This document shows positions 1 to 64,000 of a stretch of 64,000 bases of DNA, piece after piece. Location of the stretch: sequence record PX246731.1; one strand, given 5' to 3'. The notes beneath the pieces were generated by a model, which saw only the letters and a program-made list of their open reading frames with translations, made no database searches and was not told where the DNA came from. Every line of letters starts with the position of its first letter. Positions within the stretch are counted from its first letter, which is position 1. The translations under genes and the position numbers were made by a program. Source of the DNA: a phage.

Positions 1-90
1 TGGTGTGGCTGGGGCTACACCCTTACACTCAACTAGCCCCCCCGGTATGTTGACGGTGTAGCCACTACCCTACCCCACCTTACACGTTAC

Positions 91-105
91 ACATGCTCCG
101 CATGT
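91..105 (+). promoter_or_regulatory. N4-type vRNAP early promoter hairpin (6-bp stem ACATGC/GCATGT, 3-nt loop TCC)
   Basis: Inverted repeat with 3-nt loop; template-strand loop GGA; followed by ttatgga; same architecture recurs at 927 and 1187; upstream of first early ORF. Confidence 0.55.
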
Positions 106-147
106 TATGGACATGTCGTCCTATCATCAACTATTGGAGCTATCATC

Positions 148-471
148 ATGACTACTCAAGCTACTGTACGTATGACCGCAGGAACTTTACTTGGTACTGT
201 TAACTCAGCTGCTACTACTGTTGCAGATACATTTAGTACTGCAACTAAAGCAGTAGGTATGCTTAATTCATATGTAAGTACTATGGCAGAGAAACAAGCC
301 ATTCGTACTAAATTAGAAATGCATACCTTTGTTAATAAACTGGCAGAGGAAACAGCTATGACTGAGACTCTGCGTAAGAAAAGTATTGAGGAATTCTGCA
401 AGGATTCAGAGAACGCTCGTATCTATAACGCAGAATATTCCAAAGTAATTGACATCCTGACTAAAGACTAA
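148..471 (+). CDS. hypothetical early protein (107 aa)
   Basis: ORF with ATG start, followed by intrinsic terminator at 479-505. Confidence 0.6.
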   Translation: MTTQATVRMTAGTLLGTVNSAATTVADTFSTATKAVGMLNSYVSTMAEKQAIRTKLEMHTFVNKLAEETAMTETLRKKSIEEFCKDSENARIYNAEYSKVIDILTKD

Positions 472-478
472 ACCACTT

Positions 479-505
479 AGGAGACTCTTCGGAGTCTCCT
501 GTTTT
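479..505 (+). terminator. rho-independent terminator (GGAGACTC-TTCG-GAGTCTCC + T-tract)
   Basis: Perfect 8-9 bp stem with UUCG tetraloop followed by TGTTTT. Confidence 0.75.
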
Positions 506-561
506 GAACATTAGATAGATAGTCAAAAGTAGATAACTATCTACTTTAAGGAAAGAAAATC

Positions 562-921
562 ATGACTAAATTCCGTTGTATCAAAGGTTCTGTTGCCGTA
601 CCTGTTGGAACAATTATCGTAGGAGAATTGGAAGGAGAACGTATCCGTCTTACCGAGGATTCTACTGTCAGAGATTCTGACAACAATCCTTACTTTGTAG
701 AAGGAGAAATGGTTCCACTAACTGGTTATGTATGGCAATGGGAATCCTGTGAGGGAGAACCAGATAAGGAAGAACTACTGGAACGCTTTGAAGTTGCAGT
801 AGATGTTCTTGCAACCTATGAAAGAGACATCCTTGAATATGGTGAGTCAGATATTGACCACCCCAAAGCAGAGCAAGAGTATGAATCTGCTAAGGCAGAA
901 TTGCTCAAACGTTTGTCTTAA
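562..921 (+). CDS. hypothetical early protein (119 aa)
   Basis: ORF preceded by AAGGAAAG RBS-like sequence. Confidence 0.6.
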   Translation: MTKFRCIKGSVAVPVGTIIVGELEGERIRLTEDSTVRDSDNNPYFVEGEMVPLTGYVWQWESCEGEPDKEELLERFEVAVDVLATYERDILEYGESDIDHPKAEQEYESAKAELLKRLS

Positions 922-926
922 AAACC

Positions 927-941
927 AGAAGCTCCGCTTCT
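927..941 (+). promoter_or_regulatory. N4-type vRNAP early promoter hairpin (AGAAGC-TCC-GCTTCT)
   Basis: 6-bp stem, 3-nt loop; reverse complement GAAGCGGAGCTTC resembles the N4 P2 hairpin core as I recall it; preceded by AAAACC and followed by tattgga as at 1187. Confidence 0.65.
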
Positions 942-965
942 ATTGGATACAATCAGGAGACAGTC

Positions 966-1181
966 ATGAACGTAGAAAATATCCGTATAATTGAGAATTG
1001 CTTTAGCAATAAACCTGTAGACCTCAACAACGCAAGAAGGTCTACTGATAAAGAGTATGGAGAGTTTCTATCCTTACTAGATGAATATCGTATGCAAGGG
1101 CATGTTGAATTACATGCCTATCTGCATAACTCAGGCTACTTCATGGATAAACTGGAAACTAAAACAGGCTGCCCATTCTGA
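966..1181 (+). CDS. hypothetical early protein (71 aa)
   Basis: ORF immediately downstream of promoter hairpin. Confidence 0.55.
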   Translation: MNVENIRIIENCFSNKPVDLNNARRSTDKEYGEFLSLLDEYRMQGHVELHAYLHNSGYFMDKLETKTGCPF

Positions 1182-1186
1182 AAACC

Positions 1187-1203
1187 AAGATGCTCCGCAT
1201 CTT
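1187..1203 (+). promoter_or_regulatory. N4-type vRNAP early promoter hairpin (AAGATGC-TCC-GCATCTT)
   Basis: 7-bp stem, 3-nt TCC loop, preceded by AAAACC and followed by tatgga; third copy of the motif. Confidence 0.65.
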
Positions 1204-1309
1204 ATGGATGATGTAAATGCATCCACTAATCATTGAACTTTTATCCTTTTGTTTGGGTGTTCTCACCGACGAGTTCACCCGTAAATCACATAAATCTGGA
1301 GAGTACAAA

Positions 1310-1690
1310 ATGGCTATTCAAAAATTCACTTTCGGTCAATCTAACGCTGCTGCTTCTACTGCTAAAGCTGATAAACCAAAAGCTCAGTTCTGGCTGAATA
1401 TTGGTTATGTAGCTAACGAAGGCTCTGATGATGAGAAATTCATCTCTCTGCCTACTGGTATTCCACTGGATACTCAGGAACCGCTGCCTACTAATAGCAG
1501 CAATGCTGACTTCCGTGCTATGCGTTGTGCACAGAACGACTTGCTGGAACAGTTAATTGCATATGCTCAGAACCTGGAACCAGGTGAAGAAGGTATCATT
1601 AACCTGCAAGTTCAACTTCGTCGTGTGAAAGCAGAGGCTGCTGACATTCCAGCAGACGAGAATAAATATGCTCGTAAACTGACTTTCTAA
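1310..1690 (+). CDS. hypothetical early protein (126 aa; alternative start 1217)
   Basis: Internal ATG at 1310 has GGAG RBS 8 nt upstream; ATG at 1217 lacks an RBS. Confidence 0.55.
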
Positions 1691-1699
1691 TCAATCACT

Positions 1700-1728
1700 A
1701 GACTCCCTTCGGGGAGTCTTTTATTTTT
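1700..1728 (+). terminator. rho-independent terminator (AGACTCCC-TTCG-GGGAGTCT + T-tract)
   Basis: 8-bp stem, UUCG tetraloop, TTTATTTTT. Confidence 0.8.
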
Positions 1729-1831
1729 AACTAGACGATAAGCTATTTCTACTTTTTGAGTATCTTTAGACGAAGGGTACTGAAACAGTAACCAGATAGA
1801 TATAGATTTATATTAGAAGAGGATATGTACT

Positions 1832-2074
1832 ATGTCTGTATACGAATTAGGCTATTTAATATCTGTTGCTACATGGTTGTGCATCTTCTATGTAGCCTAC
1901 CGAGTAAGATTCATTGTACTGAACTTAGTTAAGTGGGTAGTCACTAAGGCTATCCTTATTGCTAAATTACCAGTTGTATTCATTAAGTGTCTGTTTGCTT
2001 CCATCATAGCTAAAGAGGTGCGTAAGCAACTATGGGCTAAGGAAGCAGAAGACTATGTTAAGAGGAACCAGTGA
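1832..2074 (+). CDS. small membrane protein (80 aa)
   Basis: Hydrophobic N-terminal half; ORF in plus-strand operon. Confidence 0.5.
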   Translation: MSVYELGYLISVATWLCIFYVAYRVRFIVLNLVKWVVTKAILIAKLPVVFIKCLFASIIAKEVRKQLWAKEAEDYVKRNQ

Positions 2075-2220
2075 TGAATTATTCAGAATTGTGGCTTAAG
2101 TTTTATGAAGATTGGCTTAGTGCTGTATCTGGTAGACGCACCGAAGGTGATATGAACCGGGCAAAGGAATTTGCAGATAATTGTATAAAGTCACTGAAGG
2201 AATCGGATGATGTTCACTGA
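2074..2220 (+). CDS. small hypothetical protein (48 aa)
   Basis: ATG overlapping upstream stop (TGATG); below the 60-aa ORF-track cutoff; fills gap in plus-strand operon. Confidence 0.35.
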   Translation: MNYSELWLKFYEDWLSAVSGRRTEGDMNRAKEFADNCIKSLKESDDVH

Positions 2221-2383
2221 CATAGAATCTGCTATTGAAGAAGCTATGTACCGTATGACCAGTGGTCCTCAGATAAGGCACTATGGTCTGGTACAGAAAG
2301 GTCATCTCATTGCTGTACGTATTGTACGTAACAGTAACCCTCAACGTTTTATGTGGACAACTAAATCATGCGTAAGTCATTAA
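2207..2383 (+). CDS. small hypothetical protein (58 aa)
   Basis: Open frame read by eye from ATGATG at 2207; overlaps neighbours by a few codons. Confidence 0.35.
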   Translation: MMFTDIESAIEEAMYRMTSGPQIRHYGLVQKGHLIAVRIVRNSNPQRFMWTTKSCVSH

Positions 2384-2499
2384 TCATGGGAACTAAAGCT
2401 GACGTACAAAAGATGAAAGAGCGTTTGGCTGCTCAGAAACAAACATCTGAACCAGTACGTAAGATTGTTACCTTCAATCATCCAATATTAGGAAACTAA
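2368..2499 (+). CDS. small hypothetical protein (43 aa)
   Basis: ATG at 2368, stop TAA at 2497-2499 directly before next ATG at 2502. Confidence 0.3.
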   Translation: MRKSLIMGTKADVQKMKERLAAQKQTSEPVRKIVTFNHPILGN

Positions 2500-2501
2500 T
2501 C

Positions 2502-2714
2502 ATGTATTTCGTAATCTTTGTAGCACTAATGTATCTAAACGTTTGGCTCACTAATGTAGCAGGTAATATTACTAAAACCTTTGTCACTAATAATGATGCC
2601 AGAGGTTTTGCAATATTTGGTTATGTTACTGCATTAACCAAGGGATTGAGCATAGGCTATGGCTTATGGTTCATATACTATTGTGTAGTCAATTTCCCGT
2701 ATTCATTTATATGA
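2502..2714 (+). CDS. small membrane protein (70 aa)
   Basis: Two hydrophobic segments; ATG start. Confidence 0.5.
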   Translation: MYFVIFVALMYLNVWLTNVAGNITKTFVTNNDARGFAIFGYVTALTKGLSIGYGLWFIYYCVVNFPYSFI

Positions 2715-2773
2715 ACTGGCCTATCACATTAGCCATGTTTGTACTATTAGCCCTTGGTGCATTAGTAGAACTG

Positions 2774-2806
2774 GGAGTCCTCCATTAGGAGGCTCCTATT
2801 TTTTAT
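2774..2806 (+). terminator. rho-independent terminator
   Basis: GGAGTCCTCC-ATTA-GGAGGCTCC hairpin followed by TATTTTTTATT. Confidence 0.7.
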
Positions 2807-2847
2807 TCTTGAATAGTTAGATATGTATTTAAATAGGAGAAATAACC

Positions 2848-3165
2848 TTGAATGAAATTGTTTGTATACTTCCTCAATCAGCTAAGATAGCTGACCGGAA
2901 TATACGTATTCACTTACCATTCCCATTAAGCAATCCATTCGCTCGTAATGAAAGAACCACAGTAGAAGATATAGAGGTAGCTTATGAAGCTTACCTTCGT
3001 AATCGTCTTATTAGTGGTGACAAGCTAATTACAGCAGAGATGGAAAGGATTGCTTCCTTTGTAACAGATAGTACAGGTAAGCCTGTTGGCTTAATTGGTA
3101 CTGAATCTGACGTTAACGTTATTCGTAAAATACTAATGGAGGCACTAAGTGAACAACCTCAGTGA
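2848..3165 (+). CDS. hypothetical protein (105 aa, TTG start)
   Basis: AGGAGA RBS 8 nt upstream of TTG. Confidence 0.5.
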   Translation: MNEIVCILPQSAKIADRNIRIHLPFPLSNPFARNERTTVEDIEVAYEAYLRNRLISGDKLITAEMERIASFVTDSTGKPVGLIGTESDVNVIRKILMEALSEQPQ

Positions 3166-3382
3166 TGTAATTGTAGGTAATGAAATATTCGTTGACCGTA
3201 AAGGTTATGCACGAATTAAACTAAAGGGTACTAATAGAACTATTGTTCGTAAGGTGTATTCTAAACCATTTAGTAATTTCTCTATTGATGAAGTACGCAT
3301 TAATAACGAGATGTACTTCATAGATAGTAAAGTATCCATATGCCATACAGACGGTAAGACCTCACTTGAATATACACATTAA
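3149..3382 (+). CDS. hypothetical protein (77 aa)
   Basis: ORF overlapping upstream gene end, operon-like packing. Confidence 0.5.
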   Translation: MNNLSDVIVGNEIFVDRKGYARIKLKGTNRTIVRKVYSKPFSNFSIDEVRINNEMYFIDSKVSICHTDGKTSLEYTH

Positions 3383-3394
3383 GGAGTAAGCAAA

Positions 3395-3616
3395 ATGCTG
3401 TTCAGCACTAATTATGGTATTTGCCCGATTTGCAATAAAGGAAGAGGAGTTGCTAATCATAAGAAGTGTAGTCGTATTCTACAGAAACGACGGAACCAGA
3501 AAGAATGGGATAAGATATTGGAAAACCAACACAAAGATGAGTTCAAGAAGACGGCTGTTAAAGCATCTACTCAGCTTATTCGTCGTACTAACTTTATAGA
3601 AGGTTATCAGAAATGA
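3395..3616 (+). CDS. hypothetical Cys-containing small protein (73 aa)
   Basis: CPICNKG...KKC motif suggests a zinc ribbon; GGAG RBS upstream. Confidence 0.5.
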   Translation: MLFSTNYGICPICNKGRGVANHKKCSRILQKRRNQKEWDKILENQHKDEFKKTAVKASTQLIRRTNFIEGYQK

Positions 3617-3969
3617 AACTAATCGTAGCTGGTGGAAGAGACTTCGTAAATACCCAAGTAATGATTACAGTATTAATGGATTTAGTGGAGAAGGGTAAGA
3701 TTGACCCTAATCCAGAATTAGTATGTGGTATGGCTCGTGGAGCAGATATGCTTGCATACAGCCTATGGGCTAATAACAAAATGCCTATTCATAATTTCCC
3801 AGCTAACTGGGATAAATATGGAAAATCTGCTGGTTATAGGCGTAATCAGGAAATGGGTGAATTTGCAGATGCTGCTGTATGCTTTTGGGATGGTAATTCC
3901 AAAGGAACCAAGCACATGATTGATATCATGAATAGGCTTAATAAACCCGTATATGTTGTGAGGTACTAA
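3613..3969 (+). CDS. SLOG-family protein (DUF2493/YspA-like)
   Basis: IVAGGRDF ... GMARGAD ... YRRNQEM ... FWDGNSKGTKHMI resembles DUF2493 SLOG-domain motifs as I recall them. Confidence 0.6.
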   Translation: MKLIVAGGRDFVNTQVMITVLMDLVEKGKIDPNPELVCGMARGADMLAYSLWANNKMPIHNFPANWDKYGKSAGYRRNQEMGEFADAAVCFWDGNSKGTKHMIDIMNRLNKPVYVVRY

Positions 3970-4224
3970 ATGATTATTACATATCCTACAGGCAAAAATG
4001 TGGAATATATGGGACATACTATCCAAGTACCACATTGGGTTAAGTATATAGCTCTATATACTCGACAGTATAAGAGTGCTAATACCTCGCTAATAGGATT
4101 CTCTAAGAAGCCTAAGCTAACAGAAAACAATATCTGGGTATCCTCTGGGAGACAAGAAGAAATTGGTTTCTGTGATTTGAGTATTGTCGATAATAACATC
4201 TATGGGACATTGAGAAAGGTATGA
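3970..4224 (+). CDS. hypothetical protein (84 aa)
   Basis: ORF in operon. Confidence 0.45.
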   Translation: MIITYPTGKNVEYMGHTIQVPHWVKYIALYTRQYKSANTSLIGFSKKPKLTENNIWVSSGRQEEIGFCDLSIVDNNIYGTLRKV

Positions 4225-4541
4225 AAACTATTCTAGTAGTTCATGATTCTACATTTACTGATGTAGATAAGATGATGCGTAATATTGATTATGTATCTCA
4301 AACAAGCCAAGCATTCAATGAAGAGTTTATCTTGTACTGTATTGCTGAATCACCACTGGTTCCTATCCTTAAGGAATCAGGACTACCCTTCTCTACAGAG
4401 AACTTCCCGGAAGAACCAGACTATGTAATCTCATTTATATATGACTTACACGATGGCTCTGAAACAAGTGAATTAGCTATGAACCAGTGGCGTAGCAAAC
4501 GTCCTGTGTTCGCATTTCAGGTACTTAAACCAAAGGATTAA
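4221..4541 (+). CDS. hypothetical protein (106 aa)
   Basis: ORF with overlapping start/stop (ATGA). Confidence 0.5.
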   Translation: MKTILVVHDSTFTDVDKMMRNIDYVSQTSQAFNEEFILYCIAESPLVPILKESGLPFSTENFPEEPDYVISFIYDLHDGSETSELAMNQWRSKRPVFAFQVLKPKD

Positions 4542-4543
4542 AT

Positions 4544-4894
4544 ATGAAAGAAATCTTAGTATTCACTACCAATGTACTTGGGCAGCATAACAATGCTGCT
4601 GCCAAATTAGCTTATAAGAAACACGGTGCTCGCTGGGGCATGGCCTATGGTCATTATGGTAATAGCTTTGCCATTCCAGTAAAGGATGGCTATGGTAACC
4701 GAATTAAAGTGAGTGCTATCTATGGCTTCATTGAAGGCTTTATTGCCTATGCATCTTCTAATCCACAGTGGGATTTCAAAGTCATGAGTAATGACTATTT
4801 GGACCCATACCAGTTTATCAATGTTACTGGCAACGTACTGTTACCAGAAGCATGGCGTAAACACTTAGGTGATGCTTACAACTACTGGAGCTAA
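4544..4894 (+). CDS. hypothetical protein (116 aa)
   Basis: ORF; no family recognised by eye. Confidence 0.5.
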   Translation: MKEILVFTTNVLGQHNNAAAKLAYKKHGARWGMAYGHYGNSFAIPVKDGYGNRIKVSAIYGFIEGFIAYASSNPQWDFKVMSNDYLDPYQFINVTGNVLLPEAWRKHLGDAYNYWS

Positions 4895-4896
4895 TA

Positions 4897-5157
4897 ATGA
4901 CTTATGAAGAATTATGGTCTGCTCAAGTCAGAGCCAGAGCACTCACACGACATGACATCTATTGTGCATTACAGAACGAATTAAAGAGTCGTACTAAGCT
5001 GGGTCACATATCTGGCTTAGTTAAAATACCTATGACTAGCCTAGTCTGGCCTTACCAGAAGAAAAGTAATGAGTTTAATGGTAATGGTCTGCATGTACGT
5101 ATCGACTACATTGGTAATGAAAATAGTATTCGTATTACCTTTTGGACTAAGCGTTAG
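4897..5157 (+). CDS. hypothetical protein (86 aa)
   Basis: ORF. Confidence 0.5.
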   Translation: MTYEELWSAQVRARALTRHDIYCALQNELKSRTKLGHISGLVKIPMTSLVWPYQKKSNEFNGNGLHVRIDYIGNENSIRITFWTKR

Positions 5158-5162
5158 GTAAT

Positions 5163-5177
5163 AGCTGCTCCGCAGCT
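5163..5177 (+). promoter_or_regulatory. hairpin AGCTGC-TCC-GCAGCT: fourth vRNAP-type promoter hairpin or intrinsic terminator
   Basis: Same 3-nt TCC loop and 6-bp stem as the three early promoter hairpins, but followed by TTTT and placed after a gene end; lies directly upstream of the RNAP II genes. Confidence 0.4.
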
Positions 5178-5210
5178 TTTGGTTATTAATCACATTTAGG
5201 AGAATAAGCG

Positions 5211-6029
5211 ATGTACTCATCTATTGAACATCAGAAGCAACTCGAAAAACTATTCAATAAAAATCAGCTCTTGCCTCGTATGAGGAAGGAATTCGAGGAC
5301 TCCAAAGAAATTGACTTTAAGGCATTCGCTGCCTATTTAGAAATTGATTATAAGCTGCTCATTGATGCAATGGTGCAGATTGCCCTACATAAACGTGCTG
5401 ACATTCAGACTATGATTGGCTCTCTCATGAGTCACTCAGATGATGCTCAGTATATCGCTGACTGTCTGTATAAGATGGCAGAGAATGACTGCTTCAACTA
5501 TGACCCTACCATCGACAAGTTCGGTGTTATTTATGAGATTAGTGAAGATGTACAGATGGAACTGGAAGCATTCCAGTATCCATTACCTATCGTAAGTGCT
5601 CCTAAACCTGTTAAGTGTAACCGTGATACTGGTTACTACGAGAGCAGAGGTAGCATCATCCTCAAGAAGAACCATCATGAGATGGATGTCTGTCTTGACC
5701 ACATCAACCGCATGAATAACCAACGTCTCTGTATTAACTGGGACGTTGCTAACTATGTAAAAGACTCCCGTCCTAACATGGATAAACCCAAAGAGGGTGA
5801 AACCCGTCAGGACTATGAGAAACGTGTCAAAGCCTTTGAAAAGTACAGCCGTACAGCTAAAGAAGTAATGGAGTTAGTGACCAAAGAAGGTAATAACTTC
5901 TCCTTGGCTCATCGTTACGATAAGAGAGGGCGTACATATGCCTGTGGTTACCACATCAACTATCAGGGAACCAGCTACAACAAAGCTGTACTTGAGTTCG
6001 CTGATAAGGAGTTAGTAAATGAAGACTAA
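5211..6029 (+). CDS. phage RNA polymerase II small subunit (N4 gp15-like, N-terminal half of a T7-like RNAP)
   Basis: 272 aa, close to the N4 gp15 size; paired with the following 405-aa ORF carrying the HDCF motif. Confidence 0.65.
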   Translation: MYSSIEHQKQLEKLFNKNQLLPRMRKEFEDSKEIDFKAFAAYLEIDYKLLIDAMVQIALHKRADIQTMIGSLMSHSDDAQYIADCLYKMAENDCFNYDPTIDKFGVIYEISEDVQMELEAFQYPLPIVSAPKPVKCNRDTGYYESRGSIILKKNHHEMDVCLDHINRMNNQRLCINWDVANYVKDSRPNMDKPKEGETRQDYEKRVKAFEKYSRTAKEVMELVTKEGNNFSLAHRYDKRGRTYACGYHINYQGTSYNKAVLEFADKELVNED

Positions 6030-6180
6030 CATTGGATCCTATGAGCTATGGGTTAATGAAGAGTGTATCTACTCAGGTACATATGTGAAGTGCTTATACT
6101 TTGAGAAGCTTTACAAGCTTCAAAACCCTGAGAGTAAAACCATTATTTATAAACTATCTGCCGACGTAGTAACCGCCTAA
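6019..6180 (+). CDS. small hypothetical protein (53 aa) between the RNAP II subunit genes
   Basis: ATG with AAGGAG RBS 7 nt upstream; open frame read by eye; below ORF-track cutoff. Confidence 0.4.
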   Translation: MKTNIGSYELWVNEECIYSGTYVKCLYFEKLYKLQNPESKTIIYKLSADVVTA

Positions 6181-6236
6181 CTATCCAATAAGCAGGCTCT
6201 CCATAGTGGGGAGCCAAGAAGCAAAAGGAACATAAA

Positions 6237-7454
6237 ATGCAACTGTTAACCGCTAAACAATACCTGAAAGTAGATATTGCGAACTCATATGGCTTAGATA
6301 AAAAGACGTGGGATGAACGTATTGCCTGGTTCGATGAGAACGAAGCTAATCTGCTTAATCTGGTAGATGAGGCTGAAGATTCTGCTCTGTTCTTTGCTGG
6401 TATAAATGCATGGAATGATATGAAAGCTGGTAAGCCTATCGGTTATGCCGTAGCTCTGGATGCTACATCCTCTGGCTTGCAGTTACTGGCCTGTCTGACT
6501 GGTGACCGTTCTGCTGCTGAACTGTGTAATGTAGTTAATTACATGGGAGAGAATGGTAAGCCATTACGTCGTGATGCTTATACAGTTATCTATCACAAGA
6601 TGCTGGACATCCTTGGCGAAGCATCACGTATTAAACGCAGTGACACTAAGCAGGCAGTTATGACTGCATTCTACGGTTCAGAAGCCAAGCCTAAAGAAGT
6701 ATTCGGTGAAGGTATTCGTCTCAAGACTTTTGAGAATGTAATGGAAACTGTTGCTAGTGGTCCTTGGGCACTTAACAAGTTCTTACTGCAATGTGGTAAC
6801 CCGGATGCTAACCGTTACATATGGATACTGCCTGACAACTTCCATGCTGTCATTAAGGTAATGGTTCCAGAAGTACAGACTGTTAACTTCTTAGGTAAGC
6901 CATTCGACATCACTCGTATGGTTCAGGGTACTGAAGAGAAGACCCGTATGCTCTCTGCTAACATCACCCACTCTATTGATGGGATGGTGGTACGTGAGAT
7001 GCTGCGTCGTTGTAATTTCGACCGTGAATTAGTGGAAGCTGTGCGAGAACTCTGCGATGAAGGTCCATCAGAATATGGGGAGATTGCAGGTAACCTGGAG
7101 AAGGTACAGGAGTTGTGGAGCCATTATGAAAAGTCTGGCTTCTTATCCGTATCAATCCTGGACTATCTTGACCCATGTACTATTGCTTATGTAGACCGTC
7201 AGGTAGTAGCAGATATGATTGATACTATGCCTAAGAAGCCATTCCCTATAATGACTGTGCATGACTGCTTCCGTTGTCATCCTAATTACGGTAATGACCT
7301 GCGTCGTCAGTACAATCAGATTCTGTCTGACATCGCTAAGAGTGACTTACTGGGCTTCATCCTGTCTCAGGTATTAGGACAAGAGTTCTCTGCTGGTAAG
7401 CTGGATGACAACCTCTGGCAGGACATTCTTGAAACAGACTATGCATTAAGTTAA
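6237..7454 (+). CDS. phage RNA polymerase II large subunit (N4 gp16-like, T7-like RNAP catalytic half)
   Basis: 405 aa; TVHDCFRCHP resembles T7 RNAP motif C (HDSF). Confidence 0.7.
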   Translation: MQLLTAKQYLKVDIANSYGLDKKTWDERIAWFDENEANLLNLVDEAEDSALFFAGINAWNDMKAGKPIGYAVALDATSSGLQLLACLTGDRSAAELCNVVNYMGENGKPLRRDAYTVIYHKMLDILGEASRIKRSDTKQAVMTAFYGSEAKPKEVFGEGIRLKTFENVMETVASGPWALNKFLLQCGNPDANRYIWILPDNFHAVIKVMVPEVQTVNFLGKPFDITRMVQGTEEKTRMLSANITHSIDGMVVREMLRRCNFDRELVEAVRELCDEGPSEYGEIAGNLEKVQELWSHYEKSGFLSVSILDYLDPCTIAYVDRQVVADMIDTMPKKPFPIMTVHDCFRCHPNYGNDLRRQYNQILSDIAKSDLLGFILSQVLGQEFSAGKLDDNLWQDILETDYALS

Positions 7455-7461
7455 TAAACTA

Positions 7462-7494
7462 GCCTCATTCCTTCGGGAGTGAGGCCTATTTTTT
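7462..7494 (+). terminator. rho-independent terminator (GCCTCATTCC-TTCG-GGAGTGAGGC + T-tract)
   Basis: 10-bp stem, UUCG loop, CTATTTTTT. Confidence 0.8.
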
Positions 7495-7511
7495 GCTTGG
7501 AGATAACAACT

Positions 7512-7694
7512 ATGCTAATCCCTTTTGAAGTAATCTTTCAGCTAATACTGATAGTTTTATCTGTACTGGTTCTGTCTACAATAGTTCATGCCCACAAATC
7601 TAAGTTTGCTTATTACTACTATGGAGCATACTCACTAGGCTGCTTTGTAATGGCAGGATGGATAGCTTTTGCTATCTACTGTGTAAACAACTAA
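7512..7694 (+). CDS. small membrane protein (60 aa)
   Basis: ATG with GGAG RBS; the listed GTG start at 7479 lies inside the terminator hairpin; two hydrophobic helices. Confidence 0.5.
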   Translation: MLIPFEVIFQLILIVLSVLVLSTIVHAHKSKFAYYYYGAYSLGCFVMAGWIAFAIYCVNN

Positions 7695-7721
7695 CCCTCT
7701 TAACGGAGGGTTTATTTTTTT
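7695..7721 (+). terminator. rho-independent terminator
   Basis: CCCTCT-TAAC-GGAGGG then TTTATTTTTTT. Confidence 0.7.
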
Positions 7722-7768
7722 ATCTGTCATGTATACTAACTCTGCTATTTACTTATGAGGAAATTGAT

Positions 7769-8602
7769 ATGCCAACTTTGAAAGTAGGTTTTAACAAAAC
7801 CACTAATGTTGCAACTGTACTGGATGCCAGTGGCTCTATCCCAGGTGGTTCCGTAGAAGTAGGAACCTTTGTACATCCAGATGCCACTTACCCTGATAGC
7901 TTAGTTATCTATCATGGTGTTCGTGACCTGCTGTATAAACGTTCTGCCAAAGACCCTAGTAAAGCAGGCTTCTGGCCTAATAACATCGTGGATATGCAGT
8001 CTATCTCTATTGATATGAAAGCTACTCCACGACTGACTATTGCTACTAAACTGCCTCGTGTAGTCTCTGCTATTGAAGGTGAAGGCATCAACTGGCATAT
8101 TGATGTAGTAGGCGGTAAAGCACCATTTACTTATAAATGGCAATTCAAAGCTAATACCGCTGGTGCAACATTCGCTGATATTAGCTCCAGTACTAACCCA
8201 TCTGCTGCTACTGCAACACTGACACTTAACGACGTAACAGCTGCTTCCGCTGGTACTTATAAAGTGATTGCTACTGATGCTAATGGAACCACGGTAGAAG
8301 ATACGTCACTGCTGGCTGTAGGCTACTACGAAGCAAGCTCCCTGGTAGCTACTCCTGCTTCACTGGCTCTGTCTGTTGCTGCCGATCTTGCTGCTGGTAA
8401 GACTGTAACAATTGCTGCTATGCCTGTTGGTTCTTCTGCTGGTACTTTGTCTATCAAAACTGCTCCAGATTCTGGTCGTGCTACGGCTACCATTGCTGGT
8501 AACGTACTGACAGTTAAACCAGTAGCTGCTGGTGATGCTACTTCTGTAGTAGTTACCAACGGTACGGTCGATGTAACCATCGCTGTTACTGTTGCAGAGT
8601 AA
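7769..8602 (+). CDS. Ig-like domain protein, probable capsid decoration protein (N4 gp17-like)
   Basis: Ala/Thr/Val-rich beta-strand-type sequence (TYKWQFKA...SAGTYKVIATDANG) reads as Ig-like; listed start 7658 spans a terminator, so ATG 7769 with GAGG RBS is used; flanked by strong terminators. Confidence 0.55.
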   Translation: MPTLKVGFNKTTNVATVLDASGSIPGGSVEVGTFVHPDATYPDSLVIYHGVRDLLYKRSAKDPSKAGFWPNNIVDMQSISIDMKATPRLTIATKLPRVVSAIEGEGINWHIDVVGGKAPFTYKWQFKANTAGATFADISSSTNPSAATATLTLNDVTAASAGTYKVIATDANGTTVEDTSLLAVGYYEASSLVATPASLALSVAADLAAGKTVTIAAMPVGSSAGTLSIKTAPDSGRATATIAGNVLTVKPVAAGDATSVVVTNGTVDVTIAVTVAE

Positions 8603-8652
8603 GGGTATCCCTTATTTGGGGTTATAAACCCTGAAAGGAAACCCTCAAGATT

Positions 8653-8682
8653 GGCCTCCCTATTGAAGGGAGGTCTTTTTTT
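8653..8682 (+). terminator. rho-independent terminator
   Basis: GGCCTCCC-TATTGAA-GGGAGGTC then TTTTTTT. Confidence 0.8.
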
Positions 8683-8707
8683 GACTTAAACAAACCGGAG
8701 CCAGGAA

Positions 8708-8896
8708 ATGTATAAAGAGATTGCATTCTTCTCGTTCTTATTAGGTGGGTTAATTGGTGCAGGATTTGTAGCTATTTCTAATACCTACTTTGGTTCTACT
8801 CCAAACTCTGTAACACAAACCCTCAAGCATGAATGTGAATTGAATATCCCTCGTAATCAAAACTGTGTAATGCAGTTCGTACCGGAGAAGAAATGA
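8708..8896 (+). CDS. small membrane protein (62 aa)
   Basis: Hydrophobic N-terminus; ORF. Confidence 0.45.
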   Translation: MYKEIAFFSFLLGGLIGAGFVAISNTYFGSTPNSVTQTLKHECELNIPRNQNCVMQFVPEKK

Positions 8897-9078
8897 AACT
8901 TACTCAGTCCCAAGCAATCTTCCTTCGCATGGTTCAAGGTGGTTCTGCCACTAGTAACCGTAATAACAAAACCGCACAGTCTCTTAAGAAGCTGGGCTTA
9001 GTACAGTTCAATGCTGGTCTTGGGTGGTCATTAACCCCTACCGGAGTACTGCAACTCAACGAGATGAAAGGTAACTAA
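8893..9078 (+). CDS. hypothetical protein (61 aa)
   Basis: ORF with overlapping start. Confidence 0.45.
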   Translation: MKLTQSQAIFLRMVQGGSATSNRNNKTAQSLKKLGLVQFNAGLGWSLTPTGVLQLNEMKGN

Positions 9079-9408
9079 ATGAAAACTTTACTTAAAGGTA
9101 TTGCAGTAGCTGCACTGATAGCTTTGGCTCCAAATGCACAAGCAATTGAGCCAGAACCAATTCTGGAAGGTGCTCAGGCTTATCTGGATGACACTCGCGA
9201 TGCGTTCGGACAAGGATTCTTCATGGGCAGTATGATCTCTTACATCGAGAGCACAAATAACTGTGTTCCGGATGGTATGAAGTATTCCGACATTCTACCT
9301 AAGATTGCCAAAGTAGTTATTTATGATTCTGCAATCCTCAAATTGAAGAATACATCTCAAATTGTCGTGTACTCCGTACACAAGGCATATCCCTGCACTA
9401 AATCTTAA
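9079..9408 (+). CDS. secreted/periplasmic protein with signal peptide (109 aa)
   Basis: N-terminal MKTLLKGIAVAALIALAPNAQA signal-peptide-like sequence. Confidence 0.5.
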   Translation: MKTLLKGIAVAALIALAPNAQAIEPEPILEGAQAYLDDTRDAFGQGFFMGSMISYIESTNNCVPDGMKYSDILPKIAKVVIYDSAILKLKNTSQIVVYSVHKAYPCTKS

Positions 9409-9442
9409 TCAGTAATCCCATTAGCTTTAGGAGAGTAAGTAA

Positions 9443-12243
9443 ATGGCAAGCATCGACTCCTTGACTGTATGTAATTCACGTCAAGCTCGTAACTTTATTA
9501 TCCGTGCCCTGAAAGCAGGTAACGTACCGTTCCTGACTTCATCACCTGGCATGGGTAAATCTGCAATCATTCGTTCTATTGCAGAAGAATTTGGTATGAA
9601 GTTAATTGACCACCGTCTATCTACTTCTGCCCCGGAAGACCTGTCTGGCTTACCTTTCCGTAATGGTGACCGTGCAGAGTTTATTCCATTCGCTGACTTA
9701 TTCCCCATTGAGGGAGACGAAGTACCAGAAGGCTATAATGGCTGGCTCTTATTCCTTAACTGACGGGGCTTCATGAGAGCAATCTCATGTCGAAAGTTAC
9801 CTAAACAGGGAACCTCTTCTAATATGGTTGGCTCAGGTGTATACTTGAGTTTTAATCAATTGGAGACAATCCTGTGCTAAATAATGAAATTTGGAAAGAT
9901 GTGCCCGACTTACCGTATGAAGTTTCCAACTTTGGTGTAGTACGCCGAAAAGAAGGAAAGTATAAATACAAAAATAGGACACATATAAAACCGTATCTTA
10001 ATAACAAAGGGTACTACTGCGTGAACCTGTACATGAATAGTAAAGTGTACAAATATCAAGTTCATCGTCTGGTAGGCATAGCCTTTGTACCAAACCCCAA
10101 TAACTATCCAGTTATTAATCATATAGATGGAAACCCTCTTAATAACCACGAGAGTAACCTGGAATGGTGTACCCAGTCCCAAAATATTAAACATGCTTGG
10201 GATACTGGATTATTGTCAAACAGACATGCCAACGCTAGTAACAAAAATCGTGGAGGCTCCTCCAAATACGTAGGTGTATCCTGGAGTGAGCAAAGACAAA
10301 GATGGTGTGCCCATATAAGGGTTAACAAGAAATCTATTGGTTTGGGACGTTACAAAACAGAGGAAGAGGCTGCCAAAGCCTATGACTCCTACGTAACTAA
10401 CAACAATCTTACACAGATTGGGTACAGTACCAATTTCATTTAAACGCCAAACGACTATCGAAAACACACAGAAATGTGGAAGTGAGTAGAGTAGGGTGCA
10501 AGCCAATGGCACTCGAAACGGTAACAGCCCTAGCAATAGGGCTTTGATATAGTCTCCTCTGCATGGTGACATGCAGCAGTCAGTATTCACTGAGTGTACT
10601 GACGGCATTAGTAGTTGCGAACTAATGTGAAGATAATGCGACGAGTTCAACTCAGCTAAGAAAGAAGTAGTAGCTGCTGCATACAAGCTGATTCTCGACC
10701 GTATGACTGGTCAGAAAAAGCTTCATCCTAACGTGATGATTGTCTGTGCTGGTAACAAAGCTACCGACCGTGCCATTGTTAACCCATTGGGTACTGCAAT
10801 GCAGTCTCGTGTGGTTCACTTTGAAATGGAACTTAACTTCGACATCTTTGTTGAAGACGTAATGATTCCTCAGCAATGGGATGAACGTCTGGTTGCATTC
10901 TTACATGCTAACCCAGGTTACCTGCATGACTTCGACCCAGCACACAAGAACAAAACGTTCTGTTGCCCACGTAAACACACTGCGATTCAGGGGAGTAATT
11001 CCCTGTCTAAAGCTGCCTAAAACGGGAAACACTTTACATTCTGTTGCCTAAAGGTAATATGTAAAAGTCAATCCGTTACTAAATTGGGAGTCAGCATGAG
11101 TGAGATTTGGAAAGATGTTGTTGAATTTGAAGGTTTATACCAAGTATCTAATACAGGTAAATACCGTAAGCATGAGTCACGCCAATCTGTAAATAAGTAC
11201 AGAGAAGTTAAGCCCCTTATCAGGGCACTTAACAAGAACCGATTAGGTTATCTGTATGCCTCTATGTACAAAGATGGGAAGACTCATAAGAAAACTATTC
11301 ATCAACTCGTTTGTGCAGCATTTAAACCAGGCTTTAAGTATGGTGATCCTGTTAACCACTTAGATGGTAATAAGGAGAATAACCATGAAGACAACCTGGA
11401 ACCATGCACCGCACAAGACAATAATCTCCATGCTCATAAAACTGGGCTAGCCCCTAAACCAGGTAAGTCTGTGTACCACAATGTGCACATACGTCGTAGT
11501 AAGTATAAAGATAAAATTTACACTTATTACGAAGCCAAGGTTAAAGATAATTACAAGGTAGTATTCTACAAACAGTTTAAAGATGAGGTAGCTGCTGCTA
11601 AAGCCGTAGATGCCTATCTGGACTCAATTGGGGATACTAGACGTAAACGTAATTTCTGACTTCCATAAATGTCCAACGACTATCCCGGGGAGGGAGTAGA
11701 GCATAAGCCAATGATGCTCGAAATGGTAGCCACCCTACAGGTAATGCTAAGGGTGTTGATATAGTCTAGTCTGCATGGTGACATGCAGCAGTTCATAAGA
11801 GAACGGGCGTAGTCTTGCGAACTACGTCGAATATCACGACCTGGGACTTTGTTAATAAAGACCTCAAGAACCTACCGGAAGGTGCTCTGCCTGATGAGGA
11901 TTCTATCTACTATGCAGGACACGTTACTGCTGGTAAGGCTACAGAGTTTGTTCAGTTTACACAGGTGTACAATCGTATCATTACGATTGAGAAAGTAGTC
12001 AAAGACCCACTGGGCTGTGCACTACCGGAAGATAACAACCTGTGCTGGGCTACTGTTAACCATCTGGCTAACAAAACTACTGAAGAGAACTTCGCTGATG
12101 TTCTTCAGTACATTGAACGCTTTAAAACGTTCACCCATAAGATTCTGTACTTCCGTACAGTAGGCAATGCATTACCAGATCTTCAGGCTACCCCTGAATG
12201 GCGTAAGGCTGCTGCTAATATCTCTCGCTATATTCACGGATAA
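9443..12243 (+). CDS. AAA+ ATPase (MoxR/AAA_5-like) split into three exons by two group I introns; predicted exons 9443-9756, 10639-10972, 11839-12243 (351 aa after splicing)
   Basis: Walker A SSPGMGKS in exon 1; joining exon 1 to exon 2 recreates Walker B LLFLDEF; all three exon frames are continuous and sum to 1053 nt; splice points approximate. Confidence 0.6.
9757..10638 (+). mobile_element. group I intron 1 (approximate ends) carrying an HNH homing endonuclease ORF
   Basis: Contains sequences matching group I core elements as recalled: P-like CCTAAACAGGGAA, R-like CAACGACTATC, S-like TGATATAGTC; intron ends in G and the 5-prime exon ends in U under the proposed junction. Confidence 0.55.
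9874..10443 (+). CDS. HNH homing endonuclease with C-terminal AP2-like DNA-binding domain (intron-encoded)
   Basis: HNH-type His/Asn motif (HRLVGIAF...NHIDGNPLNNHESNLEW) and AP2-like YVGVSWS...RWCAHI...GRYKTEEEAAKAYD; GTG start with GGAGA RBS. Confidence 0.7.
   Translation: MLNNEIWKDVPDLPYEVSNFGVVRRKEGKYKYKNRTHIKPYLNNKGYYCVNLYMNSKVYKYQVHRLVGIAFVPNPNNYPVINHIDGNPLNNHESNLEWCTQSQNIKHAWDTGLLSNRHANASNKNRGGSSKYVGVSWSEQRQRWCAHIRVNKKSIGLGRYKTEEEAAKAYDSYVTNNNLTQIGYSTNFI
10973..11838 (+). mobile_element. group I intron 2 (approximate ends) carrying an HNH homing endonuclease ORF
   Basis: Shares P-like GCCTAAAACGGGAAAC, R-like CCAACGACTATC and S-like TGATATAGTC plus the 3-prime TTGCGAACTA block with intron 1. 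Confidence 0.55.
11096..11659 (+). CDS. HNH homing endonuclease with AP2-like domain (intron-encoded, paralogue of 9874-10443)
   Basis: N-terminal SEIWKDV...EGLY motif shared with the first endonuclease, HNH core and AP2-like C-terminus; ATG with GGGAG RBS. Confidence 0.7.
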   Translation: MSEIWKDVVEFEGLYQVSNTGKYRKHESRQSVNKYREVKPLIRALNKNRLGYLYASMYKDGKTHKKTIHQLVCAAFKPGFKYGDPVNHLDGNKENNHEDNLEPCTAQDNNLHAHKTGLAPKPGKSVYHNVHIRRSKYKDKIYTYYEAKVKDNYKVVFYKQFKDEVAAAKAVDAYLDSIGDTRRKRNF

Positions 12244-12250
12244 TCACAAC

Positions 12251-13426
12251 ATGAACCAATTTCCTCAGCACACACTTAGTGATGAACAACTCATGCGTGA
12301 GTATGACCGTATTCAGGCTCAGGCCTTCCTGGGCAAGTCTGCTGCGTTCTTTGGTTCATTGCTGTGTAGTCTTAAGTTCTCATGGAAACGTGAGGATTGC
12401 CCCACTGCATGTACTGATGGGATAGAACTCCATTTCAACCCAGACTTCTTTATCTGGATGTGTCCAGATGCAAGAGAAACAGTATTAATGCATGAACTAT
12501 GGCATGTAGCATATCTACATGACATCCGTCGTGGAAGCCGTGACCCGGAAATCTGGAACCAGGCTTGTGACCACTTCATTAACCTTCAGTTAGAAGAAGA
12601 TGGTTACAAGTTCACTGGCATTGACAAAGGCATTTGCAAAGACCCTCAATATAAAGGATGGGTCGAAGAAGACATCTACGATGACCTGATGAAGAACCCT
12701 CAGAAAAGGCAGAAGCCGTCAGGGGGTGCTGGAGCAGGTCTTGCTGGCGACATGAAATCCCCCACTTCGGGGCAGTCCCAGGGTGCTGTTGTCAACAACG
12801 TAGTACGTGCAATGCAGAGCCAAAAGATGGCTGGTGGAACAATGCCCGGTAAGGGTGCTGGTCGTATGGAAGAGGTTATTACCCAATTCCTTAAACCAGT
12901 GGTTCCATGGCAGGAAGTTCTCATGAACTTCTTTACCGACATTGATGACACACATTATACGTGGGCCAGACCTAACCGTCGTTACACTGACATCTATCTA
13001 CCTTCACTGGAAGATGATGAAGGTCGTTTACGCCACTTAGCCTACTTTGAGGATGTGTCTGGTTCTATTAGTAGTGCTGACTCTCTGCGTTTTAACTCAG
13101 AGGTCGCCTATGTTAAGAGCCAGTTTAATCCTAAGAAGATGACCCTAATTACCTTCGACGATACTATTCAAGAAGAGATAGACATCACTGAAGAAGATAC
13201 TTTTGAAGAGATTAAGATTACTGGTCGTGGTGGTACAAACCTGGAACCAGTACGCGAGTGGATTATTAAGAATAAGCCAACCGCTGCAATCATATTCTCC
13301 GATATGTATGTTCGCCCAATGGAAGAATTGCCATTTGATATCCCTATCATCTGGTGTGTTCTGAATAATCCTAATGCTACCGTACCTTTTGGGGAGGTAG
13401 TTCATATCCCTAAAGGAATGAAATAA
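12251..13426 (+). CDS. vWA-like protein with metallopeptidase-like HExxH domain (DUF2201-like), partner of the AAA ATPase
   Basis: MHELWHVAYLH motif; Gly-rich linker; sits directly after a MoxR-like ATPase; start reassigned to ATG 12251. Confidence 0.55.
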   Translation: MNQFPQHTLSDEQLMREYDRIQAQAFLGKSAAFFGSLLCSLKFSWKREDCPTACTDGIELHFNPDFFIWMCPDARETVLMHELWHVAYLHDIRRGSRDPEIWNQACDHFINLQLEEDGYKFTGIDKGICKDPQYKGWVEEDIYDDLMKNPQKRQKPSGGAGAGLAGDMKSPTSGQSQGAVVNNVVRAMQSQKMAGGTMPGKGAGRMEEVITQFLKPVVPWQEVLMNFFTDIDDTHYTWARPNRRYTDIYLPSLEDDEGRLRHLAYFEDVSGSISSADSLRFNSEVAYVKSQFNPKKMTLITFDDTIQEEIDITEEDTFEEIKITGRGGTNLEPVREWIIKNKPTAAIIFSDMYVRPMEELPFDIPIIWCVLNNPNATVPFGEVVHIPKGMK

Positions 13427-13968
13427 TGGAAACACCCATAAAAACCTGTCGCAAGTGTTTGCAGGAGTTCCCGGCTACGCTTGAGTTCTTTTACAAGAAC
13501 GCTGGTGGCAAATATGGGGTAACTCCACGGTGCAAATCATGTGTTAATGAGGATAATGCAGCCGGGCATGCAAAACGTTTGGCTGCTAATCCAGAAAAGA
13601 TACGTGCTCAAGCTGCTGCCCGTAGTAAAAAACATTATTACAAAGATTTGGAACAATCGCGTGAACGACAGTGTATAGCTCAAAAGAAAGCGAGAAATGA
13701 TCCCGTAAGGGGAGAACGTATTAAAGCACGTAAACGTGCAAATGGTGCTGGGCTAACACCGGAAGAGATACAACAACTCCTCATTAGTCAAGGAGGCGTG
13801 TGTGCTATCTGTGGTGATCCACCTACCGATTTAGACCATTGCCATAAAACAGGTAAAGTTAGATTTCTACTATGTAAGCATTGCAATAGAGGACTGGGTG
13901 CTTTTAAAGATAAGCCAGAACTAATGCGAAAAGCTGCACAACTACTGGAAGACTTCAATGATAATTAA
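13426..13968 (+). CDS. HNH endonuclease, endonuclease VII-type (free-standing)
   Basis: CRKC...CKSC and CAICG...DHCHKTGKVRFLLCKHCN Cys/His clusters typical of Endo VII/HNH. Confidence 0.65.
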   Translation: METPIKTCRKCLQEFPATLEFFYKNAGGKYGVTPRCKSCVNEDNAAGHAKRLAANPEKIRAQAAARSKKHYYKDLEQSRERQCIAQKKARNDPVRGERIKARKRANGAGLTPEEIQQLLISQGGVCAICGDPPTDLDHCHKTGKVRFLLCKHCNRGLGAFKDKPELMRKAAQLLEDFNDN

Positions 13969-14410
13969 CCGTAATCGCTTACTTGAATTGTCTCCAATAA
14001 AAAACATGGTTAACTCAAAGCAAACCTTTAATGGTTTTTCTTGGGGATTAACAGAATGCGGATACGATATTCGTATTAAGCAAGATGTGACCATGTTTTT
14101 AGGTCGTCGTTTCGTGTTGGCTTCTGCCATAGAAGAATTCGATGTACCTCATAACCTAATGGGACGAGTACTCAACAAGAGTACCTGGGCCAGAAAGGGT
14201 ATTGATGCAAGCATGACTACCAATATCGAACCAGGATGGAAAGGTTTCTTGACTCTTGAGCTTCGTTATTCGGGAATATTGCCCATTACAATCAAAGCTG
14301 GTACTGGTATTGCACAGGTTATCTTCGAAGAGATAGCTGAACATTGTAGTTACAATGGCAAGTATCAGAACCAGGAAAACCAACCAGTAGCTGCTAGACC
14401 TTCAAAATAA
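13958..14410 (+). CDS. dCTP deaminase/dUTPase-superfamily protein
   Basis: GYDIRI ... IEPGWKGFLTLEL ... GIAQVIF resemble dCTP deaminase motifs. Confidence 0.5.
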   Translation: MIINRNRLLELSPIKNMVNSKQTFNGFSWGLTECGYDIRIKQDVTMFLGRRFVLASAIEEFDVPHNLMGRVLNKSTWARKGIDASMTTNIEPGWKGFLTLELRYSGILPITIKAGTGIAQVIFEEIAEHCSYNGKYQNQENQPVAARPSK

Positions 14411-14440
14411 AAGGCTATCCGGCTTAATCAAGGAAACAAC

Positions 14441-14647
14441 ATGTCAGCATTTCAAGTAACTCAAGAAAGTACTGGTATTCGCCTGACCCTTAATGCGAAC
14501 CAAGTGATTGCAGTACAAGAACTTACCGCAGGTAACTCTGCTATTACTACCGTAGGTGGTGATGTATTAATTACCAAAGAAACCTATCGTTCAGTACGTA
14601 ATTACCTGAAGAAAGCTCTTGCTCCTACAAGCAAAGATGCTGAGTAA
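14441..14647 (+). CDS. hypothetical protein (68 aa)
   Basis: ORF with AAGGAAAC RBS-like sequence upstream. Confidence 0.5.
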   Translation: MSAFQVTQESTGIRLTLNANQVIAVQELTAGNSAITTVGGDVLITKETYRSVRNYLKKALAPTSKDAE

Positions 14648-14720
14648 GTAGCTGCCTAAATAGCCCAGCATTGTTGGGCTATTTGTGAAGAAACTAACTC
14701 AACCCCACATAGGAACCATC

Positions 14721-14981
14721 ATGGAATCTTTAGCAGCAATCCTTGTTATGTTGTTTGTATTAGCTGTATACCTTATCCCTACTATCATTGCTTTTGCACG
14801 AGGCCATGCCTCTAAGTGGGGCATTGGTGTGCTAAACATCGTATTAGGTTGGTCACTGGTATTCTGGGTAGTAACACTGATTTGGGCACTGTCCAATAAA
14901 GGACAGTCTCAGACTACAATCGTTAACGTTGGTAGTGGTAACCAGTACAACGTGTCCCAAACGAGCAGTAAAGCAGAGTAA
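14721..14981 (+). CDS. superinfection-immunity-like membrane protein (Imm_superinfect-like)
   Basis: Two TM helices with IIAFARGHASKWG...LGWSLVFWVVTLIWAL, resembling the superinfection immunity family motif; ATG 14721 with AGGAA RBS. Confidence 0.55.
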   Translation: MESLAAILVMLFVLAVYLIPTIIAFARGHASKWGIGVLNIVLGWSLVFWVVTLIWALSNKGQSQTTIVNVGSGNQYNVSQTSSKAE

Positions 14982-15054
14982 CTAACCGAAGTATCCCCAA
15001 GAGGGTACTTCTGGAAGTTACTTCCAGCTCATTGCTTATCCATCTCCTAACCCA

Positions 15055-15083
15055 AGCCCACCTAACCCGTGGGCTTTTTTATT
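15055..15083 (+). terminator. rho-independent terminator
   Basis: AGCCCAC-CTAACCC-GTGGGCT followed by TTTTTTATTT. Confidence 0.75.
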
Positions 15084-15097
15084 TAAAGGTACTTCTT

Positions 15098-15478
15098 ATG
15101 TCAAGTAGACGAAATGGTAAGTCTATCCTACAAGGACTGGACTTCGGTAAGCTGGAACAAACTGCAATGCTTGCTTTAGGTAAAACTATCCATGATCAAG
15201 TGGAAAGTGAAATTGAAGCAGATATTTATACAAGAATGCAGGTTCTTATTAAGAAAAAATGGGTTACTACCAGATCCCTTCATTCATACATTCCCCCAGA
15301 ACCTCATCTGAAATCTAAGGTAGACCGAATCATAGATAAGTTCTGGCTTAACCCATGTAAGGATGACACGCAACTTTATCTGGCTCAAATACAAAAGAAT
15401 CCTCGTACTAAGGATGTATTCAAAGGCAAGAGCACTACCCATCACTACCCCTGGTATAGAAGAGGTAGTAAATACTAA
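15098..15478 (+). CDS. hypothetical protein (126 aa)
   Basis: First ATG downstream of the terminator contained in the listed ORF. Confidence 0.5.
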   Translation: MSSRRNGKSILQGLDFGKLEQTAMLALGKTIHDQVESEIEADIYTRMQVLIKKKWVTTRSLHSYIPPEPHLKSKVDRIIDKFWLNPCKDDTQLYLAQIQKNPRTKDVFKGKSTTHHYPWYRRGSKY

Positions 15479-15921
15479 TGCGTATTCCATTCCTAAGAAA
15501 AAGAGAACGAAATCCTGTTCTTTATAATAAAGGCATAGAGGATGAGTATGAACTCAACCGTAAAGCTCGTTCCTACACAACAAAATTATTCATGGGGACT
15601 AAAAACCCTGATAGATTATTGGACTTTGTTTTTGAACAAGTCTTTATCATATACAGCTTAGCTATGTCTGCTGGTTCACAAGAAGTGAGTGATAAGGCAA
15701 GAGATGCTCTCTGTATGCTCCATAAAGAGTATGAAGCCCTCATGTATGAAGACTTATACTCCTTTAAAAAAGAAACCGCTGTAGCGTGTTCTGTGGCTCT
15801 TACTGAAGGTGTAGCAGTATTACAGGAACTACCTCGTAGTGAGTTTAAGCTGGTATACGTTCAGGTTAAGAAAATCACAGAGACGAGAAGTGGTATCACC
15901 AACTATCTAAGGTCATTCTAA
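15478..15921 (+). CDS. hypothetical protein (147 aa)
   Basis: ORF with overlapping start (TAATG). Confidence 0.55.
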   Translation: MRIPFLRKRERNPVLYNKGIEDEYELNRKARSYTTKLFMGTKNPDRLLDFVFEQVFIIYSLAMSAGSQEVSDKARDALCMLHKEYEALMYEDLYSFKKETAVACSVALTEGVAVLQELPRSEFKLVYVQVKKITETRSGITNYLRSF

Positions 15922-16865
15922 TGATTAAGGCAACTGTCATTGCAGATTCCGTTCATCCAGAAACAGGAACTCGTATCACAACCTTTGAATTGGTTTACCC
16001 CCGATTCATTCACAGTGAGTTTATGACTCACCGTGTATTTAACCGTAACGCTTCAAGCAGTCGTGCTATCCCAACTGCTAAGTTCATCGAACAGGTTCGT
16101 AATGAACCAGTGATGCCAAGTCACTGGGGTAAGAACCAGAAAGGTATGCAAGCAGAGGAAGAACTCACTCCTTTGGAGATTGTAGACGCTACATTTGCAT
16201 GGAAGCAAGCTGCCACAAGTGCAGCTATCTATGCTGAAATCCTTCGTCGTGGGCAAGTACATAAGCAAATTGTTAACCGTATTCTGGAACCGTTCACACA
16301 TATCCGTGTAGTGGTAACTTCAACTAGCTGGGCTAACTTCTATGGATTGCGTGACCACAAAGATGCACAACCAGAGATTCGTAAACTGGCTCAAGCAATG
16401 CGTAAGGCACATGAGGAAAGTACGCCAAGGGCATTACCATATGGGCAATGGCATCTACCTTATATTGCTCATATTGACCGTGTTGGGGCTTACAATTTCT
16501 GCAAACGTAATCGAATTACACGCGATGAACCAAGTGATGCAGAAGTGCATGGACTACTTCTCAAAGTAAGTGCTGCACGTTGTGCCCGTGCTTCATATAA
16601 CAACTTTGAAGGACGCCCGTCCACTATCGAAGAAGATCTCGGTTTATTTGCTAAGTTAGTGGAAAACCAACCTATTCATGCTTCCCCAACGGAACATCAG
16701 GCTACGCCTATGAACCTTGGTGAGAAGTACGTGAATAACATGAACCCAGTTACATGGGAGCAAGGTGTTACATCCATGGATAAAGAAGGGAATCTGTATT
16801 CAGGTAACCTGCTCCACTTTATCCAATTCCGTAAGTTAATTCCTGGTGAGACTATTACTGAATGA
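15921..16865 (+). CDS. thyX: flavin-dependent thymidylate synthase ThyX
   Basis: ThyX signature RHR...S...SxR present (THRVFNRNASSSRAIP). Confidence 0.8.
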   Translation: MIKATVIADSVHPETGTRITTFELVYPRFIHSEFMTHRVFNRNASSSRAIPTAKFIEQVRNEPVMPSHWGKNQKGMQAEEELTPLEIVDATFAWKQAATSAAIYAEILRRGQVHKQIVNRILEPFTHIRVVVTSTSWANFYGLRDHKDAQPEIRKLAQAMRKAHEESTPRALPYGQWHLPYIAHIDRVGAYNFCKRNRITRDEPSDAEVHGLLLKVSAARCARASYNNFEGRPSTIEEDLGLFAKLVENQPIHASPTEHQATPMNLGEKYVNNMNPVTWEQGVTSMDKEGNLYSGNLLHFIQFRKLIPGETITE

Positions 16866-17101
16866 AAAAACTAGCTCTATATGCAATGCTAACTAGTGGC
16901 TTACTCTCATTAATTTTCGCATACAAAGTCGCCTTTGTATTAGAAACAGATATGCAGTTCATTCGAGCCAGTATTCTGTTCTTCGTAAGTGAGATTGGTT
17001 TGTGGTGTCTTTATTATATTGCCCGTGACTATGAAGCAATTCGTGAGCAAGAAGAAGTGAAAAAACAAATGATACGTTTTGTAGAACAAAATCGTAAGTA
17101 A
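16862..17101 (+). CDS. small membrane protein (79 aa)
   Basis: Two hydrophobic helices. Confidence 0.5.
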   Translation: MKKLALYAMLTSGLLSLIFAYKVAFVLETDMQFIRASILFFVSEIGLWCLYYIARDYEAIREQEEVKKQMIRFVEQNRK

Positions 17102-17106
17102 ACCTA

Positions 17107-17132
17107 AGACCTCCTCCGGGAGGTCTTTTTTT
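17107..17132 (+). terminator. rho-independent terminator (AGACCTCC-TCCG-GGAGGTCT + T7)
   Basis: Perfect 8-bp stem then TTTTTTT. Confidence 0.85.
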
Positions 17133-17161
17133 GGTTTCAATTAACTCTTTTAGGAGGGTTT

Positions 17162-17374
17162 ATGCCTGCTAAATACCGTATCAAAGACACACCTGTAATG
17201 TGTGAGGGTGAGAAGGGTGACATTGTATATGCCTGTATCCAGGATGATTTCAATGCTGCTCTTATGTTAACCCAAATGACAAATACACTGCATGTATCTG
17301 TAACACTGGACCCTACCGGTGACTATCCATGCTTTCCTATTCCTGCCCATAATCTGGAGCAAATTCATGATTAA
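17162..17374 (+). CDS. hypothetical protein (70 aa)
   Basis: ORF with GGAGGG RBS upstream. Confidence 0.5.
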   Translation: MPAKYRIKDTPVMCEGEKGDIVYACIQDDFNAALMLTQMTNTLHVSVTLDPTGDYPCFPIPAHNLEQIHD

Positions 17375-17681
17375 TCCTGAAGTAATTCATAGTAAAACCG
17401 GTAAAGCTGTCCCACTTAGTGAAATTGCAGTAACTGGTGATATTGCTGCTTGTCCAGCTAACATCGCTTCTCTATGTATGTGCATTGCTGCACTGGCAGA
17501 AGAACGTAAGTTATGGCTGGAGCCAAGTAAAGAAATGGTACTGGCTGGTATGGCTGAACTGAATGCACTTCTAAAAGAAATGTATGACGAGAATGGTCAA
17601 TTAGTTGAACCAACCGATGACCAAATTTCTGACGCTGTAGTATTTGTCCTTCAAGCAATGGCAGGTAAACGCAATGGCTAA
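17367..17681 (+). CDS. hypothetical protein (104 aa)
   Basis: ATG 17367 with GGAG RBS, overlapping upstream stop. Confidence 0.5.
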   Translation: MINPEVIHSKTGKAVPLSEIAVTGDIAACPANIASLCMCIAALAEERKLWLEPSKEMVLAGMAELNALLKEMYDENGQLVEPTDDQISDAVVFVLQAMAGKRNG

Positions 17682-17865
17682 TGTAAATATCGCCTCAGAA
17701 AAGACGTATAGTATTCAGATTAACGGCTTAACCGAGTATCAGGTCTTATTCCTAATGAATGCTTTTCAAAATAGTCCTGTAGGTCACCATCCTAATGATG
17801 AACCACGGGAAGAAGCTGAACTTCGTAAAGCTATTTTTGATAAGTGTAAACAAATTCTAATGTAA
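17674..17865 (+). CDS. hypothetical protein (63 aa)
   Basis: ATG overlapping upstream stop. Confidence 0.45.
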   Translation: MANVNIASEKTYSIQINGLTEYQVLFLMNAFQNSPVGHHPNDEPREEAELRKAIFDKCKQILM

Positions 17866-17892
17866 GCAACATTTAATCTGGAGAGTAAATAA

Positions 17893-20460
17893 ATGTTAGT
17901 TGCAGATACCAATGAAGTAGCTACCTCAGCGACACTGGGTGGCAAAGAAACAATTGCCTTTGGCATCTCTGATGACCCGGCATTCTTCCATGTATTAAGT
18001 ACTTCCCTATATAACAATCCTACCTTAGCAGTAGTTCGTGAGACTATCTGTAACAGTTGGGATGCTCATATAGAAGCTGGTAAGACTGATAATCCTATTC
18101 GTATCACTATTGATACTGATAACTTTATTACCTTTCGTGACTACGGTAATGGTATTCCAGATGAACTCATTGGTTCCATTTATGGTGTCTATGGTGCATC
18201 TACTAAGAAGTCCAACAGTAGTGTTACCGGTGGCTTTGGTCTGGGATGTAAATCCCCATTCGCTTATACAGATAGCTTCCAGGTTACTTCATGGAACCAG
18301 GGAAAGATGTCGGTATACAACGTAGCTAAGGCTGCGATTGAGAATGATGGTAAGCCTGGTATTGTTCCTATTGTTACTGGTATTCCTACTGAGAAATCTG
18401 GTCTAGAAGTTAAATTCCAGTTAGGCAAACATGACGTAAATACCTTCATACATTACATCACATCAATCGTATTTAACGGTGAGATTAAAGCTGAGCTTAG
18501 TATTCCTAAACTAGTTAAAACAGAAGCAGGAAATAATATTCAACAAGGTGACTACACTTTACTAAATACGCTGGGAATGTCATTTGAACCTGGTTCATAT
18601 GATATGTCTGATAGCTGGTATCAGGGTTATATGGGTAACAGTAACATATTCGTTCGTTACGGCAACGTAATGTACCCAATAGTATCTAGCCCAGCTAGTG
18701 AAGAAGCTGTAGGTCTTATCCTCAACTTTATGAACATCATTGGTGCATCTAATTTAGTAGTTCAGGCTGCACCGGATACTCTAGCTATTGCCCCTAGTCG
18801 AGAAACACTGTCTAATCAGAAGTTAACCGACGATGGTATTACTACTCTATGTGTAGATTTAGTAAACCGTATGGAGAAAGAGATTAAGGCTAAGATTCCT
18901 GAAGCTATTAAGCAGGTTGAAGAATATGCCTCTAAATCCTCTACCTGCTTCTGGACCTATCCGTCTTTCCTGCTTGCTGTTACAGACAGAATCGTTCAAC
19001 GTTATATGTCCTCTAGTTTGTGGGCTAAGCAACGTAAGCATCACATCAAGCATTGGCGTAATCTATCCAATAAAGCATTATTAGCTCGTCCTGAATATGC
19101 AGGTCTTAAGAAACTGTATGGTAAGGCTATGCGTGCTCTTAAGGATACTCGCGAAGAAAGTACATACTCCCCATTCCATGAATTAGTATATCGTCATCTA
19201 CACTTACCTCAGCTTGCTGCTTTAAAAGCTGCTGGTATTAAGTGGTCTGGTTACATAGTGAACCAGGGTAACAGTGTTGACTTGGAGAAGGGTAAACTCG
19301 CTGACTACTTTAGGATATTCCATAACTCTCATCAAAGTATTGGCATATTCACTACCAAGAACGTTGTAGTTACCCGACGTTTATCTGATTGTGCAGACTC
19401 TTTCTCATACTTCCCCGAATACAACCGAGGTGACCTGGAGCGTACAGCTTTTGTTCACTTAGTTGGTCCTAAGAAGGGTGCAGCAGAAGAAGCTGTAGCT
19501 AAGTTCACTGCTATGGGTTATCGGGTGATTGACCTTACTCAATATAATGAGTGGGACAAACCAACCAACTACCGCAGAGAGCAGGCTAAGATAGCTGCTG
19601 AGAAACGGGCTAAGACAATAGCTGCCAATAAAACCAAAGCAGGGGGTAAAACTAATGCTCTGATTTCATTGAATGCAGTTCTTGGTACTACTCCTGTACA
19701 TAATAAAAACGGTGATTGGGAATTTAAGCCGTATATTCAGAAGGAGTTTGCTGACCCAAGTCGCCATGAAAAGTATGGTTTCGTTGAAGTAGAGCATCCT
19801 AAGTACTATGTACTGGCTAATCAGGTTGGTTCTGGTAGTCCATTAACTGCCAGAATTGGAACCATGTGGAAATGGTATGAGCTATCTGATGAGATGAAAG
19901 CAGATACTGTTGTCTGTCGCAATCGAATCGAAGCTAATAAGGCCAAACGACGAGGTGCTATCCACATTGATGATGTTCGCTTTAATGAGTTGATGTCAGT
20001 TATTACCAGTAAAGGCTTCAAGAAGTATGTTACTGAACACCGCATCAGTATTCTGGATTACATAGGACTGGATGACAGAGAGTATTGGGAAATCCTTGAC
20101 ATACTGGGTCTAACGTTCAAACCATTACAGAATCTGATTTTTAAACCAGAGTATGAATGGGCATATGACTTTCTACGGAGTCGACCACATGACAACAAAG
20201 AAAAACTTGTTGAAATGGGCTGTATTAAATCAGTAGATGACTTAGAGCCATATAGAATGATGGCTAATCCACGTAATCATAAGTACTTTAAAATTCTTAA
20301 TGATTACAAAGAATTATTCAGTTATAGCTGGAATAAAAATGACATCCTACAGACGCTGGACTTAGGTAGTTTGGTAAAACACCTTAAGAAGAATCCAGAG
20401 GATATTCCTGGGTTTAAGTCCCTCTACCGTAACCGTCTAAATAAACTGAAAGGTAACTAA
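17893..20460 (+). CDS. rIIA: rIIA-like protein (histidine-kinase-like ATPase fold)
   Basis: 855 aa; N-terminal HATPase-like motifs (NSWDAH, DYGNGIP, GGFGLG); followed by rIIB-sized partner. Confidence 0.7.
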   Translation: MLVADTNEVATSATLGGKETIAFGISDDPAFFHVLSTSLYNNPTLAVVRETICNSWDAHIEAGKTDNPIRITIDTDNFITFRDYGNGIPDELIGSIYGVYGASTKKSNSSVTGGFGLGCKSPFAYTDSFQVTSWNQGKMSVYNVAKAAIENDGKPGIVPIVTGIPTEKSGLEVKFQLGKHDVNTFIHYITSIVFNGEIKAELSIPKLVKTEAGNNIQQGDYTLLNTLGMSFEPGSYDMSDSWYQGYMGNSNIFVRYGNVMYPIVSSPASEEAVGLILNFMNIIGASNLVVQAAPDTLAIAPSRETLSNQKLTDDGITTLCVDLVNRMEKEIKAKIPEAIKQVEEYASKSSTCFWTYPSFLLAVTDRIVQRYMSSSLWAKQRKHHIKHWRNLSNKALLARPEYAGLKKLYGKAMRALKDTREESTYSPFHELVYRHLHLPQLAALKAAGIKWSGYIVNQGNSVDLEKGKLADYFRIFHNSHQSIGIFTTKNVVVTRRLSDCADSFSYFPEYNRGDLERTAFVHLVGPKKGAAEEAVAKFTAMGYRVIDLTQYNEWDKPTNYRREQAKIAAEKRAKTIAANKTKAGGKTNALISLNAVLGTTPVHNKNGDWEFKPYIQKEFADPSRHEKYGFVEVEHPKYYVLANQVGSGSPLTARIGTMWKWYELSDEMKADTVVCRNRIEANKAKRRGAIHIDDVRFNELMSVITSKGFKKYVTEHRISILDYIGLDDREYWEILDILGLTFKPLQNLIFKPEYEWAYDFLRSRPHDNKEKLVEMGCIKSVDDLEPYRMMANPRNHKYFKILNDYKELFSYSWNKNDILQTLDLGSLVKHLKKNPEDIPGFKSLYRNRLNKLKGN

Positions 20461-20464
20461 TCTG

Positions 20465-22513
20465 ATGAAAATCGAACTGATTTCTATCATCGCACTGGCA
20501 GTTGACAGTCGTAATCTTACATTGTGGAAGCCTGATGGCTCCACGATTGTATATCCTCAGAGCGACCCACGGGTTGCTCGCATTGTATCTGAAGCACAAA
20601 CCAAAGGTTTGGGAACTACTAAAGACCAGATAGAAGTAAACATTGCACCAGAAGAAAACCTGCGTACTGAATATCTGGAAGCAGAGAAGAACACTAATGG
20701 ATTCGTCCGTTTCTTCAAGGTAGCTAAAGCTAAACTTAAAGAGTTCTTCCAGGATGGTACAGGTGTCCAACCTGCACACATAGTCTCAGATATTAAGTTG
20801 GGTAATCCTACTAAGACATTAGTATCTAAAGCCATGGATACCTTCCTGGCTGTACAGGCTAATGAACCAGAAGTAACAGTAGTAGATGGTTGTTATGACA
20901 GACGTGACAACCTGATGTGGGTTACTGGCTGGGATAAGGACCATAACCATCTTGCACTGGTTCGCTTTATTAACGATGTATTGTATTGGGGTTATGTCCA
21001 TACCGACCGTATTCTTGCACAAGAGTGGCCTATTGCAATTCGTGCAGTATCCGATGATGAAATGAGTGAGTTTGCTAAACAAGCTAAGCACATCAAAGGA
21101 GTACACATTGTATTTACCAGTCGTGATGTAACTCCATTTCCTTACGTAGAAGTAGCTAAAACTACGAACCAGGATAAACTGGCTGCTGCTTCTGAGAAGT
21201 TAGCTGCATTGGGGGCTATTAGTACCGATGATGCTAACTTCCATACTGATGTGAAAGAAGATGAGGTGGTTGTTGCTGTTACCAACAATGGGGTTATCCC
21301 TGGGGTTGAAAACCTGCATCGTCACTTACGTCAGTCTGCCAAGCTTAAAGACTACAAGGGCTTTACTAAGTTCCTTGAACGCCTGGCTCCGGTTATTAAA
21401 GACCGTCTGCACTCAGTAGAAGACCTGATGAAGTTCATGGAGACTGCTGAATTACCTATTGCTGATGATGGTTCAATCCTGTTCCTGAAACGCCTGCAGT
21501 ATAAAGGCAACGAAGATGGTAAGCGTGTATTCGTTGACTGTCACTCAGGTAACATCAAACAGTGGGTAGGTTGTAAAGTGCAGGTACGTGAAGACCTGGT
21601 AGACCCTGACCGTCGTCAGGACTGCTCAAATGGTCTGCATGTAGCATCCATGAGTTATATCCGTAGCTTCGGTGGTAATGTGACCATCCTTGGTAAAGTA
21701 GCACCAGAAGACGTATTTGCTGTTCCTCAGTACAACACTAATAAGATGCGTGTATCTGCGTATCATATTATTGCTGAACTACCGGAAGAGGAGCGTAATA
21801 ACGTTAACAATGGTATCTACCTGTCTAAGACAGAAGTAGGTAAAAAGCTGCTTAATGATGCCATCGTTGGTAACCATAGTTCACCTACCACACTTATTAT
21901 GGTTGGTGGTCATTATGGTACTAACCTCAAATACACTAATCTCACATCTGGTTCTGTAGAACAATTCCGTACAATTGCTAGTAAAGAAGCACTGAACATG
22001 GAAGAGTCACTGAATGAAGCTGTAGCTGCTGAACCAGTGAAGGCTACTGACCTTAAACCTGTTATTAAGAAGGCTCCTACTGTGAAAGAACAAATCCAGG
22101 AACTGGTAAAAGAGTTCCTCAATGCAACAACACCAGAAGATAAGTTAGCTGCTGCTGATTTGCTTGTGGAAATGCGAGGCAAGGCTCGTAAGCCATGGGC
22201 TGCTTTAGGTGTTAGTTCCGATGTGGTGGATGCAATTGCTACTATCCGTAGTACTCGCATTCCTGTACCTAAAGCTGTTAAGCAGGATAAGACAGTTAAA
22301 CCTACGCGTTATGCTACTGCCACTAAAGTAGCTACGTCTGGTAAACACGCTGATAATCTGCGAAGCATCCTTAATGATACGACGTACTCTGACTATCAGA
22401 AAGGCCATGCTCTGCAAGACTATAAGCGTCATGCTAAGAAGTCATTCACTGCAATGGGTCTGACTGAGGAAGAAGCTAAGTTAGCTACCAATCTGGTCAA
22501 AGCTGCTAAGTAA
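20465..22513 (+). CDS. rIIB: rIIB-like protein
   Basis: 682-aa ORF immediately downstream of rIIA-like gene; assignment by synteny. Confidence 0.5.
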   Translation: MKIELISIIALAVDSRNLTLWKPDGSTIVYPQSDPRVARIVSEAQTKGLGTTKDQIEVNIAPEENLRTEYLEAEKNTNGFVRFFKVAKAKLKEFFQDGTGVQPAHIVSDIKLGNPTKTLVSKAMDTFLAVQANEPEVTVVDGCYDRRDNLMWVTGWDKDHNHLALVRFINDVLYWGYVHTDRILAQEWPIAIRAVSDDEMSEFAKQAKHIKGVHIVFTSRDVTPFPYVEVAKTTNQDKLAAASEKLAALGAISTDDANFHTDVKEDEVVVAVTNNGVIPGVENLHRHLRQSAKLKDYKGFTKFLERLAPVIKDRLHSVEDLMKFMETAELPIADDGSILFLKRLQYKGNEDGKRVFVDCHSGNIKQWVGCKVQVREDLVDPDRRQDCSNGLHVASMSYIRSFGGNVTILGKVAPEDVFAVPQYNTNKMRVSAYHIIAELPEEERNNVNNGIYLSKTEVGKKLLNDAIVGNHSSPTTLIMVGGHYGTNLKYTNLTSGSVEQFRTIASKEALNMEESLNEAVAAEPVKATDLKPVIKKAPTVKEQIQELVKEFLNATTPEDKLAAADLLVEMRGKARKPWAALGVSSDVVDAIATIRSTRIPVPKAVKQDKTVKPTRYATATKVATSGKHADNLRSILNDTTYSDYQKGHALQDYKRHAKKSFTAMGLTEEEAKLATNLVKAAK

Positions 22514-22525
22514 TAGCCTGTTCAA

Positions 22526-22560
22526 ATAGCCTCACTTATAATAAAGTGAGGCTATCTTTG
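22526..22560 (+). terminator. hairpin terminator (12-bp stem ATAGCCTCACTT / AAGTGAGGCTAT)
   Basis: Long perfect inverted repeat after rIIB stop; weak T-tract. Confidence 0.6.
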
Positions 22561-22575
22561 AAGAGGAAATAAGCT

Positions 22576-22971
22576 ATGTCTAAAGTATTCAGAAGTAATC
22601 GCAAAGCAACTGATGAAGACATCATTCGTATGAATGCTGTTGGTCTGTCCCTCGCAACTATCGCTAAGACGTTGGGGGTTCACCCCACTACGGTTACTTT
22701 GCGATTGCGTTCTCTAAACATTGAACCAGCCGACACACGTCGGACGTTCATGGAAAACGTATTACGACCTTTACCAACCCATGTGGCTGATTGGCTGTCA
22801 GAACAAGTTGGTCCTGCTTATGAGATTCGCTCATATGTAAGAGACTTGATTCTGGAAGCATATAATAATCGCCACCTTAACCAAGAGAGTGAGCATGACA
22901 AGTTCATCCGTTTGTACGCTGGCAAATACGGAAGCCTGGTTCCGGAAAGCAGTACCAAATCCGACAAGTAA
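22576..22971 (+). CDS. helix-turn-helix DNA-binding protein
   Basis: LSLATIAKTLGVHPTTVTLRL is HTH-like. Confidence 0.5.
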   Translation: MSKVFRSNRKATDEDIIRMNAVGLSLATIAKTLGVHPTTVTLRLRSLNIEPADTRRTFMENVLRPLPTHVADWLSEQVGPAYEIRSYVRDLILEAYNNRHLNQESEHDKFIRLYAGKYGSLVPESSTKSDK

Positions 22972-22987
22972 GAACATTAGTACCCAG

Positions 22988-23350
22988 ATGGGTTGCCATC
23001 TGGAAGAAGTAGAAGAAATGCTTCAAACCATTTATCCAAATGGTAGCTACGATGCAGAATTACTGCAACGTGCACAAGATGCTCTTACAAATCTGGCAAA
23101 CCATATGAAACGTAATGATGATGCTTATCGCATTGACGCTAGTACCAACCTGCTGGATTCACTGGCAGACCAGATTGTTACAGCAACTGGCGTCGGTACT
23201 TTCCTTGGGATGAATGTCCCTGGAGCATTGGCTGAGGTCAATCGCTCAAACTATTCTAAGTTTGAGGATGGGGAACCAGTCTTCAACGAGAATAAAAAAG
23301 TTATGAAAGGGAAAGACTACACTCCCCCGGATTTAACCCCTTACATCTAA
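22988..23350 (+). CDS. MazG-like nucleotide pyrophosphohydrolase (tentative)
   Basis: All-alpha pattern with EEVEE ... ELLQRAQDAL; start moved to ATG 22988 to avoid overlap. Confidence 0.35.
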   Translation: MGCHLEEVEEMLQTIYPNGSYDAELLQRAQDALTNLANHMKRNDDAYRIDASTNLLDSLADQIVTATGVGTFLGMNVPGALAEVNRSNYSKFEDGEPVFNENKKVMKGKDYTPPDLTPYI

Positions 23351-23371
23351 CCCTCTACGGAGGGTTTTTTA
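23350..23371 (+). terminator. rho-independent terminator (ACCCTC-TACG-GAGGGT + T6)
   Basis: Stem-loop followed by TTTTTT. Confidence 0.8.
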
Positions 23372-23383
23372 CTGGAGATTTTA

Positions 23384-24694
23384 ATGTTTTCCAAATCTAC
23401 CAAAGCCCCACTGAACAAGGGGCAAGAAGCGGTTGCGAAGGAGTTCTTCGACTTCCTGCTCAACCCTAATGCTACCGAATTCAATATTAGTGGCCCAGGG
23501 GGAACTGGCAAGACATTCCTGATGTCGCATCTCATTGATGACACTATGCCTGCATATATGGAAACTTGCTCCCTTATGGGAACCAAGCCCCTGTATAACG
23601 AAGTTGTTATGACTGCGACCACGAACAAGGCTGCTGAAGTTCTGGCTCAGGCTACTGGACGTTCAACATCTACCTATCACTCCTTTCAGGGACTGATTGT
23701 TAAGAATGACTTTAAGACTGGTGAGGCTAATGTCGTACCTTCTAAATCATTCAATATTAAGAAGAACAAAATCATCTTCGTAGATGAAGCATCCATGATT
23801 GACCGTCAGTTACTTAAGTATGCTCGTGAAGGTACTCACCAGTGCAAACTGGTATTTGTAGGTGATGCTTCTCAGCTTCTGCCTGTTAAAGAGAATAAGT
23901 CTCCAGTGTATGCAGGTAATATCCCAACACACTATCTGACTGAACAGATGCGTACCGATGCACCGGAACTCAAAGCATTGCACCAGCAATTGCGTGATAC
24001 GGTGGAGGGTAAGACGGGCTTCCTGCCTATTAAATGTATTCCAGGCATTATTGACTGGGTACAAGGAGAGGAGATGGAGAAACTGGTTCTTAGTCACTTC
24101 ACTCAACCTACCAACAGCCGTATTGTTGCTTACACTAATGACCAGGTTATTAATTACAATAACTACATTCGTGAAGCCAATGGCTACGTGGGTGAATACT
24201 CCATCGGTGAGCAGTTAGTATCTAACTCTGCTGTTCGCTTAGGGGTGGAAGACCGTCTGTCTATTGAGCAGGACGTAAAACTCATTGACCAGGATAGTAG
24301 TACTCGAATGATTCAGGTTACTGGTGACCTGGAACTAGAAGTCCGTGATAGTACACTTGACCTTGGTTATGGTGGTATTGTAAGTGAAGTTCCAGTACCC
24401 ACTGACCCAGAATACTTCAACCGTTTGGTTAAGTGGCTAGGAAAGGAGAAGAACTGGGAACCTTACTTCCGTCTTAAAGAAACCATTCCAGACCTACGTG
24501 CTACTCATGCATGTACTGTCCATAAATCACAAGGCTCTACTTACGACACAATCTTCATTGATGCAGATGACCTCTCAAGCTGTCGCCAACCCGATATGGT
24601 TGCCCGTCTGCTTTACGTCGCTGTGTCCCGTGCACGTAAGCGAGTAGTGTTCTATGGCAATCTTGCCAGTAAGTATGGTGGTCTAACTTTCTAA
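23384..24694 (+). CDS. Dda/RecD-like SF1 DNA helicase
   Basis: Walker A GPGGTGKTF, Walker B FVDEASMI, motif ACTVHKSQGSTYD. Confidence 0.8.
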   Translation: MFSKSTKAPLNKGQEAVAKEFFDFLLNPNATEFNISGPGGTGKTFLMSHLIDDTMPAYMETCSLMGTKPLYNEVVMTATTNKAAEVLAQATGRSTSTYHSFQGLIVKNDFKTGEANVVPSKSFNIKKNKIIFVDEASMIDRQLLKYAREGTHQCKLVFVGDASQLLPVKENKSPVYAGNIPTHYLTEQMRTDAPELKALHQQLRDTVEGKTGFLPIKCIPGIIDWVQGEEMEKLVLSHFTQPTNSRIVAYTNDQVINYNNYIREANGYVGEYSIGEQLVSNSAVRLGVEDRLSIEQDVKLIDQDSSTRMIQVTGDLELEVRDSTLDLGYGGIVSEVPVPTDPEYFNRLVKWLGKEKNWEPYFRLKETIPDLRATHACTVHKSQGSTYDTIFIDADDLSSCRQPDMVARLLYVAVSRARKRVVFYGNLASKYGGLTF

Positions 24695-24704
24695 GGGAGG
24701 ATAT

Positions 24705-25235
24705 ATGCCTCAGATTGGTTCAGCGACTATTGGTCAGGTTGCCAATAGCAGTGAGATAGTCAAACACCTGTTCTTAGCAGAACTGGTTCGTCTTGATAGT
24801 GTGTTAAACGGTATCATTGATAAGAACGACCGTATTAATGGTATTGATGTATCGGCTGGGTTCCTTTATCAAGGGGAGTTCTATCAGCGTTCTAATGCTG
24901 CCAGACCTCCAACCTACGGTGAACGATTAACGCTTAATCCAGAACTCTGGCCTGCAATGGACAAGTATCTGAAAGCCTCCAGCCGTCTGATTATGGAAGT
25001 ACACCTTGTGAACCAGACTGTATATCGCCTGGTTCGTGGTTGTATGTCCTATCAGGATGTACGTGATGCTTTGCCTGAATGTTTGGTAGCACAGGACCAG
25101 ACTGGTAAGTACAAGGAACTGCCACGTACTCGTGAAGCAGCCTGGACACTTGCCGGTGATCCTATGGCAATAAAGCAGTATGAGAAGATTCTGCCTTCTA
25201 TTGAGTACTATGCAGCTTCCCATCTGATTTTCTAA
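24705..25235 (+). CDS. hypothetical protein (176 aa)
   Basis: ORF with GGGAGG RBS. Confidence 0.55.
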   Translation: MPQIGSATIGQVANSSEIVKHLFLAELVRLDSVLNGIIDKNDRINGIDVSAGFLYQGEFYQRSNAARPPTYGERLTLNPELWPAMDKYLKASSRLIMEVHLVNQTVYRLVRGCMSYQDVRDALPECLVAQDQTGKYKELPRTREAAWTLAGDPMAIKQYEKILPSIEYYAASHLIF

Positions 25236-25244
25236 GGTAAAGCT

Positions 25245-27824
25245 ATGCGTTACATCACCTCTCAAGATACGGGTAAGTATCCCATTGCTATCCTCGGTCA
25301 TCAAATCCGAAGGGAGGAGATGATTAAAACCTACTTGCTGCCTAATGACCTAAGTATGGAAGATTTCATCTTCATTGAACTTCATTCTGCCCCTGGTAAG
25401 AAGAAGACTCCTGCAAGGGAGATTAAGGAGTTCATACAGCAGGAACTGCAACAAGTACTGGATGATGCAGAGACTCAGTACATTATCTGTACCGATTCTG
25501 ATTACTTTAAAATACTGACTAAAGAAGCTAAAGCAGAGGCTAACCTCGGCTATGTTTGTGACTCAGTATGGGGTAAGCAGAAGGTTATCTATGCACCTAG
25601 CTACAGACAGGTCTTTTATGACCCTCCTGTAGTGAAATCCAAGATTGCTCAGGGTATGGATGCATTACTTAACCACATTCGTGGACAGTATGCTGAACCA
25701 GGTCATGGAATCATTGAGTTTGAAGCCTACCCGGATACTCCAGAAAAGATTAAAGCCTGGCTAGACCAGTTGCTTGAGATGAATAAGCCACTGGCTATAG
25801 ACATTGAAGCATTCGGTTTAAAGCACTATAACGCAGGTATAGGGACAATTACATTCTGTTGGAGTAAGACACAAGGCATAGCCTTTAATGTGGACTACGA
25901 GCCAATTCCTGGAGCTACTGAAGCACCATATGGACGTATCAACAGGAATGATGTTGTTCGAAATCTTCTACGCGAGTTCTTCATTAAGTACACACAACGG
26001 CAGATGTATCACAACATTAGCTATGACGTGTATGTACTTATCTATCAGTTATTCATGGATAACCTGATTGATACAGAAGGCTTACTGCATGGCATGGAAA
26101 TCATGCTGCGTAATTGGGACTGTACTAAGCTAATCACTTACTTAGCTACTAACAGTTGTGCTGGTAATCACCTTAGTCTGAAAGATCAAGCTCAGGAGTA
26201 TGCTGGTAACTATGCTCAGGATGATATTAAAGACATTCGTCTTATTCCTAATGAGCAACTGTTACGCTACAACCTCATTGATGGTTTATGTACTTGGTAC
26301 ACCTATGAGAAGCACTGGGATACCTTGGTAGCTGATGACCAACTGGATGTTTACAACAACATCTTTAAGCCAGCTTGTGAAGACATCATCCAGATGCAAT
26401 TAACCGGTATGCCTATGAATATGGATACCGTTAACCAAGTAGCTAAGGAGATGGAAACTGACAGGAACCAAGCTCTGAAAACTATTCGTGAGTCTAAGCT
26501 CATGAAGAACTTCACCCTGATGCTTCGTCAGGAATGGGTAGATGATAAGAATGCTAAGCTTAAGAAGAAACAAGTAACGCTTGCTGACTGTGACATCGAG
26601 TTTAATCCAAACTCCGGTCCACAATTACAGAAGCTGTTATTTGATTATATTGGCTTACCGGTTCTTGGTCTTACTAAGAACAAGCAACCTGCTACTGACG
26701 GTGACACTATTAAAGCACTGCGTACACACACGCAGAGTGAAGATGTTAAGGAACTGCTCAATGCACTTATCGACTATAAGCTCGTGGATAAGATTATCAC
26801 TAGCTTTATACCAGCTTTCAGGAATGCCCAACCCGGGCCGGATGGATGGCACTACCTATTCGGCAACCTCAATTTGGGAGGCACAGTCTCCGGTAGGCTA
26901 TCGGCTTCAGAGCCAAATCTACAAACAATTCCATCCGGCTCTAAATATGCCAAGAAGATTAAGAAATGCTTCGAAGCTCCTCCAGGCTGGATATTTTGCG
27001 GCTTGGATTTCGCCTCGCTGGAAGACAGAATCTCTGCACTAACTACTAAAGACCCACAGAAGCTTAAGGTATATACCGATGGCTATGATGGGCACAGTCT
27101 CCGTGCATATGCTTACTTTGGTGAGCAGATGCCAGACATAGAAGACACAGTAGAATCCATTAACTCCATTCAGCATAAGTACAAATCATTACGTAGTGAC
27201 TCGAAGGCTCCAACCTTCTTGCTTACCTATGGTGGTACGTATATGGGGTTAATGAAAAACTGTGGCTTCTCTGAAGAGAAAGCTAAGACTACAGAGAAAC
27301 GTTATCACGACCTCTATGTAGTTAGCGACAAGTGGGTTCAGGCTAAGCTAGACGAAGCTGCCAAAACTGGTTATGTTACTGCCGCATTCGGTTTGAGAGT
27401 GCGTACTCCTTTACTGGCTCAGGTTTTACGTGGGACATGTAAGACTCCGTATGAAGCAGAAGCAGAAGGCAGAACTGCTGGTAATGCTTTAGGGCAAAGC
27501 TGGTGTCTACTGAATAACCGTGCTGGTTCAGAATTTATGCGTAAAGTCAGAGCCAGTGAGTTCAGGTTAGATATACGTCCTAGTATTCATATTCACGATG
27601 CTCAGTACTTCATGATTCGTGACAACATGGATACCTTGCAGTTCACGAACAAGCACTTGGTTGAGGCCGTTAACTGGCAAGACCATCCCGATATTGCTCA
27701 TCCAGAAGTTGGTTTGGGTGGGGAACTATCCTTGTTTTACCCAACGTGGGCTAACGAGATTGAAATTCCAAATCACGCTACCCCAGAAGAAGTTCATCAA
27801 ATAATTCAAAAGGCATTCGCATGA
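25245..27824 (+). CDS. family A DNA polymerase with 3-5 exonuclease domain (N4 gp39-like)
   Basis: Exo I IDIEAFGL; pol motif A LDFASLEDR; motif B RSDSKAPTFLLTYGG; motif C IHIHDAQYF. Confidence 0.9.
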   Translation: MRYITSQDTGKYPIAILGHQIRREEMIKTYLLPNDLSMEDFIFIELHSAPGKKKTPAREIKEFIQQELQQVLDDAETQYIICTDSDYFKILTKEAKAEANLGYVCDSVWGKQKVIYAPSYRQVFYDPPVVKSKIAQGMDALLNHIRGQYAEPGHGIIEFEAYPDTPEKIKAWLDQLLEMNKPLAIDIEAFGLKHYNAGIGTITFCWSKTQGIAFNVDYEPIPGATEAPYGRINRNDVVRNLLREFFIKYTQRQMYHNISYDVYVLIYQLFMDNLIDTEGLLHGMEIMLRNWDCTKLITYLATNSCAGNHLSLKDQAQEYAGNYAQDDIKDIRLIPNEQLLRYNLIDGLCTWYTYEKHWDTLVADDQLDVYNNIFKPACEDIIQMQLTGMPMNMDTVNQVAKEMETDRNQALKTIRESKLMKNFTLMLRQEWVDDKNAKLKKKQVTLADCDIEFNPNSGPQLQKLLFDYIGLPVLGLTKNKQPATDGDTIKALRTHTQSEDVKELLNALIDYKLVDKIITSFIPAFRNAQPGPDGWHYLFGNLNLGGTVSGRLSASEPNLQTIPSGSKYAKKIKKCFEAPPGWIFCGLDFASLEDRISALTTKDPQKLKVYTDGYDGHSLRAYAYFGEQMPDIEDTVESINSIQHKYKSLRSDSKAPTFLLTYGGTYMGLMKNCGFSEEKAKTTEKRYHDLYVVSDKWVQAKLDEAAKTGYVTAAFGLRVRTPLLAQVLRGTCKTPYEAEAEGRTAGNALGQSWCLLNNRAGSEFMRKVRASEFRLDIRPSIHIHDAQYFMIRDNMDTLQFTNKHLVEAVNWQDHPDIAHPEVGLGGELSLFYPTWANEIEIPNHATPEEVHQIIQKAFA

Positions 27825-28126
27825 CCAAAAGCACTAAAGAAACTGTAGTCAGAAAATATCATTGGATGGTAGCAGCACAGGTAGTATTCCAACTTCCTAA
27901 AGTGGATGATGGTTCCCTGCTTACCATGAATACAATGTTGCTCACTGATGAACCTTATGTGACCTATAAAGATTTGGCCCGTGCCAATCACTCCCTGAAA
28001 ATTAGTCTGGACCAACGCTTCGATACCTCAGTTGACTTGAAAGACATTGTTTACCTGTCTCTTAGCAACCTGGGTCTGATGTCTGAACCAGAGTTCCAGG
28101 CAAACATGATTCCTAAGGAGAAGTAA
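27821..28126 (+). CDS. hypothetical protein (101 aa)
   Basis: ORF, overlapping start. Confidence 0.5.
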   Translation: MTKSTKETVVRKYHWMVAAQVVFQLPKVDDGSLLTMNTMLLTDEPYVTYKDLARANHSLKISLDQRFDTSVDLKDIVYLSLSNLGLMSEPEFQANMIPKEK

Positions 28127-28593
28127 TGGCTAAGCTCTCCGGTGGATTGAATAACTGGTATGTAGTACCAGTTAAGCACCCTCAACGGAAAGAGCAAGAG
28201 CCATATCAAGCGGAGTGTGAGGATATTATCCAAGCACTGGGCATGACCTTCGATGAAGGTTGTGCCTTTAAAGCTCTATGGCGAAATGCTGCTGCCCGTA
28301 TGGGTAATGGTAAACCAGGAAACACTTCAGTATATGACGCTGAAAAGCTAGTTCATTACGCTAATCGTATTCTTACTAAGGAGAAGTTAGTAGATGAATT
28401 GCCTGCCACAGATACCACTGCTATTGGGAGATGCTGGCATTACCCAGGAAATGGGAAGCCTTATATAACAACAAACTTTCAGTTCATTGAGGTAGCGTAC
28501 AAAGGTGAGCTAGATAATATAGTCAGCTATAACTTCGATGAGGTAGAGGGTATTCGCTGGAACCAGGTGCATAAATACAGGATTACTTACTGA
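28126..28593 (+). CDS. hypothetical protein (155 aa)
   Basis: ORF. Confidence 0.5.
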   Translation: MAKLSGGLNNWYVVPVKHPQRKEQEPYQAECEDIIQALGMTFDEGCAFKALWRNAAARMGNGKPGNTSVYDAEKLVHYANRILTKEKLVDELPATDTTAIGRCWHYPGNGKPYITTNFQFIEVAYKGELDNIVSYNFDEVEGIRWNQVHKYRITY

Positions 28594-29573
28594 TGAAGAT
28601 AACCAACAATCATGGTGTCTCACTGGCCCTGGCTGTATGGCTATTACATGACGAGTATGATTACGTAGACAATCCTAAGTATTTGTCTGTTACTACATTG
28701 CTTAAGCCTATTAAGCAAATCGTCATGAAACATCGTGTAGATCTTAGTGACCAGTCAATTGATGTTATGGATTTCGTCTCCACATCAATGGGTACTGGTT
28801 TACATGATTCTATCGAGAAAGCCTGGAAGCTGGGACATAAGACTGCATTGAAGAAGTTGGGATATCCTCAGCGAGTAATTGATGCAGTAGTTATTAACCC
28901 AACCAAAGCAGACTTTGATGCTAACCCTGACCTTATCCCAATCTACATTGAACAACGTGGAACCAGGGTAGTTAAGGGTTGGACTATCGGTGGTAAGTTC
29001 GACATCGTAACAGAAGGTCTGCTGCAAGACTTTAAGTCCACCTCAACCTATTCCTGGGTTGCTGGTTCCCGTGATGATGAACACAAGATGCAAGGCAGCT
29101 TGTACCGTTGGATTCACAACGACATCATTACTGAGGATGTAATCCGTATTAACTACATCTTCACTGATTTCATGAAGCACATGGCTAATAGCAACCCGAA
29201 CTATCCTGCTAATCGTATTATGCACAAGGATATTCCGTTGCTATCTGTCGAGAATACTGAACGTTGGGTAGAAGAGAAGATTCACCTCATTGAGAAGTAC
29301 TGGAATGCACCTGAAGAGGAAATTCCTGAATGTACTGACGAGGAGTTGTGGCGAACAGAGCCACAGTTCAAATACTTCTCTGATGCTTCCAAGGTAGATG
29401 TGCCTGGAGCCAGAAGTACCAAAAACTTTGACGATATGGCATCTGCTCGTATCTTCATGGCTGAAAAAGGTGGCAAGGGTGCTATCAAGGTCGTGGAGGG
29501 GCAGGTTAAGCGTTGTCTATACTGCCCTGTCGCGTCCATTTGCAAACAAAGAGAGAGATATTTTCCATCATGA
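28593..29573 (+). CDS. PD-(D/E)xK nuclease, Cas4/RecB-like, with C-terminal Cys cluster (tentative)
   Basis: GKFDIV...LQDFK looks like a D...(D/E)xK core; C-terminal CLYCPVASIC is a CX2CX5C cluster. Confidence 0.45.
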   Translation: MKITNNHGVSLALAVWLLHDEYDYVDNPKYLSVTTLLKPIKQIVMKHRVDLSDQSIDVMDFVSTSMGTGLHDSIEKAWKLGHKTALKKLGYPQRVIDAVVINPTKADFDANPDLIPIYIEQRGTRVVKGWTIGGKFDIVTEGLLQDFKSTSTYSWVAGSRDDEHKMQGSLYRWIHNDIITEDVIRINYIFTDFMKHMANSNPNYPANRIMHKDIPLLSVENTERWVEEKIHLIEKYWNAPEEEIPECTDEELWRTEPQFKYFSDASKVDVPGARSTKNFDDMASARIFMAEKGGKGAIKVVEGQVKRCLYCPVASICKQRERYFPS

Positions 29574-31723
29574 GTATTGACCTGACCGGAGTCACTCACC
29601 ACCCTGCAATTGAAGAAATTGTAGACGTGCTGTGTAACAAGACGCAAAACAACGACAGAGGATTCTTCCGTGTCGAAGTAGCCTACTTCCTGGCTAAAAT
29701 GGCATCCTGCATGGGTGCAACCATTGTCACTAAAGACCGTGGTGACTTACCAGTCAACATTTACGCTATGGCATTAGCAACGTCTGGCTTCGGTAAAGGT
29801 CACTCGGTAAATATTATTGAAGACGGGTTCATGACTGGCTTCCGTAAACGCTTTATGGAAGACACCATGCCCGTCATTGCAAATGACCGTTTATGGAAGA
29901 TTGCTAACGAACGTGCTGCTCGTCAGGGTACAGACCAGAACGATGAGTTTGATAAAGTTGAAGCAGAATATAAACGTGCTGGGGCATACCCGTTTACGTT
30001 TGACTCGGGTACTCCACCAGCAGTGAAACAGCTACGGCATAAGCTGTTAATGGCTGGGTGTGGTTCAATCAACCTTCAGATTGATGAGATTGGTTCAAAC
30101 CTGTTGGCTAACACAGATGTATTAACCCTGTTCCTGGAATTATATGACCAGGGTAAGGTTAAACAGAAGTTAACCAAGAATACTGCTGAAAGTGTCCGTG
30201 GGGAAGAACTGGATGGTAAGACTCCAGCTAACCTGTTGCTGTTTGGTACACCAAGTAAGCTACTGGATGGTGGTCAGACTGAAGACCAGTTCTATGACTT
30301 TCTGGATACAGGATATGCTCGTCGCTGTCTGTTTGCCATTGGGCATATAGACAAACGAGCACATGCAACAATGTCTCCAGAAGAAATCTACCGTAACCTG
30401 ATTAAGCAGGATAACGTACAGTCTCTAGGTAAGTGGGCTAATCATTTCCATAGTTTGGCTGACCCAAACCTGTTTGGCTTTAAGATGGTTGTGGAAGATG
30501 CAGTGGGCATTGCTCTGATTACTTACAAGATTGATTGTGAGAAACAAGCAGAAGCTATGGCTGACCACGAAGAAATTCGTAAAGCTGAAATCTCTCACCG
30601 TTACTTCAAAGCTCTTAAGCTGGCTGGAGCACTGGCGTTTGTTGACCAGAGTTCATTCATTGAGATGTCCCACCTTAAACAAGCAATTCTGCTTGTAGAA
30701 GAATCCGGAGCAGCATTCCAGGGTATCCTCAATCGTGAGAAAGCCTACGTGAAGCTGGCTAAGTACATTGCCTCTGTAGGTAAAGAAGTGACTCATGCTG
30801 ACTTACTGGAGTCATTGCCGTTCTATAAGAGTGGCAATGCAGCTCGTAATGAGATGATGACTCTTGCTACAGCATGGGGTTATAAGCAGCACATCATTAT
30901 TAAGAAGACCTTCAATGAAGGTATTGAGTTCTTCCGTGGGGAAACTCTGAAAGAAACTGACATCAATGAGATGATAGTGGCATATAGTGATAGCTTTGCT
31001 TATGACTACATTGGTGAACGTGTACCGTTCGACCAGTTGCATGTATTAACCCAAGCTCCCGGTATGCACTGGGTGAACCACCACATGAAGAATGGACATC
31101 GTTCTGAAGAGAACGTTATTCCAGGATTTAACATGATTGTTATTGACTGTGATGGTGGAGTACCACTGCATACGTGCCATGAACTGATGAAGGAATATAA
31201 GTTCATGACCTATACCACTAAGCGTCATTCCGATGAAGAGAATCGCTTCCGGCTGATTATTCCAATGAACTATGAGTTACACCTCGATACCGAGGAATAC
31301 AAAGAGTTCATGAATAACGTCATGTCTTGGCTACCGTTTGAAACGGATGAATCTGCTAATCAGCGAGCCAAGAAGTGGATGTCCTGTGAGACTGGTTCTT
31401 ATCATTACAACCTTGAAGCAAATCTGTTGGACGTGCGTGACTTTATTCCTCGTACTAGTAAGAACGAGCAGTTCCAGAACCAGATGAAGGAAGTACAGTC
31501 GTTGGATAATCTGGAGCGTTGGTTCGCTAGTCGTATTGCTACCGGTAATCGTAATAATCAAATGATTAAGTACGCACTGGCATTGGTTGACAGTGGTTGG
31601 GATTTTGCCCAAGTACAGCAAGCCGTCCACTCATTCAATAAGAAACTGGCTAATCCATTGCCTGATGATGAATTGAATGCAACCGTAATGGTCACCGTGG
31701 CTAAACGCTTCGCTGGCAAGTAA
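29570..31723 (+). CDS. primase-like replication protein (AEP-type DxD motif in C-terminal part)
   Basis: MIVIDCDGG resembles the archaeo-eukaryotic primase motif I; position in replication module; start at ATG 29570. Confidence 0.45.
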   Translation: MSIDLTGVTHHPAIEEIVDVLCNKTQNNDRGFFRVEVAYFLAKMASCMGATIVTKDRGDLPVNIYAMALATSGFGKGHSVNIIEDGFMTGFRKRFMEDTMPVIANDRLWKIANERAARQGTDQNDEFDKVEAEYKRAGAYPFTFDSGTPPAVKQLRHKLLMAGCGSINLQIDEIGSNLLANTDVLTLFLELYDQGKVKQKLTKNTAESVRGEELDGKTPANLLLFGTPSKLLDGGQTEDQFYDFLDTGYARRCLFAIGHIDKRAHATMSPEEIYRNLIKQDNVQSLGKWANHFHSLADPNLFGFKMVVEDAVGIALITYKIDCEKQAEAMADHEEIRKAEISHRYFKALKLAGALAFVDQSSFIEMSHLKQAILLVEESGAAFQGILNREKAYVKLAKYIASVGKEVTHADLLESLPFYKSGNAARNEMMTLATAWGYKQHIIIKKTFNEGIEFFRGETLKETDINEMIVAYSDSFAYDYIGERVPFDQLHVLTQAPGMHWVNHHMKNGHRSEENVIPGFNMIVIDCDGGVPLHTCHELMKEYKFMTYTTKRHSDEENRFRLIIPMNYELHLDTEEYKEFMNNVMSWLPFETDESANQRAKKWMSCETGSYHYNLEANLLDVRDFIPRTSKNEQFQNQMKEVQSLDNLERWFASRIATGNRNNQMIKYALALVDSGWDFAQVQQAVHSFNKKLANPLPDDELNATVMVTVAKRFAGK

Positions 31724-31779
31724 GCAAACAGGAGTCTTTCTTTGGTTTGAAGGACTCCTAAATTAAATGAGGAAAAATA

Positions 31780-32532
31780 ATGTCCGAAGTAATTCCCAAT
31801 GATATGAACACTCAGCTAATCCTGATTGCAGGATTCTCAGCGAGTGGTAAATCAGCATCACTGCGTAACATCCGGAACCAGGAACGCTGGCTCTATCTGA
31901 ATACTGAAGCAGGTAAACGTCTGCCTTTCCGTAACAAATTTAATACTTACAACATTGAAGACCCATACCAGATTTGGGAAGCATTTGATGTTGCATCTCC
32001 TGGTGGAGAAATGGCAGATGATGTTGATGGTATCATCATTGACTCAGCAACCTTTATGATGGATATGCTGGAATCCCAGTACGTATTGCCTTCTGCAAAT
32101 ACGCAAAAGGCATGGGGTGACTTTGCACAGTTCTTTAAGATACTGCTGCAACAAAAAGTCGTTAAGTTTGGTAAGCCAGTAATCATTACTGCTCATGCTA
32201 AAGACGAACTTGATGAAGCTGCTGGTGTAATGAAAACATTCATCCCAGTGAAAGGTTCTCTGAAGAATAACGGGCTTGAAGCCTACTTCTCTACAGTGGT
32301 TTACGCAGAACGTGTAGACATTAAAGAACTGGAGAAGTACGGAAACAAGATGCTTGAAATTACGGAAGAAGAACGTGACTTAGGGTATAAGCACGTATTC
32401 CAGACCCGTCCAACTAAGAAGTCGGTCGGTAAACGACTTCGTTCTCCAATGGGTATGTTCGATAAGTCCGAGACTTACATTGATAACGATGCCCAAAAAC
32501 TCTTAGACCATCTGGCTGAATACTACGCTTAA
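31780..32532 (+). CDS. P-loop ATPase (replication/recombination-associated)
   Basis: Walker A GFSASGKS near N-terminus. Confidence 0.5.
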   Translation: MSEVIPNDMNTQLILIAGFSASGKSASLRNIRNQERWLYLNTEAGKRLPFRNKFNTYNIEDPYQIWEAFDVASPGGEMADDVDGIIIDSATFMMDMLESQYVLPSANTQKAWGDFAQFFKILLQQKVVKFGKPVIITAHAKDELDEAAGVMKTFIPVKGSLKNNGLEAYFSTVVYAERVDIKELEKYGNKMLEITEEERDLGYKHVFQTRPTKKSVGKRLRSPMGMFDKSETYIDNDAQKLLDHLAEYYA

Positions 32533-32571
32533 GCGTTTGCCTGGTTGTTAATCACTTATTAGGAAAATCAT

Positions 32572-33369
32572 ATGTCATTGTTCAGTAATCTGAAAGAAAA
32601 AACCAAAAACGTTGAAGCTGTTAAAGACTCCCTGGGTGGTGGTGGCTTCGGTGCAAAAGAAACCGATATCTACACTGGTACTGTAAAAGTAGCTTACGTA
32701 GGCAAAGCTGACTCTGGTGCAGATTGGATGCAGTTAATCATTGAAGACCTGAAGAACTCTGATGGCGTACCTGCTGGTGAGTTCCGTGCTCAGGTGTACT
32801 TCACTTCTGGTAATGCTAAAGGCAACAAGCCGACTTACGAGAAGAACGGTAAAGAGTACTTCTTGCCTGGCTACACTGTCATTAACGACATGATGCTGAT
32901 GGCTACCGGTACTGAACTGCCTGAAGCTGACTTCGAAGAGAAGATTGTTAAAGTCTATGACTTCGATGCTAAAGCAGAAGTTAATAAATCCGTCATGGTT
33001 CCGGTTGACCTGGTAGGTCAGACTGTTACCTTCGCTCTGGAAAAGGTTCTGGAATCCAAGCAGGTTAAAGGTGACAACGGTTACGTTGACTCCGGTGAAA
33101 CTCGTGAAGTAAACGAGATTCAGAAAGTGTTTCATCCGGAACTGTTGGTCACAGTCGTCGAAGCTCAGGAAGCAGAGAAGGCTGAGAAAGAACTGACCCC
33201 AGAACTGGCTGTATTCTATGCAGCATGGCTAGAGAAGAACAAAGGCAAGACTCGTGACAAGACTAAGAGTTCTGCTGGTGGTAATGGTAAAGGTGGCTTG
33301 CCTCCTAAACCTGGTGCTGGCACGGGTACTACTCCTACTGGTGGTAAATCACTGTTCGGTAAACGTTAA
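32572..33369 (+). CDS. single-stranded DNA-binding protein, N4 gp45-like (tentative)
   Basis: 265 aa, close to N4 SSB size; Gly-rich tail; placed between replication ATPase and RuvC-like gene. Confidence 0.45.
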   Translation: MSLFSNLKEKTKNVEAVKDSLGGGGFGAKETDIYTGTVKVAYVGKADSGADWMQLIIEDLKNSDGVPAGEFRAQVYFTSGNAKGNKPTYEKNGKEYFLPGYTVINDMMLMATGTELPEADFEEKIVKVYDFDAKAEVNKSVMVPVDLVGQTVTFALEKVLESKQVKGDNGYVDSGETREVNEIQKVFHPELLVTVVEAQEAEKAEKELTPELAVFYAAWLEKNKGKTRDKTKSSAGGNGKGGLPPKPGAGTGTTPTGGKSLFGKR

Positions 33370-33923
33370 TGAAAATCCCAATTGTCGGTGCAGACATTAG
33401 TCTCCGCAATTGGGGTTTAGCTCGTGGGATGCTGGACATTGAGTCCGGCGTCTTCGAGCAGGTCGAACTTAAACTGGTTCAAACTGAAGTTGACCACAAC
33501 AAACAAGTTCGAACCAACTCCAAAGATATACAAGCCGCTCACGATTTGTTTCTTGGTTGTGAGGAATGGTTACGGTCTGCTAAAGCAGTATTCGTAGAAG
33601 TACCAGTAGGCTCTCAGTCTGCTAACGGTATGAAATCCTATGGCGTATGCGTAGGATTAATAGGTGCATTTCGTGCATTGGGTTGTCCAATCTTTGAAGT
33701 ATCCCCAATTGAAAACAAACTTGCACTGGTCGGTGATAAAACTGCATCCAAGGACACGATGATTCGTGCTGCTCATGCCATCTATCCTGAAGCCAACTGG
33801 CTCACGGATAAGAAAGGCAAACTTCTGAATAAGAATGAGCACTTAGCAGATGCAATCGGTGCAATCCATGCTGGTGTAAATCTCCCAGCTTTCCAGAACC
33901 TCATTAAATTATTAAAGGCGTAA
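33369..33923 (+). CDS. RuvC-like Holliday junction resolvase
   Basis: N-terminal IVGADIS, central FVEVP, C-terminal EHLADAIGAIHAG resemble RuvC catalytic motifs. Confidence 0.55.
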   Translation: MKIPIVGADISLRNWGLARGMLDIESGVFEQVELKLVQTEVDHNKQVRTNSKDIQAAHDLFLGCEEWLRSAKAVFVEVPVGSQSANGMKSYGVCVGLIGAFRALGCPIFEVSPIENKLALVGDKTASKDTMIRAAHAIYPEANWLTDKKGKLLNKNEHLADAIGAIHAGVNLPAFQNLIKLLKA

Positions 33924-33924
33924 T

Positions 33925-34371
33925 ATGCAAATCATTTTGAACCAGTCCGAAGTAGAAGCTGCTGTACAGGCTTATGTCGATGATCAAATCAATCTTGCTG
34001 GTGACATCAATATTGTCATCAATGCAGATGGTACTGCCTCCGTTGGTATTAATGAAGAGGTAAGTCATGATGATGACACCCCACCCGTGGTAGAGAAGAA
34101 GACTCGTCGTTCTCGTAAGAACCCACAAGAAGCTAAACATCGTCCGGTAGAACCAGAACCGGAAGAAGTAGCTGAAGAGGTAAAGGTAGAAGAAACCCAG
34201 ACCTCTACTGGTGGTCAGAACGAGAGTTCTACGCCGGAACCTGAAGAAGAAGAAGCAGTAACTGAACCAGAAGCACAAGAAGAAGTTGTGCAGGAAGAAG
34301 TTAAGGCTGAAGAACCAGCAGAAAAACCTGCTACTAAGCCTTCACTGTTCGCTGGCCTTAAACGTAGTTAA
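33925..34371 (+). CDS. acidic Glu-rich protein (148 aa)
   Basis: ORF; C-terminal half highly acidic (EPEPEEVAEE...). Confidence 0.5.
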   Translation: MQIILNQSEVEAAVQAYVDDQINLAGDINIVINADGTASVGINEEVSHDDDTPPVVEKKTRRSRKNPQEAKHRPVEPEPEEVAEEVKVEETQTSTGGQNESSTPEPEEEEAVTEPEAQEEVVQEEVKAEEPAEKPATKPSLFAGLKRS

Positions 34372-34602
34372 TCTGGTAGGTGGCTCAGAAGCTGCTGCTA
34401 GGTGTGGTAGTGTTTATAGTCCTGATGCTACTACTGGTCAGGATTATAGACGTGTCGGCTCCATACATAGCTTTTATCATCACTGTCATTATCCTGTGGA
34501 AATGCAGTGGTAAACACGGTGGTGACAAGCCGCCAGAGTAACAACAACCGAACCAGTGTGCAGGAATACTCTCCCCTGTGCATTGGTTCAACTGAGGCCA
34601 AT

Positions 34603-34773
34603 ATGAACAAATTTACTATTCACTGGTTTAATGGAAAGGTTAGTTCTTTCATGGGTGGAGAACCTGCTGAAGGAAAGAAAGCATTTCACATTGAATCAGA
34701 AGGCTGCAAAATCTTAGTACCGTATGTTTGGTATAAAGATGGTGAAGTAGAAGCATTAAAAAAGAGTAGTTAA
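34603..34773 (+). CDS. small hypothetical protein (56 aa)
   Basis: ATG with GAGG RBS; the upstream part of the listed ORF lacks an RBS. Confidence 0.4.
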   Translation: MNKFTIHWFNGKVSSFMGGEPAEGKKAFHIESEGCKILVPYVWYKDGEVEALKKSS

Positions 34774-35349
34774 TATCGTGAAGGGTTCTGTTAGAATCCT
34801 TTGAGATAGGAACTCCTATCATAACCTTTCTTAACTTAATCTTTGCCGTATGGCACTGACGCTAGGGTTGATGCCCATCCGTCAGTTAGACTATTTTAAG
34901 AATGGGTTATCACAGAAAATGTAAAGCAACATTCGGGTTAATCAATGGCCTCTCCCTATATGGGCCATTTCTGAATCTTAGGCTATATCCCAAAGGTTAG
35001 TATCTTTGGGATAAGGCTTCAGATCCCTTATCAAACTAACGCTCATGTTGAGCACAACATTAACCCTTAATGTCGGATAGTTCATTAGGCTATTCCTCCA
35101 ACATCGAGATGTTAGGTCTTACATGTAAGCTAAAACATAGGGTAAAGAGGGACTTGTCATCCCTCCCCTATTATGACATCCTATCAATGAGTACATTAAG
35201 CTAACGTGCGGAGGTTTACACTGTAGCCGGTGTAGATAGAGAAGACGGCAGGATAGCTACCTGTGCTTAGTGTACTCTTTGATAGGTTGTGCTATCAAAG
35301 TCCAGACGATATCTGAGTGACTTTAAAAACAGATGGAGCCAGGTGGAAT

Positions 35350-35429
35350 CCCTGGCAATTAATTCCGGTGTAGGTACTAGTGTCGTGCACGGCATGAGCA
35401 TTCTGGTTCGAGTCCAGACGCCGGAACCA
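35350..35429 (+). tRNA. tRNA candidate with encoded CCA (5-prime boundary uncertain)
   Basis: T-arm TCTGG-TTCGAGT-CCAGA at 35402-35418, acceptor 3-prime strand CGCCGGA pairs with TCCGGTG at 35364-35370, then A-CCA; full cloverleaf not resolved by hand. Confidence 0.35.
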
Positions 35430-35477
35430 ATTACCAGTTGCACGAGATGGCTTGACATGTTCAAGTTTGGACTAAGT

Positions 35478-35555
35478 ATGACACCGCTAGATTGGAGGGC
35501 TGCTGCGGTAAGCTATAGACTCCAACCGGGGGTTCGAATCCCTCACTGGTAACCA
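35478..35555 (+). tRNA. tRNA candidate with encoded CCA (5-prime boundary uncertain)
   Basis: T-arm GGGGG-TTCGAAT-CCCTC at 35528-35544, then ACTGGTA-A-CCA; a perfect complement TACCAGT lies at 35432-35438, which would imply an insertion. Confidence 0.35.
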
Positions 35556-35675
35556 ATTCAAAGTAGCATTGTGATAATCCATCCCGGAGTTCAAAGGCCA
35601 AACATGGAGCAGTGCTACTTTGAATTAGAAGAATTATGGCGGGTCTGGTGAAGTAGATGGGGTTCGATTCCCTCC

Positions 35676-35749
35676 GGTGGGTAAAACCACTAGCGTGCTT
35701 GGTGCACGAATAAGACTTAATACTGGTGGTTCGATTCCATCCCCCGTTA
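35676..35749 (+). tRNA. tRNA candidate (boundaries uncertain; a second T-arm motif at 35658-35674 precedes it)
   Basis: T-arm GGTGG-TTCGATT-CCATC at 35725-35741 and acceptor-like CCCCGTT; GATGGGG at 35656 or GGTGGGT at 35676 could pair with it. Confidence 0.3.
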
Positions 35750-45600: not shown

Positions 45601-47441
45601 AAGCTATCCATAGACATGATGTTGTCATACATCTGGATTGCAGCTTCCATTTGAACGTTAGGGTCTTCGGCAGTATTAACCAAGTCAGCCATCTTCTGAA
45701 TAGCTTCAACACGGTTAGTGGAACCAGAAACAGCTTCACGGATTGCCGGGCTAGCCTGTTCCAGTTCTACTGGGTCAAACTTCATTACCTGAGTTAAGTC
45801 AGCAGCATACTGTGTAGCAGCAGCTTTCTCTTCAGGAGAAATGTCCATTGCATCTACTGCTTCCTGAACAGTTGCCTGTGCCTGTTCTGCCTGAGCAGTA
45901 GCTTCTTGTGCAGCAGCGTTAACCGTAGCATCAGATACAGGGGATGCTTGCTCATTACGCTTAGCAACTTCTTCACCACGCTGAACCAGGATGTTAGTAA
46001 TAGGTGAAGCTACTTTCGCTAATGCTTTACCAGCCAGAGAAGCACCAGCCAGGGTAGTACGTACAGCAGGACCTACGGCAGCACCAGCAGCCTTAACAGT
46101 TGCACCAGGAGCTTGAGCAACTCCAGCACTACCGAAGCCATACAGTGCACCAAGCCCGGTTTGTTCACCCACACCTTTAAGCAAATCACGATTAGCATCT
46201 ACATTACCTTGAATTGCTTTGTTCTGTGCAAACTGACTTGTACCAGACTGGATACCTTCTTCTACAGTCTCACGCAGCATGTTAGAACCAGCTCCAGCCA
46301 GTGAACCTACCTTAAGTGGGTTAAGTTCAAACTTGGATACCAGTGGAGCAGTAAGAGCAGCAACTGGAGCAGTTAAGCCAGCAGCAGTGATACCTGTTTC
46401 AGATGCAGTCTGACGACGTGCTTCTTCAGGAGACAGACCATCTTTAATATGCTGTTGGTATACAGGAGATTTAGCAGCCAGTTCACTGAACGGCATTTCC
46501 ATAATTTCATTAGCAGTCTGCTGGTATGCACCACCAGCTTCCATACCACCAATTGCTATAGCAGGTGCAGCAACACGACCAGTAGCTAATGCAGTACGTG
46601 CAGGACGCGAACCTAATTCAGCAGCTAGGGTAATACCCTTAACAGCTTTATCACCACCTACCATTACTTTACCAAGTGCAGATACACCACGGATAAGTGG
46701 ACCACCAGTAAACAATGAACCAACACCCTCAGCCAGACCATCTGTAGCAGCCATGCCATTAGATAAGGTGTTAGCAACAGAATCATAAGCATCACGACCA
46801 ATTCGAGATAGGGAAGCAACGAGTTCACTTTCTCCTTTATCAATATCTTGCTTATAGAGTTTCTCATTCTCCTGAGCAGATATTACGTTCTGGTTCTGTA
46901 CTACATTACGGCGAGCATTCAGTGCATCAGACTGTAGGTTGTGTACACCTTTATTTAACCAGTCAAGACCGGAAGCAGTGGATGCCCCGGCATTATCATT
47001 GACCAAACCTGTGCCAAGAGCAGCAATGCCCCCAAGGGTATTAGCAACACCAAGACCAACACCAGAAAGGGTATCACCAAGTGCTTCACCATATGTACGA
47101 CTCTTAGTTAAATCACGACGAACAGCATTAGCTGCATTGACACGAGCATTGAGAATGTCCATTCCTTGCTCATTGCCATACTTGTTTATGATTTCAAGAG
47201 GAGAGGCATTAGTAAAATCTGCCTGAATAGAACCTGGGTTAAATGCACCAGCACCTAAGTTACCAGCACGGCCTGCCTGTAATTGGTAGGCGTTCTGTGG
47301 GGTTAATTGGAAAGGGTTTTGCCCTTGTTCAGCTTGTTTCCGAGAGGTTGCAGTAGAGACATCGACTTGCTTAGCAGTAGTGATGCTGTCTGCGAAACCT
47401 GCCAGACGGTCAAATGTTGACATAGCATGATTCCTGTTCAA
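36636..47441 (-). CDS. virion-encapsidated RNA polymerase (vRNAP, N4 gp50-like), 3601 aa
   Basis: Single uninterrupted 10.8-kb ORF, the size class of N4 gp50; sits with RNAP II genes and hairpin promoters. Confidence 0.85.
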   Translation of the reverse strand: MNRNHAMSTFDRLAGFADSITTAKQVDVSTATSRKQAEQGQNPFQLTPQNAYQLQAGRAGNLGAGAFNPGSIQADFTNASPLEIINKYGNEQGMDILNARVNAANAVRRDLTKSRTYGEALGDTLSGVGLGVANTLGGIAALGTGLVNDNAGASTASGLDWLNKGVHNLQSDALNARRNVVQNQNVISAQENEKLYKQDIDKGESELVASLSRIGRDAYDSVANTLSNGMAATDGLAEGVGSLFTGGPLIRGVSALGKVMVGGDKAVKGITLAAELGSRPARTALATGRVAAPAIAIGGMEAGGAYQQTANEIMEMPFSELAAKSPVYQQHIKDGLSPEEARRQTASETGITAAGLTAPVAALTAPLVSKFELNPLKVGSLAGAGSNMLRETVEEGIQSGTSQFAQNKAIQGNVDANRDLLKGVGEQTGLGALYGFGSAGVAQAPGATVKAAGAAVGPAVRTTLAGASLAGKALAKVASPITNILVQRGEEVAKRNEQASPVSDATVNAAAQEATAQAEQAQATVQEAVDAMDISPEEKAAATQYAADLTQVMKFDPVELEQASPAIREAVSGSTNRVEAIQKMADLVNTAEDPNVQMEAAIQMYDNIMSMDSFINRDPGALANLEQGSPAANIVDQFSGLMANVQNTPKVLRAFRAIHSMIQEQAEAGKLKATEKANQAQANNIAMAADMSPEVLDADSVNMVLKHASEGKITLGNRQRAALQSAAALLQGAREFDAKAEELGLRPQDIVSKQIKTDESRSNEGQYSALQHAKRIRSAYNSGNFDLASAYLDDFMKFAQHMQNKVGALNEHLISGNADKNKSVHYQALTPSREWVRSRTGLGVNPYDTKSVKFAQQVGLEAKTVADIANALATAYPELNVSHVKVTPLDSRLDKPAAQVVKEFRQGNLDAAQSQQTNEPVNQVDEAPVIKQEPVTPTVQTKPSVSEAVKTEPTIKESKPQTVKEPENQSEKQDIVEQPTESERDSYVKENTISQDTLNKYGDRRDSPWLFADGTVVGSNGDHISLSDVFGHDGYRDMSLDTGAVRSTFYKGSEQPFVSLQLFDNQKLTAEQFNTVQSFVEANNALIQIGVDTSGLNTNNVEKEEVSLAQLKADYTVGGKPLSGMEAVFPVYNNEKTPNQFLKAFSLPEEPKSRTIGSESPLTDVKKALSSAARFEAFTQKENNALTSDVIKRYQDLFEFGETLKTTLSDRLAKFLANKNVGKRFAEGTEANRWVGGKLLNIVEKDGDTFKFNDQLLETAVLAGLQWRLTATQNAAIKDMQDVAAITGVNASLLPEGILAEFENAQTLVEATNSLAQKIESYWGLNRNADAPLGYTKGIPMAMATEILSSLIEMGEVKESMLDVSEIDPESNKTIGLYTIEKLDDTDAINKFPTAIEEAVLVEPVEKLYFGDDIPPVAHTQLRNPAVRNTPEQKAALKAEQATEFFVHTPMVQFYEALGKDRILELMGAGTLDKDLLNKNHAKSLEGKNRSVEDSYNQLFSVIEQVRAQSEDISSVPIHYAYNMTRVGRMQMLGKYNPQSAKLVREAILPTKATLDLSNQNNEDFSGFQLGLAQALGIKVHKMTRETMSEELTKALEGKLKPAVDMMVEFDKSGYLPTDAVNILTTSLGNDKSFVALMALMEYARYLNSDDRANFNTPLYVEADGVTNGPINAMVLMTGGKFTPNWIKNTAKGGLFFGKAGKTMNEHHTQEDSVDLYEASTNSLQFYLNELRNAYSKNIPVINQMDHLQKLMDLFIKDFNLNEDGTLDLKRGIAKNPLTITIYGSGARGIAGKMVSAITDTIYERLSDVLKARAVDPNISPAMAMFGKEAASEADAQAMLDTFLTSMKALTGNIPAKRKGKLFIKEVDGVLTGKLDPQEFTVSGDALKNLQENMLHFFVEPMRQGIRFTVGDGLMQSTENLQKATQIQSLVLQDMFQQAVQAKLAEKEKDPTWKKGDFLTQKELNEIQNSLAPLAPMIETGSQTFYIAGSENTDVANQVLATNLDDRMRVPMSIYAPSQAGVAGIPFMTIGTGDGMMMQTLSTMKGAPKNTLKIFDGMNIGINDITDASRKANEAVYTSWQGNPIKNVYESFSKFVKNVDLNKLSDSAIDAIAKSALDFEQRTHIARVDGDRDYKISMIKDSGIALIERNLRNIALGVDIRHKVMDQVQVTVDQMAAVGAPYVNNGKISLEGLTVDQQVAKLNELFDAELNKRRDAVRAAKAEPVKEVPAMEQVGRVLKSGVRLLSNTAITKLAKEMSPEQQEVLKEIQKSLAAKDYKVVYGTPSQLDAYAIEKNITRPAPEDIEAAEAGNAYGWTNFEDKTIYLVTPSLETLVHELVHASTFESVLAHYEGTPNEAVQNIEDLMNQFRALDVNDESPAVREAYADALNTINGHLSNGFIEPAMAKAAALNEYMAWGLTNRELISKQKKTTALKTMVQAVYEAIKRLVFGRKKAPANADDMFSGLLFNSAVVMRGQAPTAAVAKDTTLFHNKAYGDNTRLEELGKTFDKLITNYIGSEPVQQVIRKGKFSDAVVNATKVTRDVQAHGFTMNMQEQRLFTNIVAALATEAAINPAAMARAQEYYTHVTKNLTVEAFMADPDSTNPADRYYAQQKFDTIMGANNIEFDAQGRSSLLPTFVGLAMVSEEVRKVLADIPVMKADKKSGNTVDAMLTNIGTAAMASLNARVAGDTKATNVQEGMDALAQTIMQTSLNAESFYDSVATPTGNAIDRANQYLVDSIDVLSTRALEGAREVAANTKNPLVKGAAHAAQLVAAIATEKNGSIVAEGVMAAMNQGKVWQPFHDLVNDIIGRTKSNASVYDLIKAVRAQVQADRQQFREHLPTTIAAKFSRKLTNDEWKAMHTGMGKTDLAVLRDTMSLDEIRDLLTDQKIVDREVNKLEADLQKQAGRNWPLINRKSKQLAQYMINGTVGNNLLRNATAISRLLGERKTTRSVVDVAQLDKLITLYALEAMNKIDREMLSSLAQTEIEGMDFATSYLVGQRKDEMAKAKSDSRATLNQYKGYIPGETKQGVNLIVAEDSQFADLIEKSYVRLGTYQGSSANRGSARSYYFAPVQAQAPFSQGILQNVRNTAGGVDLGTGFTMGTMVAGRITDKPSVDRITKALARGERGNEPLLPVYDANGNVVAYEQSIDPNMLKHIEGENHLARAIGVWRGRQVEEAKAQRFNDMLIENLHSMYENDIKMSASNKSQYVNLLGSKLDPVTADALKLMNSETRQKAESLFGPGELWVRRDMLNDALGYRAASVGDAWSGNSRWSPETLDTFKKAMLGVFGNRAYKYVMGGENLVQNLVKEAKTLIVVKSVVVPAVNFLANLYQMVARGVPVKNIAKSIPQKTAEINQYLKSRLRQVDAEAELRAATNPNQIRKLKAEIQSISDSHKRLSIWPLLEAGEFSSIADAGIGRDDILITEGKLHEYMDKLADKLPKSVRNAGRYALITKDTALFQGIQKTVEYSDFIAKAIIYDELTQRKGKTREEALGRVTEEFINYDRLPGRFRGYMESVGLMWFYNFKIRSAKVAVSMIRNNPVHAAMAMLAPTPTMFGNVGLPIQDNIFSIAAQGNLGYSFGFGQGLRAHTLNPWLNLTN

Positions 47442-47490
47442 ACTTATATCGTATAAGAAGATTCACTGTACAGTAAGTGAATGTAAGAGA

Positions 47491-47510
47491 AAAGCCCCGG
47501 ATGGGGCTTT
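47491..47510 (-). terminator. hairpin AAAGCCCC-GGAT-GGGGCTTT between virion gene and vRNAP gene
   Basis: 8-bp stem read by eye; downstream of the 47527 stop on the minus strand. Confidence 0.45.
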
Positions 47511-47526
47511 ATTAGTATGTAAGATT

Positions 47527-49473
47527 TTATCGAGGTTGCATATAGGGAGGTAAACCCTCTGCCAATTTTCGATAACGTTTAGCTCGTTCTTCATCTTCAC
47601 GACTACGCTCACGTTCTACTGAAGCATTAGAACGGAAGTTCTGTGGAACCAGGTTTCCTTGGTTAGCCACCACAGTATTAACAGCAGCATCAAGTGCAGC
47701 ACGTGCTCTTGCTAACTCAGCCTCACGAGCAGGAATAGTAGCAGCAAGTCCACTTTGCCCAGCAGCCACACGACGACGAGTATCAGCAAGCAAGGCTTCT
47801 GCTTGTGTTACCTGGTTCTGAGCATTTTCAATATTACCCTGTACCTGAGTAAGAACATTATCACGAGCAGTAGCTTCAATACCTTCTCCACGTCGTACTG
47901 AACGTGCTAGTTCTCTGGCAACGGTATCATCAATACGAATACCATTACCACCCTCGTTAGAAATGAATGGGTTAATAGCATCTAGTGCTCGACTAATCAT
48001 ACCTTCAGGTACGTTGGTAGTAGACTGCTTAAGAATCTCAGCAGCTACAGCAGGAGACTGCCCGGATTCCTGCATAACATCATTAAGTCGAGCTATCATC
48101 CATCCTTTCTCAGAACCTTTGAAAGCATCCTTAAGAAGACGGTCTGCTACTTCACCAATAGTAGAGTTGTCACGCAATGCACGGGCATAGTTAGCAGTAA
48201 TAGTTCCAGTATTATCTTCAGACTGGCGAGCAGCAACTGTATTGCCTGCCATGTTTGAGACTACTTGCTGGGTCTGTAACTGTTCAAGAGGTGCACCTAC
48301 TTCTGCCTGTGCAATTAACTGACGTGCTTCACTCCATGGCATATCCTTATAACCACCAACACCCAAGTCAGGCAATGCAGCCCAAGTCTTAGAAAGGTTA
48401 CCACTCTTACGGTCATTGAAGATTGCTTCAGCTATTTTGTCCTGTACTTCAGGAGTCATTTGCTGATTACGCCAATCTGAACCAAGCACCTTAGGTGCAT
48501 AGTCTTCCAGAGTAGCTTTATTAATCTGAAATGCTCCTACAGGGGAATGACCTTGTGACGGGTTATTAATCATAGTTTGTTGATGATTAGTAACCTCACC
48601 CAGTGTCATTTCAGTAATAGGCTTATCAGTAGCAGCAAAGGTATATGTTGCATCATAAGGAGAACCAGAACGAGTACCAGCAGTTCCCGGAGCAGAGCCA
48701 GAAGGAGACACAGCATAAGTACCCGGGAATCTCTGATTCACACCTCGCATGATTGCAGCACGTACACCAGGAGAAGCATTCTGCATAGCAGACTCTGCCA
48801 GTGTAAGAGCATCCATAGGTGTAGAAGCACTACGGAAAATGTCTGTCAATATACCGGATGCAGCTTGTGAATCAGCATCATTACGTTGAGCCACACCCAA
48901 ATCAAAACGGTTCTGTGCTTGGTTAATAGCCTGACCACCTTGCCCTTGAAGACGACTCAGCATATCCAGTTGTTGATCAGCAGGGAGTGTAGACAGTGAC
49001 TCTCGGGTTTGTCCCAATGCAGAATTAATACGGTTCTGGTCACCGGACTGATAAGCCTCAGACAGCAATCGAATAGCTGGAGAAGCATTATCCAGTGCAG
49101 AGTTAACATCCTTTAAGCGACCAAAGTTATAAGCATTGAAGTCATTGATTCCCTGTTGACCTTGCTGAGTCAGAAGTGTACCTGCTCGCTCATCCAGATT
49201 CTGAAGGGTATGTTGGTTTACCAATGAAGGGTCAACCCCCTGAAACAGTGCACCAGATGCCAGAGCATTACGATACTCAGTAGGGTCTTGATACTGCATA
49301 GCATTCATCATGACGGCATTGCCAGCCTCCTGCTTGGCAGCGTTCTGGAAGTTACCCAGTGCATCACTTAAGCCGGAGGTGGCGTTACCAATCATGCTTC
49401 CAAATGTGCGAATGCTGTCACCAACTCCGGAGAAGTTAGGTGCATCAACATTACGCCATGTAATTTGAGCCAT
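47527..49473 (-). CDS. virion protein with possible lytic transglycosylase-like segment (648 aa)
   Basis: SPVGAFQINKATLEDY resembles the G-x-x-Q SLT motif; position next to vRNAP suggests an ejected internal protein. Confidence 0.45.
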   Translation of the reverse strand: MAQITWRNVDAPNFSGVGDSIRTFGSMIGNATSGLSDALGNFQNAAKQEAGNAVMMNAMQYQDPTEYRNALASGALFQGVDPSLVNQHTLQNLDERAGTLLTQQGQQGINDFNAYNFGRLKDVNSALDNASPAIRLLSEAYQSGDQNRINSALGQTRESLSTLPADQQLDMLSRLQGQGGQAINQAQNRFDLGVAQRNDADSQAASGILTDIFRSASTPMDALTLAESAMQNASPGVRAAIMRGVNQRFPGTYAVSPSGSAPGTAGTRSGSPYDATYTFAATDKPITEMTLGEVTNHQQTMINNPSQGHSPVGAFQINKATLEDYAPKVLGSDWRNQQMTPEVQDKIAEAIFNDRKSGNLSKTWAALPDLGVGGYKDMPWSEARQLIAQAEVGAPLEQLQTQQVVSNMAGNTVAARQSEDNTGTITANYARALRDNSTIGEVADRLLKDAFKGSEKGWMIARLNDVMQESGQSPAVAAEILKQSTTNVPEGMISRALDAINPFISNEGGNGIRIDDTVARELARSVRRGEGIEATARDNVLTQVQGNIENAQNQVTQAEALLADTRRRVAAGQSGLAATIPAREAELARARAALDAAVNTVVANQGNLVPQNFRSNASVERERSREDEERAKRYRKLAEGLPPYMQPR

Positions 49474-49485
49474 GATGGTTTCCTA

Positions 49486-49929
49486 TTAACGAGTTAGCTT
49501 ATTAGCTGCAATGTAAGCATCAGCTGAAGACTGGTCACGGTTCTCTGCTGTAGCACGACTACGAGCACGGTCTTCTAGTGCAGTGTTATAAGACTTAATC
49601 TGGTTATTCAGGTTAGTGTTAGTAACACTCTTAGCAAAGTTCAACTGGTCTTTGGCTAACTTATTAGCCTGGAAACCACTGTAGATATTAGCTAATGAAC
49701 CAAGTGCACCAAGCCCTAACTGAAAGGTAGGTACGTTTAGGCCCAACTGATTAGCTGAACCAGACATGAAAGAAGTAGGGGAAGATGCCCCTAAACTCGT
49801 ACCCATACCAATAGCTGCACCAGGGTTATAGTTCATAGCCGGGGTATTAAAGTTCTGATTGTTATTAGACATCCAAGACATAGCAGCTGGCTGTGGGGTT
49901 TGGTTGCCTGTTAAGAATGACAAATCCAT
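49486..49929 (-). CDS. virion structural protein (147 aa)
   Basis: ORF in late operon; Gly/Ser/Asn-rich. Confidence 0.5.
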   Translation of the reverse strand: MDLSFLTGNQTPQPAAMSWMSNNNQNFNTPAMNYNPGAAIGMGTSLGASSPTSFMSGSANQLGLNVPTFQLGLGALGSLANIYSGFQANKLAKDQLNFAKSVTNTNLNNQIKSYNTALEDRARSRATAENRDQSSADAYIAANKLTR

Positions 49930-49942
49930 GGGGATTCTCCTG

Positions 49943-52597
49943 TTAAACTAGGTCAGTATTAAGGGTCATGTCAGAGTAGTTGCCAATCATGTCTAGAGAC
50001 AAGTCAGCTATATCTGAACCAGTCATAAGAGTACGTGATAAGAATGAATCCAGTGACTCCATTGACACGAATTGCATTGGGTCAATTACACCCTGCCCAG
50101 CAGTACCAAACATTTCTTCATACTGCTTATTGATTGCCATCATATCAGTATTGTACTGCTGCATTACTTTCTCTGCTTTCTGAATAGTAGCAGCCGTAGA
50201 TGCATTAATATACTGACTAATACCATTACCTACCGAACTGGTAAGCTGCATGATGTTTTGGGCATTCATCATCTCACCTGCTAGGGTGGATAAGGATGTA
50301 CCAGTAGACAAAGCAGTACCAACATTCATAGCTACCAATGAAGCAATAGCAGCAATGATAAAACCTAGCTTATCTCCGAACAGTGCAGTGGATACTTTTG
50401 TAGTAATGGATATCAGAATCATTGCAGCAATAGCATTTGCTACAGCACCAACTATTACAGCAGCTAATCCAACAAAACCAAGAGAAGCACCAACTGCACC
50501 ATATGCTCCAAGTATACCTGCACCACCAGCACCCATAGTGAATACGGATACAACGACAGCAACTACAACAACCACAATCTTAAAAGCAGATGTTTGATAC
50601 CACTTCTGCTTAACCTTCTTATATGAGTTCATCACTAAGTAGGAACAGGCAGTGGATAACTGAGTACTTCGAACCAGTGACATTGAACGGTAGATGTTAG
50701 TATGTAGTGGAATAATGAATCCACTCTCCTCTGCATCACCCATTGCTTCGGCAACATCAATGTGCACTGACTTATTCTTATATACCCTGTTATTGTGGTT
50801 TAGACCCAGTACCCTGAGTTTACGGTAAGTGTTATTACCATCCTGCCAAAGCAACTCATACTCCTGCATCGAATAGAATGTATATGTTACTTCAAGTTTC
50901 TTAGCAGAACCGGAGTTAGAAGCTGTCCTTATGTTCTTGCGAGTAAGAGTTATATCTCCTGCATACCTGGCTCGAAGTTGTCCTTGCTTAGCACCAGACC
51001 ATGCTTGTCCTGAGTGAGTAGTTTCGGATACATAGTTCCAGCCAATAGTCATGTCATATTTGTAATGCTTATTACTATGTACCCTAAACTCTCGCTTAGG
51101 TATGACTGGATATTCTGGAAGTGGCGGGGGAGTTCCAATAGTATGCCCTTCAGTCCTGTTCCACCATTCTACATATGCATCAACTGCATCATTAGCTGCC
51201 CGATAACCTGCAATTACTGCTTCCAAAGTTGGGTAGGTTGGGTCAGGTGGGAATGCTTCAGTAGCCATCTGAAAGAAACGGTAGATGTATTCCTTAGCAG
51301 TATCCTCTGGAGTATTAAGAGATACACCGAATGTGCCATAAATGTACTGAATATCACCAATATCCTTATTCTTCTTAAGTTCTGTCACTACCTTATCAAT
51401 TTTTCCACCAGTAGCTTTATAAAGAGCCTTTTTACAGTGAGGGTAGATTGAGTCATTCTCTACCCATTGCTTGTCATTCCTGATTGGAATGAATGGATAG
51501 AATCGGTTATCAGTAGCCTCAGTTTCAAACAGTGAATCTAGTGCAACGTTACCAGAGTTCTGCTTATAGATAAGCATCTTAGGTGTACCAACAGCAGTCA
51601 TCTCAGTATCAGTACGAGTAGTCTGAGATGAGTACTTACGAACCAATGTCTCTGTGGTTGTAGTAATTGTATCAGTACGAGTAACTCCACCACCTATATC
51701 AACTACATTGGTAGTTACATTAGTACTGGATTGAACCTCACCAAACTTTTTATGGGTCATTACCCTGTCAGATACAACTACAGTCACATCATCAGGTTTC
51801 TCAGTGAATCCTCTACGGTAAACCTTAACGTAAGAGTTCCAGTTATCCACACTTGGCTCAGTGACAGTACTATCTTCATCTGGTCTGCCATCAGAGTAAA
51901 CAGAATGAGTATGTATAGTCTTAATAAGGTTGGTTGTATTAGCCGTCGTATCGCTTGAAATGGTAGTCCATAACAAAGTGGAGGGTAAGTCATCCTCATC
52001 ATCATAGACAGTAGTCGGTCCTACTACAGGTGGATTAATAGAAGGGGATTTGTAAAAAGAGTAATCAGCATAGAGATACAAAGCACCTGGTTCAAAGTTA
52101 GTAGGTGTGAATTTAATAGTAGAACCTCCATCCAAGGAGGTCATAGTAATTTCATTGGTATCTTCATCAATGTCGATGTCGAATCGTTCCATGATTCGAC
52201 TTGGAGCATTCTCATAAAGATACTGGTCACACCATTGTTCAAAGTCAGCAAAGCCAATCTCTGCTGCCTGAACGTAGACAGACTCTCCAGCAGGTGGTGT
52301 AATTTGACCCTCTATAACAGTAGGGTCAATCTTAGCCAGTACACCTAATGAAGAACCAGCCATGCCAACTTCTGAATCATAGTGATTCTTACTCCAGCTG
52401 GAGAACAGTCGCATACGAATACCCGGCCCATTCAGATAACTATCAGAGATAGTGTCTGCCATAGTGAATCCTGTATTTGAAACGATATTGCCTATGACTA
52501 CAGTCTTCATATAGTTAGGGCGTTTATGTATATCCCCTGCCATGTTATAGACAGAGGATGCTACGTATACTTTGGTCTTCCCACTGAATAAGCCCAT
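49943..52597 (-). CDS. virion protein with C-terminal membrane-spanning Gly/Ala-rich helices (ejection/channel candidate), 884 aa
   Basis: C-terminal region has three or more hydrophobic segments (VVVVVAVVVSVF, ILGAYGAVGASLGFVGLAAVIVGAV). Confidence 0.5.
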   Translation of the reverse strand: MGLFSGKTKVYVASSVYNMAGDIHKRPNYMKTVVIGNIVSNTGFTMADTISDSYLNGPGIRMRLFSSWSKNHYDSEVGMAGSSLGVLAKIDPTVIEGQITPPAGESVYVQAAEIGFADFEQWCDQYLYENAPSRIMERFDIDIDEDTNEITMTSLDGGSTIKFTPTNFEPGALYLYADYSFYKSPSINPPVVGPTTVYDDEDDLPSTLLWTTISSDTTANTTNLIKTIHTHSVYSDGRPDEDSTVTEPSVDNWNSYVKVYRRGFTEKPDDVTVVVSDRVMTHKKFGEVQSSTNVTTNVVDIGGGVTRTDTITTTTETLVRKYSSQTTRTDTEMTAVGTPKMLIYKQNSGNVALDSLFETEATDNRFYPFIPIRNDKQWVENDSIYPHCKKALYKATGGKIDKVVTELKKNKDIGDIQYIYGTFGVSLNTPEDTAKEYIYRFFQMATEAFPPDPTYPTLEAVIAGYRAANDAVDAYVEWWNRTEGHTIGTPPPLPEYPVIPKREFRVHSNKHYKYDMTIGWNYVSETTHSGQAWSGAKQGQLRARYAGDITLTRKNIRTASNSGSAKKLEVTYTFYSMQEYELLWQDGNNTYRKLRVLGLNHNNRVYKNKSVHIDVAEAMGDAEESGFIIPLHTNIYRSMSLVRSTQLSTACSYLVMNSYKKVKQKWYQTSAFKIVVVVVAVVVSVFTMGAGGAGILGAYGAVGASLGFVGLAAVIVGAVANAIAAMILISITTKVSTALFGDKLGFIIAAIASLVAMNVGTALSTGTSLSTLAGEMMNAQNIMQLTSSVGNGISQYINASTAATIQKAEKVMQQYNTDMMAINKQYEEMFGTAGQGVIDPMQFVSMESLDSFLSRTLMTGSDIADLSLDMIGNYSDMTLNTDLV

Positions 52598-52598
52598 A

Positions 52599-53441
52599 TT
52601 AGTTCAGCCCGTTGTTAGACTTCAGCTTGGTCAGAATGGTATCAATACTTGCGTTAGTGAAGCCATTCGGTGGGTTCAAGCCTTCGTCAATAGTCTTCTG
52701 AGTAATCCATGCATCAGTAAACAACTTAGATGCTTTAACCTCTGCATCACGTTGGTAAGAAGTAATCTGTTGAGAGTACAACTCTTTCTGTTTACCTACA
52801 GAACCCTTAACTACTGCACCATCAGTACGAGTGTCCAGCGTCTGTGCACGTTGTGCTTCTGTCTGCTCAGTAAGCAATTTAAGCTGTTGGGGTAACATCT
52901 GACTAGCATTAAACAATGCAGCACAGTATGTCTCAGACTCAGTAGCAATCTTTAACTTAGTAAGTGCATATTCACTCTTAGCAGACAGTGCCTGAAGCTT
53001 AGCCAGTACAAACTGTGCTTTAGAAGTTGCCAATGTAACACGTGCAGTAACTGCCTGAATCTGTGCCAGTGCAGCAGCCCAGTATGCCTGGTCACGACCA
53101 AGTAAGAACTGAACAGCATTACTCATGCAAGATTCCATCATAGCAATATATGCTTTGGTATATTCACCACCCGTAATACGGTTAGCTTTAAACTCAGCTT
53201 TAAGGTGATTATGTGCAGATTCCATTAATGCATCAAACGTACCACTACCACCTACTTCACGGGTAGTAAGGGATTCATTGGTTATTTTAGTAATAGCACC
53301 AAAGATTGGAGAACCATCTCCACCAGGGATATCCCATTCAGGACCAGACATATCAATATCAGGAAGGGTAAAGTCATCACCCTTAGTTAGCTCTTCTAGG
53401 AGTCGGTTAGCTTCTACCTCAGCAGAACAAGACATAATCAT
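52599..53441 (-). CDS. virion structural protein (280 aa)
   Basis: ORF in late operon, coiled-coil-like sequence. Confidence 0.5.
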
Positions 53442-53511
53442 TCCTCTTGGTTCAAAAAGAAACGGCCCACGGAGTTACCCCAGTGAGCCGTGTTGAACTG
53501 TAGCTTATACG

Positions 53512-54153
53512 TTAATCGTTAAGGCTACCAGCAGCAATCTGTGCTTGAGCCAGCTGAGCCAATTCTGCTTCAGTCAACGGAGGCAGTACTTCAATGGAGA
53601 ACTCACGTGCTTCTGTTGCACGGATGTCCGGTAAGCCATTCTTACCTTTACGGGTAGTAATGTTAATGAACTTACGTTCTTTAAGGAACTCGTAGATACA
53701 GTACGGAATATGATAACCATTGTCCGTTACTTCACCGAACGGGACAAACTTACGTACAGTACCCATATATTCGTTAGCTACGGTGATAATTTCACCCGGC
53801 AGGTCTTTCTTCTTAGGATCAAGGTTCTGGATACGTACACGAATCAGTCGAGTCTGTTCTGCACGAATCTTCTGACCCAGGGTCATCTTCTTAACACCAA
53901 CTTCCTGTTTTTCACCAAGGGGGTTAACAGCAGCTTCCTCTACTACTGGTTCATCTTTTACTTGTGCAGCTTCAATCTTCTCACGAAGCTTCTCAACGGA
54001 AATGTTGTTAGAGAACTTAATATTCATCAACGTTGCACGTTGCTTAAGAACTTCAAGTTCGCTAGGCATTGCAATATCGTTAACGGTATCTTCGTTGCCC
54101 TGTACGTTTACTTCTACGTCAGTGGTCGGTTTATCGTTAATGCTCATGTTCAT
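53512..54153 (-). CDS. hypothetical late protein (213 aa)
   Basis: ORF directly downstream of the major capsid gene. Confidence 0.5.
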   Translation of the reverse strand: MNMSINDKPTTDVEVNVQGNEDTVNDIAMPSELEVLKQRATLMNIKFSNNISVEKLREKIEAAQVKDEPVVEEAAVNPLGEKQEVGVKKMTLGQKIRAEQTRLIRVRIQNLDPKKKDLPGEIITVANEYMGTVRKFVPFGEVTDNGYHIPYCIYEFLKERKFINITTRKGKNGLPDIRATEAREFSIEVLPPLTEAELAQLAQAQIAAGSLND

Positions 54154-54182
54154 ATTTCCTGTGGTTCATTTAGTTTTATTAA

Positions 54183-54204
54183 GAGGGGGACATAAGTCCC
54201 CCTT
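54183..54204 (-). terminator. GC-rich hairpin after the major capsid gene (possible partial terminator)
   Basis: GGGGGAC-ATAA-GTCCCCC stem immediately after the MCP stop; weak U-tract on minus strand. Confidence 0.4.
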
Positions 54205-54220
54205 GTTTTATTTCGGACTA

Positions 54221-55423
54221 TTACAGAGGAGCAACAGTCTTAATCAGAGCCAGACGTTCTGGGCGTTTAACCAGGATACCATAGTACCACTTGATAGAAC
54301 TGAAGCCAGTTTCACCATACGGGTCATTACGGTCAGCAGTTTCTTTACCAGGCATCTTAGTCATGATGGTGAACTTAACAGACTTACCATCAGTCTGGAA
54401 GCCAATGGTAGAGAAGGAGTCATCACCAACTACCAGCATCGGGAACACGTCGTAGTGCTCCTGACCAGATACCATAGAGCTACGATAACCTGGGTTATTG
54501 CTAACCTGTGCACCAGCACCTGCCCAATGCAGCATCTCAGGAACCTGGATAATACGGAACTTATCAATACAACCGATTTCACCATTCATCAGTGTACCAG
54601 CATCAGCATAGTGCTGAACTTCGATGAATGCTTTATTACCAAACAGGTCTTTCATCGCTTTCAGTTCTGGAACTAGTTCAGAACCAACGTACATCACACG
54701 AGTACCACCAAGTACTTTGGTATCTGTCAGTTTAGAACCAGTGATGATAGTAGTCTGGGTCGGGGTACGGTTCTCAGTAAGAATCTGGTCAAGACGCATC
54801 AGGTTCTTATAAGAAACTACAGACGGAGTAGCACCTTCACCAGTGATGGTAGCATCAGAGACAGCAGCACCTGCATACAGTACAGTACCAGCAGCAGCCA
54901 GCAGGTCTTTCTGGAGAACAGCTTCAGTCAACTGTACGGCACCATTCATCAGTTCACGAGACAGGTGTTCTTTCAGTTGGTCATCAGAATCAAAGTCCAG
55001 AGACTCTTGGGTAAATTCGTAGAAGAAACCGAACTTATGAATAGAACCTTCACGAGCCAGACGAGTGAAGCCTACACGGTTAACACGACCACCGTTCTCT
55101 GACAGCAGAGGCAGTTTAGAGGTGATGTTACCAACGTCTTTGGAAGAACCATACAGGTTACCGTTAACGATGGTAGCACCATTAGCATCAATACCCTGGT
55201 CGTTAATGTTCTTATCGTCGAGCAGAGGAACGTACTCATACACCTTAACAGTCTTACCGTAGTTCTTCGGCATGTTAACGGTGTTAGCCAGAGGCATAAA
55301 ATACTGATCTTTACGGGACTGAATAATAGCTTTCTTCAGCCAGTAATAGGTATTCATCTGGTCGGAGCCAGCACCATCAATGCTAGATTTCTGACCGTCA
55401 ATTGGAGCGTTATAGTTTAACAT
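54221..55423 (-). CDS. major capsid protein (N4 gp56-like, HK97 fold presumed)
   Basis: 400 aa, close to N4 MCP size; between scaffold-like and portal genes; strong RBS. Confidence 0.75.
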
Positions 55424-55439
55424 ATCATCTCATTCCTGT

Positions 55440-56660
55440 TTAAAGACTACCCGGTACTGGGAGTTTAGCGAAATCTTCATCACTCATAGCGAGTGGGTTT
55501 ACAATAGGTGTTGCTTTACGTGTAGCAGCCCGATTAAGGGAAGCTGCTTTAGCTTGCTCGTTGTTAGCCAGAGTCTGCTTAGGTTGTGCTACACGCACTA
55601 CCGGCTGAACTGCTGGTTTAACTGCTTGTACCGGTTCAGGCTTAGCCACTTGGTTAAATGCTCCCTGTTGTGCAAGGAGGTTACCAACGTAGTTATAAGC
55701 CTGAATGAACGGAGTACCTACCGGAATCTGACCTAACACCTGAAGACGATTCACTTCATTAGCAATGGTGTCATAAATACCATTCTCACGTTGTTCGTGA
55801 ATAGTGTGGAGTAGACCACGATTCTGATAAAGAGCATCTTTACTGGCAGCATCCCATGTCGAGCTAATAACACCTAATGTAGCTTGTCCTTCTTGAGTAG
55901 ACTTTAAGTCGTCAATTTCGGTTGCAAAATCTGCTTCGGTGTCTGTAACACGGTGTTTGCCACCCTGGTAGTTAATTTCCTCTTCTGGATTAAAGTCCAG
56001 AGGATCTGTACCAGAGTCTTTCAACAACTTTTTAATGGCTTCAGGATTCTTCTTATCCAGGTCAATAAGGAAAGAAAGTTTTTCCTCATCCATTAAACCG
56101 TTGTTTTGTAACATCAGCATTACCTTACGGTACGGCTGAAGTTCTTGCATCTTACGAGTATAATTAGCACCCATCTGCATCAGGCTAATGGCCTCCTCCG
56201 GTGAACGGGGAGTAATCATTTTGCCGTTAGCTTTAAAAGGAGCCATCAACTTCTCATAACCTTCCTTATAGTTGAAGTCAGCAGGCAGACCTTCAGACTG
56301 TTTACCTTCTTCTTTCTGTTCCTGGCCTGGTTCAGTAGTAGAAGGTTCAGCTTCAGTAATCGGCTTACCGTTACTATCAACTTCTGTGTCAACAACTTTA
56401 TCATCAACTTTATCAGAAGTTAAAGAATTTGCTGAATCATCTTCAACTGGGTCAGTTTCAGTGGAGGTTTCTTCGGTTGGTAGGTCTTCAACAGCAGGGG
56501 GGTCAACTTCTTCATCAGGAGTCTGTACGCCGTTGGTTTCTGGGTTGTTCTGAGTGGAAGAATCTTCCTCAGCAATAATTGCTGGGGCTTCCATATTCAG
56601 AATCTCATCATCCGACATTGCGAGAATGTCGGAAGCTGTGGTTGCAGCTTCCGTAGTCAT
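55440..56660 (-). CDS. scaffolding-like acidic protein (406 aa)
   Basis: Highly acidic, low-complexity N-terminal half; position between portal and MCP. Confidence 0.45.
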   Translation of the reverse strand: MTTEAATTASDILAMSDDEILNMEAPAIIAEEDSSTQNNPETNGVQTPDEEVDPPAVEDLPTEETSTETDPVEDDSANSLTSDKVDDKVVDTEVDSNGKPITEAEPSTTEPGQEQKEEGKQSEGLPADFNYKEGYEKLMAPFKANGKMITPRSPEEAISLMQMGANYTRKMQELQPYRKVMLMLQNNGLMDEEKLSFLIDLDKKNPEAIKKLLKDSGTDPLDFNPEEEINYQGGKHRVTDTEADFATEIDDLKSTQEGQATLGVISSTWDAASKDALYQNRGLLHTIHEQRENGIYDTIANEVNRLQVLGQIPVGTPFIQAYNYVGNLLAQQGAFNQVAKPEPVQAVKPAVQPVVRVAQPKQTLANNEQAKAASLNRAATRKATPIVNPLAMSDEDFAKLPVPGSL

Positions 56661-56679
56661 AGGAAATATCTCCGGTTAA

Positions 56680-57024
56680 TTATTCGTCTTCAGGTTCAGC
56701 ACGAACTGCATCGAGTTCTTCTTCTACCTGTAGAATAACGTCAGCTTCGTTTTCACCCATACGAATGGCGAGGTCGAGCCAACGACGTAGATGACCAGCA
56801 GCTTGAGCCATGTTCAGTGCGTCTGCACGGTTATTAGGTTCAAGCAGTGGGTCACCAGACTCCTGCACGTAACGTGCACAGTCTTCCACACAGAACTGGC
56901 GAAGGATTACTTTACGGAACAGTGGGTTCTCCAGAAGTTTACGTACATCTTCTGCGTGTGCAACTGCACCTTTAGCAGCTTCCAGTCGATGTTCCAGTCC
57001 TGCAATTGTTGATTCTTTACTCAT
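56680..57024 (-). CDS. hypothetical protein (114 aa)
   Basis: ORF between portal and scaffold-like genes. Confidence 0.5.
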   Translation of the reverse strand: MSKESTIAGLEHRLEAAKGAVAHAEDVRKLLENPLFRKVILRQFCVEDCARYVQESGDPLLEPNNRADALNMAQAAGHLRRWLDLAIRMGENEADVILQVEEELDAVRAEPEDE

Positions 57025-57037
57025 GTGAAGGTCTGCC

Positions 57038-59308
57038 TTATAGGTTCATACCAAGAGCCGATGCTGGGTCTTGGCTAGGGTCATAATACTGGGAACTAAG
57101 TGAATAAGTCGGGTCTTGCTGTGCAGCTAAGTCACGTTCCTGTAAAGAGTTCCCGTTAGTCAAAGCGTTATATCCGACAGCAGCAGATATGTTGGGGGTA
57201 GTTTCACCTTCTTTAGTAGGTGTTGTCAACGCCTTAGTTATTTGAAGGTTCTGGTTTCCTTGCGATTGTGCTTTTTGTTTTTCCATATCACGAGCATGTT
57301 TAGTACCAGATTCCTGTTCCAGATAATCCAGGTCTTTAAGGTCACCACTAGAAATAGCTTCTTTAGCTTTAGCATTATTGAGTGCAATTTTACTTTTCAA
57401 CTCTTCATTCTCAAGCTGTGCTTTCTGAATTGCTAGTTGCTTAAGCTGCTCTTCCATTGGGTCTGGTTGTGGTTTCCAGGTACGTAATTCATGAGCAAGG
57501 TCTGGCATACGTTTAAGTTCTGCAATCTTAGCTACGAGAGATAACGTAATAGTCTGGTCAACCGTATTACCTAACGTTTGAACCATGAAGCTCAAGTCCT
57601 GAGATTTCTGGTTATCAATTTCAGCAGTATTAATATCAACCTCAATATCGAAGTTACCTTTAAGGTCTTCACGATTAATTTCTACATACTGCTCATTAGT
57701 AATACGTACTACTTCTTTCTCAGATAAGAACACAGCATTCATTGCACAAATCTTAGTACCAATGTCTGCCATACCCTTAGCTAACCGACGAAGGATTGCC
57801 ATCTCACGTTTGGACGCTGCATCGAGTGCACCACGAATACCAGCAGCCACATCCCCGTAAGCTGCACCAGTTACACCACCAGAGAATGCTTTAACACCAG
57901 TTAGTGCTTCTGCTTCCTGGTTCTGCATCTGAGTCATTACTATTGCCGACTGAGGTAACTCAGGGAACTTATGCTCCATAATGGCCTGACTAGGATTACC
58001 CTGCATTGGGTTGTATTCATAGTCTTGCCCGTCATCATATCGACGTCGGTTCAGGGTATCTAACATCCCTTTAGGATAACCACGTTGCCCGTTTGCACTT
58101 CGGCCTAACAGGTCAATCATCCCACGCATGGTTGCACCAAGAATTGCTTGGTTATCCCCCAACAATTCAGCATCAGCTTCACCATAGAGTTCACGTTTAC
58201 GAGGCATATAGGGAACAACTACCAAGGGCAACTTACCATCCGGGAATGGGTTCTTCTCCATACGAATAAGAGTAGAGCCAATCCAGGTAGCGACAATTGG
58301 TTCCAGTGAACCATCATCGTTGATGTCATAGAATCCCCAGTATTCATAAGCGACTACTTTCTTACGAAGTGCATCCTTAAACTGGAAGTCACCAGGAGTT
58401 TTACTTTCATGGTCTGGGTCAGTCATAGGACTGGAACTTTCCCAGTCAATCTTATCCAGGTTATGGTAACGGTCTTTGTTCTTCATAAGGTCTGCTTTGC
58501 ACGTCTCAAATGAGATAACTGCATAAAGAGCCTTATCCAAATCACCATTACAGCTTGGGTCAATAACTACGTTATTTGGGTTAAGCATTTCAACAGTAGG
58601 TCTGTTAACCAGTGCTTTCTCTACTTCTACTTCAGTAACACCAGTCTGAATTGCATAGGTAGCTTCTCCAGTTTCATTGAAGTAGTTAACAGCTTCCTTG
58701 ATATCTTCCGGCATTGTTTCATCATACTCACGGGGATTCTCTGCCTGAAGCTGTAGAGCCTGCTGAAGAATATCTGCTTGTTCCTGGTTCTCAATTGGAT
58801 ACAACTGGAAGACTGGAGTTTCTGTTTTAATCTTAACAGTCTTACGTTCCCAACCGATACGAGCAATACCAGTACCATCATCTACGACACTGTGTACGTA
58901 ATCATCCACCAATTTTACTTTATTAAGCTGGGTACGGAATTGGTAGTTAAGAACTAGCTCATTCTGACGTGCAGCTAACTCATCTTCAAAAGTTACAGGA
59001 GTTACCTTAAAGAGTTTATTGGATGAGAGGAATGGTTCAGACAATGGTGCATAACGCCATTCTGCCTGACGGCGAACCAGTCTAGGTTGGACTTGTGAAC
59101 GACCTTTAACCTTTGGGGGTTTAGCCTTACCCTTAACTTCCATCAGGTCATTCCACTCACGAATCTGTGCCATGATTGCATCGTGAGCAGGTTTAGCTGA
59201 TTCCAGATCACCTTTCAGTAATTGGATACTTGGTTCCTTCTTCCAGTCCGTTAACTTCTCTGATTGAGCCGGGTCTGGTAAAGGCTTAAAAGTGTCTTGG
59301 TGTTCCAT
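57038..59308 (-). CDS. portal protein (N4 gp59-like)
   Basis: 756 aa, close to N4 portal size; position upstream of scaffold and MCP. Confidence 0.7.
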
Positions 59309-59310
59309 AG

Positions 59311-59838
59311 TTATTCCTGTTCAAAAAGTTTACGGTCAGCCTGAATCTGCTTACCCAACTCAATTAGTTGGCTGTCACGGAGTCTAACAGTTGCCCGGAG
59401 TTCTTCAACCAAACGTCTGCCTTCTTCAAGACTGTTGTCGAGTCTGGCTGCATGGCTTGCAAGACTTCTGCACTCAAAGGTTCCGGCTTCGGCTTGACGT
59501 TTATATACCGATGCCCGTCTTTCAGACTGTTGCATCCGGCTGTCATAATCACTGCTAACGCGAGCAAGCTCGCTTGCGTAATTACTCTCAGCCGTCTGCA
59601 ACCGGGAAGTGAGTAACCCGACTTCATAACTATGGTTTCTTTGGAGAGCATTGTATTTGTCCTGTAATTTTTGCAGTGCCTTACGGTCTTCAATCTTTTG
59701 GTCATCCCACTTCTTTTGAACAGTAGACTGCCCATTGGAATTACCCCAAAAGTAAATGGTGGCCCCTAGGACCACCACCAGAAGATAAGGCCAACCTTTA
59801 GAGATTAGCATCTTCATTACATGCCTCCAGTGGCACAT
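59311..59838 (-). CDS. i-spanin (Rz-like)
   Basis: N-terminal TM helix ([13 protein letters not shown]) followed by coiled-coil-like periplasmic domain; contains embedded lipoprotein ORF. Confidence 0.65.
59364..59627 (-). CDS. o-spanin (Rz1-like lipoprotein) embedded in the Rz gene in another frame
   Basis: Signal peptide with lipobox-like AVIMTAGC, then Pro-rich KPKPEP; entirely inside 59311-59838; start choice uncertain. Confidence 0.55.
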   Translation of the reverse strand: MKSGYSLPGCRRLRVITQASLLALAVIMTAGCNSLKDGHRYINVKPKPEPLSAEVLQAMQPDSTTVLKKADVWLKNSGQLLDSVTAN

Positions 59839-60433
59839 TGCCTATTCGGTTAGCTACCCAACCATACGTAAAGTCTGGCATGTTTAATGAGGTGTAGTGG
59901 TTCAGTTGTTTGGCATCAAGTAACTTAATCATTACCTGACATGCTGCAACTTTGCCTCGTTTTTTCTGTAATGCTTTATATGCATTAACAGTACTTGTAC
60001 CGACTTTACCATCAACCTGTATTTTAGGGTAGTCTTTGCCATCACGGGACATTTCATTGAGAGATTGCTGTAACCACTTAGCCGGACGGGTTACACCCGT
60101 ATTAACACCAGCATCTACCAGCTTATGTGTTACAGCAGGAGATATATCAGCGAAGGCTACGAAGTTAGGCTTAAGTACGTAGTCATCAATGTATATCTCA
60201 GCAGCCATCTCTTTAGATAAACCTTTCATAGAACCATCCCAACCATACTCAGTAGCCAGAACTTCTTTATGTGTCTTAGCTACAGCTTGGGTAATTCCGT
60301 GGTTAGTTTCCCCACCTGGGTCACGAAGATTGTTTACGTAACCCCCTTCCATATAGAACACTGCCCCCAGGATAGCAGCGATAACTCCTCCCACTGCACC
60401 ACCTTTCGCAGCAAGTTTCTGTTTAGCTTTCAT
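59798..60433 (-). CDS. endolysin, GH108-like N-acetylmuramidase with N-terminal signal-anchor
   Basis: EGGYVNNLRDPGGETNHGIT resembles the GH108 catalytic motif; Gly/Ala-rich N-terminal hydrophobic segment (GGAVGGVIAAILGAVFY). Confidence 0.7.
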   Translation of the reverse strand: MKAKQKLAAKGGAVGGVIAAILGAVFYMEGGYVNNLRDPGGETNHGITQAVAKTHKEVLATEYGWDGSMKGLSKEMAAEIYIDDYVLKPNFVAFADISPAVTHKLVDAGVNTGVTRPAKWLQQSLNEMSRDGKDYPKIQVDGKVGTSTVNAYKALQKKRGKVAACQVMIKLLDAKQLNHYTSLNMPDFTYGWVANRIGNVPLEACNEDANL

Positions 60434-60683
60434 GTGAATCTTCCTTTGGTCGGAATCGTATCAATCTACCAACGATGTTTAAGGCAAACAGTGCGATTGC
60501 AATATTGGAACCATGGGGAATATCTTCCAGGATGTGACGGGGTAATCCTGTCAACATTGGTTGTATAATATCTACAGCAGAAAACAGAATTAAACCAAAC
60601 GTACTAATCTGAATGGATGACCACTTCCAGCATCTTTTCCAGTTAGGTACTAACTCTACCTTTCTTTTTAACCTGCGAACCAT
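60423..60683 (-). CDS. holin candidate (two TM helices)
   Basis: Basic N-terminus MVRRLKRK then two hydrophobic helices; directly upstream of endolysin. Confidence 0.5.
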   Translation of the reverse strand: MVRRLKRKVELVPNWKRCWKWSSIQISTFGLILFSAVDIIQPMLTGLPRHILEDIPHGSNIAIALFALNIVGRLIRFRPKEDSHES

Positions 60684-60997
60684 GCGAATATCTCCCGTCT
60701 TGCAGCAGCCAATACACCAATAATTGCACCTGCCCCAGCCCACACCCACTTACCGAAAATCCCAGCACCAACGACTTTATGCTTAATGGTAATGAACTCT
60801 TCAATAGTAGGTTCGTTCTTAGCTAAGCTATCCTCCACGTTTTTCAGTCTATTGCCTATGTCATTGATTGAATCCCGTAGTTCTACCAAAGTTTCCTCCA
60901 GTTTCTCACGGTCCTGTCTTTCCCTTGTCTGGTTCTCAAACAGAGTCTTCAATCGTTCCTCCAGTCTGACTAGAAGCAGTTCACCCGATTCATTCAT
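60668..60997 (-). CDS. lysis-associated membrane protein (coiled coil with C-terminal TM; holin/antiholin candidate)
   Basis: Charged coiled-coil-like N-terminus and C-terminal hydrophobic helix (GAGIFGKWVWAGAGAIIGVLAAA). Confidence 0.45.
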   Translation of the reverse strand: MNESGELLLVRLEERLKTLFENQTRERQDREKLEETLVELRDSINDIGNRLKNVEDSLAKNEPTIEEFITIKHKVVGAGIFGKWVWAGAGAIIGVLAAARREIFAWFAG

Positions 60998-61340
60998 AAT
61001 ATTACCGTAGTTGTGTAGTTAGAATCCCCAATGGGGTCATATCATAAGATGCCTCTTAGATAATACTTAGTATGATGATGTACATCCAGACATAGTGTCT
61101 GCCCTAGAAATTATTGTAAGAAGTGCCGGTACAGCAAGAGAACGGAGAACACAAACAAGGCGAACCAATGGAATCACAGTAGTAGGTTCAGACGCTAGTA
61201 TTAAAGTACAGGGTACGGACATATCTAATAGAGATAATATATTAGCTGCATACACACTTGGTTCAACAGAACCTTTCATGGTAGAAGGTATTCAGTTAGG
61301 GTAATGCAAACAGTAACTCTATATAAAAAGTAATATTAAT

Positions 61341-61377
61341 AAGTTAAAAACTAACCCCGCCGAAGCGGGGTTTTTAT
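61341..61377. terminator. bidirectional terminator (AACCCCGC-CGAA-GCGGGGTT flanked by A- and T-tracts)
   Basis: Perfect 8-bp stem; TTTTTATTT on plus side, A-run on the other; directly after the tail fibre stop. Confidence 0.8.
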
Positions 61378-63942
61378 TTACATTGCTGATATGATGAAGC
61401 AAAGAAGCTGAGAGTATTCTATCCCCCAGCGATTGCCTGCTGGTTTTGCTGCGGAAAGAATTTTACCGGTCTTTTCATCAATGACTTCTGGAACATCGTC
61501 CCACTCCTCATAAGACAGGAAGTGATATAATTTATGATCAAGTCCGTTACGATTCAGTATCTCAGCAACCTCTTGAGCCATTACACCGAAATGCCATTTA
61601 GCACCATCACCGTCTCTTTCAACTTCGTCATTGCGCTTGTATGCTCTGATTGATAACTTTATTTCAGCAGCCGCCTTCTTCTCTGCATCATAAAGCAATC
61701 TCTGCTGCTGTTTTTCTCTGATGTCTGATGTGTTAATCGTGCCGTTAACAGCGTAAATCTGTGCCCACCTAAGCGAGGCCGATCCATTTGATTTGCTGTT
61801 ATCCACCATCGGAGCAATTATGCCTTTGACGCTGACGTTACCTGACGCGCCAAACCACGTCATCACAGGGGAATTGTCACCGTTGAACTTGATGCTCCCA
61901 TTACTCGCTGAGAAATCCAGCCCCTTCGTGACACCATCCATAGTTATCCATCTGAGGCCATCTTTTGTATAAAAGTAATAGCCTCCTGGCGATGCTTCAC
62001 TCGCACCTTCACGGAGCACGATTGCGTCATTCCCATTCGAGAACTGAACTCGGGTATTCGTCTCACGCCAGTTCTTCAGGATAAATGAACCATCAGTGAA
62101 GTCCGTCTTTATCTGTCGGTTGTCCAGAAAAGCATCACGCGGAGTGAACCCGGTGGTATCCGTAGACGCCTGAATATCTGATGCAAACAGGCGTAGGTTC
62201 CCTGTGTACCCCTGAGTTTCCGCGAGACTGTAGGCCACCATTATCCCGTTCTCGAACTCGGAAGATACGATCTTCGTATCTCGACAATCCCCGAAAAGTG
62301 TATTCCCTTTATCAAAGGTCGTTTGCGCCTTGAACTTGTCGAAGCGAAGGTTACGCATCGGATAGCCATCGATTTCAAGAGCAAACGCTACTGGCAAGCC
62401 CAACGAATCAGATGATTGTCCGGAAGAATGCCCAAAGCTGGTAGCAACCGTATTCTCGAACACAGTACCGGAGAAGTTATTGCCAATGTTAGGGAAGCGA
62501 ATGACGCCCAGGGACGCAGGCAATGACGGCGTAATACCAGTAAGCGTAATGTTCGTCCCATCACTCGTTGACCCGGTAAATGTATACAGGGCTGCGCTAC
62601 CTGAAATCCTAAAGGAGTTGGTCGCGGTCAAACGGAGTGACGGTCTCTGTTTGAATGTAATGGTACTTGAGGTGTTACTCACCACATCTATTTGTGGGCT
62701 ATTTCGAATTAGTAAACCACGAATACCCTGAGTATAGAAACGATTGAACCTGGTTCTTTCTGGGTTCCCTTTCATCGTCAGAGAGCCGTCGTTTTCAGTC
62801 AACAGCGTACCAGCAACGCGCCAGTACCCGCAGACCTGAACGTTCTCGATAACAGCCTCAGAGCTATCGTAGACGTGAAGACCGATATCCCAGTTATCAC
62901 CCAGTGACGACGAACTAAAGTCGTTGTATCCATCAATGCCGTTGTTACTAAGCATGATGCGCAGGTTTTTTAGTTGCGATGTGTGAGTAGCCGTCACCGC
63001 CACACTGAACGATTTTAACGTTGCGGGAGTCGTTCCTACCGCGTCCTCATTCGTGAAAGACGTGAACTTGCAGTCAACGCCATTGACAGACTTAAGAGGC
63101 CGCTCGTTAGAGATATTTCCAAACGTTTTATCCTTCACGCCGGTCCCGGTGAACACCAGATGTGTGCCTTTGGACCAGCTTTTTAACAACCGGTCAGGGG
63201 CTGGGCGGTATGTGTCCCAGTAGTCGATACCGCTACCCTCAAGCGTTACCCCAGACGGAACAGCTATGGTCTTAGAAAGAATACAGCGGCCAGCGGGTAT
63301 GCGTAATTTAGAACGACCTGAGTTAATTGCTGCGATCAGCGCATCTGAGTCATCTGTCTCACCGTCAACTTTAACGCCCCAGCCCCGGACATCCCCTTCG
63401 TCGCGCCAGCGCGACATCTGAATGTCCGGAAACTTCTCTGCACCATCTGGGTCCGTTAACTGTGATCGCAGCACACCATCGCCAACACTAATCCACTTCC
63501 CTAAACCAATCCCACCAGCAGTTTCTGGAGTTGAGCCAGCAGTTACTGTTTTAGGGAATTCGCCATCCCAGCGATACTTACCTGTTGTATTGGTAAGCAA
63601 TTCATTTTTAACATTAAGTGTAGCACCGGAATCAAACGACCCAGGCAATGTAACGTACTCTTCACGGGATACGGCTAATTCCCCAAGGTCTACGGAACCT
63701 GCTGAATGTACAAGTACTGCCTGTTCACTAAGGCTTACGGCAGTGGTTCCTACTGGAAGTACGGGTAATGAGTAAGCACGTTGGGTAATTTTATCGTAAA
63801 TGACTTTGTATCCACCTAAGTCTACACCTACAGCAAAGTAGACTACCTCGTTCTGCTTAACACCAAACTTACGGGCAATGGCTTGTTTGTTGGTAAGAAT
63901 ACCAGTGGAGCCTTTACCACCTTGTGAGAACATTCCGTTCAT
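61378..63942 (-). CDS. tail fibre/tailspike protein with C-terminal intramolecular chaperone-like domain
   Basis: 854 aa; C-terminus (SDIREKQQQRLLYDAEKKAAAEIK...WHFGVMAQEV) resembles the S74-type self-cleaving chaperone domain; central body has different composition. Confidence 0.65.
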   Translation of the reverse strand: MNGMFSQGGKGSTGILTNKQAIARKFGVKQNEVVYFAVGVDLGGYKVIYDKITQRAYSLPVLPVGTTAVSLSEQAVLVHSAGSVDLGELAVSREEYVTLPGSFDSGATLNVKNELLTNTTGKYRWDGEFPKTVTAGSTPETAGGIGLGKWISVGDGVLRSQLTDPDGAEKFPDIQMSRWRDEGDVRGWGVKVDGETDDSDALIAAINSGRSKLRIPAGRCILSKTIAVPSGVTLEGSGIDYWDTYRPAPDRLLKSWSKGTHLVFTGTGVKDKTFGNISNERPLKSVNGVDCKFTSFTNEDAVGTTPATLKSFSVAVTATHTSQLKNLRIMLSNNGIDGYNDFSSSSLGDNWDIGLHVYDSSEAVIENVQVCGYWRVAGTLLTENDGSLTMKGNPERTRFNRFYTQGIRGLLIRNSPQIDVVSNTSSTITFKQRPSLRLTATNSFRISGSAALYTFTGSTSDGTNITLTGITPSLPASLGVIRFPNIGNNFSGTVFENTVATSFGHSSGQSSDSLGLPVAFALEIDGYPMRNLRFDKFKAQTTFDKGNTLFGDCRDTKIVSSEFENGIMVAYSLAETQGYTGNLRLFASDIQASTDTTGFTPRDAFLDNRQIKTDFTDGSFILKNWRETNTRVQFSNGNDAIVLREGASEASPGGYYFYTKDGLRWITMDGVTKGLDFSASNGSIKFNGDNSPVMTWFGASGNVSVKGIIAPMVDNSKSNGSASLRWAQIYAVNGTINTSDIREKQQQRLLYDAEKKAAAEIKLSIRAYKRNDEVERDGDGAKWHFGVMAQEVAEILNRNGLDHKLYHFLSYEEWDDVPEVIDEKTGKILSAAKPAGNRWGIEYSQLLCFIISAM

Positions 63943-63968
63943 AACAACCTCTTTGTTTTTCTAGTAAA

Positions 63969-63988
63969 CCACCCCCTTGTGGGGGTGG
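63969..63988 (-). terminator. GC-rich hairpin CCACCCCC-TTGT-GGGGGTGG upstream of the tail fibre gene
   Basis: Perfect 8-bp stem at window edge, followed on the minus strand by TTTAC and the tail fibre RBS. Confidence 0.5.
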
Positions 63989-64000
63989 GGAGTAGTTAAT

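What the first reader, a model, noticed from the sequence alone, without database searches (positions are those of the whole stretch)
14721..14981. Superinfection-immunity-like membrane protein in a lytic N4-like genome
The 86-aa two-TM protein carries ARGH and GW...W..LIWAL motifs resembling the superinfection immunity family. It may exclude secondary infection or control DNA injection.
Basis: partly seen in the sequence, partly recalled or inferred. Interest (0 to 1): 0.4.

Follow-up and report, generated by a model that had tools for sequence, protein, structure and literature searches.

The report
T4 Imm-family membrane protein gene
This is a real, conserved gene for a small two-helix membrane protein of the same family as phage T4's superinfection-immunity protein Imm; relatives of this N4-like coliphage already carry that annotation, so the finding is correct but ordinary.

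Summary
The ORF at 14721-14981 (+) exists as described. It encodes 86 aa with two hydrophobic helices, ARGH at aa 26-29 and GWSLVFWVVTLIWAL at aa 43-57.

Pfam PF14373 (Imm_superinfect) scores 60.2 bits against a cut-off of 27.9, over the full model. PHROG 1039 "immunity to superinfection" gives 3e-32. T4 Imm hits the same Pfam model (58.2 bits) and aligns directly (31% over 48 aa, E 5e-10).

The window is a Gamaleyavirus (G7C-like, Schitoviridae). An identical protein is already in NCBI. Orthologues in St11Ph5, EC1-UPM, PhAPEC5, Bp4 and Bas96 are already annotated as membrane or superinfection immunity proteins.

The gene is under purifying selection (dN/dS 0.03-0.22). It is absent from N4 and sits as a moron-like insertion in the ancestral gp27-gp28 spacer.

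The function is inferred only; I found no experiment on any N4-like Imm. The family is very large (7,637 clusters at 50% identity) and also occurs in non-prophage bacterial contexts. "Blocks genome entry of secondary phages" is therefore the best guess, not a demonstrated role. Already known; low interest.

The parts
14721..14981 (+). imm-like CDS (86 aa plus stop); gp27.1 in G7C/St11Ph5 numbering
   Evidence: orthologue annotations; dN/dS 0.03-0.22
14766..14891 (+). PF14373 Imm_superinfect domain (aa 16-57): end of TM1, basic loop RGHASKW, and TM2
   Evidence: 60.2 bits, model positions 1-42 of 42; all near-invariant family residues present: Y17 P20 A24 R27 H29 I35 N39 G43 W44 W49 L53 W55 A56
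14727..14798 (+). predicted transmembrane helix 1 (aa ~3-26)
   Evidence: hydropathy; AF2 helix 2-26
14817..14894 (+). predicted transmembrane helix 2 (aa ~33-58)
   Evidence: hydropathy; AF2 helix 34-63
14895..14978 (+). polar S/T/N/Q-rich C-terminal tail (aa 59-86) containing QTTIVN. It is variable: 86-aa and 80-aa alleles occur among Gamaleyaviruses.
   Evidence: AF2 pLDDT <50 for aa 71-86; semi-conserved QT[VI][IV][VI]N motif family-wide
14711..14714 (+). Shine-Dalgarno AGGA, 6 nt upstream of the ATG
   Evidence: read directly from the sequence; 100% conserved in 4 phages
14657..14685 (+). 13-bp stem, 3-nt loop hairpin after the gp27-like gene. It has no proper U-tract and is a possible leaky terminator or RNA-stability element. 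N4 also has a hairpin shortly after gp27.
   Evidence: spacer folds at -20.1 kcal/mol, z -3.1; conserved; N4 spacer
14988..15011 (+). 9-bp hairpin immediately after the imm stop codon; part of the inserted segment
15054..15082 (+). intrinsic terminator (AAGCCCAC...GTGGGCTT followed by TTTTTT). It is homologous to the terminator in front of N4 gp28 and now closes the imm transcription unit.
   Evidence: annotated as a terminator in PhAPEC5

Best explanation
The ORF is a functional gene for an inner-membrane protein of the T4 Imm family (PF14373). It has two transmembrane helices joined by a short basic loop (RGHASKW) and a polar C-terminal tail. It is a lineage-specific accessory gene: present in essentially all G7C-like phages (Gamaleyavirus), absent from N4, and inserted moron-like into the ancestral gp27-gp28 intergenic spacer. 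That spacer lies in the rightward early/middle block, among nucleotide-metabolism genes.

The most likely mechanism, by homology with T4 Imm, runs as follows. The protein is made soon after infection and inserts into the cytoplasmic membrane. There it alters the site where an incoming phage genome crosses that membrane, so the DNA of secondarily adsorbing phages is left in the periplasm and the infected cell is reserved for the first phage.

Shown here: the gene is real; it belongs to the family; it has the two-helix architecture; it is under purifying selection; it is an insertion relative to N4. Inferred: membrane location and topology (positive-inside suggests a cytoplasmic loop with N- and C-termini outside), expression timing, the exclusion activity, and which phages it would target.

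The confidence given (0.6) refers to the functional mechanism. Confidence that this is a real gene of the PF14373 family is about 0.98.
For: Pfam PF14373 scores 60.2 bits against a cut-off of 27.9 over the full model. PHROG 1039 'immunity to superinfection' gives 3e-32.

T4 Imm scores 58.2 bits on the same model and aligns at 31% identity over 48 aa, E 5e-10. The T4 RefSeq note describes Imm as leaving superinfecting DNA in the periplasm, and PMC6024767 states that Imm blocks T-even DNA injection.

All near-invariant family residues are present. Two hydrophobic helices are found by hydropathy and AF2. dN/dS is 0.03-0.22.

About 55 phage records carry a copy at >=60% identity, against 59 records that match the surrounding region. 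A six-frame profile search of the whole N4 genome finds no homologue. The flanking hairpin and terminator correspond to the N4 gp27-gp28 spacer.

The family has been captured independently by unrelated virulent phages: Straboviridae, Acinetobacter phages, K1ind-type and other small Escherichia/Salmonella phages, and a Burkholderia phage.
Against: Only T4 Imm has been characterised, and identity to it is 31% over the core.

The family is very large: 7,637 clusters at 50% identity. It occurs in chromosomes of many bacterial phyla, including non-prophage contexts: downstream of dnaN-gyrB in Helicobacter anseris, and between a dipeptidase gene and a patatin-like gene in Dorea. The family name may therefore over-generalise one member's role.

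N4-like phages deliver their genome by a different route, which depends on virion RNA polymerase and transcription. Whether an Imm-type block would act on the phage's own kind is unknown.

By position the gene is probably a middle gene, not an immediate-early one as in T4 (inference from N4 gene order).

The Bp4 copy is truncated after aa 61.

No experimental paper on an N4-like Imm was found.
Confidence: 0.6

Rival explanations
1. The protein acts in membrane protection or lysis timing. It would stabilise the infected cell's inner membrane against damage from secondary adsorptions (lysis from without), or contribute to the superinfection signal for lysis inhibition. Blocking genome entry would not be its primary role.
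For: [quoted passage not shown] N4 shows lysis inhibition in response to superinfection. The window phage carries rIIA and rIIB homologues at 17893-20460 and 20465-22513.
Against: N4 shows lysis inhibition without any Imm homologue, so Imm is not required for it in this phage group. In T4 these phenotypes are usually read as consequences of the injection block. The gene is not next to lysis genes: its neighbours are dCTP deaminase, gp27, gp28, gp29 and ThyX.
Confidence: 0.2
2. It is a generic small membrane protein whose biochemical role is unrelated to phage-phage competition, for example modulating a host membrane transporter or the envelope. On this reading the 'superinfection immunity' label is a family name inherited from a single member.
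For: There are 7,637 family clusters across Proteobacteria, Acidobacteria, Bacteroidota, Firmicutes, Chloroflexi, Actinobacteria, candidate phyla radiation lineages and cyanobacteria. Housekeeping neighbourhoods were seen in 2 of 2 loci inspected. There is no PADLOC defence-family hit.
Against: The family has been acquired repeatedly by unrelated virulent phages. The only tested member is an exclusion protein. A chromosomal Campylobacter member (cj0423) lies in the host operon most strongly induced by T4-like phage infection, which points back to phage-related roles even for bacterial copies.
Confidence: 0.15
3. It is a holin or antiholin-like lysis protein, since Imm has been said to resemble a holin.
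For: It is small with two transmembrane helices. The Abedon review notes that Imm 'reportedly molecularly resembles a holin'.
Against: No holin family appears in the Pfam or PHROG hits. The gene is on the rightward strand among nucleotide-metabolism genes, whereas in N4 the lysis cassette gp60-63 lies in the leftward late block. T4 Imm is not a holin.
Confidence: 0.03
4. It is a chance ORF and not a gene.
For: None beyond its small size.
Against: Strong family hits, purifying selection, a conserved ribosome-binding site and 76 orthologues in ~70-kb phage contigs.
Confidence: 0.01

Closest known systems
Bacteriophage T4 Imm (gene imm, NP_049660, 83 aa), the founding characterised member of Pfam PF14373
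   Same: Same Pfam family with nearly equal scores (60.2 and 58.2 bits). Same size. Same architecture: two hydrophobic helices, a short basic loop (RGxxSK) and a W-rich second helix (W..IW). Both have a short hydrophobic stretch in the polar tail (TIVNV here, VIII in T4). Both are encoded by a virulent coliphage outside the late/structural genes and near nucleotide-metabolism genes.
   Different: Only 31% identity over 48 aa. T4 Imm lacks the family-consensus residues H29, N39 and G43 that the window protein keeps. T4 pairs Imm with a second exclusion protein, Spackle, which inhibits gp5 lysozyme; Spackle was not searched for in the window. The host phage is a podovirus that co-injects a 3601-aa RNA polymerase and draws its DNA in by transcription, unlike T4's contractile-tail delivery. 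Expression is probably middle here, not immediate-early.
Orthologues already annotated in Gamaleyavirus genomes (St11Ph5 gp27.1, EC1-UPM, PhAPEC5_25, Bp4, ECBP1_0031, Bas96_0062, nithesis CDS0057)
   Same: 63-100% identical over the full length, at the same locus between the gp27 and gp28 homologues. They are annotated 'putative membrane immunity protein', 'immunity to superinfection' or 'superinfection immunity protein'. An identical 86-aa protein is already in NCBI.
   Different: Essentially nothing. The window carries the 86-aa tail allele ending SKAE and has T52 where most orthologues have A.
Bacterial chromosomal PF14373 proteins, e.g. Campylobacter jejuni Cj0423
   Same: Same domain. Cj0423 lies in the host operon (cj0423-cj0425) most strongly up-regulated on T4-like phage infection.
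   Different: They are host-encoded, often carry extra C-terminal extensions or domains (lengths up to 348 aa), and some sit in housekeeping contexts. None has a demonstrated function.

Membership tests
Pfam PF14373 Imm_superinfect / T4 Imm family | Score above the curated gathering threshold of the family HMM, over the full model | tested here: met
   60.2 bits against 27.9; model positions 1-42 of 42 at aa 16-57
Pfam PF14373 Imm_superinfect / T4 Imm family | Direct sequence similarity to the characterised member, T4 Imm | tested here: met
   BLASTP gives 31% identity and 60% positives over 48 aa, E 5e-10. T4 Imm itself scores 58.2 bits on PF14373.
Pfam PF14373 Imm_superinfect / T4 Imm family | Small protein (~60-110 aa) with two hydrophobic helices separated by a short basic loop | tested here: met
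   Hydropathy; AF2 helices 2-26 and 34-63 with loop 27-33, mean pLDDT 67
Pfam PF14373 Imm_superinfect / T4 Imm family | Family-wide near-invariant residues (Y..P..IA..R.H ... I...N...GW....W...L.WA) | tested here: met
   All are present in the window protein, by column counts over 152 sequences
Pfam PF14373 Imm_superinfect / T4 Imm family | Location in the cytoplasmic membrane, and topology | not testable with these tools
   Only a positive-inside inference is possible: the loop carries R27, H29 and K32, against a near-neutral N-terminus and a tail with net +1. The primary paper on T4 Imm topology (Lu et al. 1993) was not available.
T4 Imm-type superinfection exclusion (function) | Expressed early enough after infection to protect the infected cell | tested here: inconclusive
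   The gene lies in the rightward early/middle block, downstream of the RNAPII genes and among middle-type genes by N4 analogy. No sigma-70-like promoter was found. No transcript data are available.
T4 Imm-type superinfection exclusion (function) | Expression blocks genome entry of superinfecting phage | not testable with these tools
   This needs plating-efficiency and DNA-entry assays. No published test for any N4-like Imm was found.
Holins | Match to a holin family and/or linkage to endolysin and spanin genes | tested here: not met
   No holin family in the Pfam or PHROG hits. Neighbours are dCTP deaminase, gp27, gp28, gp29 and ThyX.
Known bacterial anti-phage defence systems (PADLOC) | Match to a PADLOC model | tested here: not met
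   0 families at E <= 1

The most novel reading that the evidence does not exclude
The Imm of G7C-like podoviruses may not be a self-exclusion device. It could instead be a cross-family weapon, or a sensor, directed at competing phages in the gut such as T-even myoviruses. In that case the variable C-terminal tail would set target specificity. The tail has 86-aa and 80-aa alleles that recombine independently of the conserved membrane core. This would make the tail a small, swappable specificity module for studying how a two-helix protein stops genome translocation across the inner membrane.
Probability: 0.15. Interest if true: 0.45.

Novelty: already known. Interest (0 to 1): 0.12.

Why it matters
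It matters little as a discovery, because the gene and its family assignment are already in public annotations. There is some residual value. How T4 Imm blocks DNA entry has never been explained, and the family is very large and almost wholly uncharacterised. A member in a podovirus with a quite different genome-delivery mechanism, with natural tail alleles and a tractable BASEL-collection relative (Bas96), could serve as a comparative system. For phage-cocktail design, an exclusion gene in Gamaleyaviruses could cause antagonism with co-administered phages.

Tried and rejected
1. The longer GTG start at 14685 (98 aa) was rejected. It has no ribosome-binding site, lies inside the hairpin stem, and all annotated orthologues start at the ATG.
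2. N4 gp28 as a diverged counterpart was rejected: there is no similarity, and gp28 instead matches the C-terminus of the next window ORF.
3. An Imm homologue elsewhere in N4: none was found by tblastn or by a six-frame profile search.
4. NCBIfam and PADLOC gave nothing meaningful.
5. The PDB sequence search gave only a spurious hit to a designed repeat protein with 0 significant stretches, so no solved relative exists. I did not run a fold search, because a two-helix hairpin at pLDDT 67 would give meaningless matches.
6. The sigma-70 promoter scan found nothing upstream of the gene. The N4 RNAPII middle-promoter consensus could not be retrieved from the literature held, so no promoter call was made.
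7. The primary T4 Imm papers and the T4 genome review were not held.
8. The first genome-contig scan, using a 46-sequence alignment, failed for lack of a conserved stretch. It worked with 11 sequences.
9. ORF-based inspection of the neighbourhood in high-GC bacterial loci was abandoned as unreliable. Only two low-GC loci were scanned.

Full report
**Observation.** The + strand carries an ORF from ATG 14721 to the TAA at 14979-14981, encoding 86 aa: MESLAAILVMLFVLAVYLIPTIIAFARGHASKWGIGVLNIVLGWSLVFWVVTLIWALSNKGQSQTTIVNVGSGNQYNVSQTSSKAE.
- An AGGA Shine-Dalgarno sequence at 14711-14714 sits 6 nt upstream of the ATG.
- The mechanical ORF list extends the frame to a GTG at 14685. That codon has no ribosome-binding site and lies in the descending arm of a hairpin. 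All annotated orthologues start at the ATG.
- Hydropathy gives two hydrophobic segments, aa ~3-26 and ~33-58.
- AlphaFold2 on a 30-sequence alignment gives helices 2-26 and 34-63, a loop at 27-33 and a low-confidence tail, with mean pLDDT 67.
- ARGH is at aa 26-29.

**The gene is real.** Among eight orthologues, Nei-Gojobori dN/dS over codons 1-61 is 0.03-0.22, with dS up to 0.48. The ribosome-binding site and upstream spacer are almost identical in four phages. A search of 5.8 billion proteins returned 76 relatives. All carry PF14373 and most sit on ~70-kb contigs. One is 100% identical and present in NCBI.

**Genome context.** The window is an N4-like podovirus of the genus Gamaleyavirus (G7C-like; Schitoviridae, Enquatrovirinae).
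- It has a 3601-aa virion RNA polymerase ORF at 36636-47441 (-).
- It has homologues of N4 gp1, gp2, gp15, gp16, gp17, gp29, rIIA and rIIB in N4 order, starting at window position 148.
- The 3.5 kb around the gene matches 59 phage records by megablast. Nearly all are Escherichia or Shigella Gamaleyaviruses, for example St11Ph5 at 96.7%.
- The local gene order is: VWA-like gp25, an Endonuclease VII-domain gene, dCTP deaminase, gp27-like, imm, gp28-like, gp29-like, ThyX.

**Family assignment.**
- Pfam PF14373 (Imm_superinfect) scores 60.2 bits against a gathering score of 27.9, covering the whole 42-position model at aa 16-57.
- PHROG 1039 "immunity to superinfection" gives 3.3e-32.
- T4 Imm, translated from NC_000866 26373-26624, scores 58.2 bits on the same model. 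It aligns directly with the window protein at 31% identity and 60% positives over 48 aa, E 5e-10.
- An exhaustive HMMER scan of 1.84 billion cluster representatives found 7,637 clusters at E <= 1e-3.
- In an alignment of the best 150 of these plus T4 Imm, the near-invariant positions are Y17, P20, A24, R27, H29, I35, N39, G43, W44, W49, L53, W55 and A56. The window protein has all of them. T4 Imm lacks three: H29, N39 and G43.
- A semi-conserved QT[VI][IV][VI]N stretch follows the second helix. It is QTTIVN here and NQVIII in T4, and it lies outside the Pfam model.
- No family member has a solved structure.

**Evolutionary anatomy.** N4 has no Imm homologue anywhere, by tblastn and by a six-frame profile search. 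The same profile finds exactly one hit in the window, at 121 bits.
- In N4, gp27 and gp28 are separated by a 113-bp spacer. The spacer holds a hairpin after gp27 and a terminator (GCCCAC...GTGGGCTTTTTT) before gp28.
- The window has a corresponding hairpin at 14657-14685 (13-bp stem, 3-nt loop; the spacer folds at -20.1 kcal/mol, z -3.1).
- It also has a homologous "cattgctta...GCCCAC...GTGGGCTTTTTT" terminator at 15054-15082.
- The imm gene and an extra hairpin at 14988-15011 lie between these two elements.
- The gene is therefore a moron-like insertion into an ancestral spacer; St11Ph5 labels it gp27.1. It is now closed by the ancestral terminator.
- About 55 phage records carry a copy at >=60% identity, against 59 records matching the region, so the gene is close to universal in the genus.
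- Beyond the genus, the nearest phage homologues are in Acinetobacter phages (~52%), T4-like phages of Citrobacter, Klebsiella and Escherichia (37-46%), several 42-48-kb Escherichia and Salmonella phages, and a Burkholderia phage. This shows repeated capture by unrelated virulent phages.

**Mechanism.** What is known rests on T4.
- Imm, together with Spackle, makes infected cells refractory to secondary T-even infection (PMC7677548).
- The T4 RefSeq note says Imm causes a membrane change that leaves superinfecting DNA in the periplasm. PMC6024767 summarises it as blocking T-even DNA injection.
- T4 imm mutants are also partly defective in resisting lysis from without and in maintaining lysis inhibition (PMC6832632).

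By homology, the window protein most likely inserts into the inner membrane after infection and prevents genome translocation from secondarily adsorbing phages. The positive-inside rule (R27, H29 and K32 in the loop) suggests a cytoplasmic loop with both termini periplasmic. This is inference only.

**Reasons for caution.**
1. Identity to T4 Imm is modest.
2. N4-type genome entry differs from T4's. Virion RNA polymerase is injected, and transcription by it and then by RNAPII draws the DNA in (PMC4496689). The target range could be self, T-even phages or something else.
3. By position the gene is probably a middle gene.
4. The family occurs in the chromosomes of very diverse bacteria. Both low-GC loci I inspected are housekeeping neighbourhoods: dnaN-gyrB in Helicobacter anseris, and dipeptidase/patatin/argG in Dorea. 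Against that, a Campylobacter member lies in the host operon most strongly induced on T4-like phage infection.
5. No paper testing an N4-like Imm was found.

**Rival readings.** I rank a primary role in membrane protection or lysis timing at about 0.2. N4 shows lysis inhibition without Imm, which argues against necessity. An unrelated generic membrane function is at about 0.15, a holin at about 0.03 and a chance ORF at about 0.01.

**Novelty.** The assignment is already public.
- The annotation "putative membrane immunity protein" appears in St11Ph5, EC1-UPM, PhAPEC5 and Bp4.
- "Immunity to superinfection" appears in the RefSeq versions.
- "Superinfection immunity protein ... moron" appears in Bas96.

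The finding is ordinary and deserves a low score. Modest residual interest lies in the unexplained Imm mechanism, the two C-terminal tail alleles that recombine independently of the core, and possible antagonism in phage cocktails.

Noticed in passing
window 13426-13968 (+): A 180-aa ORF with a Pfam Endonuclease_7 domain (PF02945, 67.9 bits) lies between the gp25-like VWA gene and dCTP deaminase. The two relatives whose gene tables cover this junction (St11Ph5, nithesis) have no gene there, and for most relatives the megablast match to 13400-16900 starts only ~560 or ~950 nt into the query. The dCTP deaminase ORF here is 150 aa, against 168 aa in N4, St11Ph5 and nithesis. It looks like a mobile homing-endonuclease-type insertion.
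   Followed up: partly
window 14895-14978; L088-L091, L001, L002, L005: The Imm C-terminal tail has two alleles among Gamaleyaviruses: an 86-aa form (...QSQTTIVNVGSGNQYNVSQTS-SKAE/QSDK) and an 80-aa form (...QNQVTNVTVVQTNGGSKAE). The nithesis core is nearly identical to K57alpha1.2 and ECBP1 (dN 0.007) but carries the other tail. This implies recombination inside the gene.
   Followed up: partly
P0066 (Escherichia phage Bp4): The Bp4 Imm copy is 67 aa and diverges after aa 61 (...SNKGRTRLQM). This is a frameshifted or truncated tail, so either the tail is dispensable or the gene is decaying in that phage.
   Followed up: no
family alignment; window aa 64-69: A semi-conserved QT[VI][IV][VI]N(N) stretch follows the second helix in most of the 150 most similar PF14373 representatives and in T4 Imm (NQVIII). 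It lies outside the 42-residue Pfam model. It may be a short beta-strand used for oligomerisation or partner binding.
   Followed up: partly
L029 4001-4168 (Helicobacter anseris); L022 4001-4168 (Dorea sp. D27): Bacterial PF14373 genes occur in non-prophage neighbourhoods: directly downstream of dnaN-gyrB and next to a C39 peptidase in Helicobacter, and between an M19 dipeptidase and patatin/argininosuccinate synthase in Dorea. The family spans at least ten phyla.
   Followed up: partly
L006 7668-9092 (N4 gp18-gp20) compared with the window: N4 gp18 (annotated 'superinfection exclusion, similar to P22 gp17'), gp19 (membrane protein) and gp20 (lipoprotein) have no tblastn match in the window at E <= 1e-3. 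Conversely, the window has Imm and N4 does not. The two genera therefore carry different accessory envelope or exclusion genes.
   Followed up: partly
window 16862-17101 (+): A second small hydrophobic protein (79 aa, about two hydrophobic segments by eye) lies just downstream of ThyX, where St11Ph5 annotates gp30.1. It has no Pfam hit.
   Followed up: no
L089 (OY979416.1, Klebsiella phage vB_Kpl_K57alpha1.2): In this public record the imm region is covered only by a ~10-kb 'virion RNA polymerase' pseudogene feature on the opposite strand. This appears to be an annotation error.
   Followed up: no
L001 ~3520 (St11Ph5) compared with window 15098: The gp28-like gene starts with ATG in the window and in PhAPEC5. 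St11Ph5 has GTG at the same position, which probably explains why only a short 144-nt ORF is annotated there.
   Followed up: no

Follow-up and report, generated by a model that had tools for sequence, protein, structure and literature searches.

The question raised by this locus is what an N4-like phage does with a gene, set among its replication genes, that a first-pass annotation had read as encoding a Cas4/RecB-like PD-(D/E)xK nuclease. The window, i.e., the whole 64,000-nucleotide stretch of phage DNA that was analysed (PX246731.1), is from a Gamaleyavirus (N4-like, Schitoviridae), and the gene is an ATG-to-TGA open reading frame encoding 326 amino acids:

28593..29573, + strand: gp42-type exonuclease gene, orthologue of N4 gp42 (open reading frame, nucleotide and amino acid identity, PHROG 2139)

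The product has a computed mass of 37.5 kDa, compared to 37.6 kDa for N4 gp42, and a computed pI of 6.2. The stop codon of the upstream gene and the gp42 ATG share 1 nt (TGATG), and at the other end the gp42 stop codon and the primase ATG downstream have 4 nt in common (ATGA at 29570). The genes of this run are therefore tightly packed, and their translation is probably coupled.

At the nucleotide level the gene is 95-97% identical to its best-matching records, mostly from Gamaleyavirus phages of Escherichia and Shigella (St11Ph5, pSb-1), and 56 of the 59 matching records share at least 90% identity with it. The protein is 96-99% identical to Gamaleyavirus proteins and 71% identical to N4 gp42, which has the same length and the same neighbours, gp41 on one side and the primase on the other. 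RefSeq labels the St11Ph5 orthologue 'exonuclease, gp42' and places it between gp41 and gp43 (primase, labelled 'DNS protein'). The match to PHROG 2139 'exonuclease' covers residues 1-325 (E=6.4e-152), and by full-length similarity together with synteny the protein belongs to the N4 gp42 orthologous group (PHROG 2139). All of the motifs described below are common to N4 gp42 and the Schitoviridae orthologues, with no difference of substance. Searching with tblastn recovered full-length homologues in 472 phage records, nearly all of them N4-like and from many host genera, and this conservation rules out a chance open reading frame at 28593..29573. gp42 is a core protein of the Schitoviridae: three independent methods place it among the few proteins common to all N4-like phages (Wittmann et al., PMC7650795), although it had no functional name when that work was published. 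In the literature we found no experiments or biochemistry on gp42, N4 gp42 included, and the protein is mentioned there only as conserved or core, or as an 'exonuclease' by homology. Given that both the gene and its 'exonuclease' or 'PD-(D/E)XK' label are in public records, gp42 is already known in kind.

An exhaustive HMMER search for gp42 homologues returned at least 2629 representatives of 50%-identity clusters (E<=1e-3), and conservation was assessed in an alignment of 145 full-length cluster representatives, 36-54% identical to gp42 of the window. Six residues (H71, D137, D146, K148, Q167 and Y171) are conserved in 100% of these representatives, and E75 in 97%. The core motifs, GGKFD137, LQD146-F-K148 and Q167GSLY171 with H71/E75 upstream, are encoded as follows:

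28803..28817, + strand: motif I region H71-D-S-I-E75, putative metal or phosphate ligands (H71 100%, E75 97%)
28989..29003, + strand: motif II G133-G-K-F-D137 with the predicted catalytic Asp (G134 and D137 invariant)
29028..29036, + strand: motif III D146-F-K148, the (D/E)xK of PD-(D/E)xK (invariant in the 145 representatives)
29091..29105, + strand: Q167-G-S-L-Y171, the QxxxY motif typical of RecB-family nucleases (Q167 and Y171 100%)

The D...(D/E)xK-like core that the first-pass annotation had picked out is therefore D137 and D146-x-K148, invariant throughout. D137 and D146-F-K148 are invariant in a wider alignment (A2) as well. QxxxY is a hallmark of the RecB family.

Support from nuclease-domain sequence models was weak. 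Pfam PF12705 PDDEXK_1, a model of Cas4-like proteins outside CRISPR, scored 17.2 bits (E=0.005) and did not reach its gathering cut-off of 22 bits, while 51 of 88 gp42 family members matched the model at E<=0.01, the best at 3.9e-10, so that the family lies at the edge of PDDEXK_1. PHROG 1706 'CRISPR/Cas system associated' also matched (E=3.7e-10). There was no match to Pfam Cas_Cas4/DUF83 at E<=1, to any NCBIfam model, or to PADLOC models, Cas4 included, at E<=0.1; the homologue from Leptospira phage LE4 did match one PADLOC Cas4 model weakly (E=2.2e-5). Among solved structures, a single-sequence search gave chance matches only (E>0.3) and a profile of 88 gp42-family sequences gave none at E<=10, and gp42 is consequently tied to solved structures by fold comparison only.

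For this comparison, an AlphaFold2 model was built from the 88-sequence alignment (pLDDT 95.1, pTM 0.87, all residues >=70), in which D137 and D146-F-K148 fall on predicted strands (residues 130-135/138-140 and 143-150). Foldseek matched the model to the Cas4 structure 4IC1 (E=2e-7). Further fold neighbours were a Cas4-Cas1 fusion (10.9), human Exo5 (10.7) and Dna2 (10.1), followed by AdnAB (9.9), MGME1 (9.9), RecE (9.3), other Cas4s and lambda Exo (7.6). Among predicted viral structures, one cluster, from an N4-like Delftia phage, matched over the full length (TM 0.90), and the remaining matches were generic Cas4-like nucleases (TM ~0.4). The modelled protein thus has the restriction-endonuclease-like alpha/beta fold of solved RecB-family nucleases, and the PD-(D/E)xK fold on which the first-pass annotation depended is found in a model resembling RecB/Cas4 nucleases. 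By motifs and predicted fold, gp42 is a member of the PD-(D/E)xK superfamily in its RecB-like branch, i.e., a predicted RecB/Cas4-fold nuclease with family-specific additions.

The further suggestion that this is a nuclease of the Cas4 type is supported, with caveats. By its modelled fold gp42 is Cas4-like and is predicted to work like a Cas4-type nuclease, but no Pfam Cas_Cas4, NCBIfam or PADLOC Cas4 model recognizes it. The gene belongs to a phage genome and shows no link to CRISPR-cas adaptation genes: the annotations of the closest complete genome include no cas genes. Compared to Cas4 SSO0001 of Saccharolobus solfataricus (PDB 4IC1) and CRISPR Cas4, gp42 is ~120 residues longer, a 60-residue insert included, and its remaining cluster cysteine is at residue 247 rather than N-terminal to the core. 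Given that it matches no Cas4 model, has no CRISPR context and lacks the N-terminal cysteine, we do not count it as a true Cas4 protein. Lambda Exo, RecE and LHK-Exo form toroidal oligomers and are without a cysteine cluster. In contrast, gp42 has such a cluster and the sequence-derived data hold no sign of oligomerization; in the search of solved structures, its sequence similarity to these three enzymes was undetectable.

The neighbourhood of gp42 is a series of genes on one strand, in the order Dda-like helicase gp37, gp38, polymerase gp39, gp40, gp41 and gp42, continuing with primase gp43, Sak4-like gp44, SSB gp45, RuvC-like gp46 and gp47:

25245..27824, + strand: family-A DNA polymerase (gp39), upstream in the same overlapping run as gp42
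29570..31723, + strand: primase (gp43), whose ATG overlaps the gp42 stop codon
31780..32532, + strand: Sak4-like ssDNA-annealing protein (gp44), the proposed partner of gp42 (PHROG 124 E=1.2e-49, Pfam AAA_24, N4 annotation)
32572..33369, + strand: N4-type SSB (gp45; PHROG 743 E=7e-89)
33369..33923, + strand: RuvC-like Holliday-junction resolvase (gp46; PHROG 159 E=1.9e-42)

For the primase gene, the program-made list of open reading frames gives the start as TTG 29513. From gp39 to gp43 the genes overlap or abut. The Sak4-like gp44 lies 2.2 kb downstream of gp42, co-oriented and in the same run, and because in N4-like phages the primase gene intervenes, the adjacency is looser than in classical exonuclease-annealase pairs. 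The exonuclease gene is co-located and co-oriented with an annealase gene, as in a two-component recombination system, and no gene other than gp42 has an exonuclease annotation in the closest complete genome. According to its title, a study by Choi et al. in 1995 reportedly found that N4 SSB is needed in recombination as well as replication. With a polymerase upstream and a primase, Sak4-like annealase, SSB and RuvC-like resolvase downstream, the placement in a replication module noted at first pass is well founded, and a passage on the N4 middle genes ascribes replication functions to them (PMC4496689).

The strongest pointer to function is the gene context of distant relatives with 23-30% identity to gp42. 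A single small gene separates the homologue from a RecT annealase in Leptospira phage LE4. In seven metagenomic phage contigs the homologue has a co-oriented annealase gene 1-4 genes downstream, ERF in five and Sak in two, and a RusA resolvase gene lies upstream of it; these seven contexts are not independent, since the contigs share synteny. Together, the Sak4, RecT, ERF and Sak contexts therefore pair four annealase families with one exonuclease family, and a constant exonuclease combined with exchangeable annealases is what marks modular exonuclease-annealase pairs such as lambda Red and RecET. A precedent for the Sak4 pairing comes from Pseudomonas phage 73, which has the same trio in its replication/recombination module, a Cas4-fold exonuclease with an SSB and a Sak4-like annealase: the Cas4-domain exonuclease is ORF030, the SSB ORF031 and Sak4 ORF032, and they are noted as an exonuclease/Sak4 recombination pair in a passage of PMC3483164. 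The two exonucleases belong to different groups, ORF030 to PHROG 1990 and gp42 to PHROG 2139.

Based on these modular contexts and the phage 73 precedent, the role that we rate most likely is end resection: gp42 is predicted to resect DNA ends, probably 5'→3', feeding the SSB and the Sak4-like annealase, a reading to which we assign a probability of about 65%. D137, D146 and K148, probably together with H71/E75, would hold the catalytic Mg2+ or Mn2+, and gp42, which is monomer-sized (37.5 kDa), would resect ends most likely in the 5'→3' direction and leave 3' single strands. These would be coated by SSB gp45 and annealed by Sak4-like gp44, and RuvC-like gp46 would resolve the branched products, in the service of recombination-dependent replication, concatemer formation and repair of a linear, terminally redundant genome. 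We infer the nuclease activity, the partnership with Sak4 and SSB and the identity of the metal. As for polarity, Cas4 SSO0001, lambda Exo and RecE all resect 5'→3', and by analogy with these relatives 5'→3' is the most likely direction for gp42, while among Cas4-fold enzymes both polarity and endo- versus exonuclease behaviour vary. An N4-coded 5'→3' exonuclease was reportedly purified by Guinta et al. in 1986; we found no link in the literature between this enzyme and an open reading frame, and we propose gp42 as most likely its gene. DNA-end processing during replication or recombination, which had been put forward at first pass, would fit the gene neighbourhood both here and in the distant relatives.

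It is also conceivable, but unlikely, that gp42 is a dedicated replication nuclease, the classical N4 'exo' activity, which would ready genome ends for the N4 polymerase or clear away its primers independently of Sak4. The translational coupling of gp42 to the primase gene and its position three genes after the polymerase gene would suit such a role, as would the N4-coded 5'→3' exonuclease that reportedly exists according to the 1986 citation. The replication functions ascribed to the middle genes (PMC4496689) point the same way, and the N4 polymerase is described, in a passage of PMC2784036, as without a 5'→3' exonuclease domain. However, the distant relatives adjoin annealases and resolvases, not polymerases, and end resection is what enzymes of the Cas4/RecB fold typically do, primer removal being the usual task of FEN- or RNase H-type enzymes (textbook). 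In recombination-dependent replication one enzyme could serve both roles.

Less probable still is that gp42 acts as a structure-specific endonuclease or flap nuclease, like Dna2 or a Cas4-like ssDNA endonuclease, instead of a processive 5'→3' exonuclease. Its fold neighbours Dna2, Exo5 and CRISPR Cas4 thread or cut single-stranded flaps, and the basic residues of its conserved insert could sense DNA structure, but exonucleolytic resection accounts at least as well for the annealase context. An anti-defence or host-directed function, whether interference with CRISPR adaptation, degradation of host DNA or the countering of host nucleases that the first-pass annotation had offered as an alternative and for which we found nothing in support, is very improbable and was rejected, for while a link to CRISPR interference has been described for pfam12705 Cas4-like proteins in Campylobacter phages (PMC5704561; see also PMC4283603), gp42 is a family-wide core gene in phages whose hosts span many genera, sits not with early accessory genes but inside the replication/recombination operon and matches no PADLOC defence model, and the closest complete genome has no annotated cas genes.

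The one unusual feature of gp42 is the arrangement of its cysteines. The protein has four in all, C247, C308, C311 and C317, with none upstream of residue 247. C247 is present in 145 of 145 representatives and the other three in 143-144 of 145, and no other alignment column exceeds 20% Cys. Given a mean column identity of 42% in the wider alignment A2, this cysteine pattern is far beyond chance. The relevant elements are as follows:

29514..29543, + strand: C308-X2-C311-X5-C317 cluster (143-144 of 145 representatives)
29331..29333, + strand: C247 in the motif P-E-C-T-D-E-E-L-W, candidate fourth metal ligand (C247 145 of 145, L252 97%, W253 99%)
29334..29513, + strand: 60-residue insert, residues 248-307, β-β-α-β, between C247 and C308 (DSSP of the model)
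28686..28709, + strand: N-terminal motif S32-x-T34-x-L36-x-K38-P39, without Cys (S32 99%, T34 97%, L36 91%, K38 82%)

The three-cysteine CX2CX5C cluster seen at first pass is accordingly C308, C311 and C317, and the fourth conserved cysteine whose presence was to be checked is C247, although not at the canonical N-terminal position; all four are conserved in the gp42 family. In the canonical arrangement of Cas4, AddB, Dna2 and Exo5, one cluster cysteine is N-terminal to the nuclease core and three are in a C-terminal CX2CX5C. In AddB, Dna2, Exo5 and AdnB the fourth cysteine precedes the core, so that the cluster holds the two terminal parts of the protein together like a staple. All Cas4 proteins are stated to have four conserved cysteines in a passage of PMC5704561. 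gp42 departs from the strict Cas4 layout of one N-terminal cysteine plus CX2CX5C, and from the iron staple of AddB, Dna2, Exo5 and AdnB: C247, in the motif P-E-C-x4-L-W, is positioned past the last core helix and 61 residues before CX2CX5C, an arrangement in which the cluster would seal off a local insert and not act as a staple.

At the N-terminus, the S32-x5-K38-P39 stretch of gp42 appears by eye to be the site of the canonical S-x5-C-[PK], which carries the first cluster cysteine. Phage 73 ORF030, with which this motif was compared by eye, has the canonical layout, 'ASLIGDECKRKLWY' ... 'KCGYCAAKDIC', with an N-terminal cysteine ('GDECKRKLWY') that is absent in gp42. When the gp42 family was aligned with the family of the phage 73 Cas4-domain exonuclease using hhalign, only CX2CX5C was aligned, at a probability of 5-17%, and the global and greedy modes gave meaningless alignments; the equivalence of K38 with the first cysteine therefore stays a by-eye assignment. 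In the distant clade around LE4 (23-30% identity), the spacing is CX3-4CX5C and the upstream cysteine is kept, 55-65 residues earlier.

The insert between C247 and C308 is modelled with pLDDT 92-97 and, by DSSP of the AlphaFold2 model, consists of strands at residues 258-262 and 277-279, a helix at 282-291 and a strand at 297-301. Within the gp42 family its conserved residues are K260, Y261, R274-x-T-K-N-F279, A285 and G296, and weak, sub-threshold DUF2188 matches to this region were found in 11 of 88 family members. Given that the two ends of an inserted domain are normally close together, C247 is the natural candidate for the fourth ligand, as the topology of the model suggests. Most likely, C247, C308, C311 and C317 hold one Fe-S cluster or another metal, and [4Fe-4S], [2Fe-2S] or zinc may each be compatible with the ligand pattern. 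Such a cluster would lock the C-terminal module and the 60-residue inserted subdomain onto the nuclease core.

Taken further, these features could mean that the gp42 family is a re-wired Cas4/AddB 'iron-staple' nuclease in which C247 replaces a lost N-terminal ligand, a tentative reading to which we give slightly less than even odds. The ancestral N-terminal ligand would be gone, with K38-P39, as judged by eye, where canonical proteins have C-P or C-K. It would be replaced by C247, at the base of the β-β-α-β insert with its weak DUF2188 similarity. Instead of stapling the N- and C-termini, the cluster would clamp a new, conserved, basic subdomain, which might offer a docking or DNA-handling surface through which a single exonuclease family could cooperate with four unrelated annealase families, Sak4, RecT, ERF and Sak.

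These results confirm the routine exonuclease annotation of gp42 with structural evidence and name its likely partners. gp42 is ordinary save for the unusual place of one of its four candidate metal-binding cysteines. Specialists would find nothing surprising here and might take an interest only in the insert and in the position of C247. With its fourth cysteine displaced, gp42 offers a natural experiment, on a small scale, on the purpose of the Fe-S 'staple' in nucleases of the Cas4/AddB/Dna2 type. The trio of gp42, gp44 and gp45 is a possible recombineering module, and N4-like phages appear to own a full recombination set, consisting of a Cas4-fold exonuclease, a Sak4 annealase, an SSB and a RuvC-like resolvase.

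In distant homologues of gp42, the predicted N4-type Cas4-like exonuclease, that cluster around Leptospira phage LE4 (P0271-P0390), the C-terminal cysteine motif reads CX3CX5C or CX4CX5C, compared to CX2CX5C in gp42, while the upstream cysteine (the counterpart of gp42 C247) is retained despite this altered motif. At the level of sequence, these variants indicate that the spacing of the candidate cluster ligands is evidently flexible.

The 3' end of gp42 also bears on the start of the primase gene directly downstream. The mechanical ORF list for the window places this start at TTG 29513, inside gp42, but both annotated relatives and an ATGA overlap with the gp42 stop point to ATG 29570, indicating that the latter is the true start. 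Directly upstream of gp42 lies the following gene:

28126-28593, + strand, gp41

In a PHROG profile search, several PHROGs matched approximately residues 1-88 of gp41, among them phrog_7063 ('3'-phosphatase, 5'-polynucleotide kinase'; C-terminal part) with E=2.9e-18. Genes for polynucleotide kinase and HNH homing endonuclease are found among those flanking gp42 in related phages, and insertions and domain shuffling seem to be concentrated at the gp41/gp42 flank. A nucleotide search matched gp42 in two pieces in Escherichia phage UE-S5b (PP301341.1, 45255-46384), spanning 1130 bp compared to the 981 expected and underlying a 'UvrD/REP helicase' annotation. This split match may stem from an insertion, from a duplication, or from an artefact of annotation in this record.

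Among metagenomic phage contigs (loci L006-L012 and L015-L017), a divergent arrangement is conserved: the gp42-like exonuclease shares its strand with small ORFs and with an annealase of either the ERF or the Sak type, and the opposite strand carries RusA together with a Toprim-DnaB primase-helicase. In several of these contigs, an N6/N4 methyltransferase lies farther downstream. Within the window, the transcription strand switch falls in a gene-poor stretch that contains the cumulative GC skew maximum and a hairpin:

34371-36636, gene-poor stretch, site of the transcription strand switch
36057-36078, strong terminator-like hairpin inside this stretch

ARAGORN found no tRNA genes across the whole 64,000-nt window, in contrast with the close relative St11Ph5, where tRNA-Ala lies directly 3' of gp47.2.

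Finally, proteomics of purified virions of roseophage vB_DshP-R7L identified a gp42-like exonuclease together with an SSB resembling gp45, the N4-type SSB (gp60 and gp63; PMC11934525). Their detection may reflect carry-over of abundant DNA-binding proteins, or it may reflect real packaging.

Follow-up and report, generated by a model that had tools for sequence, protein, structure and literature searches.

A lambda-lysozyme-like domain in the gp51-type tunnel protein encoded by the ejection and tail-gating block of an N4-type coliphage

Which proteins encoded beside the virion RNA polymerase (vRNAP) gene of this phage form the conduit through which polymerase and DNA enter the host, and does one of them act on murein? 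The window, a stretch of 64,000 nucleotides of phage DNA (PX246731.1), comes from a G7C/St11Ph5-like N4-type coliphage (Gamaleyavirus, Schitoviridae), and the region discussed here is 98.4% nucleotide-identical to St11Ph5 with an unchanged gene order. Three genes coding for proteins of 884, 147 and 648 aa lie within positions 47527–52597, all on the minus strand (Table 1). An earlier note, made from the letters alone, had described a two-protein block at this site; both of its open reading frames (ORFs), those of 648 and 884 aa, are real and their coordinates and strand exact, but the 147-aa gene between them had been missed. Just beyond this span lies a 280-aa ORF, whose stop is 1 nt from the start of the 884-aa gene and which matches the PDB entries 9d80_C ('Tail protein', E 1e-149) and 9lc0 (N4 Gp54, E 5e-125) as well as the tail tube protein gp75 of the Pseudomonas phage DEV (E 2e-19). 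With PDB matches to N4 gp51, gp52, gp53 and gp54, the block can be assigned at the sequence level as the N4-like gp54-gp53-gp52-gp51 late genes adjoining the gp50 vRNAP gene, and the ejection block suspected next to vRNAP is borne out as an ejection and tail-gating module. The vRNAP ORF itself spans 36636–47441 with a TTG at 47441; its start is likely the in-frame ATG at 47423, because this codon is preceded by AGGAA. Such a gene block is already known and characterised in N4-like coliphages. N4 gp51, gp52 and gp53 are all in the PDB (11mn, 9yf4 and 9yft; Bellis et al., Nat Commun 2026, PMC13434306); they are orthologous to the proteins described here, can be aligned with them end to end and are encoded in the identical order and orientation, with the hydrophobic knot segments, the C-terminal helix of gp52 and the central gp51 domain all conserved. 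DEV (PMC11445570; PDB 8vxq, 9ze4) has an equal three-gene ejection operon logic, with a gp72:gp73 complex, and the relationship of its gp52-like and gp53-like proteins to those of the present phage is detectable.

Table 1. Coordinates of the genes, domains and residues discussed, numbered along the window.
Feature	Position	Strand	Basis or remark
Virion RNA polymerase (gp50 homologue), largest ejection protein	36636..47423	-	coincides with St11Ph5 gp50 CDS
648-aa N4 gp51 homologue ('66 kDa protein')	47527..49473	-	PDB 11mn_A, PHROG 6126, St11Ph5 gp51
Central lambda-lysozyme-like (GH104-like) domain, ~aa 267-392 of 648-aa protein	48298..48675	-	profile comparison
Glu391 codon, candidate relocated catalytic residue	48301..48303	-	invariant
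GAFQINKAT motif, aa 313-321 of 648-aa protein	48511..48537	-	corresponds to 'GRYQLLSRW' of lambda lysozyme
Ala265 codon, aligned with canonical catalytic Glu (lambda R E19, 'SEGT')	48679..48681	-	alignment
147-aa N4 gp52 homologue ('16.5 kDa protein')	49486..49929	-	PDB 9yf4; between gp53 and gp51 homologues
884-aa N4 gp53 homologue, tail plug	49943..52597	-	PDB 9yft
Gly/Ala/Val-rich hydrophobic helices, aa 666-765 of 884-aa protein	50303..50602	-	Kyte-Doolittle scan
280-aa N4 gp54 homologue, tail tube	52599..53441	-	PDB matches

The 884-aa protein matches 'Gp53' of PDB entry 9yft along residues 1–883 (E 0, 1074 bits) and the DEV 'N4 gp53-like protein' (9ze4_M) over aa 601–867 (E 3e-17). According to cryo-EM, the dodecameric tail tube of N4 is closed by gp53, whose hydrophobic helices cork the base of the tube, while most of the protein lies outside it, attached to the sheath; emptied particles still carry the plug, and the last 160 residues of gp53, located in the tail lumen, are unresolved (PMC13434306). 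Both knot segments of N4 gp53 (residues 29–56 and 670–716) are nearly identical in the 884-aa protein in the alignment to 9yft. Three to four strongly hydrophobic segments (Kyte-Doolittle 19-residue mean 1.8–2.6) are found in aa 666–765, a region that corresponds to the N4 'hydrophobic knot' (N4 residues 670–716) and the helices that follow it. The Gly/Ala-rich transmembrane helices with which the protein had been said to end are hence present as hydrophobic segments, but about 120 polar residues come after them. Conceivably, the 884-aa protein could be ejected and its Gly/Ala-rich helices enter the host membrane as part of a channel for DNA and polymerase, since the segments have transmembrane-grade hydrophobicity, conservation with the DEV gp53-like protein falls on the hydrophobic region together with the C-terminal part, and the unresolved end of N4 gp53 would allow a later membrane role. 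However, the homologous N4 helices form the knot that corks the tail tube, most of the N4 protein stays on the sheath, the plug persists once particles are empty, and the N4 proteins with measured channel activity are gp52 and gp51, not gp53 (PMC13434306). We regard such a channel role as very unlikely, and the protein is better described as a gp53 plug homologue than as the membrane-channel candidate it had been taken for. The gating partner of this plug may differ from that of N4, in which gp53 contacts domains D9–D10 of the sheath protein gp65 (PMC13434306): gp64 and gp65 are not annotated between gp63.1 and gp66 in the record of St11Ph5, the 98.4% identical relative (the window ends at position 64000), so that the N4 plug partner is apparently missing there and another would have to take its place.

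By analogy with N4, the pore components of this phage would be the 147-aa and 648-aa proteins and not the 884-aa protein. The 147-aa protein matches PDB 9yf4 chain OA (E 2.1e-45) and the DEV 'N4 gp52-like protein' 8vxq (E 4e-4), and contains a moderately hydrophobic segment at aa 62–82 (Kyte-Doolittle 1.14). N4 gp52, for which a helix is predicted at residues 72–88, is an ejected outer-membrane pore component and forms channels in lipid bilayers (PMC13434306). The 648-aa protein matches PDB 11mn_A, comprising N4 gp51 residues 1–359, over residues 1–358 (phmmer E 7.6e-116), is covered end to end by PHROG 6126 'virion structural protein' and matches the N4 '66 kDa protein' in tblastn searches. 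Its gene, at the position of which St11Ph5 annotates gp51, is flanked by the gp52 homologue and the vRNAP gene, with all three on one strand, an order also seen in phiEaP8. N4 gp51 is an ejected periplasmic-tunnel protein forming a decameric channel, and N4 gp50, gp51 and gp52 have been proposed to build a trans-envelope conduit (PMC13434306); by orthology, the 648-aa protein would likewise be packaged, ejected and assembled into a channel. Of the conduit that the earlier note drew from the two proteins and vRNAP, the 648-aa (gp51) protein and gp50 can be kept, whereas the 884-aa plug drops out and the 147-aa (gp52) protein, which had gone unmentioned, is added; the note's observation is partly confirmed and its interpretation partly supported.

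No sign of a hydrolase was reported for the N4 ejection proteins, and the activity was proposed to be provided in trans (Bellis et al. 2026, PMC13434306). The N4 gp51 protein was truncated to residues 1–359, and residues past 255 are disordered (PMC13434306); the full-length AF2 model of the 648-aa protein has low confidence and consists mostly of helices. While the N4 paper recognises no lysozyme-like domain in gp51 (PMC13434306), a compact one is assigned here between the N-terminal 'leg' helices and the C-terminal helices. Aligned with the lambda-lysozyme family by hhalign (lambda R residues 28–146), the domain reaches 96–98% probability with E values of 1e-9 to 1e-12, namely 96.3% and E 1.5e-9 over 106 columns with the lambda R/P2 K profile, and 97.6% and E 2.6e-12 when the bridging protein P0278 is added. 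The scores are 62–78, against 8–17 for shuffle controls, and the controls were clean. P0278 is itself matched by the domain profile (E 1e-8), and its alignment with lambda R (E 9e-12) includes the catalytic SEGT (E19). Foldseek comparison with viral models returned baseplate-hub 'tail lysozyme' proteins and one SAR endolysin transglycosylase, and the 'baseplate hub subunit and tail lysozyme' of Atu_ph07 was matched by tblastn (E 5e-6). The GAFQINKAT motif, pointed out before and indeed located at aa 313–321, aligns to lambda R G65-R-Y-Q68 (hhalign) and is no chance match, as G313, Q316 and T321 are invariant in all 150 representatives of protein clusters grouped at 50% identity. G313/Q316, Q344 and W364, all invariant, and L367, at least 90% conserved, align to lambda G65/Q68, Q91, W124 and L127, and the sugar-binding groove motifs GxYQ, QD and W-A-x-L-P (here W-A-S-L-P) are kept. 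Conservation of the domain extends over 498 clusters, and seven residues, including groove residues and E391, are invariant among sequences less than 50% identical. From these profile and motif alignments we infer that the domain descends from a lambda-type lysozyme (GH104 lytic transglycosylase). Its assignment in a gp51-type tunnel protein appears to be previously unreported and to contradict the statement made for N4. None of the DEV chains in the PDB was matched by the domain profile and no DEV-type (Litunavirus) Pseudomonas phage is among the 45 tblastn matches listed, suggesting that the lysozyme-like domain is not universal in Schitoviridae.

The motif had previously been read as SLT-like, and G-A-F-Q-I-x-x-x-T does resemble SLT motif II. 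A classical SLT (GH23) lytic transglycosylase would use as its catalytic residue E293, an acidic residue located in this phage 20 positions upstream of the GLMQ-like motif, and 3 of 35 family members gave weak Pfam SLT or Rpf-like matches (E ~0.01). However, the query has no match to Pfam SLT (PF01464), the best of the 35 members reaching E 0.013, under the gathering threshold; hhalign comparison with a true SLT protein, PRD1 P7, gave noise (score 15.0, E 0.18; shuffles 8–17); and of the 150 representatives, 86 have Glu in the E293 column, 36 Asp, 20 Gln and 3 Gly. The AYNxG motif is absent from the domain, and since relatives that keep 'TEGT' also carry an E293-type residue, E293 is no substitute for the canonical Glu. 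An SLT (GH23) identity was rejected on the Pfam result, the P7 comparison and the variability of E293, and we consider it most improbable. What holds of the suggested SLT-like hydrolase is a lysozyme-superfamily domain centred on the motif, lambda-lysozyme (GH104)-like and without the canonical Glu.

In lambda R (GH104, PDB 1am7) and P2 K, Glu19 ('SEGT') is carried by an N-terminal helix that is absent from the 648-aa domain, where 'PGTAGTR' pairs with 'LTEGTDK' of P0278 and 'AAEGTAR' of P0279. The Ala265 column is acidic in only two of the 150 representatives, no conserved acid is found within 70 residues upstream of this position, and stand-alone members of the family begin directly at 'MSWGTK'. 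Judged by these alignments, the canonical catalytic Glu and its N-terminal helix have been lost from the domain. Compared with lambda R and P2 K, it also has an extra 'PLTxMTxGE' helix, a deletion of a segment of ~14 residues and an invariant Glu past the last helix, and while lambda R is a soluble endolysin, the present domain is embedded in an ejected structural protein of 648 aa. Its closest canonical relatives are the hub 'tail lysozyme' gp699 of the Agrobacterium jumbo phage Atu_ph07, a virion-associated protein used to penetrate the wall, and the lipoprotein P0278 from Aestuariivita. Both share a 'LTxMTLxEI' insert and the groove motifs with the 648-aa domain, but keep the 'LDLIGxTEGTD' catalytic helix and have no Glu at the E391 position. 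E391 is Glu in 150 of 150 representatives, no other acidic residue in the domain is invariant, and phiEaP8 keeps E391 as 'RESG' at 29% identity; none of three canonical enzymes has Glu in this column (Lys in P0278, other residues in lambda R and the Atu_ph07 hub), and when E391 was aligned onto lambda E19 by circular permutation, 4 of 40 shuffles scored at least as well. In PRD1-like phage contigs, a stand-alone copy of the domain with a C-terminal membrane helix occupies the place of the PRD1 entry transglycosylase P7. The conserved groove and E391 residues and the copy in the P7 slot are signs of a functional domain.

The domain might still be a catalytically dead relic that only binds peptidoglycan and positions or anchors the tunnel, with cleavage left to host autolysins or another virion factor. 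The family-wide absence of the catalytic helix and Glu alongside retained groove residues, the supply in trans proposed by Bellis et al. and the E/D/Q/G variation at the SLT-like position E293 are consistent with this. However, an acidic residue that is invariant even at 29% identity is unusual for a pure binding module, and the stand-alone copy sits in an entry-transglycosylase slot; we consider a relic rather unlikely. Slightly more credible, though still tentative, is that the gp51-type domain is a putative active murein-cleaving enzyme, which discarded the canonical helix and would use the relocated, invariant E391 after the last helix. Such activity could arise through a natural quasi-circular permutation or could be completed only upon oligomerisation of the tunnel. 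Muralytic domains are also found on other internal or entry proteins, such as the N-terminal SLT domain of T7 gp16, the C-terminal lysozyme of phiKMV gp36 and PRD1 P7 (Hardies et al., PMC4819975). The strategy of a murein-active domain riding on an ejected or entry protein is shared, but these domains come from other lysozyme families (GH23 or others), no relationship to the 648-aa domain could be detected in the sequence of P7, and the present domain resides in a gp15-like tunnel protein and not, as in T7, in a gp16-like protein.

Overall, we hypothesize that an N4-type ejection and gating block is combined here with a tunnel-borne lysozyme-like domain that engages murein, with cleavage being putative, and we consider this explanation reasonably probable. 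The 884-aa protein would plug the tail tube, with its hydrophobic helices knotted inside, until receptor binding displaces it. The 147-aa protein, kept in the tail lumen, would then form the outer membrane pore, and the 648-aa protein, kept around the portal, would follow and build, across the periplasm, a tunnel of roughly ten subunits through which polymerase and DNA would travel. Within the tunnel spanning the periplasm, the lysozyme-like domain would engage the murein layer; most likely it would open the murein locally with E391 as the acid, and at a minimum it would anchor the tunnel there. If the domain is indeed active through E391, it would be the peptidoglycan hydrolase that is 'missing' from the N4-type ejectosome, and the gp51-type module would also serve some PRD1-like membrane phages as their entry enzyme.

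Three proteins encoded next to the virion RNA polymerase (vRNAP) gene are, judged by their sequences, unambiguous orthologues of coliphage N4 proteins. In searches of the PDB, the 648-aa protein matched the N4 '66 kDa protein' (gp51 residues 1-359, 11mn; E 7.6e-116), the 147-aa protein matched the N4 '16.5 kDa protein' (gp52, 9yf4; E 2e-45) and, weakly, the DEV 'N4 gp52-like protein' (8vxq), and the 884-aa protein matched 'Gp53' (9yft; E 0, residues 1-883) and, with aa 601-867, the DEV 'N4 gp53-like protein' (9ze4). The product of the gene after the 884-aa ORF in window coordinates matched the tail tube protein gp54. None of the 648-, 147- and 884-aa proteins is recognized by Pfam, and the PHROGs assignments go no further than 'virion structural protein' or function unknown. 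The 5.07-kb region is 98.4% identical at the nucleotide level to Escherichia phage St11Ph5, whose record names the five genes gp54, gp53, gp52, gp51 and gp50, and 90-94% identical to ECBP1, ZQ2, EC1-UPM and others; the matching phages are G7C-like N4-type podophages (Schitoviridae, Enquatrovirinae, Gamaleyavirus). From gp54 to gp50 every gene is located on the minus strand and the genes are closely packed.

Genes of the gp54-to-gp50 block, with positions in the window
Feature	Position	Strand	Remark
gp54 homologue	52599-53441	-	from the ORF map
884-aa ORF (gp53)	49943-52597	-	starts 1 nt past the gp54 stop
147-aa ORF (gp52)	49486-49929	-	13-nt gap before
648-aa ORF (gp51)	47527-49473	-	12-nt gap before
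Giant polymerase ORF (gp50)	36636-47441	-	about 100 nt with a strong hairpin before; probable start ATG 47423

In window 47421-47441 (minus strand), the vRNAP ORF begins mechanically at TTG 47441; the in-frame ATG at 47423 is preceded by AGGAA and agrees with the St11Ph5 annotation, giving a protein of 3595 aa, not 3601. Between the gp51 stop (47527) and this ATG lies a strong hairpin (window 47491-47510, minus strand) with the sequence AAAGCCCC-AUCC-GGGGCUUU, followed by UCUCUU (dG -13.1 kcal/mol, z = -5.1; equally good folds in 0 of 200 shuffles). The hairpin, which was not listed by a consensus terminator scan, is terminator-like and could set vRNAP transcription apart from that of the gp54-gp51 block or weaken read-through from one to the other.

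The functions of the N4 proteins have been described by Bellis et al. (Nat Commun 2026, PMC13434306). N4 gp51 encircles the portal in full virions and is gone after ejection, and recombinant gp51(1-359) assembles into a decamer, a tube resembling that of T7 gp15. N4 gp52 is located in the tail lumen; like gp51, it has the behaviour of a membrane protein and produces channels in planar bilayers. The tail plug, gp53, lies mostly outside the tube, attached to one gp65 sheath subunit, while two of its segments (residues 29-56 and 670-716) make up a 'hydrophobic knot' by which the tube is corked; emptied particles still carry the plug. According to the proposed model, the plug is displaced, gp52 forms an outer-membrane complex, gp51 forms the periplasmic tunnel and gp50 follows (PMC13434306). 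The gene block is an ordinary one, which work on N4 and DEV already explains.

The 648-aa and 884-aa ORFs are present as described in the earlier note, in which the latter was regarded as a membrane-channel candidate with terminal hydrophobic helices. The 884-aa protein does contain 3-4 segments of transmembrane-grade hydrophobicity (aa 666-765), but these are followed by about 120 polar residues and are not terminal, and both hydrophobic-knot segments of N4 gp53 are nearly identical in it; it is the plug and not a channel. The sheath partner of the N4 plug, gp65, is apparently missing in G7C-like phages. By analogy with N4, the pore-forming partners would be the 648-aa protein itself and the 147-aa protein, whose gene, located between the other two, was missing from the earlier note. 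Given the near-identical knot segments and the roles of the N4 orthologues in the model of Bellis et al., the general picture drawn there, an ejection module beside vRNAP that provides a trans-envelope conduit, is right. In a Kyte-Doolittle scan, no segment of the 648-aa protein scored above 1.0, and the hydrophobic C-terminus reported in N4 gp51 was not reproduced in this homologue. A model of the full-length monomer has low confidence (pLDDT 58), which is not surprising for a protein that forms oligomeric tubes; it shows helices at aa 33-248 (the part seen in the N4 decamer structure), then a disordered linker (249-285), a compact domain (286-392) and more helices (396-638).

The compact region includes the motif GAFQINKAT (aa 313-321; window 48511-48537, minus strand), and the domain around it is widespread. 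A homologue search with the 132-aa domain alone returned 1 match and a search with the domain alignment only 12 short proteins; such short-query searches seem to be biased toward proteins of similar length, and an exhaustive phmmer search was needed instead. With aa 268-400 as query, it yielded 498 clusters at E <=1e-3, most of them proteins of 550-800 aa with the domain at approximately residues 260-420 and some of them stand-alone proteins of about 250 aa. The domain is found in at least 498 protein clusters and at least 140 sequenced phages. In all 150 listed representatives, residues G313, Q316, T321, Q344 and E391 are unchanged; G331 and W364 do not vary in a 35-sequence subset (A1) and occur in 146 and 149 of the 150 representatives, respectively, and G308, W334, L360, L367 and W380 are nearly invariant. 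This pattern indicates that the motif is under strong selection. Among 45 listed phage-collection records, the domain is annotated as structural or hypothetical, or is unannotated, with the sole exception of Agrobacterium phage Atu_ph07.

Several lines of evidence place the domain in the lysozyme superfamily. A Pfam scan of 35 diverse members gave sub-threshold hints only, to the lysozyme-clan families SLT and Rpf-like. A search of 5.8 billion sequences with the domain profile retrieved P0278, a 240-aa Aestuariivita lipoprotein (E 1e-8), the whole catalytic part of which aligns to lambda endolysin R (E 9e-12), the catalytic 'SE19GT' included; by its sequence, P0278 links the gp51 domain to lambda R. 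The protein is encoded at 6001-6723 of locus L089 (Aestuariivita sp. contig JAAWWD010000003.1) and has a canonical lambda-lysozyme-like domain with a TEGT catalytic motif; its gene neighbours are a phage-type integrase, TraG/TrwB-like and HTH genes, and it is therefore probably located on an integrated mobile element. The relatives of lambda R in viral contigs were only 99-100% identical copies and useless for a profile, and a GH104 alignment was built from tblastn matches, comprising lambda R, P2 K, Ralstonia and Pantoea phage endolysins and the lysozyme domain of Pectobacterium phage ZF40 gp57. In a profile-profile comparison with this family, the gp51 domain aligned over 106 columns (lambda residues 28-146) with 96.3% probability and E 1.5e-9, and with P0278 added the values were 97.6% and E 2.6e-12; the real family alignment scored 61.7, as compared to 8-17 for its reversed version and 20 column shuffles. 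An AlphaFold2 model of aa 262-405 is confident (pLDDT 84, pTM 0.80). Foldseek searches with this model gave nothing significant in the PDB; among predicted viral structures beyond the gp51 family they retrieved the Atu_ph07 gp5/Vgr-type hub, the phiM12 baseplate hub and a SAR endolysin transglycosylase, and an independent tblastn match was the Atu_ph07 'baseplate hub subunit and tail lysozyme' (E 5e-6). Kinship to SLT, as suggested by the earlier note, was also considered. The bona fide SLT protein PRD1 P7 compared to the domain at noise level only, and both PRD1 P7 and the Jorvik Slt protein were rejected as experimentally validated relatives, being classical SLT proteins unrelated by sequence. 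The superfamily had been recognized correctly, but the domain is of the lambda type (GH104), not SLT (GH23).

ZF40 gp57 (locus L083, 1879-3639) is itself a 586-aa 'tail-fiber/lysozyme' protein with hydrophobic Gly-rich segments, encoded upstream of baseplate genes; toward the C-terminal part it has a lambda-lysozyme domain that is complete and includes the AEGT motif. It is another case of a lambda-type lysozyme carried on a virion protein.

Lambda R, P2 K, P0278, P0279 and the Atu_ph07 hub all have an N-terminal helix terminating in (S/T/A)-E-G-T, the Glu of which (E19 in lambda R) is the canonical catalytic acid. A complex of lambda lysozyme with chitohexaose was described by Leung et al. 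(2001; probably PDB 1D9U). The counterpart in the gp51 family reads 'P-G-T-A-G-T-R', with Ala265 replacing the Glu; the helix preceding this stretch is absent in the family, and upstream lies a Gly/Ser/Pro-rich linker without a conserved acid. Stand-alone members start exactly at the equivalent stretch ('MSWGTKQG..YD'). Two alternative acids were considered. E293, at an SLT-like distance upstream of the motif, was rejected, as it is not conserved (E 86, D 36, Q 20 and G 3 in 150 sequences) and since Atu_ph07 and P0278 have it in addition to the canonical Glu. A displaced catalytic helix around E227 (codon at window 48793-48795), which aligns with 'ARMLAEGTFDQ' of N4 gp51 about 40 residues upstream of the domain, was also rejected. 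The N4 'MLAEGT' segment, 'LTLAES' in the 648-aa protein, strikingly resembles the lambda lysozyme catalytic helix 'LDMLAWSEGTD', but this likeness is probably a coincidence or a relic, since only 39 of 140 family members have a Glu there. The remaining candidate catalytic acid is E391, the only invariant acid, located just past the last helix in 'I-x-x-x-E-[S/V/T/G]-[G/T]' and kept in phiEaP8 at 29% identity; its column contains no Glu in the canonical enzymes. When the last helix was put first in a circular permutation, hhalign paired E391 with lambda E19, with a gain of only +2.6 score units that was reached by 4 of 40 column shuffles. A mean-field DCA of 150 sequences was left out of account, since gap artefacts prevailed and no more than a weak 390-366 coupling emerged. 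The invariance of the groove residues and of the Glu points to a function of the domain; the loss of the catalytic helix speaks for a domain that only binds or is altered in another way.

A stand-alone version, P0150 (261 aa), combines a gp51-type domain with a C-terminal hydrophobic helix and is encoded on metagenomic contigs (L087, 8001-8786; L088, 7551-8336). These contigs, approximately 10-16 kb in size, are PRD1-like (tectivirus-like) and encode a P3-type double-jelly-roll capsid protein and a PRD1_DD protein; a spike-like gene directly precedes the P0150 gene, and a 122-aa gene and an M15 peptidase gene follow. In PRD1, a comparable slot encodes P7, a membrane-associated entry transglycosylase of 265 aa. 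The position of P0150 looks like a swap of one entry muralytic module for another, in line with the view of Hardies et al. (PMC4819975) that tail-lysozyme domains are variably carried by internal virion proteins of podoviruses. The gp16 transglycosylase of T7 gains importance at low temperature and in stationary-phase cells.

The separate endolysin of the phage (window 59798-60433, minus strand), a gp61 homologue, is a GH108 N-acetylmuramidase with a PG_binding_3 domain; for lysis the phage thus uses an enzyme of another kind than the gp51 domain, to which it is unrelated. The 854-aa tailspike (61378-63942, minus strand) contains Tail_spike_N (TSP1/Gp66-type anchor) and Peptidase_S74 chaperone domains. 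Its nucleotide matches in the phage collection cover the N-terminal anchor only (about 155 aa), and St11Ph5 gp63.1, in the same position, has 635 aa; its receptor-binding body hence looks like a module swap.

Apparently unreported is the presence of a lambda-lysozyme-derived domain, lacking the canonical catalytic Glu, in the tunnel protein of numerous schitoviruses, N4 and G7C among them. We found no paper assigning a lysozyme fold to N4 gp51. A comparison of N4-like roseophages lists an unspecified 'hydrolase domain (residues 215-310)' in RPP1 gp63, which stands directly ahead of the gp52 homologue (gp64) in the virion-protein table (PMC4193335), and the DEV paper mentions neither lysozyme nor transglycosylase (PMC11445570). 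Two likely annotation errors are also mended: the 884-aa protein becomes a tail plug, not a channel, and the 147-aa protein an ejection or pore protein. In the N4 work, peptidoglycan hydrolysis is stated to be required, and no ejection protein seems to supply it (PMC13434306). The gp51-type domain lies centrally in the periplasmic-tunnel protein, at the place expected for the murein layer, and suggests itself as a candidate for this activity. Should it prove active despite lacking the helix with the canonical Glu, its catalytic architecture would be unusual for the lysozyme superfamily.

Follow-up and report, generated by a model that had tools for sequence, protein, structure and literature searches.

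The window analysed here, i.e. the whole stretch of 64,000 nucleotides of phage DNA (sequence record PX246731.1), carries at positions 59311-60997 a lysis cassette of five tightly overlapping genes, located between a tailspike gene and a portal gene. All five ORFs are encoded on the minus strand, at the coordinates given for the cassette in an earlier note on this DNA. From upstream to downstream, the cassette encodes (i) a gp63-like coiled-coil protein of 109 aa, the putative pinholin (60668..60997), (ii) a gp62-like holin-like lysis regulator of 86 aa (60423..60683), (iii) a gp61-like SAR endolysin of 211 aa (59798..60433), (iv) a gp60-like i-spanin of the Rz type of 168 aa (59311..59817) and (v) a gp60a-like o-spanin of the Rz1 type (59364..59627), which lies wholly inside gp60 in the +1 frame. 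The compact lysis cassette proposed in the earlier note is borne out by the GH108 endolysin, by the i-spanin with its embedded o-spanin and by the two overlapping membrane proteins encoded upstream. What was read directly from this DNA is the anatomy of the genes, their domains, the lipobox, the hydrophobic stretches, the orthology and the synteny; the protein activities and the order of events discussed below are carried over from experiments on phage N4.

The phage that carries the cassette is a Gamaleyavirus (G7C/St11Ph5-like) of the family Schitoviridae. The DNA of positions 59200-61100 is 95-96% identical, with 100% query cover, to that of St11Ph5, ShWW44, Bp4, ECBP1 and others, and the records of these phages place a holin, an N-acetylmuramidase and Rz/Rz1 spanins at the corresponding positions; G7C was compared at the protein level only. 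The embedded spanin is already annotated in Gamaleyavirus records, as gp60.1 or gp60', and the cassette differs from these relatives by a few amino-acid changes, e.g. a lipobox MTAGC instead of TTAGC and a leucine instead of a proline at position 36 of the endolysin. The adjoining portal gene is of the SU10 type, and the window also encodes an ORF of 3601 aa which, by size alone, would correspond to the giant virion RNA polymerase characteristic of N4-like phages. The upstream tailspike gene belongs to a different module from that found next to the cassettes of St11Ph5, ShWW44, Bp4, ECBP1 and G7C. A tRNA scan of the window found no tRNA genes.

A non-coding leader (60998..61377, minus strand) separates the tailspike stop codon from the gp63-like gene. 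It holds a terminator-like hairpin (61353-61372, terminator scan) just after this stop codon, and the approximately 115 nt immediately upstream of gp63 are conserved in alignment with St11Ph5 and Bp4. The predicted RNA fold of the 131-nt leader segment upstream of gp63 has no special structure (z = -0.53), and a promoter scan of positions 58800-61600 returned three sigma-70-like sites for 5.2 expected, none of them on the coding strand.

The endolysin and the spanins

The endolysin is assigned by Pfam to the GH108 N-acetylmuramidases (Glyco_hydro_108, PF05838; residues 24-113, E = 9e-19, 68.2 bits where the cut-off is 21.2) with a PG_binding_3 domain (PF09374; 34.4 bits, 2.5e-8), and it shares 68% identity with N4 gp61, the type member of GH108, which was reportedly the subject of work by Stojkovic and Rothman-Denes in 2007. 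The match to the NCBIfam model 'holin-associated N-acetylmuramidase' is weak (55.8 bits, far under the curated cut-off of 240 bits). Among the PHROGs, the protein falls in an endolysin family. An EGGY motif is present at residues 29-32 and starts with the catalytic-motif Glu29 (codon 60347-60349, minus strand), so that both the Pfam score and the motif agree with the GH108-like endolysin announced by the earlier note. When compared with the extended motif E-G-G-Y-x-x-x-P-x-D-x-G-G-x-T, the protein has E29-G-G-Y and D-P-G-G-E-T, and the proline is replaced by Leu36 (codon 60326-60328, minus strand). A proline occupies this position in eight relatives, eight IMG/VR contigs and five PDB homologues, and among the sequences compared a leucine is found only here. 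This private substitution could reduce the activity of the enzyme, and it might retune lysis timing.

The closest solved structures are Sen1395 (PDB 6v3z, 1.2e-25) and 6v40 (7.7e-19). The muramidases of the Salmonella type 10 secretion system share with the endolysin the GH108 and PG_binding_3 domains and the EGGYVN-P-D-GG motif, but they are bacterial and secretion-associated, whereas the phage enzyme has a leucine at the conserved proline.

The N-terminus of the endolysin begins with four lysines (K2, K4, K6 and K10), followed by a stretch from G11 to Y27 in which 9 of the 17 residues (53%) are glycine or alanine. This composition fits the Gly/Ala-rich, SAR-type helix suggested earlier, and the predicted SAR segment covers residues 8-27 (60353-60412, minus strand), with a KD19 hydropathy peak of 1.79. 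An ordinary cleavable Sec signal peptide, from which a soluble enzyme would be secreted and regulated in some other way, would likewise have a basic n-region and a hydrophobic core, and a possible small-residue site, L-G-A, occurs at residues 22-24. However, 53% of this core is glycine and alanine, and the Pfam and PDB alignments begin at residues 20-24, i.e. inside the hydrophobic segment, which would therefore form part of the catalytic fold. As the hydrophobic N-terminus continues into the first GH108 helix, it is more likely to be an anchor that is kept and can be released than a signal peptide that is cut off. The N4 orthologue also speaks against cleavage: gp61 of N4 is associated with the membrane, it can stand in for defective endolysins whether a holin or a pinholin works with it, and a single acidic residue introduced into the SAR segment (G12E) makes lysis premature (10.1101/2025.11.12.688109); the equivalent glycine is conserved here as G15. 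A cleavable signal is accordingly considered very unlikely, and the SAR endolysin is the reading retained. Muramidase activity has been biochemically demonstrated for N4 gp61 only (cited in 10.1101/2025.11.12.688109).

The gp60-like protein matches PHROG 6197, 'Rz-like spanin' (1.8e-77), and shares 55-56% identity with N4 gp60; N4 spanins are said to have been treated by Summer et al. in 2007 and Kongari et al. in 2018. It has a predicted N-terminal membrane helix (about residues 9-24, 59746-59793, minus strand; hydropathy peak of 1.61 at residues 3-21), a helical periplasmic domain with one periplasmic cysteine and a conserved C-terminal block of 28 letters. Its start is probably the ATG at 59817, as the equivalent start is annotated in St11Ph5; an alternative ATG is present at 59838 (ORF 59311-59838).

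Inside this gene, the +1 frame is open from 59364 to 59735. The gp60a-like lipoprotein that it holds probably starts at 59627 (MKSGY..., conserved with N4) or at 59651, and either start leaves the Rz1 gene fully embedded within 59311-59817, as had been proposed. The lipoprotein signal also foreseen for this ORF was found and is conserved: a PROSITE-type pattern (...LAVIMTAG/C) places the lipobox MTAGC at 59532-59546 and the predicted lipidated cysteine at codon 59532-59534 (both minus strand). The mature form of 56 aa has an asparagine, and no aspartate, at position +2 and no cysteine beyond the lipidated one. The Pro-rich tail described in the earlier note was overstated, as 4 of these 56 residues (7%) are prolines and the o-spanin is mildly Pro-rich.

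Long open frames can be forced by the amino-acid sequence of Rz, and the embedded ORF might in principle be such a chance frame and not a gene. Indeed, 9% of the synonymous-codon shuffles of Rz give stop-free alternative-frame runs of at least 123 codons. Only 1.6% of 5000 such shuffles, however, yield an ORF in another frame that has a lipoprotein signal, and since this significance is only moderate, conservation was taken as the stronger evidence for an embedded gene. All eight Schitoviridae compared (three subfamilies and two unassigned genera) encode such an embedded lipoprotein, with a mature part of 56-59 aa and 21 invariant positions in a seven-phage alignment, the ORF of Frozen having been read separately, outside this alignment. 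It is more conserved than the gene that contains it: compared with N4, the identity is 77% for the mature lipoprotein and 55% for Rz, and the mature part is also 70% identical to that of JWAlpha and 64% to that of Piffle, in each case above the identity of Rz. In addition, the N4 gp60/60a pair complements lambda Rz/Rz1 ambers (10.1101/2025.11.12.688109). A chance open frame can thus practically be dismissed in favour of a genuine o-spanin gene.

The two small membrane proteins

The gp63-like protein is 67% identical to N4 gp63 and 100% identical to gp63 of St11Ph5. Its sole family is PHROG 5211 (4.5e-50), labelled 'unknown function', and 147 records of the phage collection contain gp63 homologues. 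Residues 3-61 are predicted to form a helix with a heptad repeat, in which 12 of the 15 a/d positions are hydrophobic in one register. This helix is followed by the 'Receiver' motif PTIEEFITIKHK (residues 63-74, 60776-60811, minus strand), identical to that of N4, and by a C-terminal Gly/Ala-rich membrane helix (about residues 75-99, 60701-60775, minus strand) with a GAGxxGKWxW entry motif. A single-sequence AF2 model gives helices at residues 3-61, 65-76 and 82-108, with a pLDDT above 90 over residues 11-50 but low values (44-49) in the region of the membrane helix. In the gp63 family, 23 columns are invariant in 7-8 phages. The N4 rapid-lysis sites T65 and T71 are kept here as T64 and T70, and the alternative starts of N4, Met13 and Met17, are both missing (Leu16 stands at the Met17 site). 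Basic residues flank the membrane helix on both sides (K72, H73, K74 and K83 on one side, R100 and R101 on the other), so that the topology predicted from them is ambiguous; for N4 gp63, too, the predictors disagree, according to the N4 authors (10.1101/2025.11.12.688109).

Several orthologues of this protein (in Bp4, UE-M6, KP8, Frozen, Zuri and others) are labelled 'tail length tape-measure protein' or 'tail needle protein', and the gene stands directly after the tailspike gene, as a virion structural gene might. Against a structural role, the protein has only 109 aa and a C-terminal hydrophobic helix, a terminator-like hairpin and 380 nt separate its gene from the tailspike gene, and the gene overlaps the start codon of gp62. 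Moreover, the Pfam and NCBIfam scans returned sub-threshold coiled-coil noise only (MIP-T3_C, CLZ, SMC and others), and the same noise was obtained in Pfam scans of six gp63 homologues, among the 25 of 42 families listed. Neither XhlA (PF10779) nor other holin families appeared among the families listed for the gp63-like protein, with hits up to E = 1 considered, nor did they appear in the 25 of 42 families shown for the six homologues. Finally, pinholin activity has been demonstrated for the N4 orthologue: complementation by N4 gp63 succeeds for the S21 pinholin and fails for lambda S105, and the protein is conditionally essential for lysis (10.1101/2025.11.12.688109). A virion structural protein is therefore given next to no credence. 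Since the N4 orthologue was shown to be a pinholin by complementation, the coiled-coil gp63-like protein is, by orthology, a pinholin. The earlier note was correct in remarking that such a build, a coiled coil followed by a transmembrane segment at the C-terminus, is unusual for a holin. Small lethal holes that free SAR endolysins, and not soluble endolysins, have been demonstrated for N4 gp63 only (10.1101/2025.11.12.688109).

The gp62-like protein has two membrane helices predicted from hydropathy, at about residues 21-44 (60552-60623, minus strand) and about residues 59-75 (60459-60509, minus strand), the hydropathy peaks themselves lying at residues 26-44 and 59-77 of the 86-aa form. It matches Pfam DUF7940 (PF25612; 51.3 bits, cut-off 27) and PHROG 1356, 'holin' (2.4e-31), and is 62% identical to N4 gp62. 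Its start is probably the ATG at 60683, which stands behind a GGGAGA Shine-Dalgarno sequence. With this start, the gene shares 16 nt with the gp63-like gene, in line with the two overlapping small membrane genes noticed earlier. A GTG at 60749 would extend the protein to 108 aa and the overlap to 82 nt. A lambda-like dual start that yields this longer form was rejected for the main product, and the longer form may at most be a minor one: the 22 additional codons, together with their start codon, arise as a side effect of the conserved 'G-K-W' codons of gp63 (GGTAA[A/G]TGG), and the extension shows no conservation at the protein level and is missing from Zuri and Piffle.

The annotation of many GenBank records implies a different division of roles, in which the true holin would be the gp62-like protein, and the coiled-coil gp63-like protein would act as an antiholin or a regulator. 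This view agrees with the label of PHROG 1356, with the annotation of gp62 as a holin in relatives and with that of the Piffle gp63 homologue as a 'putative antiholin', and N4 gp62 indeed kills cells to which CCCP has been added, and it allows a slow release even of the lambda endolysin, which is soluble (10.1101/2025.11.12.688109). However, in N4 it is gp63 that, on its own, can complement the S21 pinholin and is immediately lethal, its deletion is tolerated only with compensating mutations in the SAR domain of gp61, lysis is intact after deletion of the dispensable gp62, and more than 60 N4 rapid lysers included no gp62 mutants (10.1101/2025.11.12.688109). Across subfamilies, gp63 is conserved at 45-50% and gp62 at 25-37%. 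It is thus unlikely that gp62 is the main holin, and the gp63-like protein is retained as the pinholin, with the gp62-like protein as the equivalent of N4 gp62, described as a lysis regulator with slow holin activity (10.1101/2025.11.12.688109).

Proposed lysis pathway and related systems

Taken together, the cassette is, with a probability that we put at about 0.9, the late-expressed lysis operon of an N4-like coliphage and a gene-for-gene orthologue of N4 gp63-gp62-gp61-gp60/gp60a, including the mechanism inferred from N4. By itself, the N4 cassette is sufficient for the lysis of E. coli, which takes about 25 min (Awuah et al., bioRxiv 10.1101/2025.11.12.688109). By this orthology, the endolysin would be exported by the Sec pathway, and its weakly hydrophobic Gly/Ala-rich SAR segment would keep the enzyme inactive at the periplasmic face of the inner membrane. 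The gp63-like protein, with its coiled-coil helix in the cytoplasm and its only membrane helix at the C-terminus, would accumulate, trigger, make small holes and depolarise the membrane, upon which the SAR segment would be released and the GH108 muramidase would refold and degrade the peptidoglycan around the whole cell. Loss of the wall would then free the complex of the i-spanin (inner membrane) and the o-spanin (outer-membrane lipoprotein), and this complex would fuse or disrupt the outer membrane. The gp62-like two-helix protein may act as an accessory component, whose slow, triggerable holin-like activity would modulate timing.

The likeness to N4 concerns the gene order, the overlaps and the place between tail and portal genes, all of which match, as well as the sizes (109, 86, 211 and 168 aa here versus 110, 87, 208 and 167 aa in N4, with a mature o-spanin of 56 aa in both) and protein identities of 55-77% across the cassette. 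The SAR segment, the EGGY motif, the Receiver motif PTIEEFITIKHK, the GKWVW motif and the position of the lipobox are all conserved. The order gp63-gp62-gp61-gp60(60a)-portal is common to Enquatrovirinae, Rothmandenesvirinae, Erskinevirinae, Zurivirus and Pokkenvirus. The two phages differ in that N4 is an Enquatrovirus and the phage studied here a Gamaleyavirus, in the long-form start of gp62 (GTG here, ATG in N4), in the Met13 and Met17 starts of gp63, which N4 alone has, and in the private Pro36Leu of the endolysin.

Phage 21 and lambda offer a further parallel, with a small-hole holin, depolarisation, release of a SAR endolysin and a spanin of two components, the o-spanin gene being embedded, although no sequence relationship with the cassette was detected. 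S21 crosses the membrane with two helices and lacks a cytoplasmic coiled coil, in contrast to gp63 with its one helix at the C-terminus; R21 is an enzyme of the T4-lysozyme type, in contrast to the GH108 endolysin of the cassette; and, unlike lambda-type Rz1, the mature o-spanin has no cysteine other than the lipidated one and only 7% proline. The XhlA-type lysis proteins of the Bacillus prophage PBSX and of phage SPP1 are small, begin with a coiled coil and end with a membrane helix, and their genes adjoin holin and endolysin genes in phages of Gram-positive hosts. The gp63-like protein resembles them in general shape, but PF10779 appeared neither in its list of families nor in the 25 of 42 families shown for its six homologues.

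G7C-type phages have been reported to lack lysis inhibition, which frames the N4 model, and the regulatory layer may therefore differ from that of N4. The Receiver motif kept here includes both residues at which a mutation deprives N4 of lysis inhibition. Because the motif is intact in a lineage reported without lysis inhibition, a speculative and rather doubtful proposal is that it is an intrinsic gating element of a single-helix pinholin (e.g. a contact for gp62 or an autoinhibitory helix) and not a receiver of a superinfection signal, and that, in addition, Pro36Leu may retune lysis timing.

In summary, the cassette is a standard N4-type five-gene lysis module, already known and ordinary, because close relatives carry the same annotation and the N4 counterpart has been tested experimentally. 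As a textbook N4-type pinholin/SAR-endolysin/spanin system, it matters little beyond correct annotation: for the gp63 orthologues that many public records label 'tail length tape-measure' or 'tail needle', the N4 experiments favour the name 'pinholin', and for gp62, labelled 'holin', the name 'lysis regulator'. A comparison of the Gamaleyavirus and N4 cassettes could separate the parts of gp63 and gp62 involved in hole formation from those involved in lysis inhibition.

Organisation and relatives of the lysis cassette

A compact lysis cassette had been claimed at 59311-60997 in the earlier note and, indeed, five minus-strand genes with short overlaps are found there, named here after their phage N4 orthologues: gp63-like (60668-60997; 109 aa), gp62-like (60423-60683; 86 aa from its ATG, or 108 aa from a GTG at 60749), gp61-like (59798-60433; 211 aa), gp60-like (59311-59817; 168 aa, or 175 aa from an upstream ATG at 59838) and gp60a-like, a lipoprotein ORF in the gp60 +1 frame (59364-59627; 87 aa; possible start at 59651). 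Consecutive genes overlap by 16, 11 and 20 nt, and the portal gene (57038-59308; Pfam SU10_portal, 1.1e-150) starts 2 nt from the gp60 stop codon. Upstream lies a minus-strand tailspike gene (61378-63942; 854 aa) encoding an N-terminal adaptor (Tail_spike_N) and a C-terminal chaperone domain (Peptidase_S74); between it and gp63 are a terminator-like hairpin and a 380-nt non-coding leader.

The cassette region (megablast, query 59200-61100) matched 89 phage records, the best with 95-96% identity over 100% of the query; these are Escherichia and Shigella Gamaleyavirus phages (Schitoviridae, Enquatrovirinae), including ShWW44, St11Ph5, Bp4, ECBP1 and pSb-1. A 3601-aa ORF (36636-47441) resembles, by size alone, the giant virion RNA polymerase characteristic of N4-like phages. 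The gene order gp63-gp62-gp61-gp60(60a)-portal is common to five Schitoviridae lineages, and end-to-end identity to N4 is 67% for gp63, 62% for gp62, 68% for gp61, 55-56% for gp60 and 77% for mature gp60a. The cassette is already known, since it is annotated in 96%-identical relatives and experimentally characterised in N4. Related records label gp63 as hypothetical, gp62 as holin, gp61 as N-acetylmuramidase, gp60.2 as Rz-like spanin and gp60.1 as embedded Rz1-like spanin. Wrong labels for gp63 orthologues are widespread in public records ('tail length tape-measure protein', 'tail needle protein', in some cases 'virion RNA polymerase'), and gp62 goes under the name 'holin'; such labels spread between records and clash with the N4 experiments.

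St11Ph5 and Bp4, but neither G7C nor N4, share the conserved ~115 nt upstream of gp63 (60998-61115), in which a small hairpin pairs perfectly (CAGACA-CTA-TGTCTG); the leader as a whole has no significant RNA fold. Two mutually overlapping small ORFs of ~70 aa (61067-61279, minus; 61095-61304, plus) are predicted there from the open frame, and Bp4 orf14 is an opposite-strand gene at a comparable place. The hairpin 3' of the tailspike gene, AACCCCGCTTCGGCGGGGTT (61353-61372), is bidirectional and terminator-like. Among 50,697 phage records (megablast), the tailspike query was matched over its first ~520 nt only (~63477-63997, i.e. the first ~470 nt of the gene and ~55 nt upstream), and no record covered more than 17% of it; the receptor-binding part is therefore a module different from those of the closest relatives.

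Endolysin and spanins

The gp61-like protein was described in the earlier note as a GH108-like endolysin, which agrees with its match to Pfam Glyco_hydro_108 (68.2 bits, cut-off 21.2). It also matches PG_binding_3 (34.4 bits) and, weakly, the NCBIfam 'holin-associated N-acetylmuramidase' (55.8 bits, far under the 240-bit cut-off); among solved structures, it is closest to 6v3z and 6v40, both GH108 muramidases from Salmonella. Hydropathy (KD19) peaks at 1.79 in its N-terminus, MKAKQKLAAK-GGAVGGVIAAILGAVFY, and 9 of the 17 core residues of the hydrophobic segment are Gly or Ala, as expected from the proposed signal-arrest-release (SAR) type. The profile and PDB alignments start at residues 20-24, which indicates that the segment continues into helix 1 of the catalytic domain, directly ahead of Glu29 (EGGY motif). 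Judging from these features, the N-terminus is a SAR arrangement, and a cleavable signal peptide at this hydrophobic end is very unlikely. In N4, gp61 is a SAR endolysin that rescues endolysin defects whether the holin beside it is canonical or a pinholin; it was shown in 2007 to be an active, membrane-associated muramidase (10.1101/2025.11.12.688109).

Residue 36 of the endolysin is Leu (CTT, 60326-60328, minus), seven residues past the catalytic-motif Glu in the GH108 motif EGGYVN-P-D-GG. Pro occupies this position in St11Ph5, Bp4, G7C, N4, JWAlpha, Frozen, Zuri, Piffle, 8 IMG/VR contigs and 5 solved GH108 structures. The change, a single C-to-T transition private to the window among the sequences compared, may be an error, neutral or functional.

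The i-spanin (gp60-like; PHROG 6197 'Rz-like spanin', 1.8e-77) combines one membrane helix at the N-terminus with a helical domain in the periplasm, and its C-terminal block is strongly conserved. The candidate o-spanin gp60a lies fully within the gp60-like gene, as had been noted for Rz and Rz1; the signal before its lipobox Cys satisfies the PROSITE lipobox rule, the +2 residue is Asn and the mature peptide has 56 aa. Its 'Pro-rich tail' proved only mildly so (Pro at 4 of 56 residues). Such a lipoprotein ORF arises in 1.6% of synonymous-codon shuffles of Rz. The decisive evidence for the predicted gene is conservation, and a chance product is scarcely credible. Indeed, the embedded ORF occurs in 8/8 phages compared (the window, St11Ph5, N4, G7C, JWAlpha, Frozen, Zuri and Piffle), with the lipobox YLAGC in Frozen, and conservation is higher for its mature part than for Rz relative to N4 (77% vs 55%), JWAlpha (70% vs 48%) and Piffle (64% vs 41%). 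N4 gp60/gp60a complement lambda spanin ambers (10.1101/2025.11.12.688109).

The gp63- and gp62-like membrane proteins

The two small overlapping membrane-protein genes reported upstream are gp63-like and gp62-like. The only family assignment of the former is PHROG 5211 'unknown function', no curated family being among the Pfam and NCBIfam matches listed. It shows an unbroken 3-4 heptad register (hydrophobic a/d positions 12/15 vs 31% background), AF2 helices at 3-61 (pLDDT >90 over 11-50), 65-76 and 82-108 (low confidence) and a C-terminal hydrophobic stretch, V75-A99, with 52% Gly+Ala. The combination flagged as unusual in the holin position, a coiled coil plus a membrane helix at the C-terminus, is real, and its explanation has already been published for the N4 orthologue. 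N4 gp63 can stand in for the pinholin of phage 21, though not for lambda S105, and is immediately lethal to cells (10.1101/2025.11.12.688109). The structural role implied by some labels (tape-measure or needle protein) has a negligible probability.

Rapid-lysis mutations of N4 lie in the gp63 Receiver region beside the membrane helix (T65I, T71A) and in the gp61 SAR segment (G12E) (10.1101/2025.11.12.688109). The corresponding residues are kept in the window (gp63 T64 and T70; gp61 G15), and the Receiver motif PTIEEFITIKHK is identical to that of N4; it is thus intact, although lysis inhibition is reported absent in G7C-type phages (10.1101/2025.11.12.688109). In the gp63-like protein, Leu replaces N4 Met13 and Met17, so the alternative N4 gp63 start is absent.

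The gp62-like protein has two hydrophobic helices and matches Pfam DUF7940 (51.3 bits, cut-off 27) and PHROG 1356 'holin'. Its 22-codon upstream extension starts with GTG, whereas that of N4 starts with ATG; it stems from gp63 codons for G-K-W conserved across the phages compared, shows no conservation as protein and is missing in Zuri and Piffle. A conserved GGGAGA precedes the ATG at 60683. The holin assignment would fit gp62 as the true holin and gp63 as antiholin, which is unlikely: N4 gp62 is dispensable yet lethal after triggering, hence the authors' term lysis regulator (10.1101/2025.11.12.688109).

Shortened gp63-like fragments (67-76% identical), lacking the membrane-helix part, occur in three phages outside the N4-like group, two Ackermannviridae and one Phapecoctavirus, adjoining tailspike or tail-fibre genes: NC_019910 (SKML-39; 1-186, at the record start, upstream of a tail-fibre gene), and MH252123 (ZCKP1; 68843-68977) and OQ973471 (AV101; 138931-139044), both after a tailspike / tail-fibre gene. 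They look like a trace left when tailspike modules moved out of Gamaleyavirus-type phages together with part of the pinholin gene.

Proposed lysis mechanism

For the window itself, the cassette's anatomy, its domains and lipobox, its synteny and its orthology are established, confirming the observation of the earlier note and supporting its interpretation. Cloned N4 gp60-63 brings about lysis of E. coli in ~25 min (10.1101/2025.11.12.688109), and we infer the activities and their order from the N4 experiments. Each of the four alternatives considered conflicts with N4 genetics, sequence features or conservation. By orthology, an N4-type pinholin / SAR-endolysin / spanin mechanism is highly probable (about 0.9). 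The SAR endolysin would be inserted, inactive, into the inner membrane via Sec and the gp63-like pinholin would build up; triggering of the latter would depolarise the membrane, setting free and activating the muramidase, and, once the wall is gone, the gp60/gp60a spanin complex would disrupt the outer membrane, the timing being tuned by the gp62-like protein.
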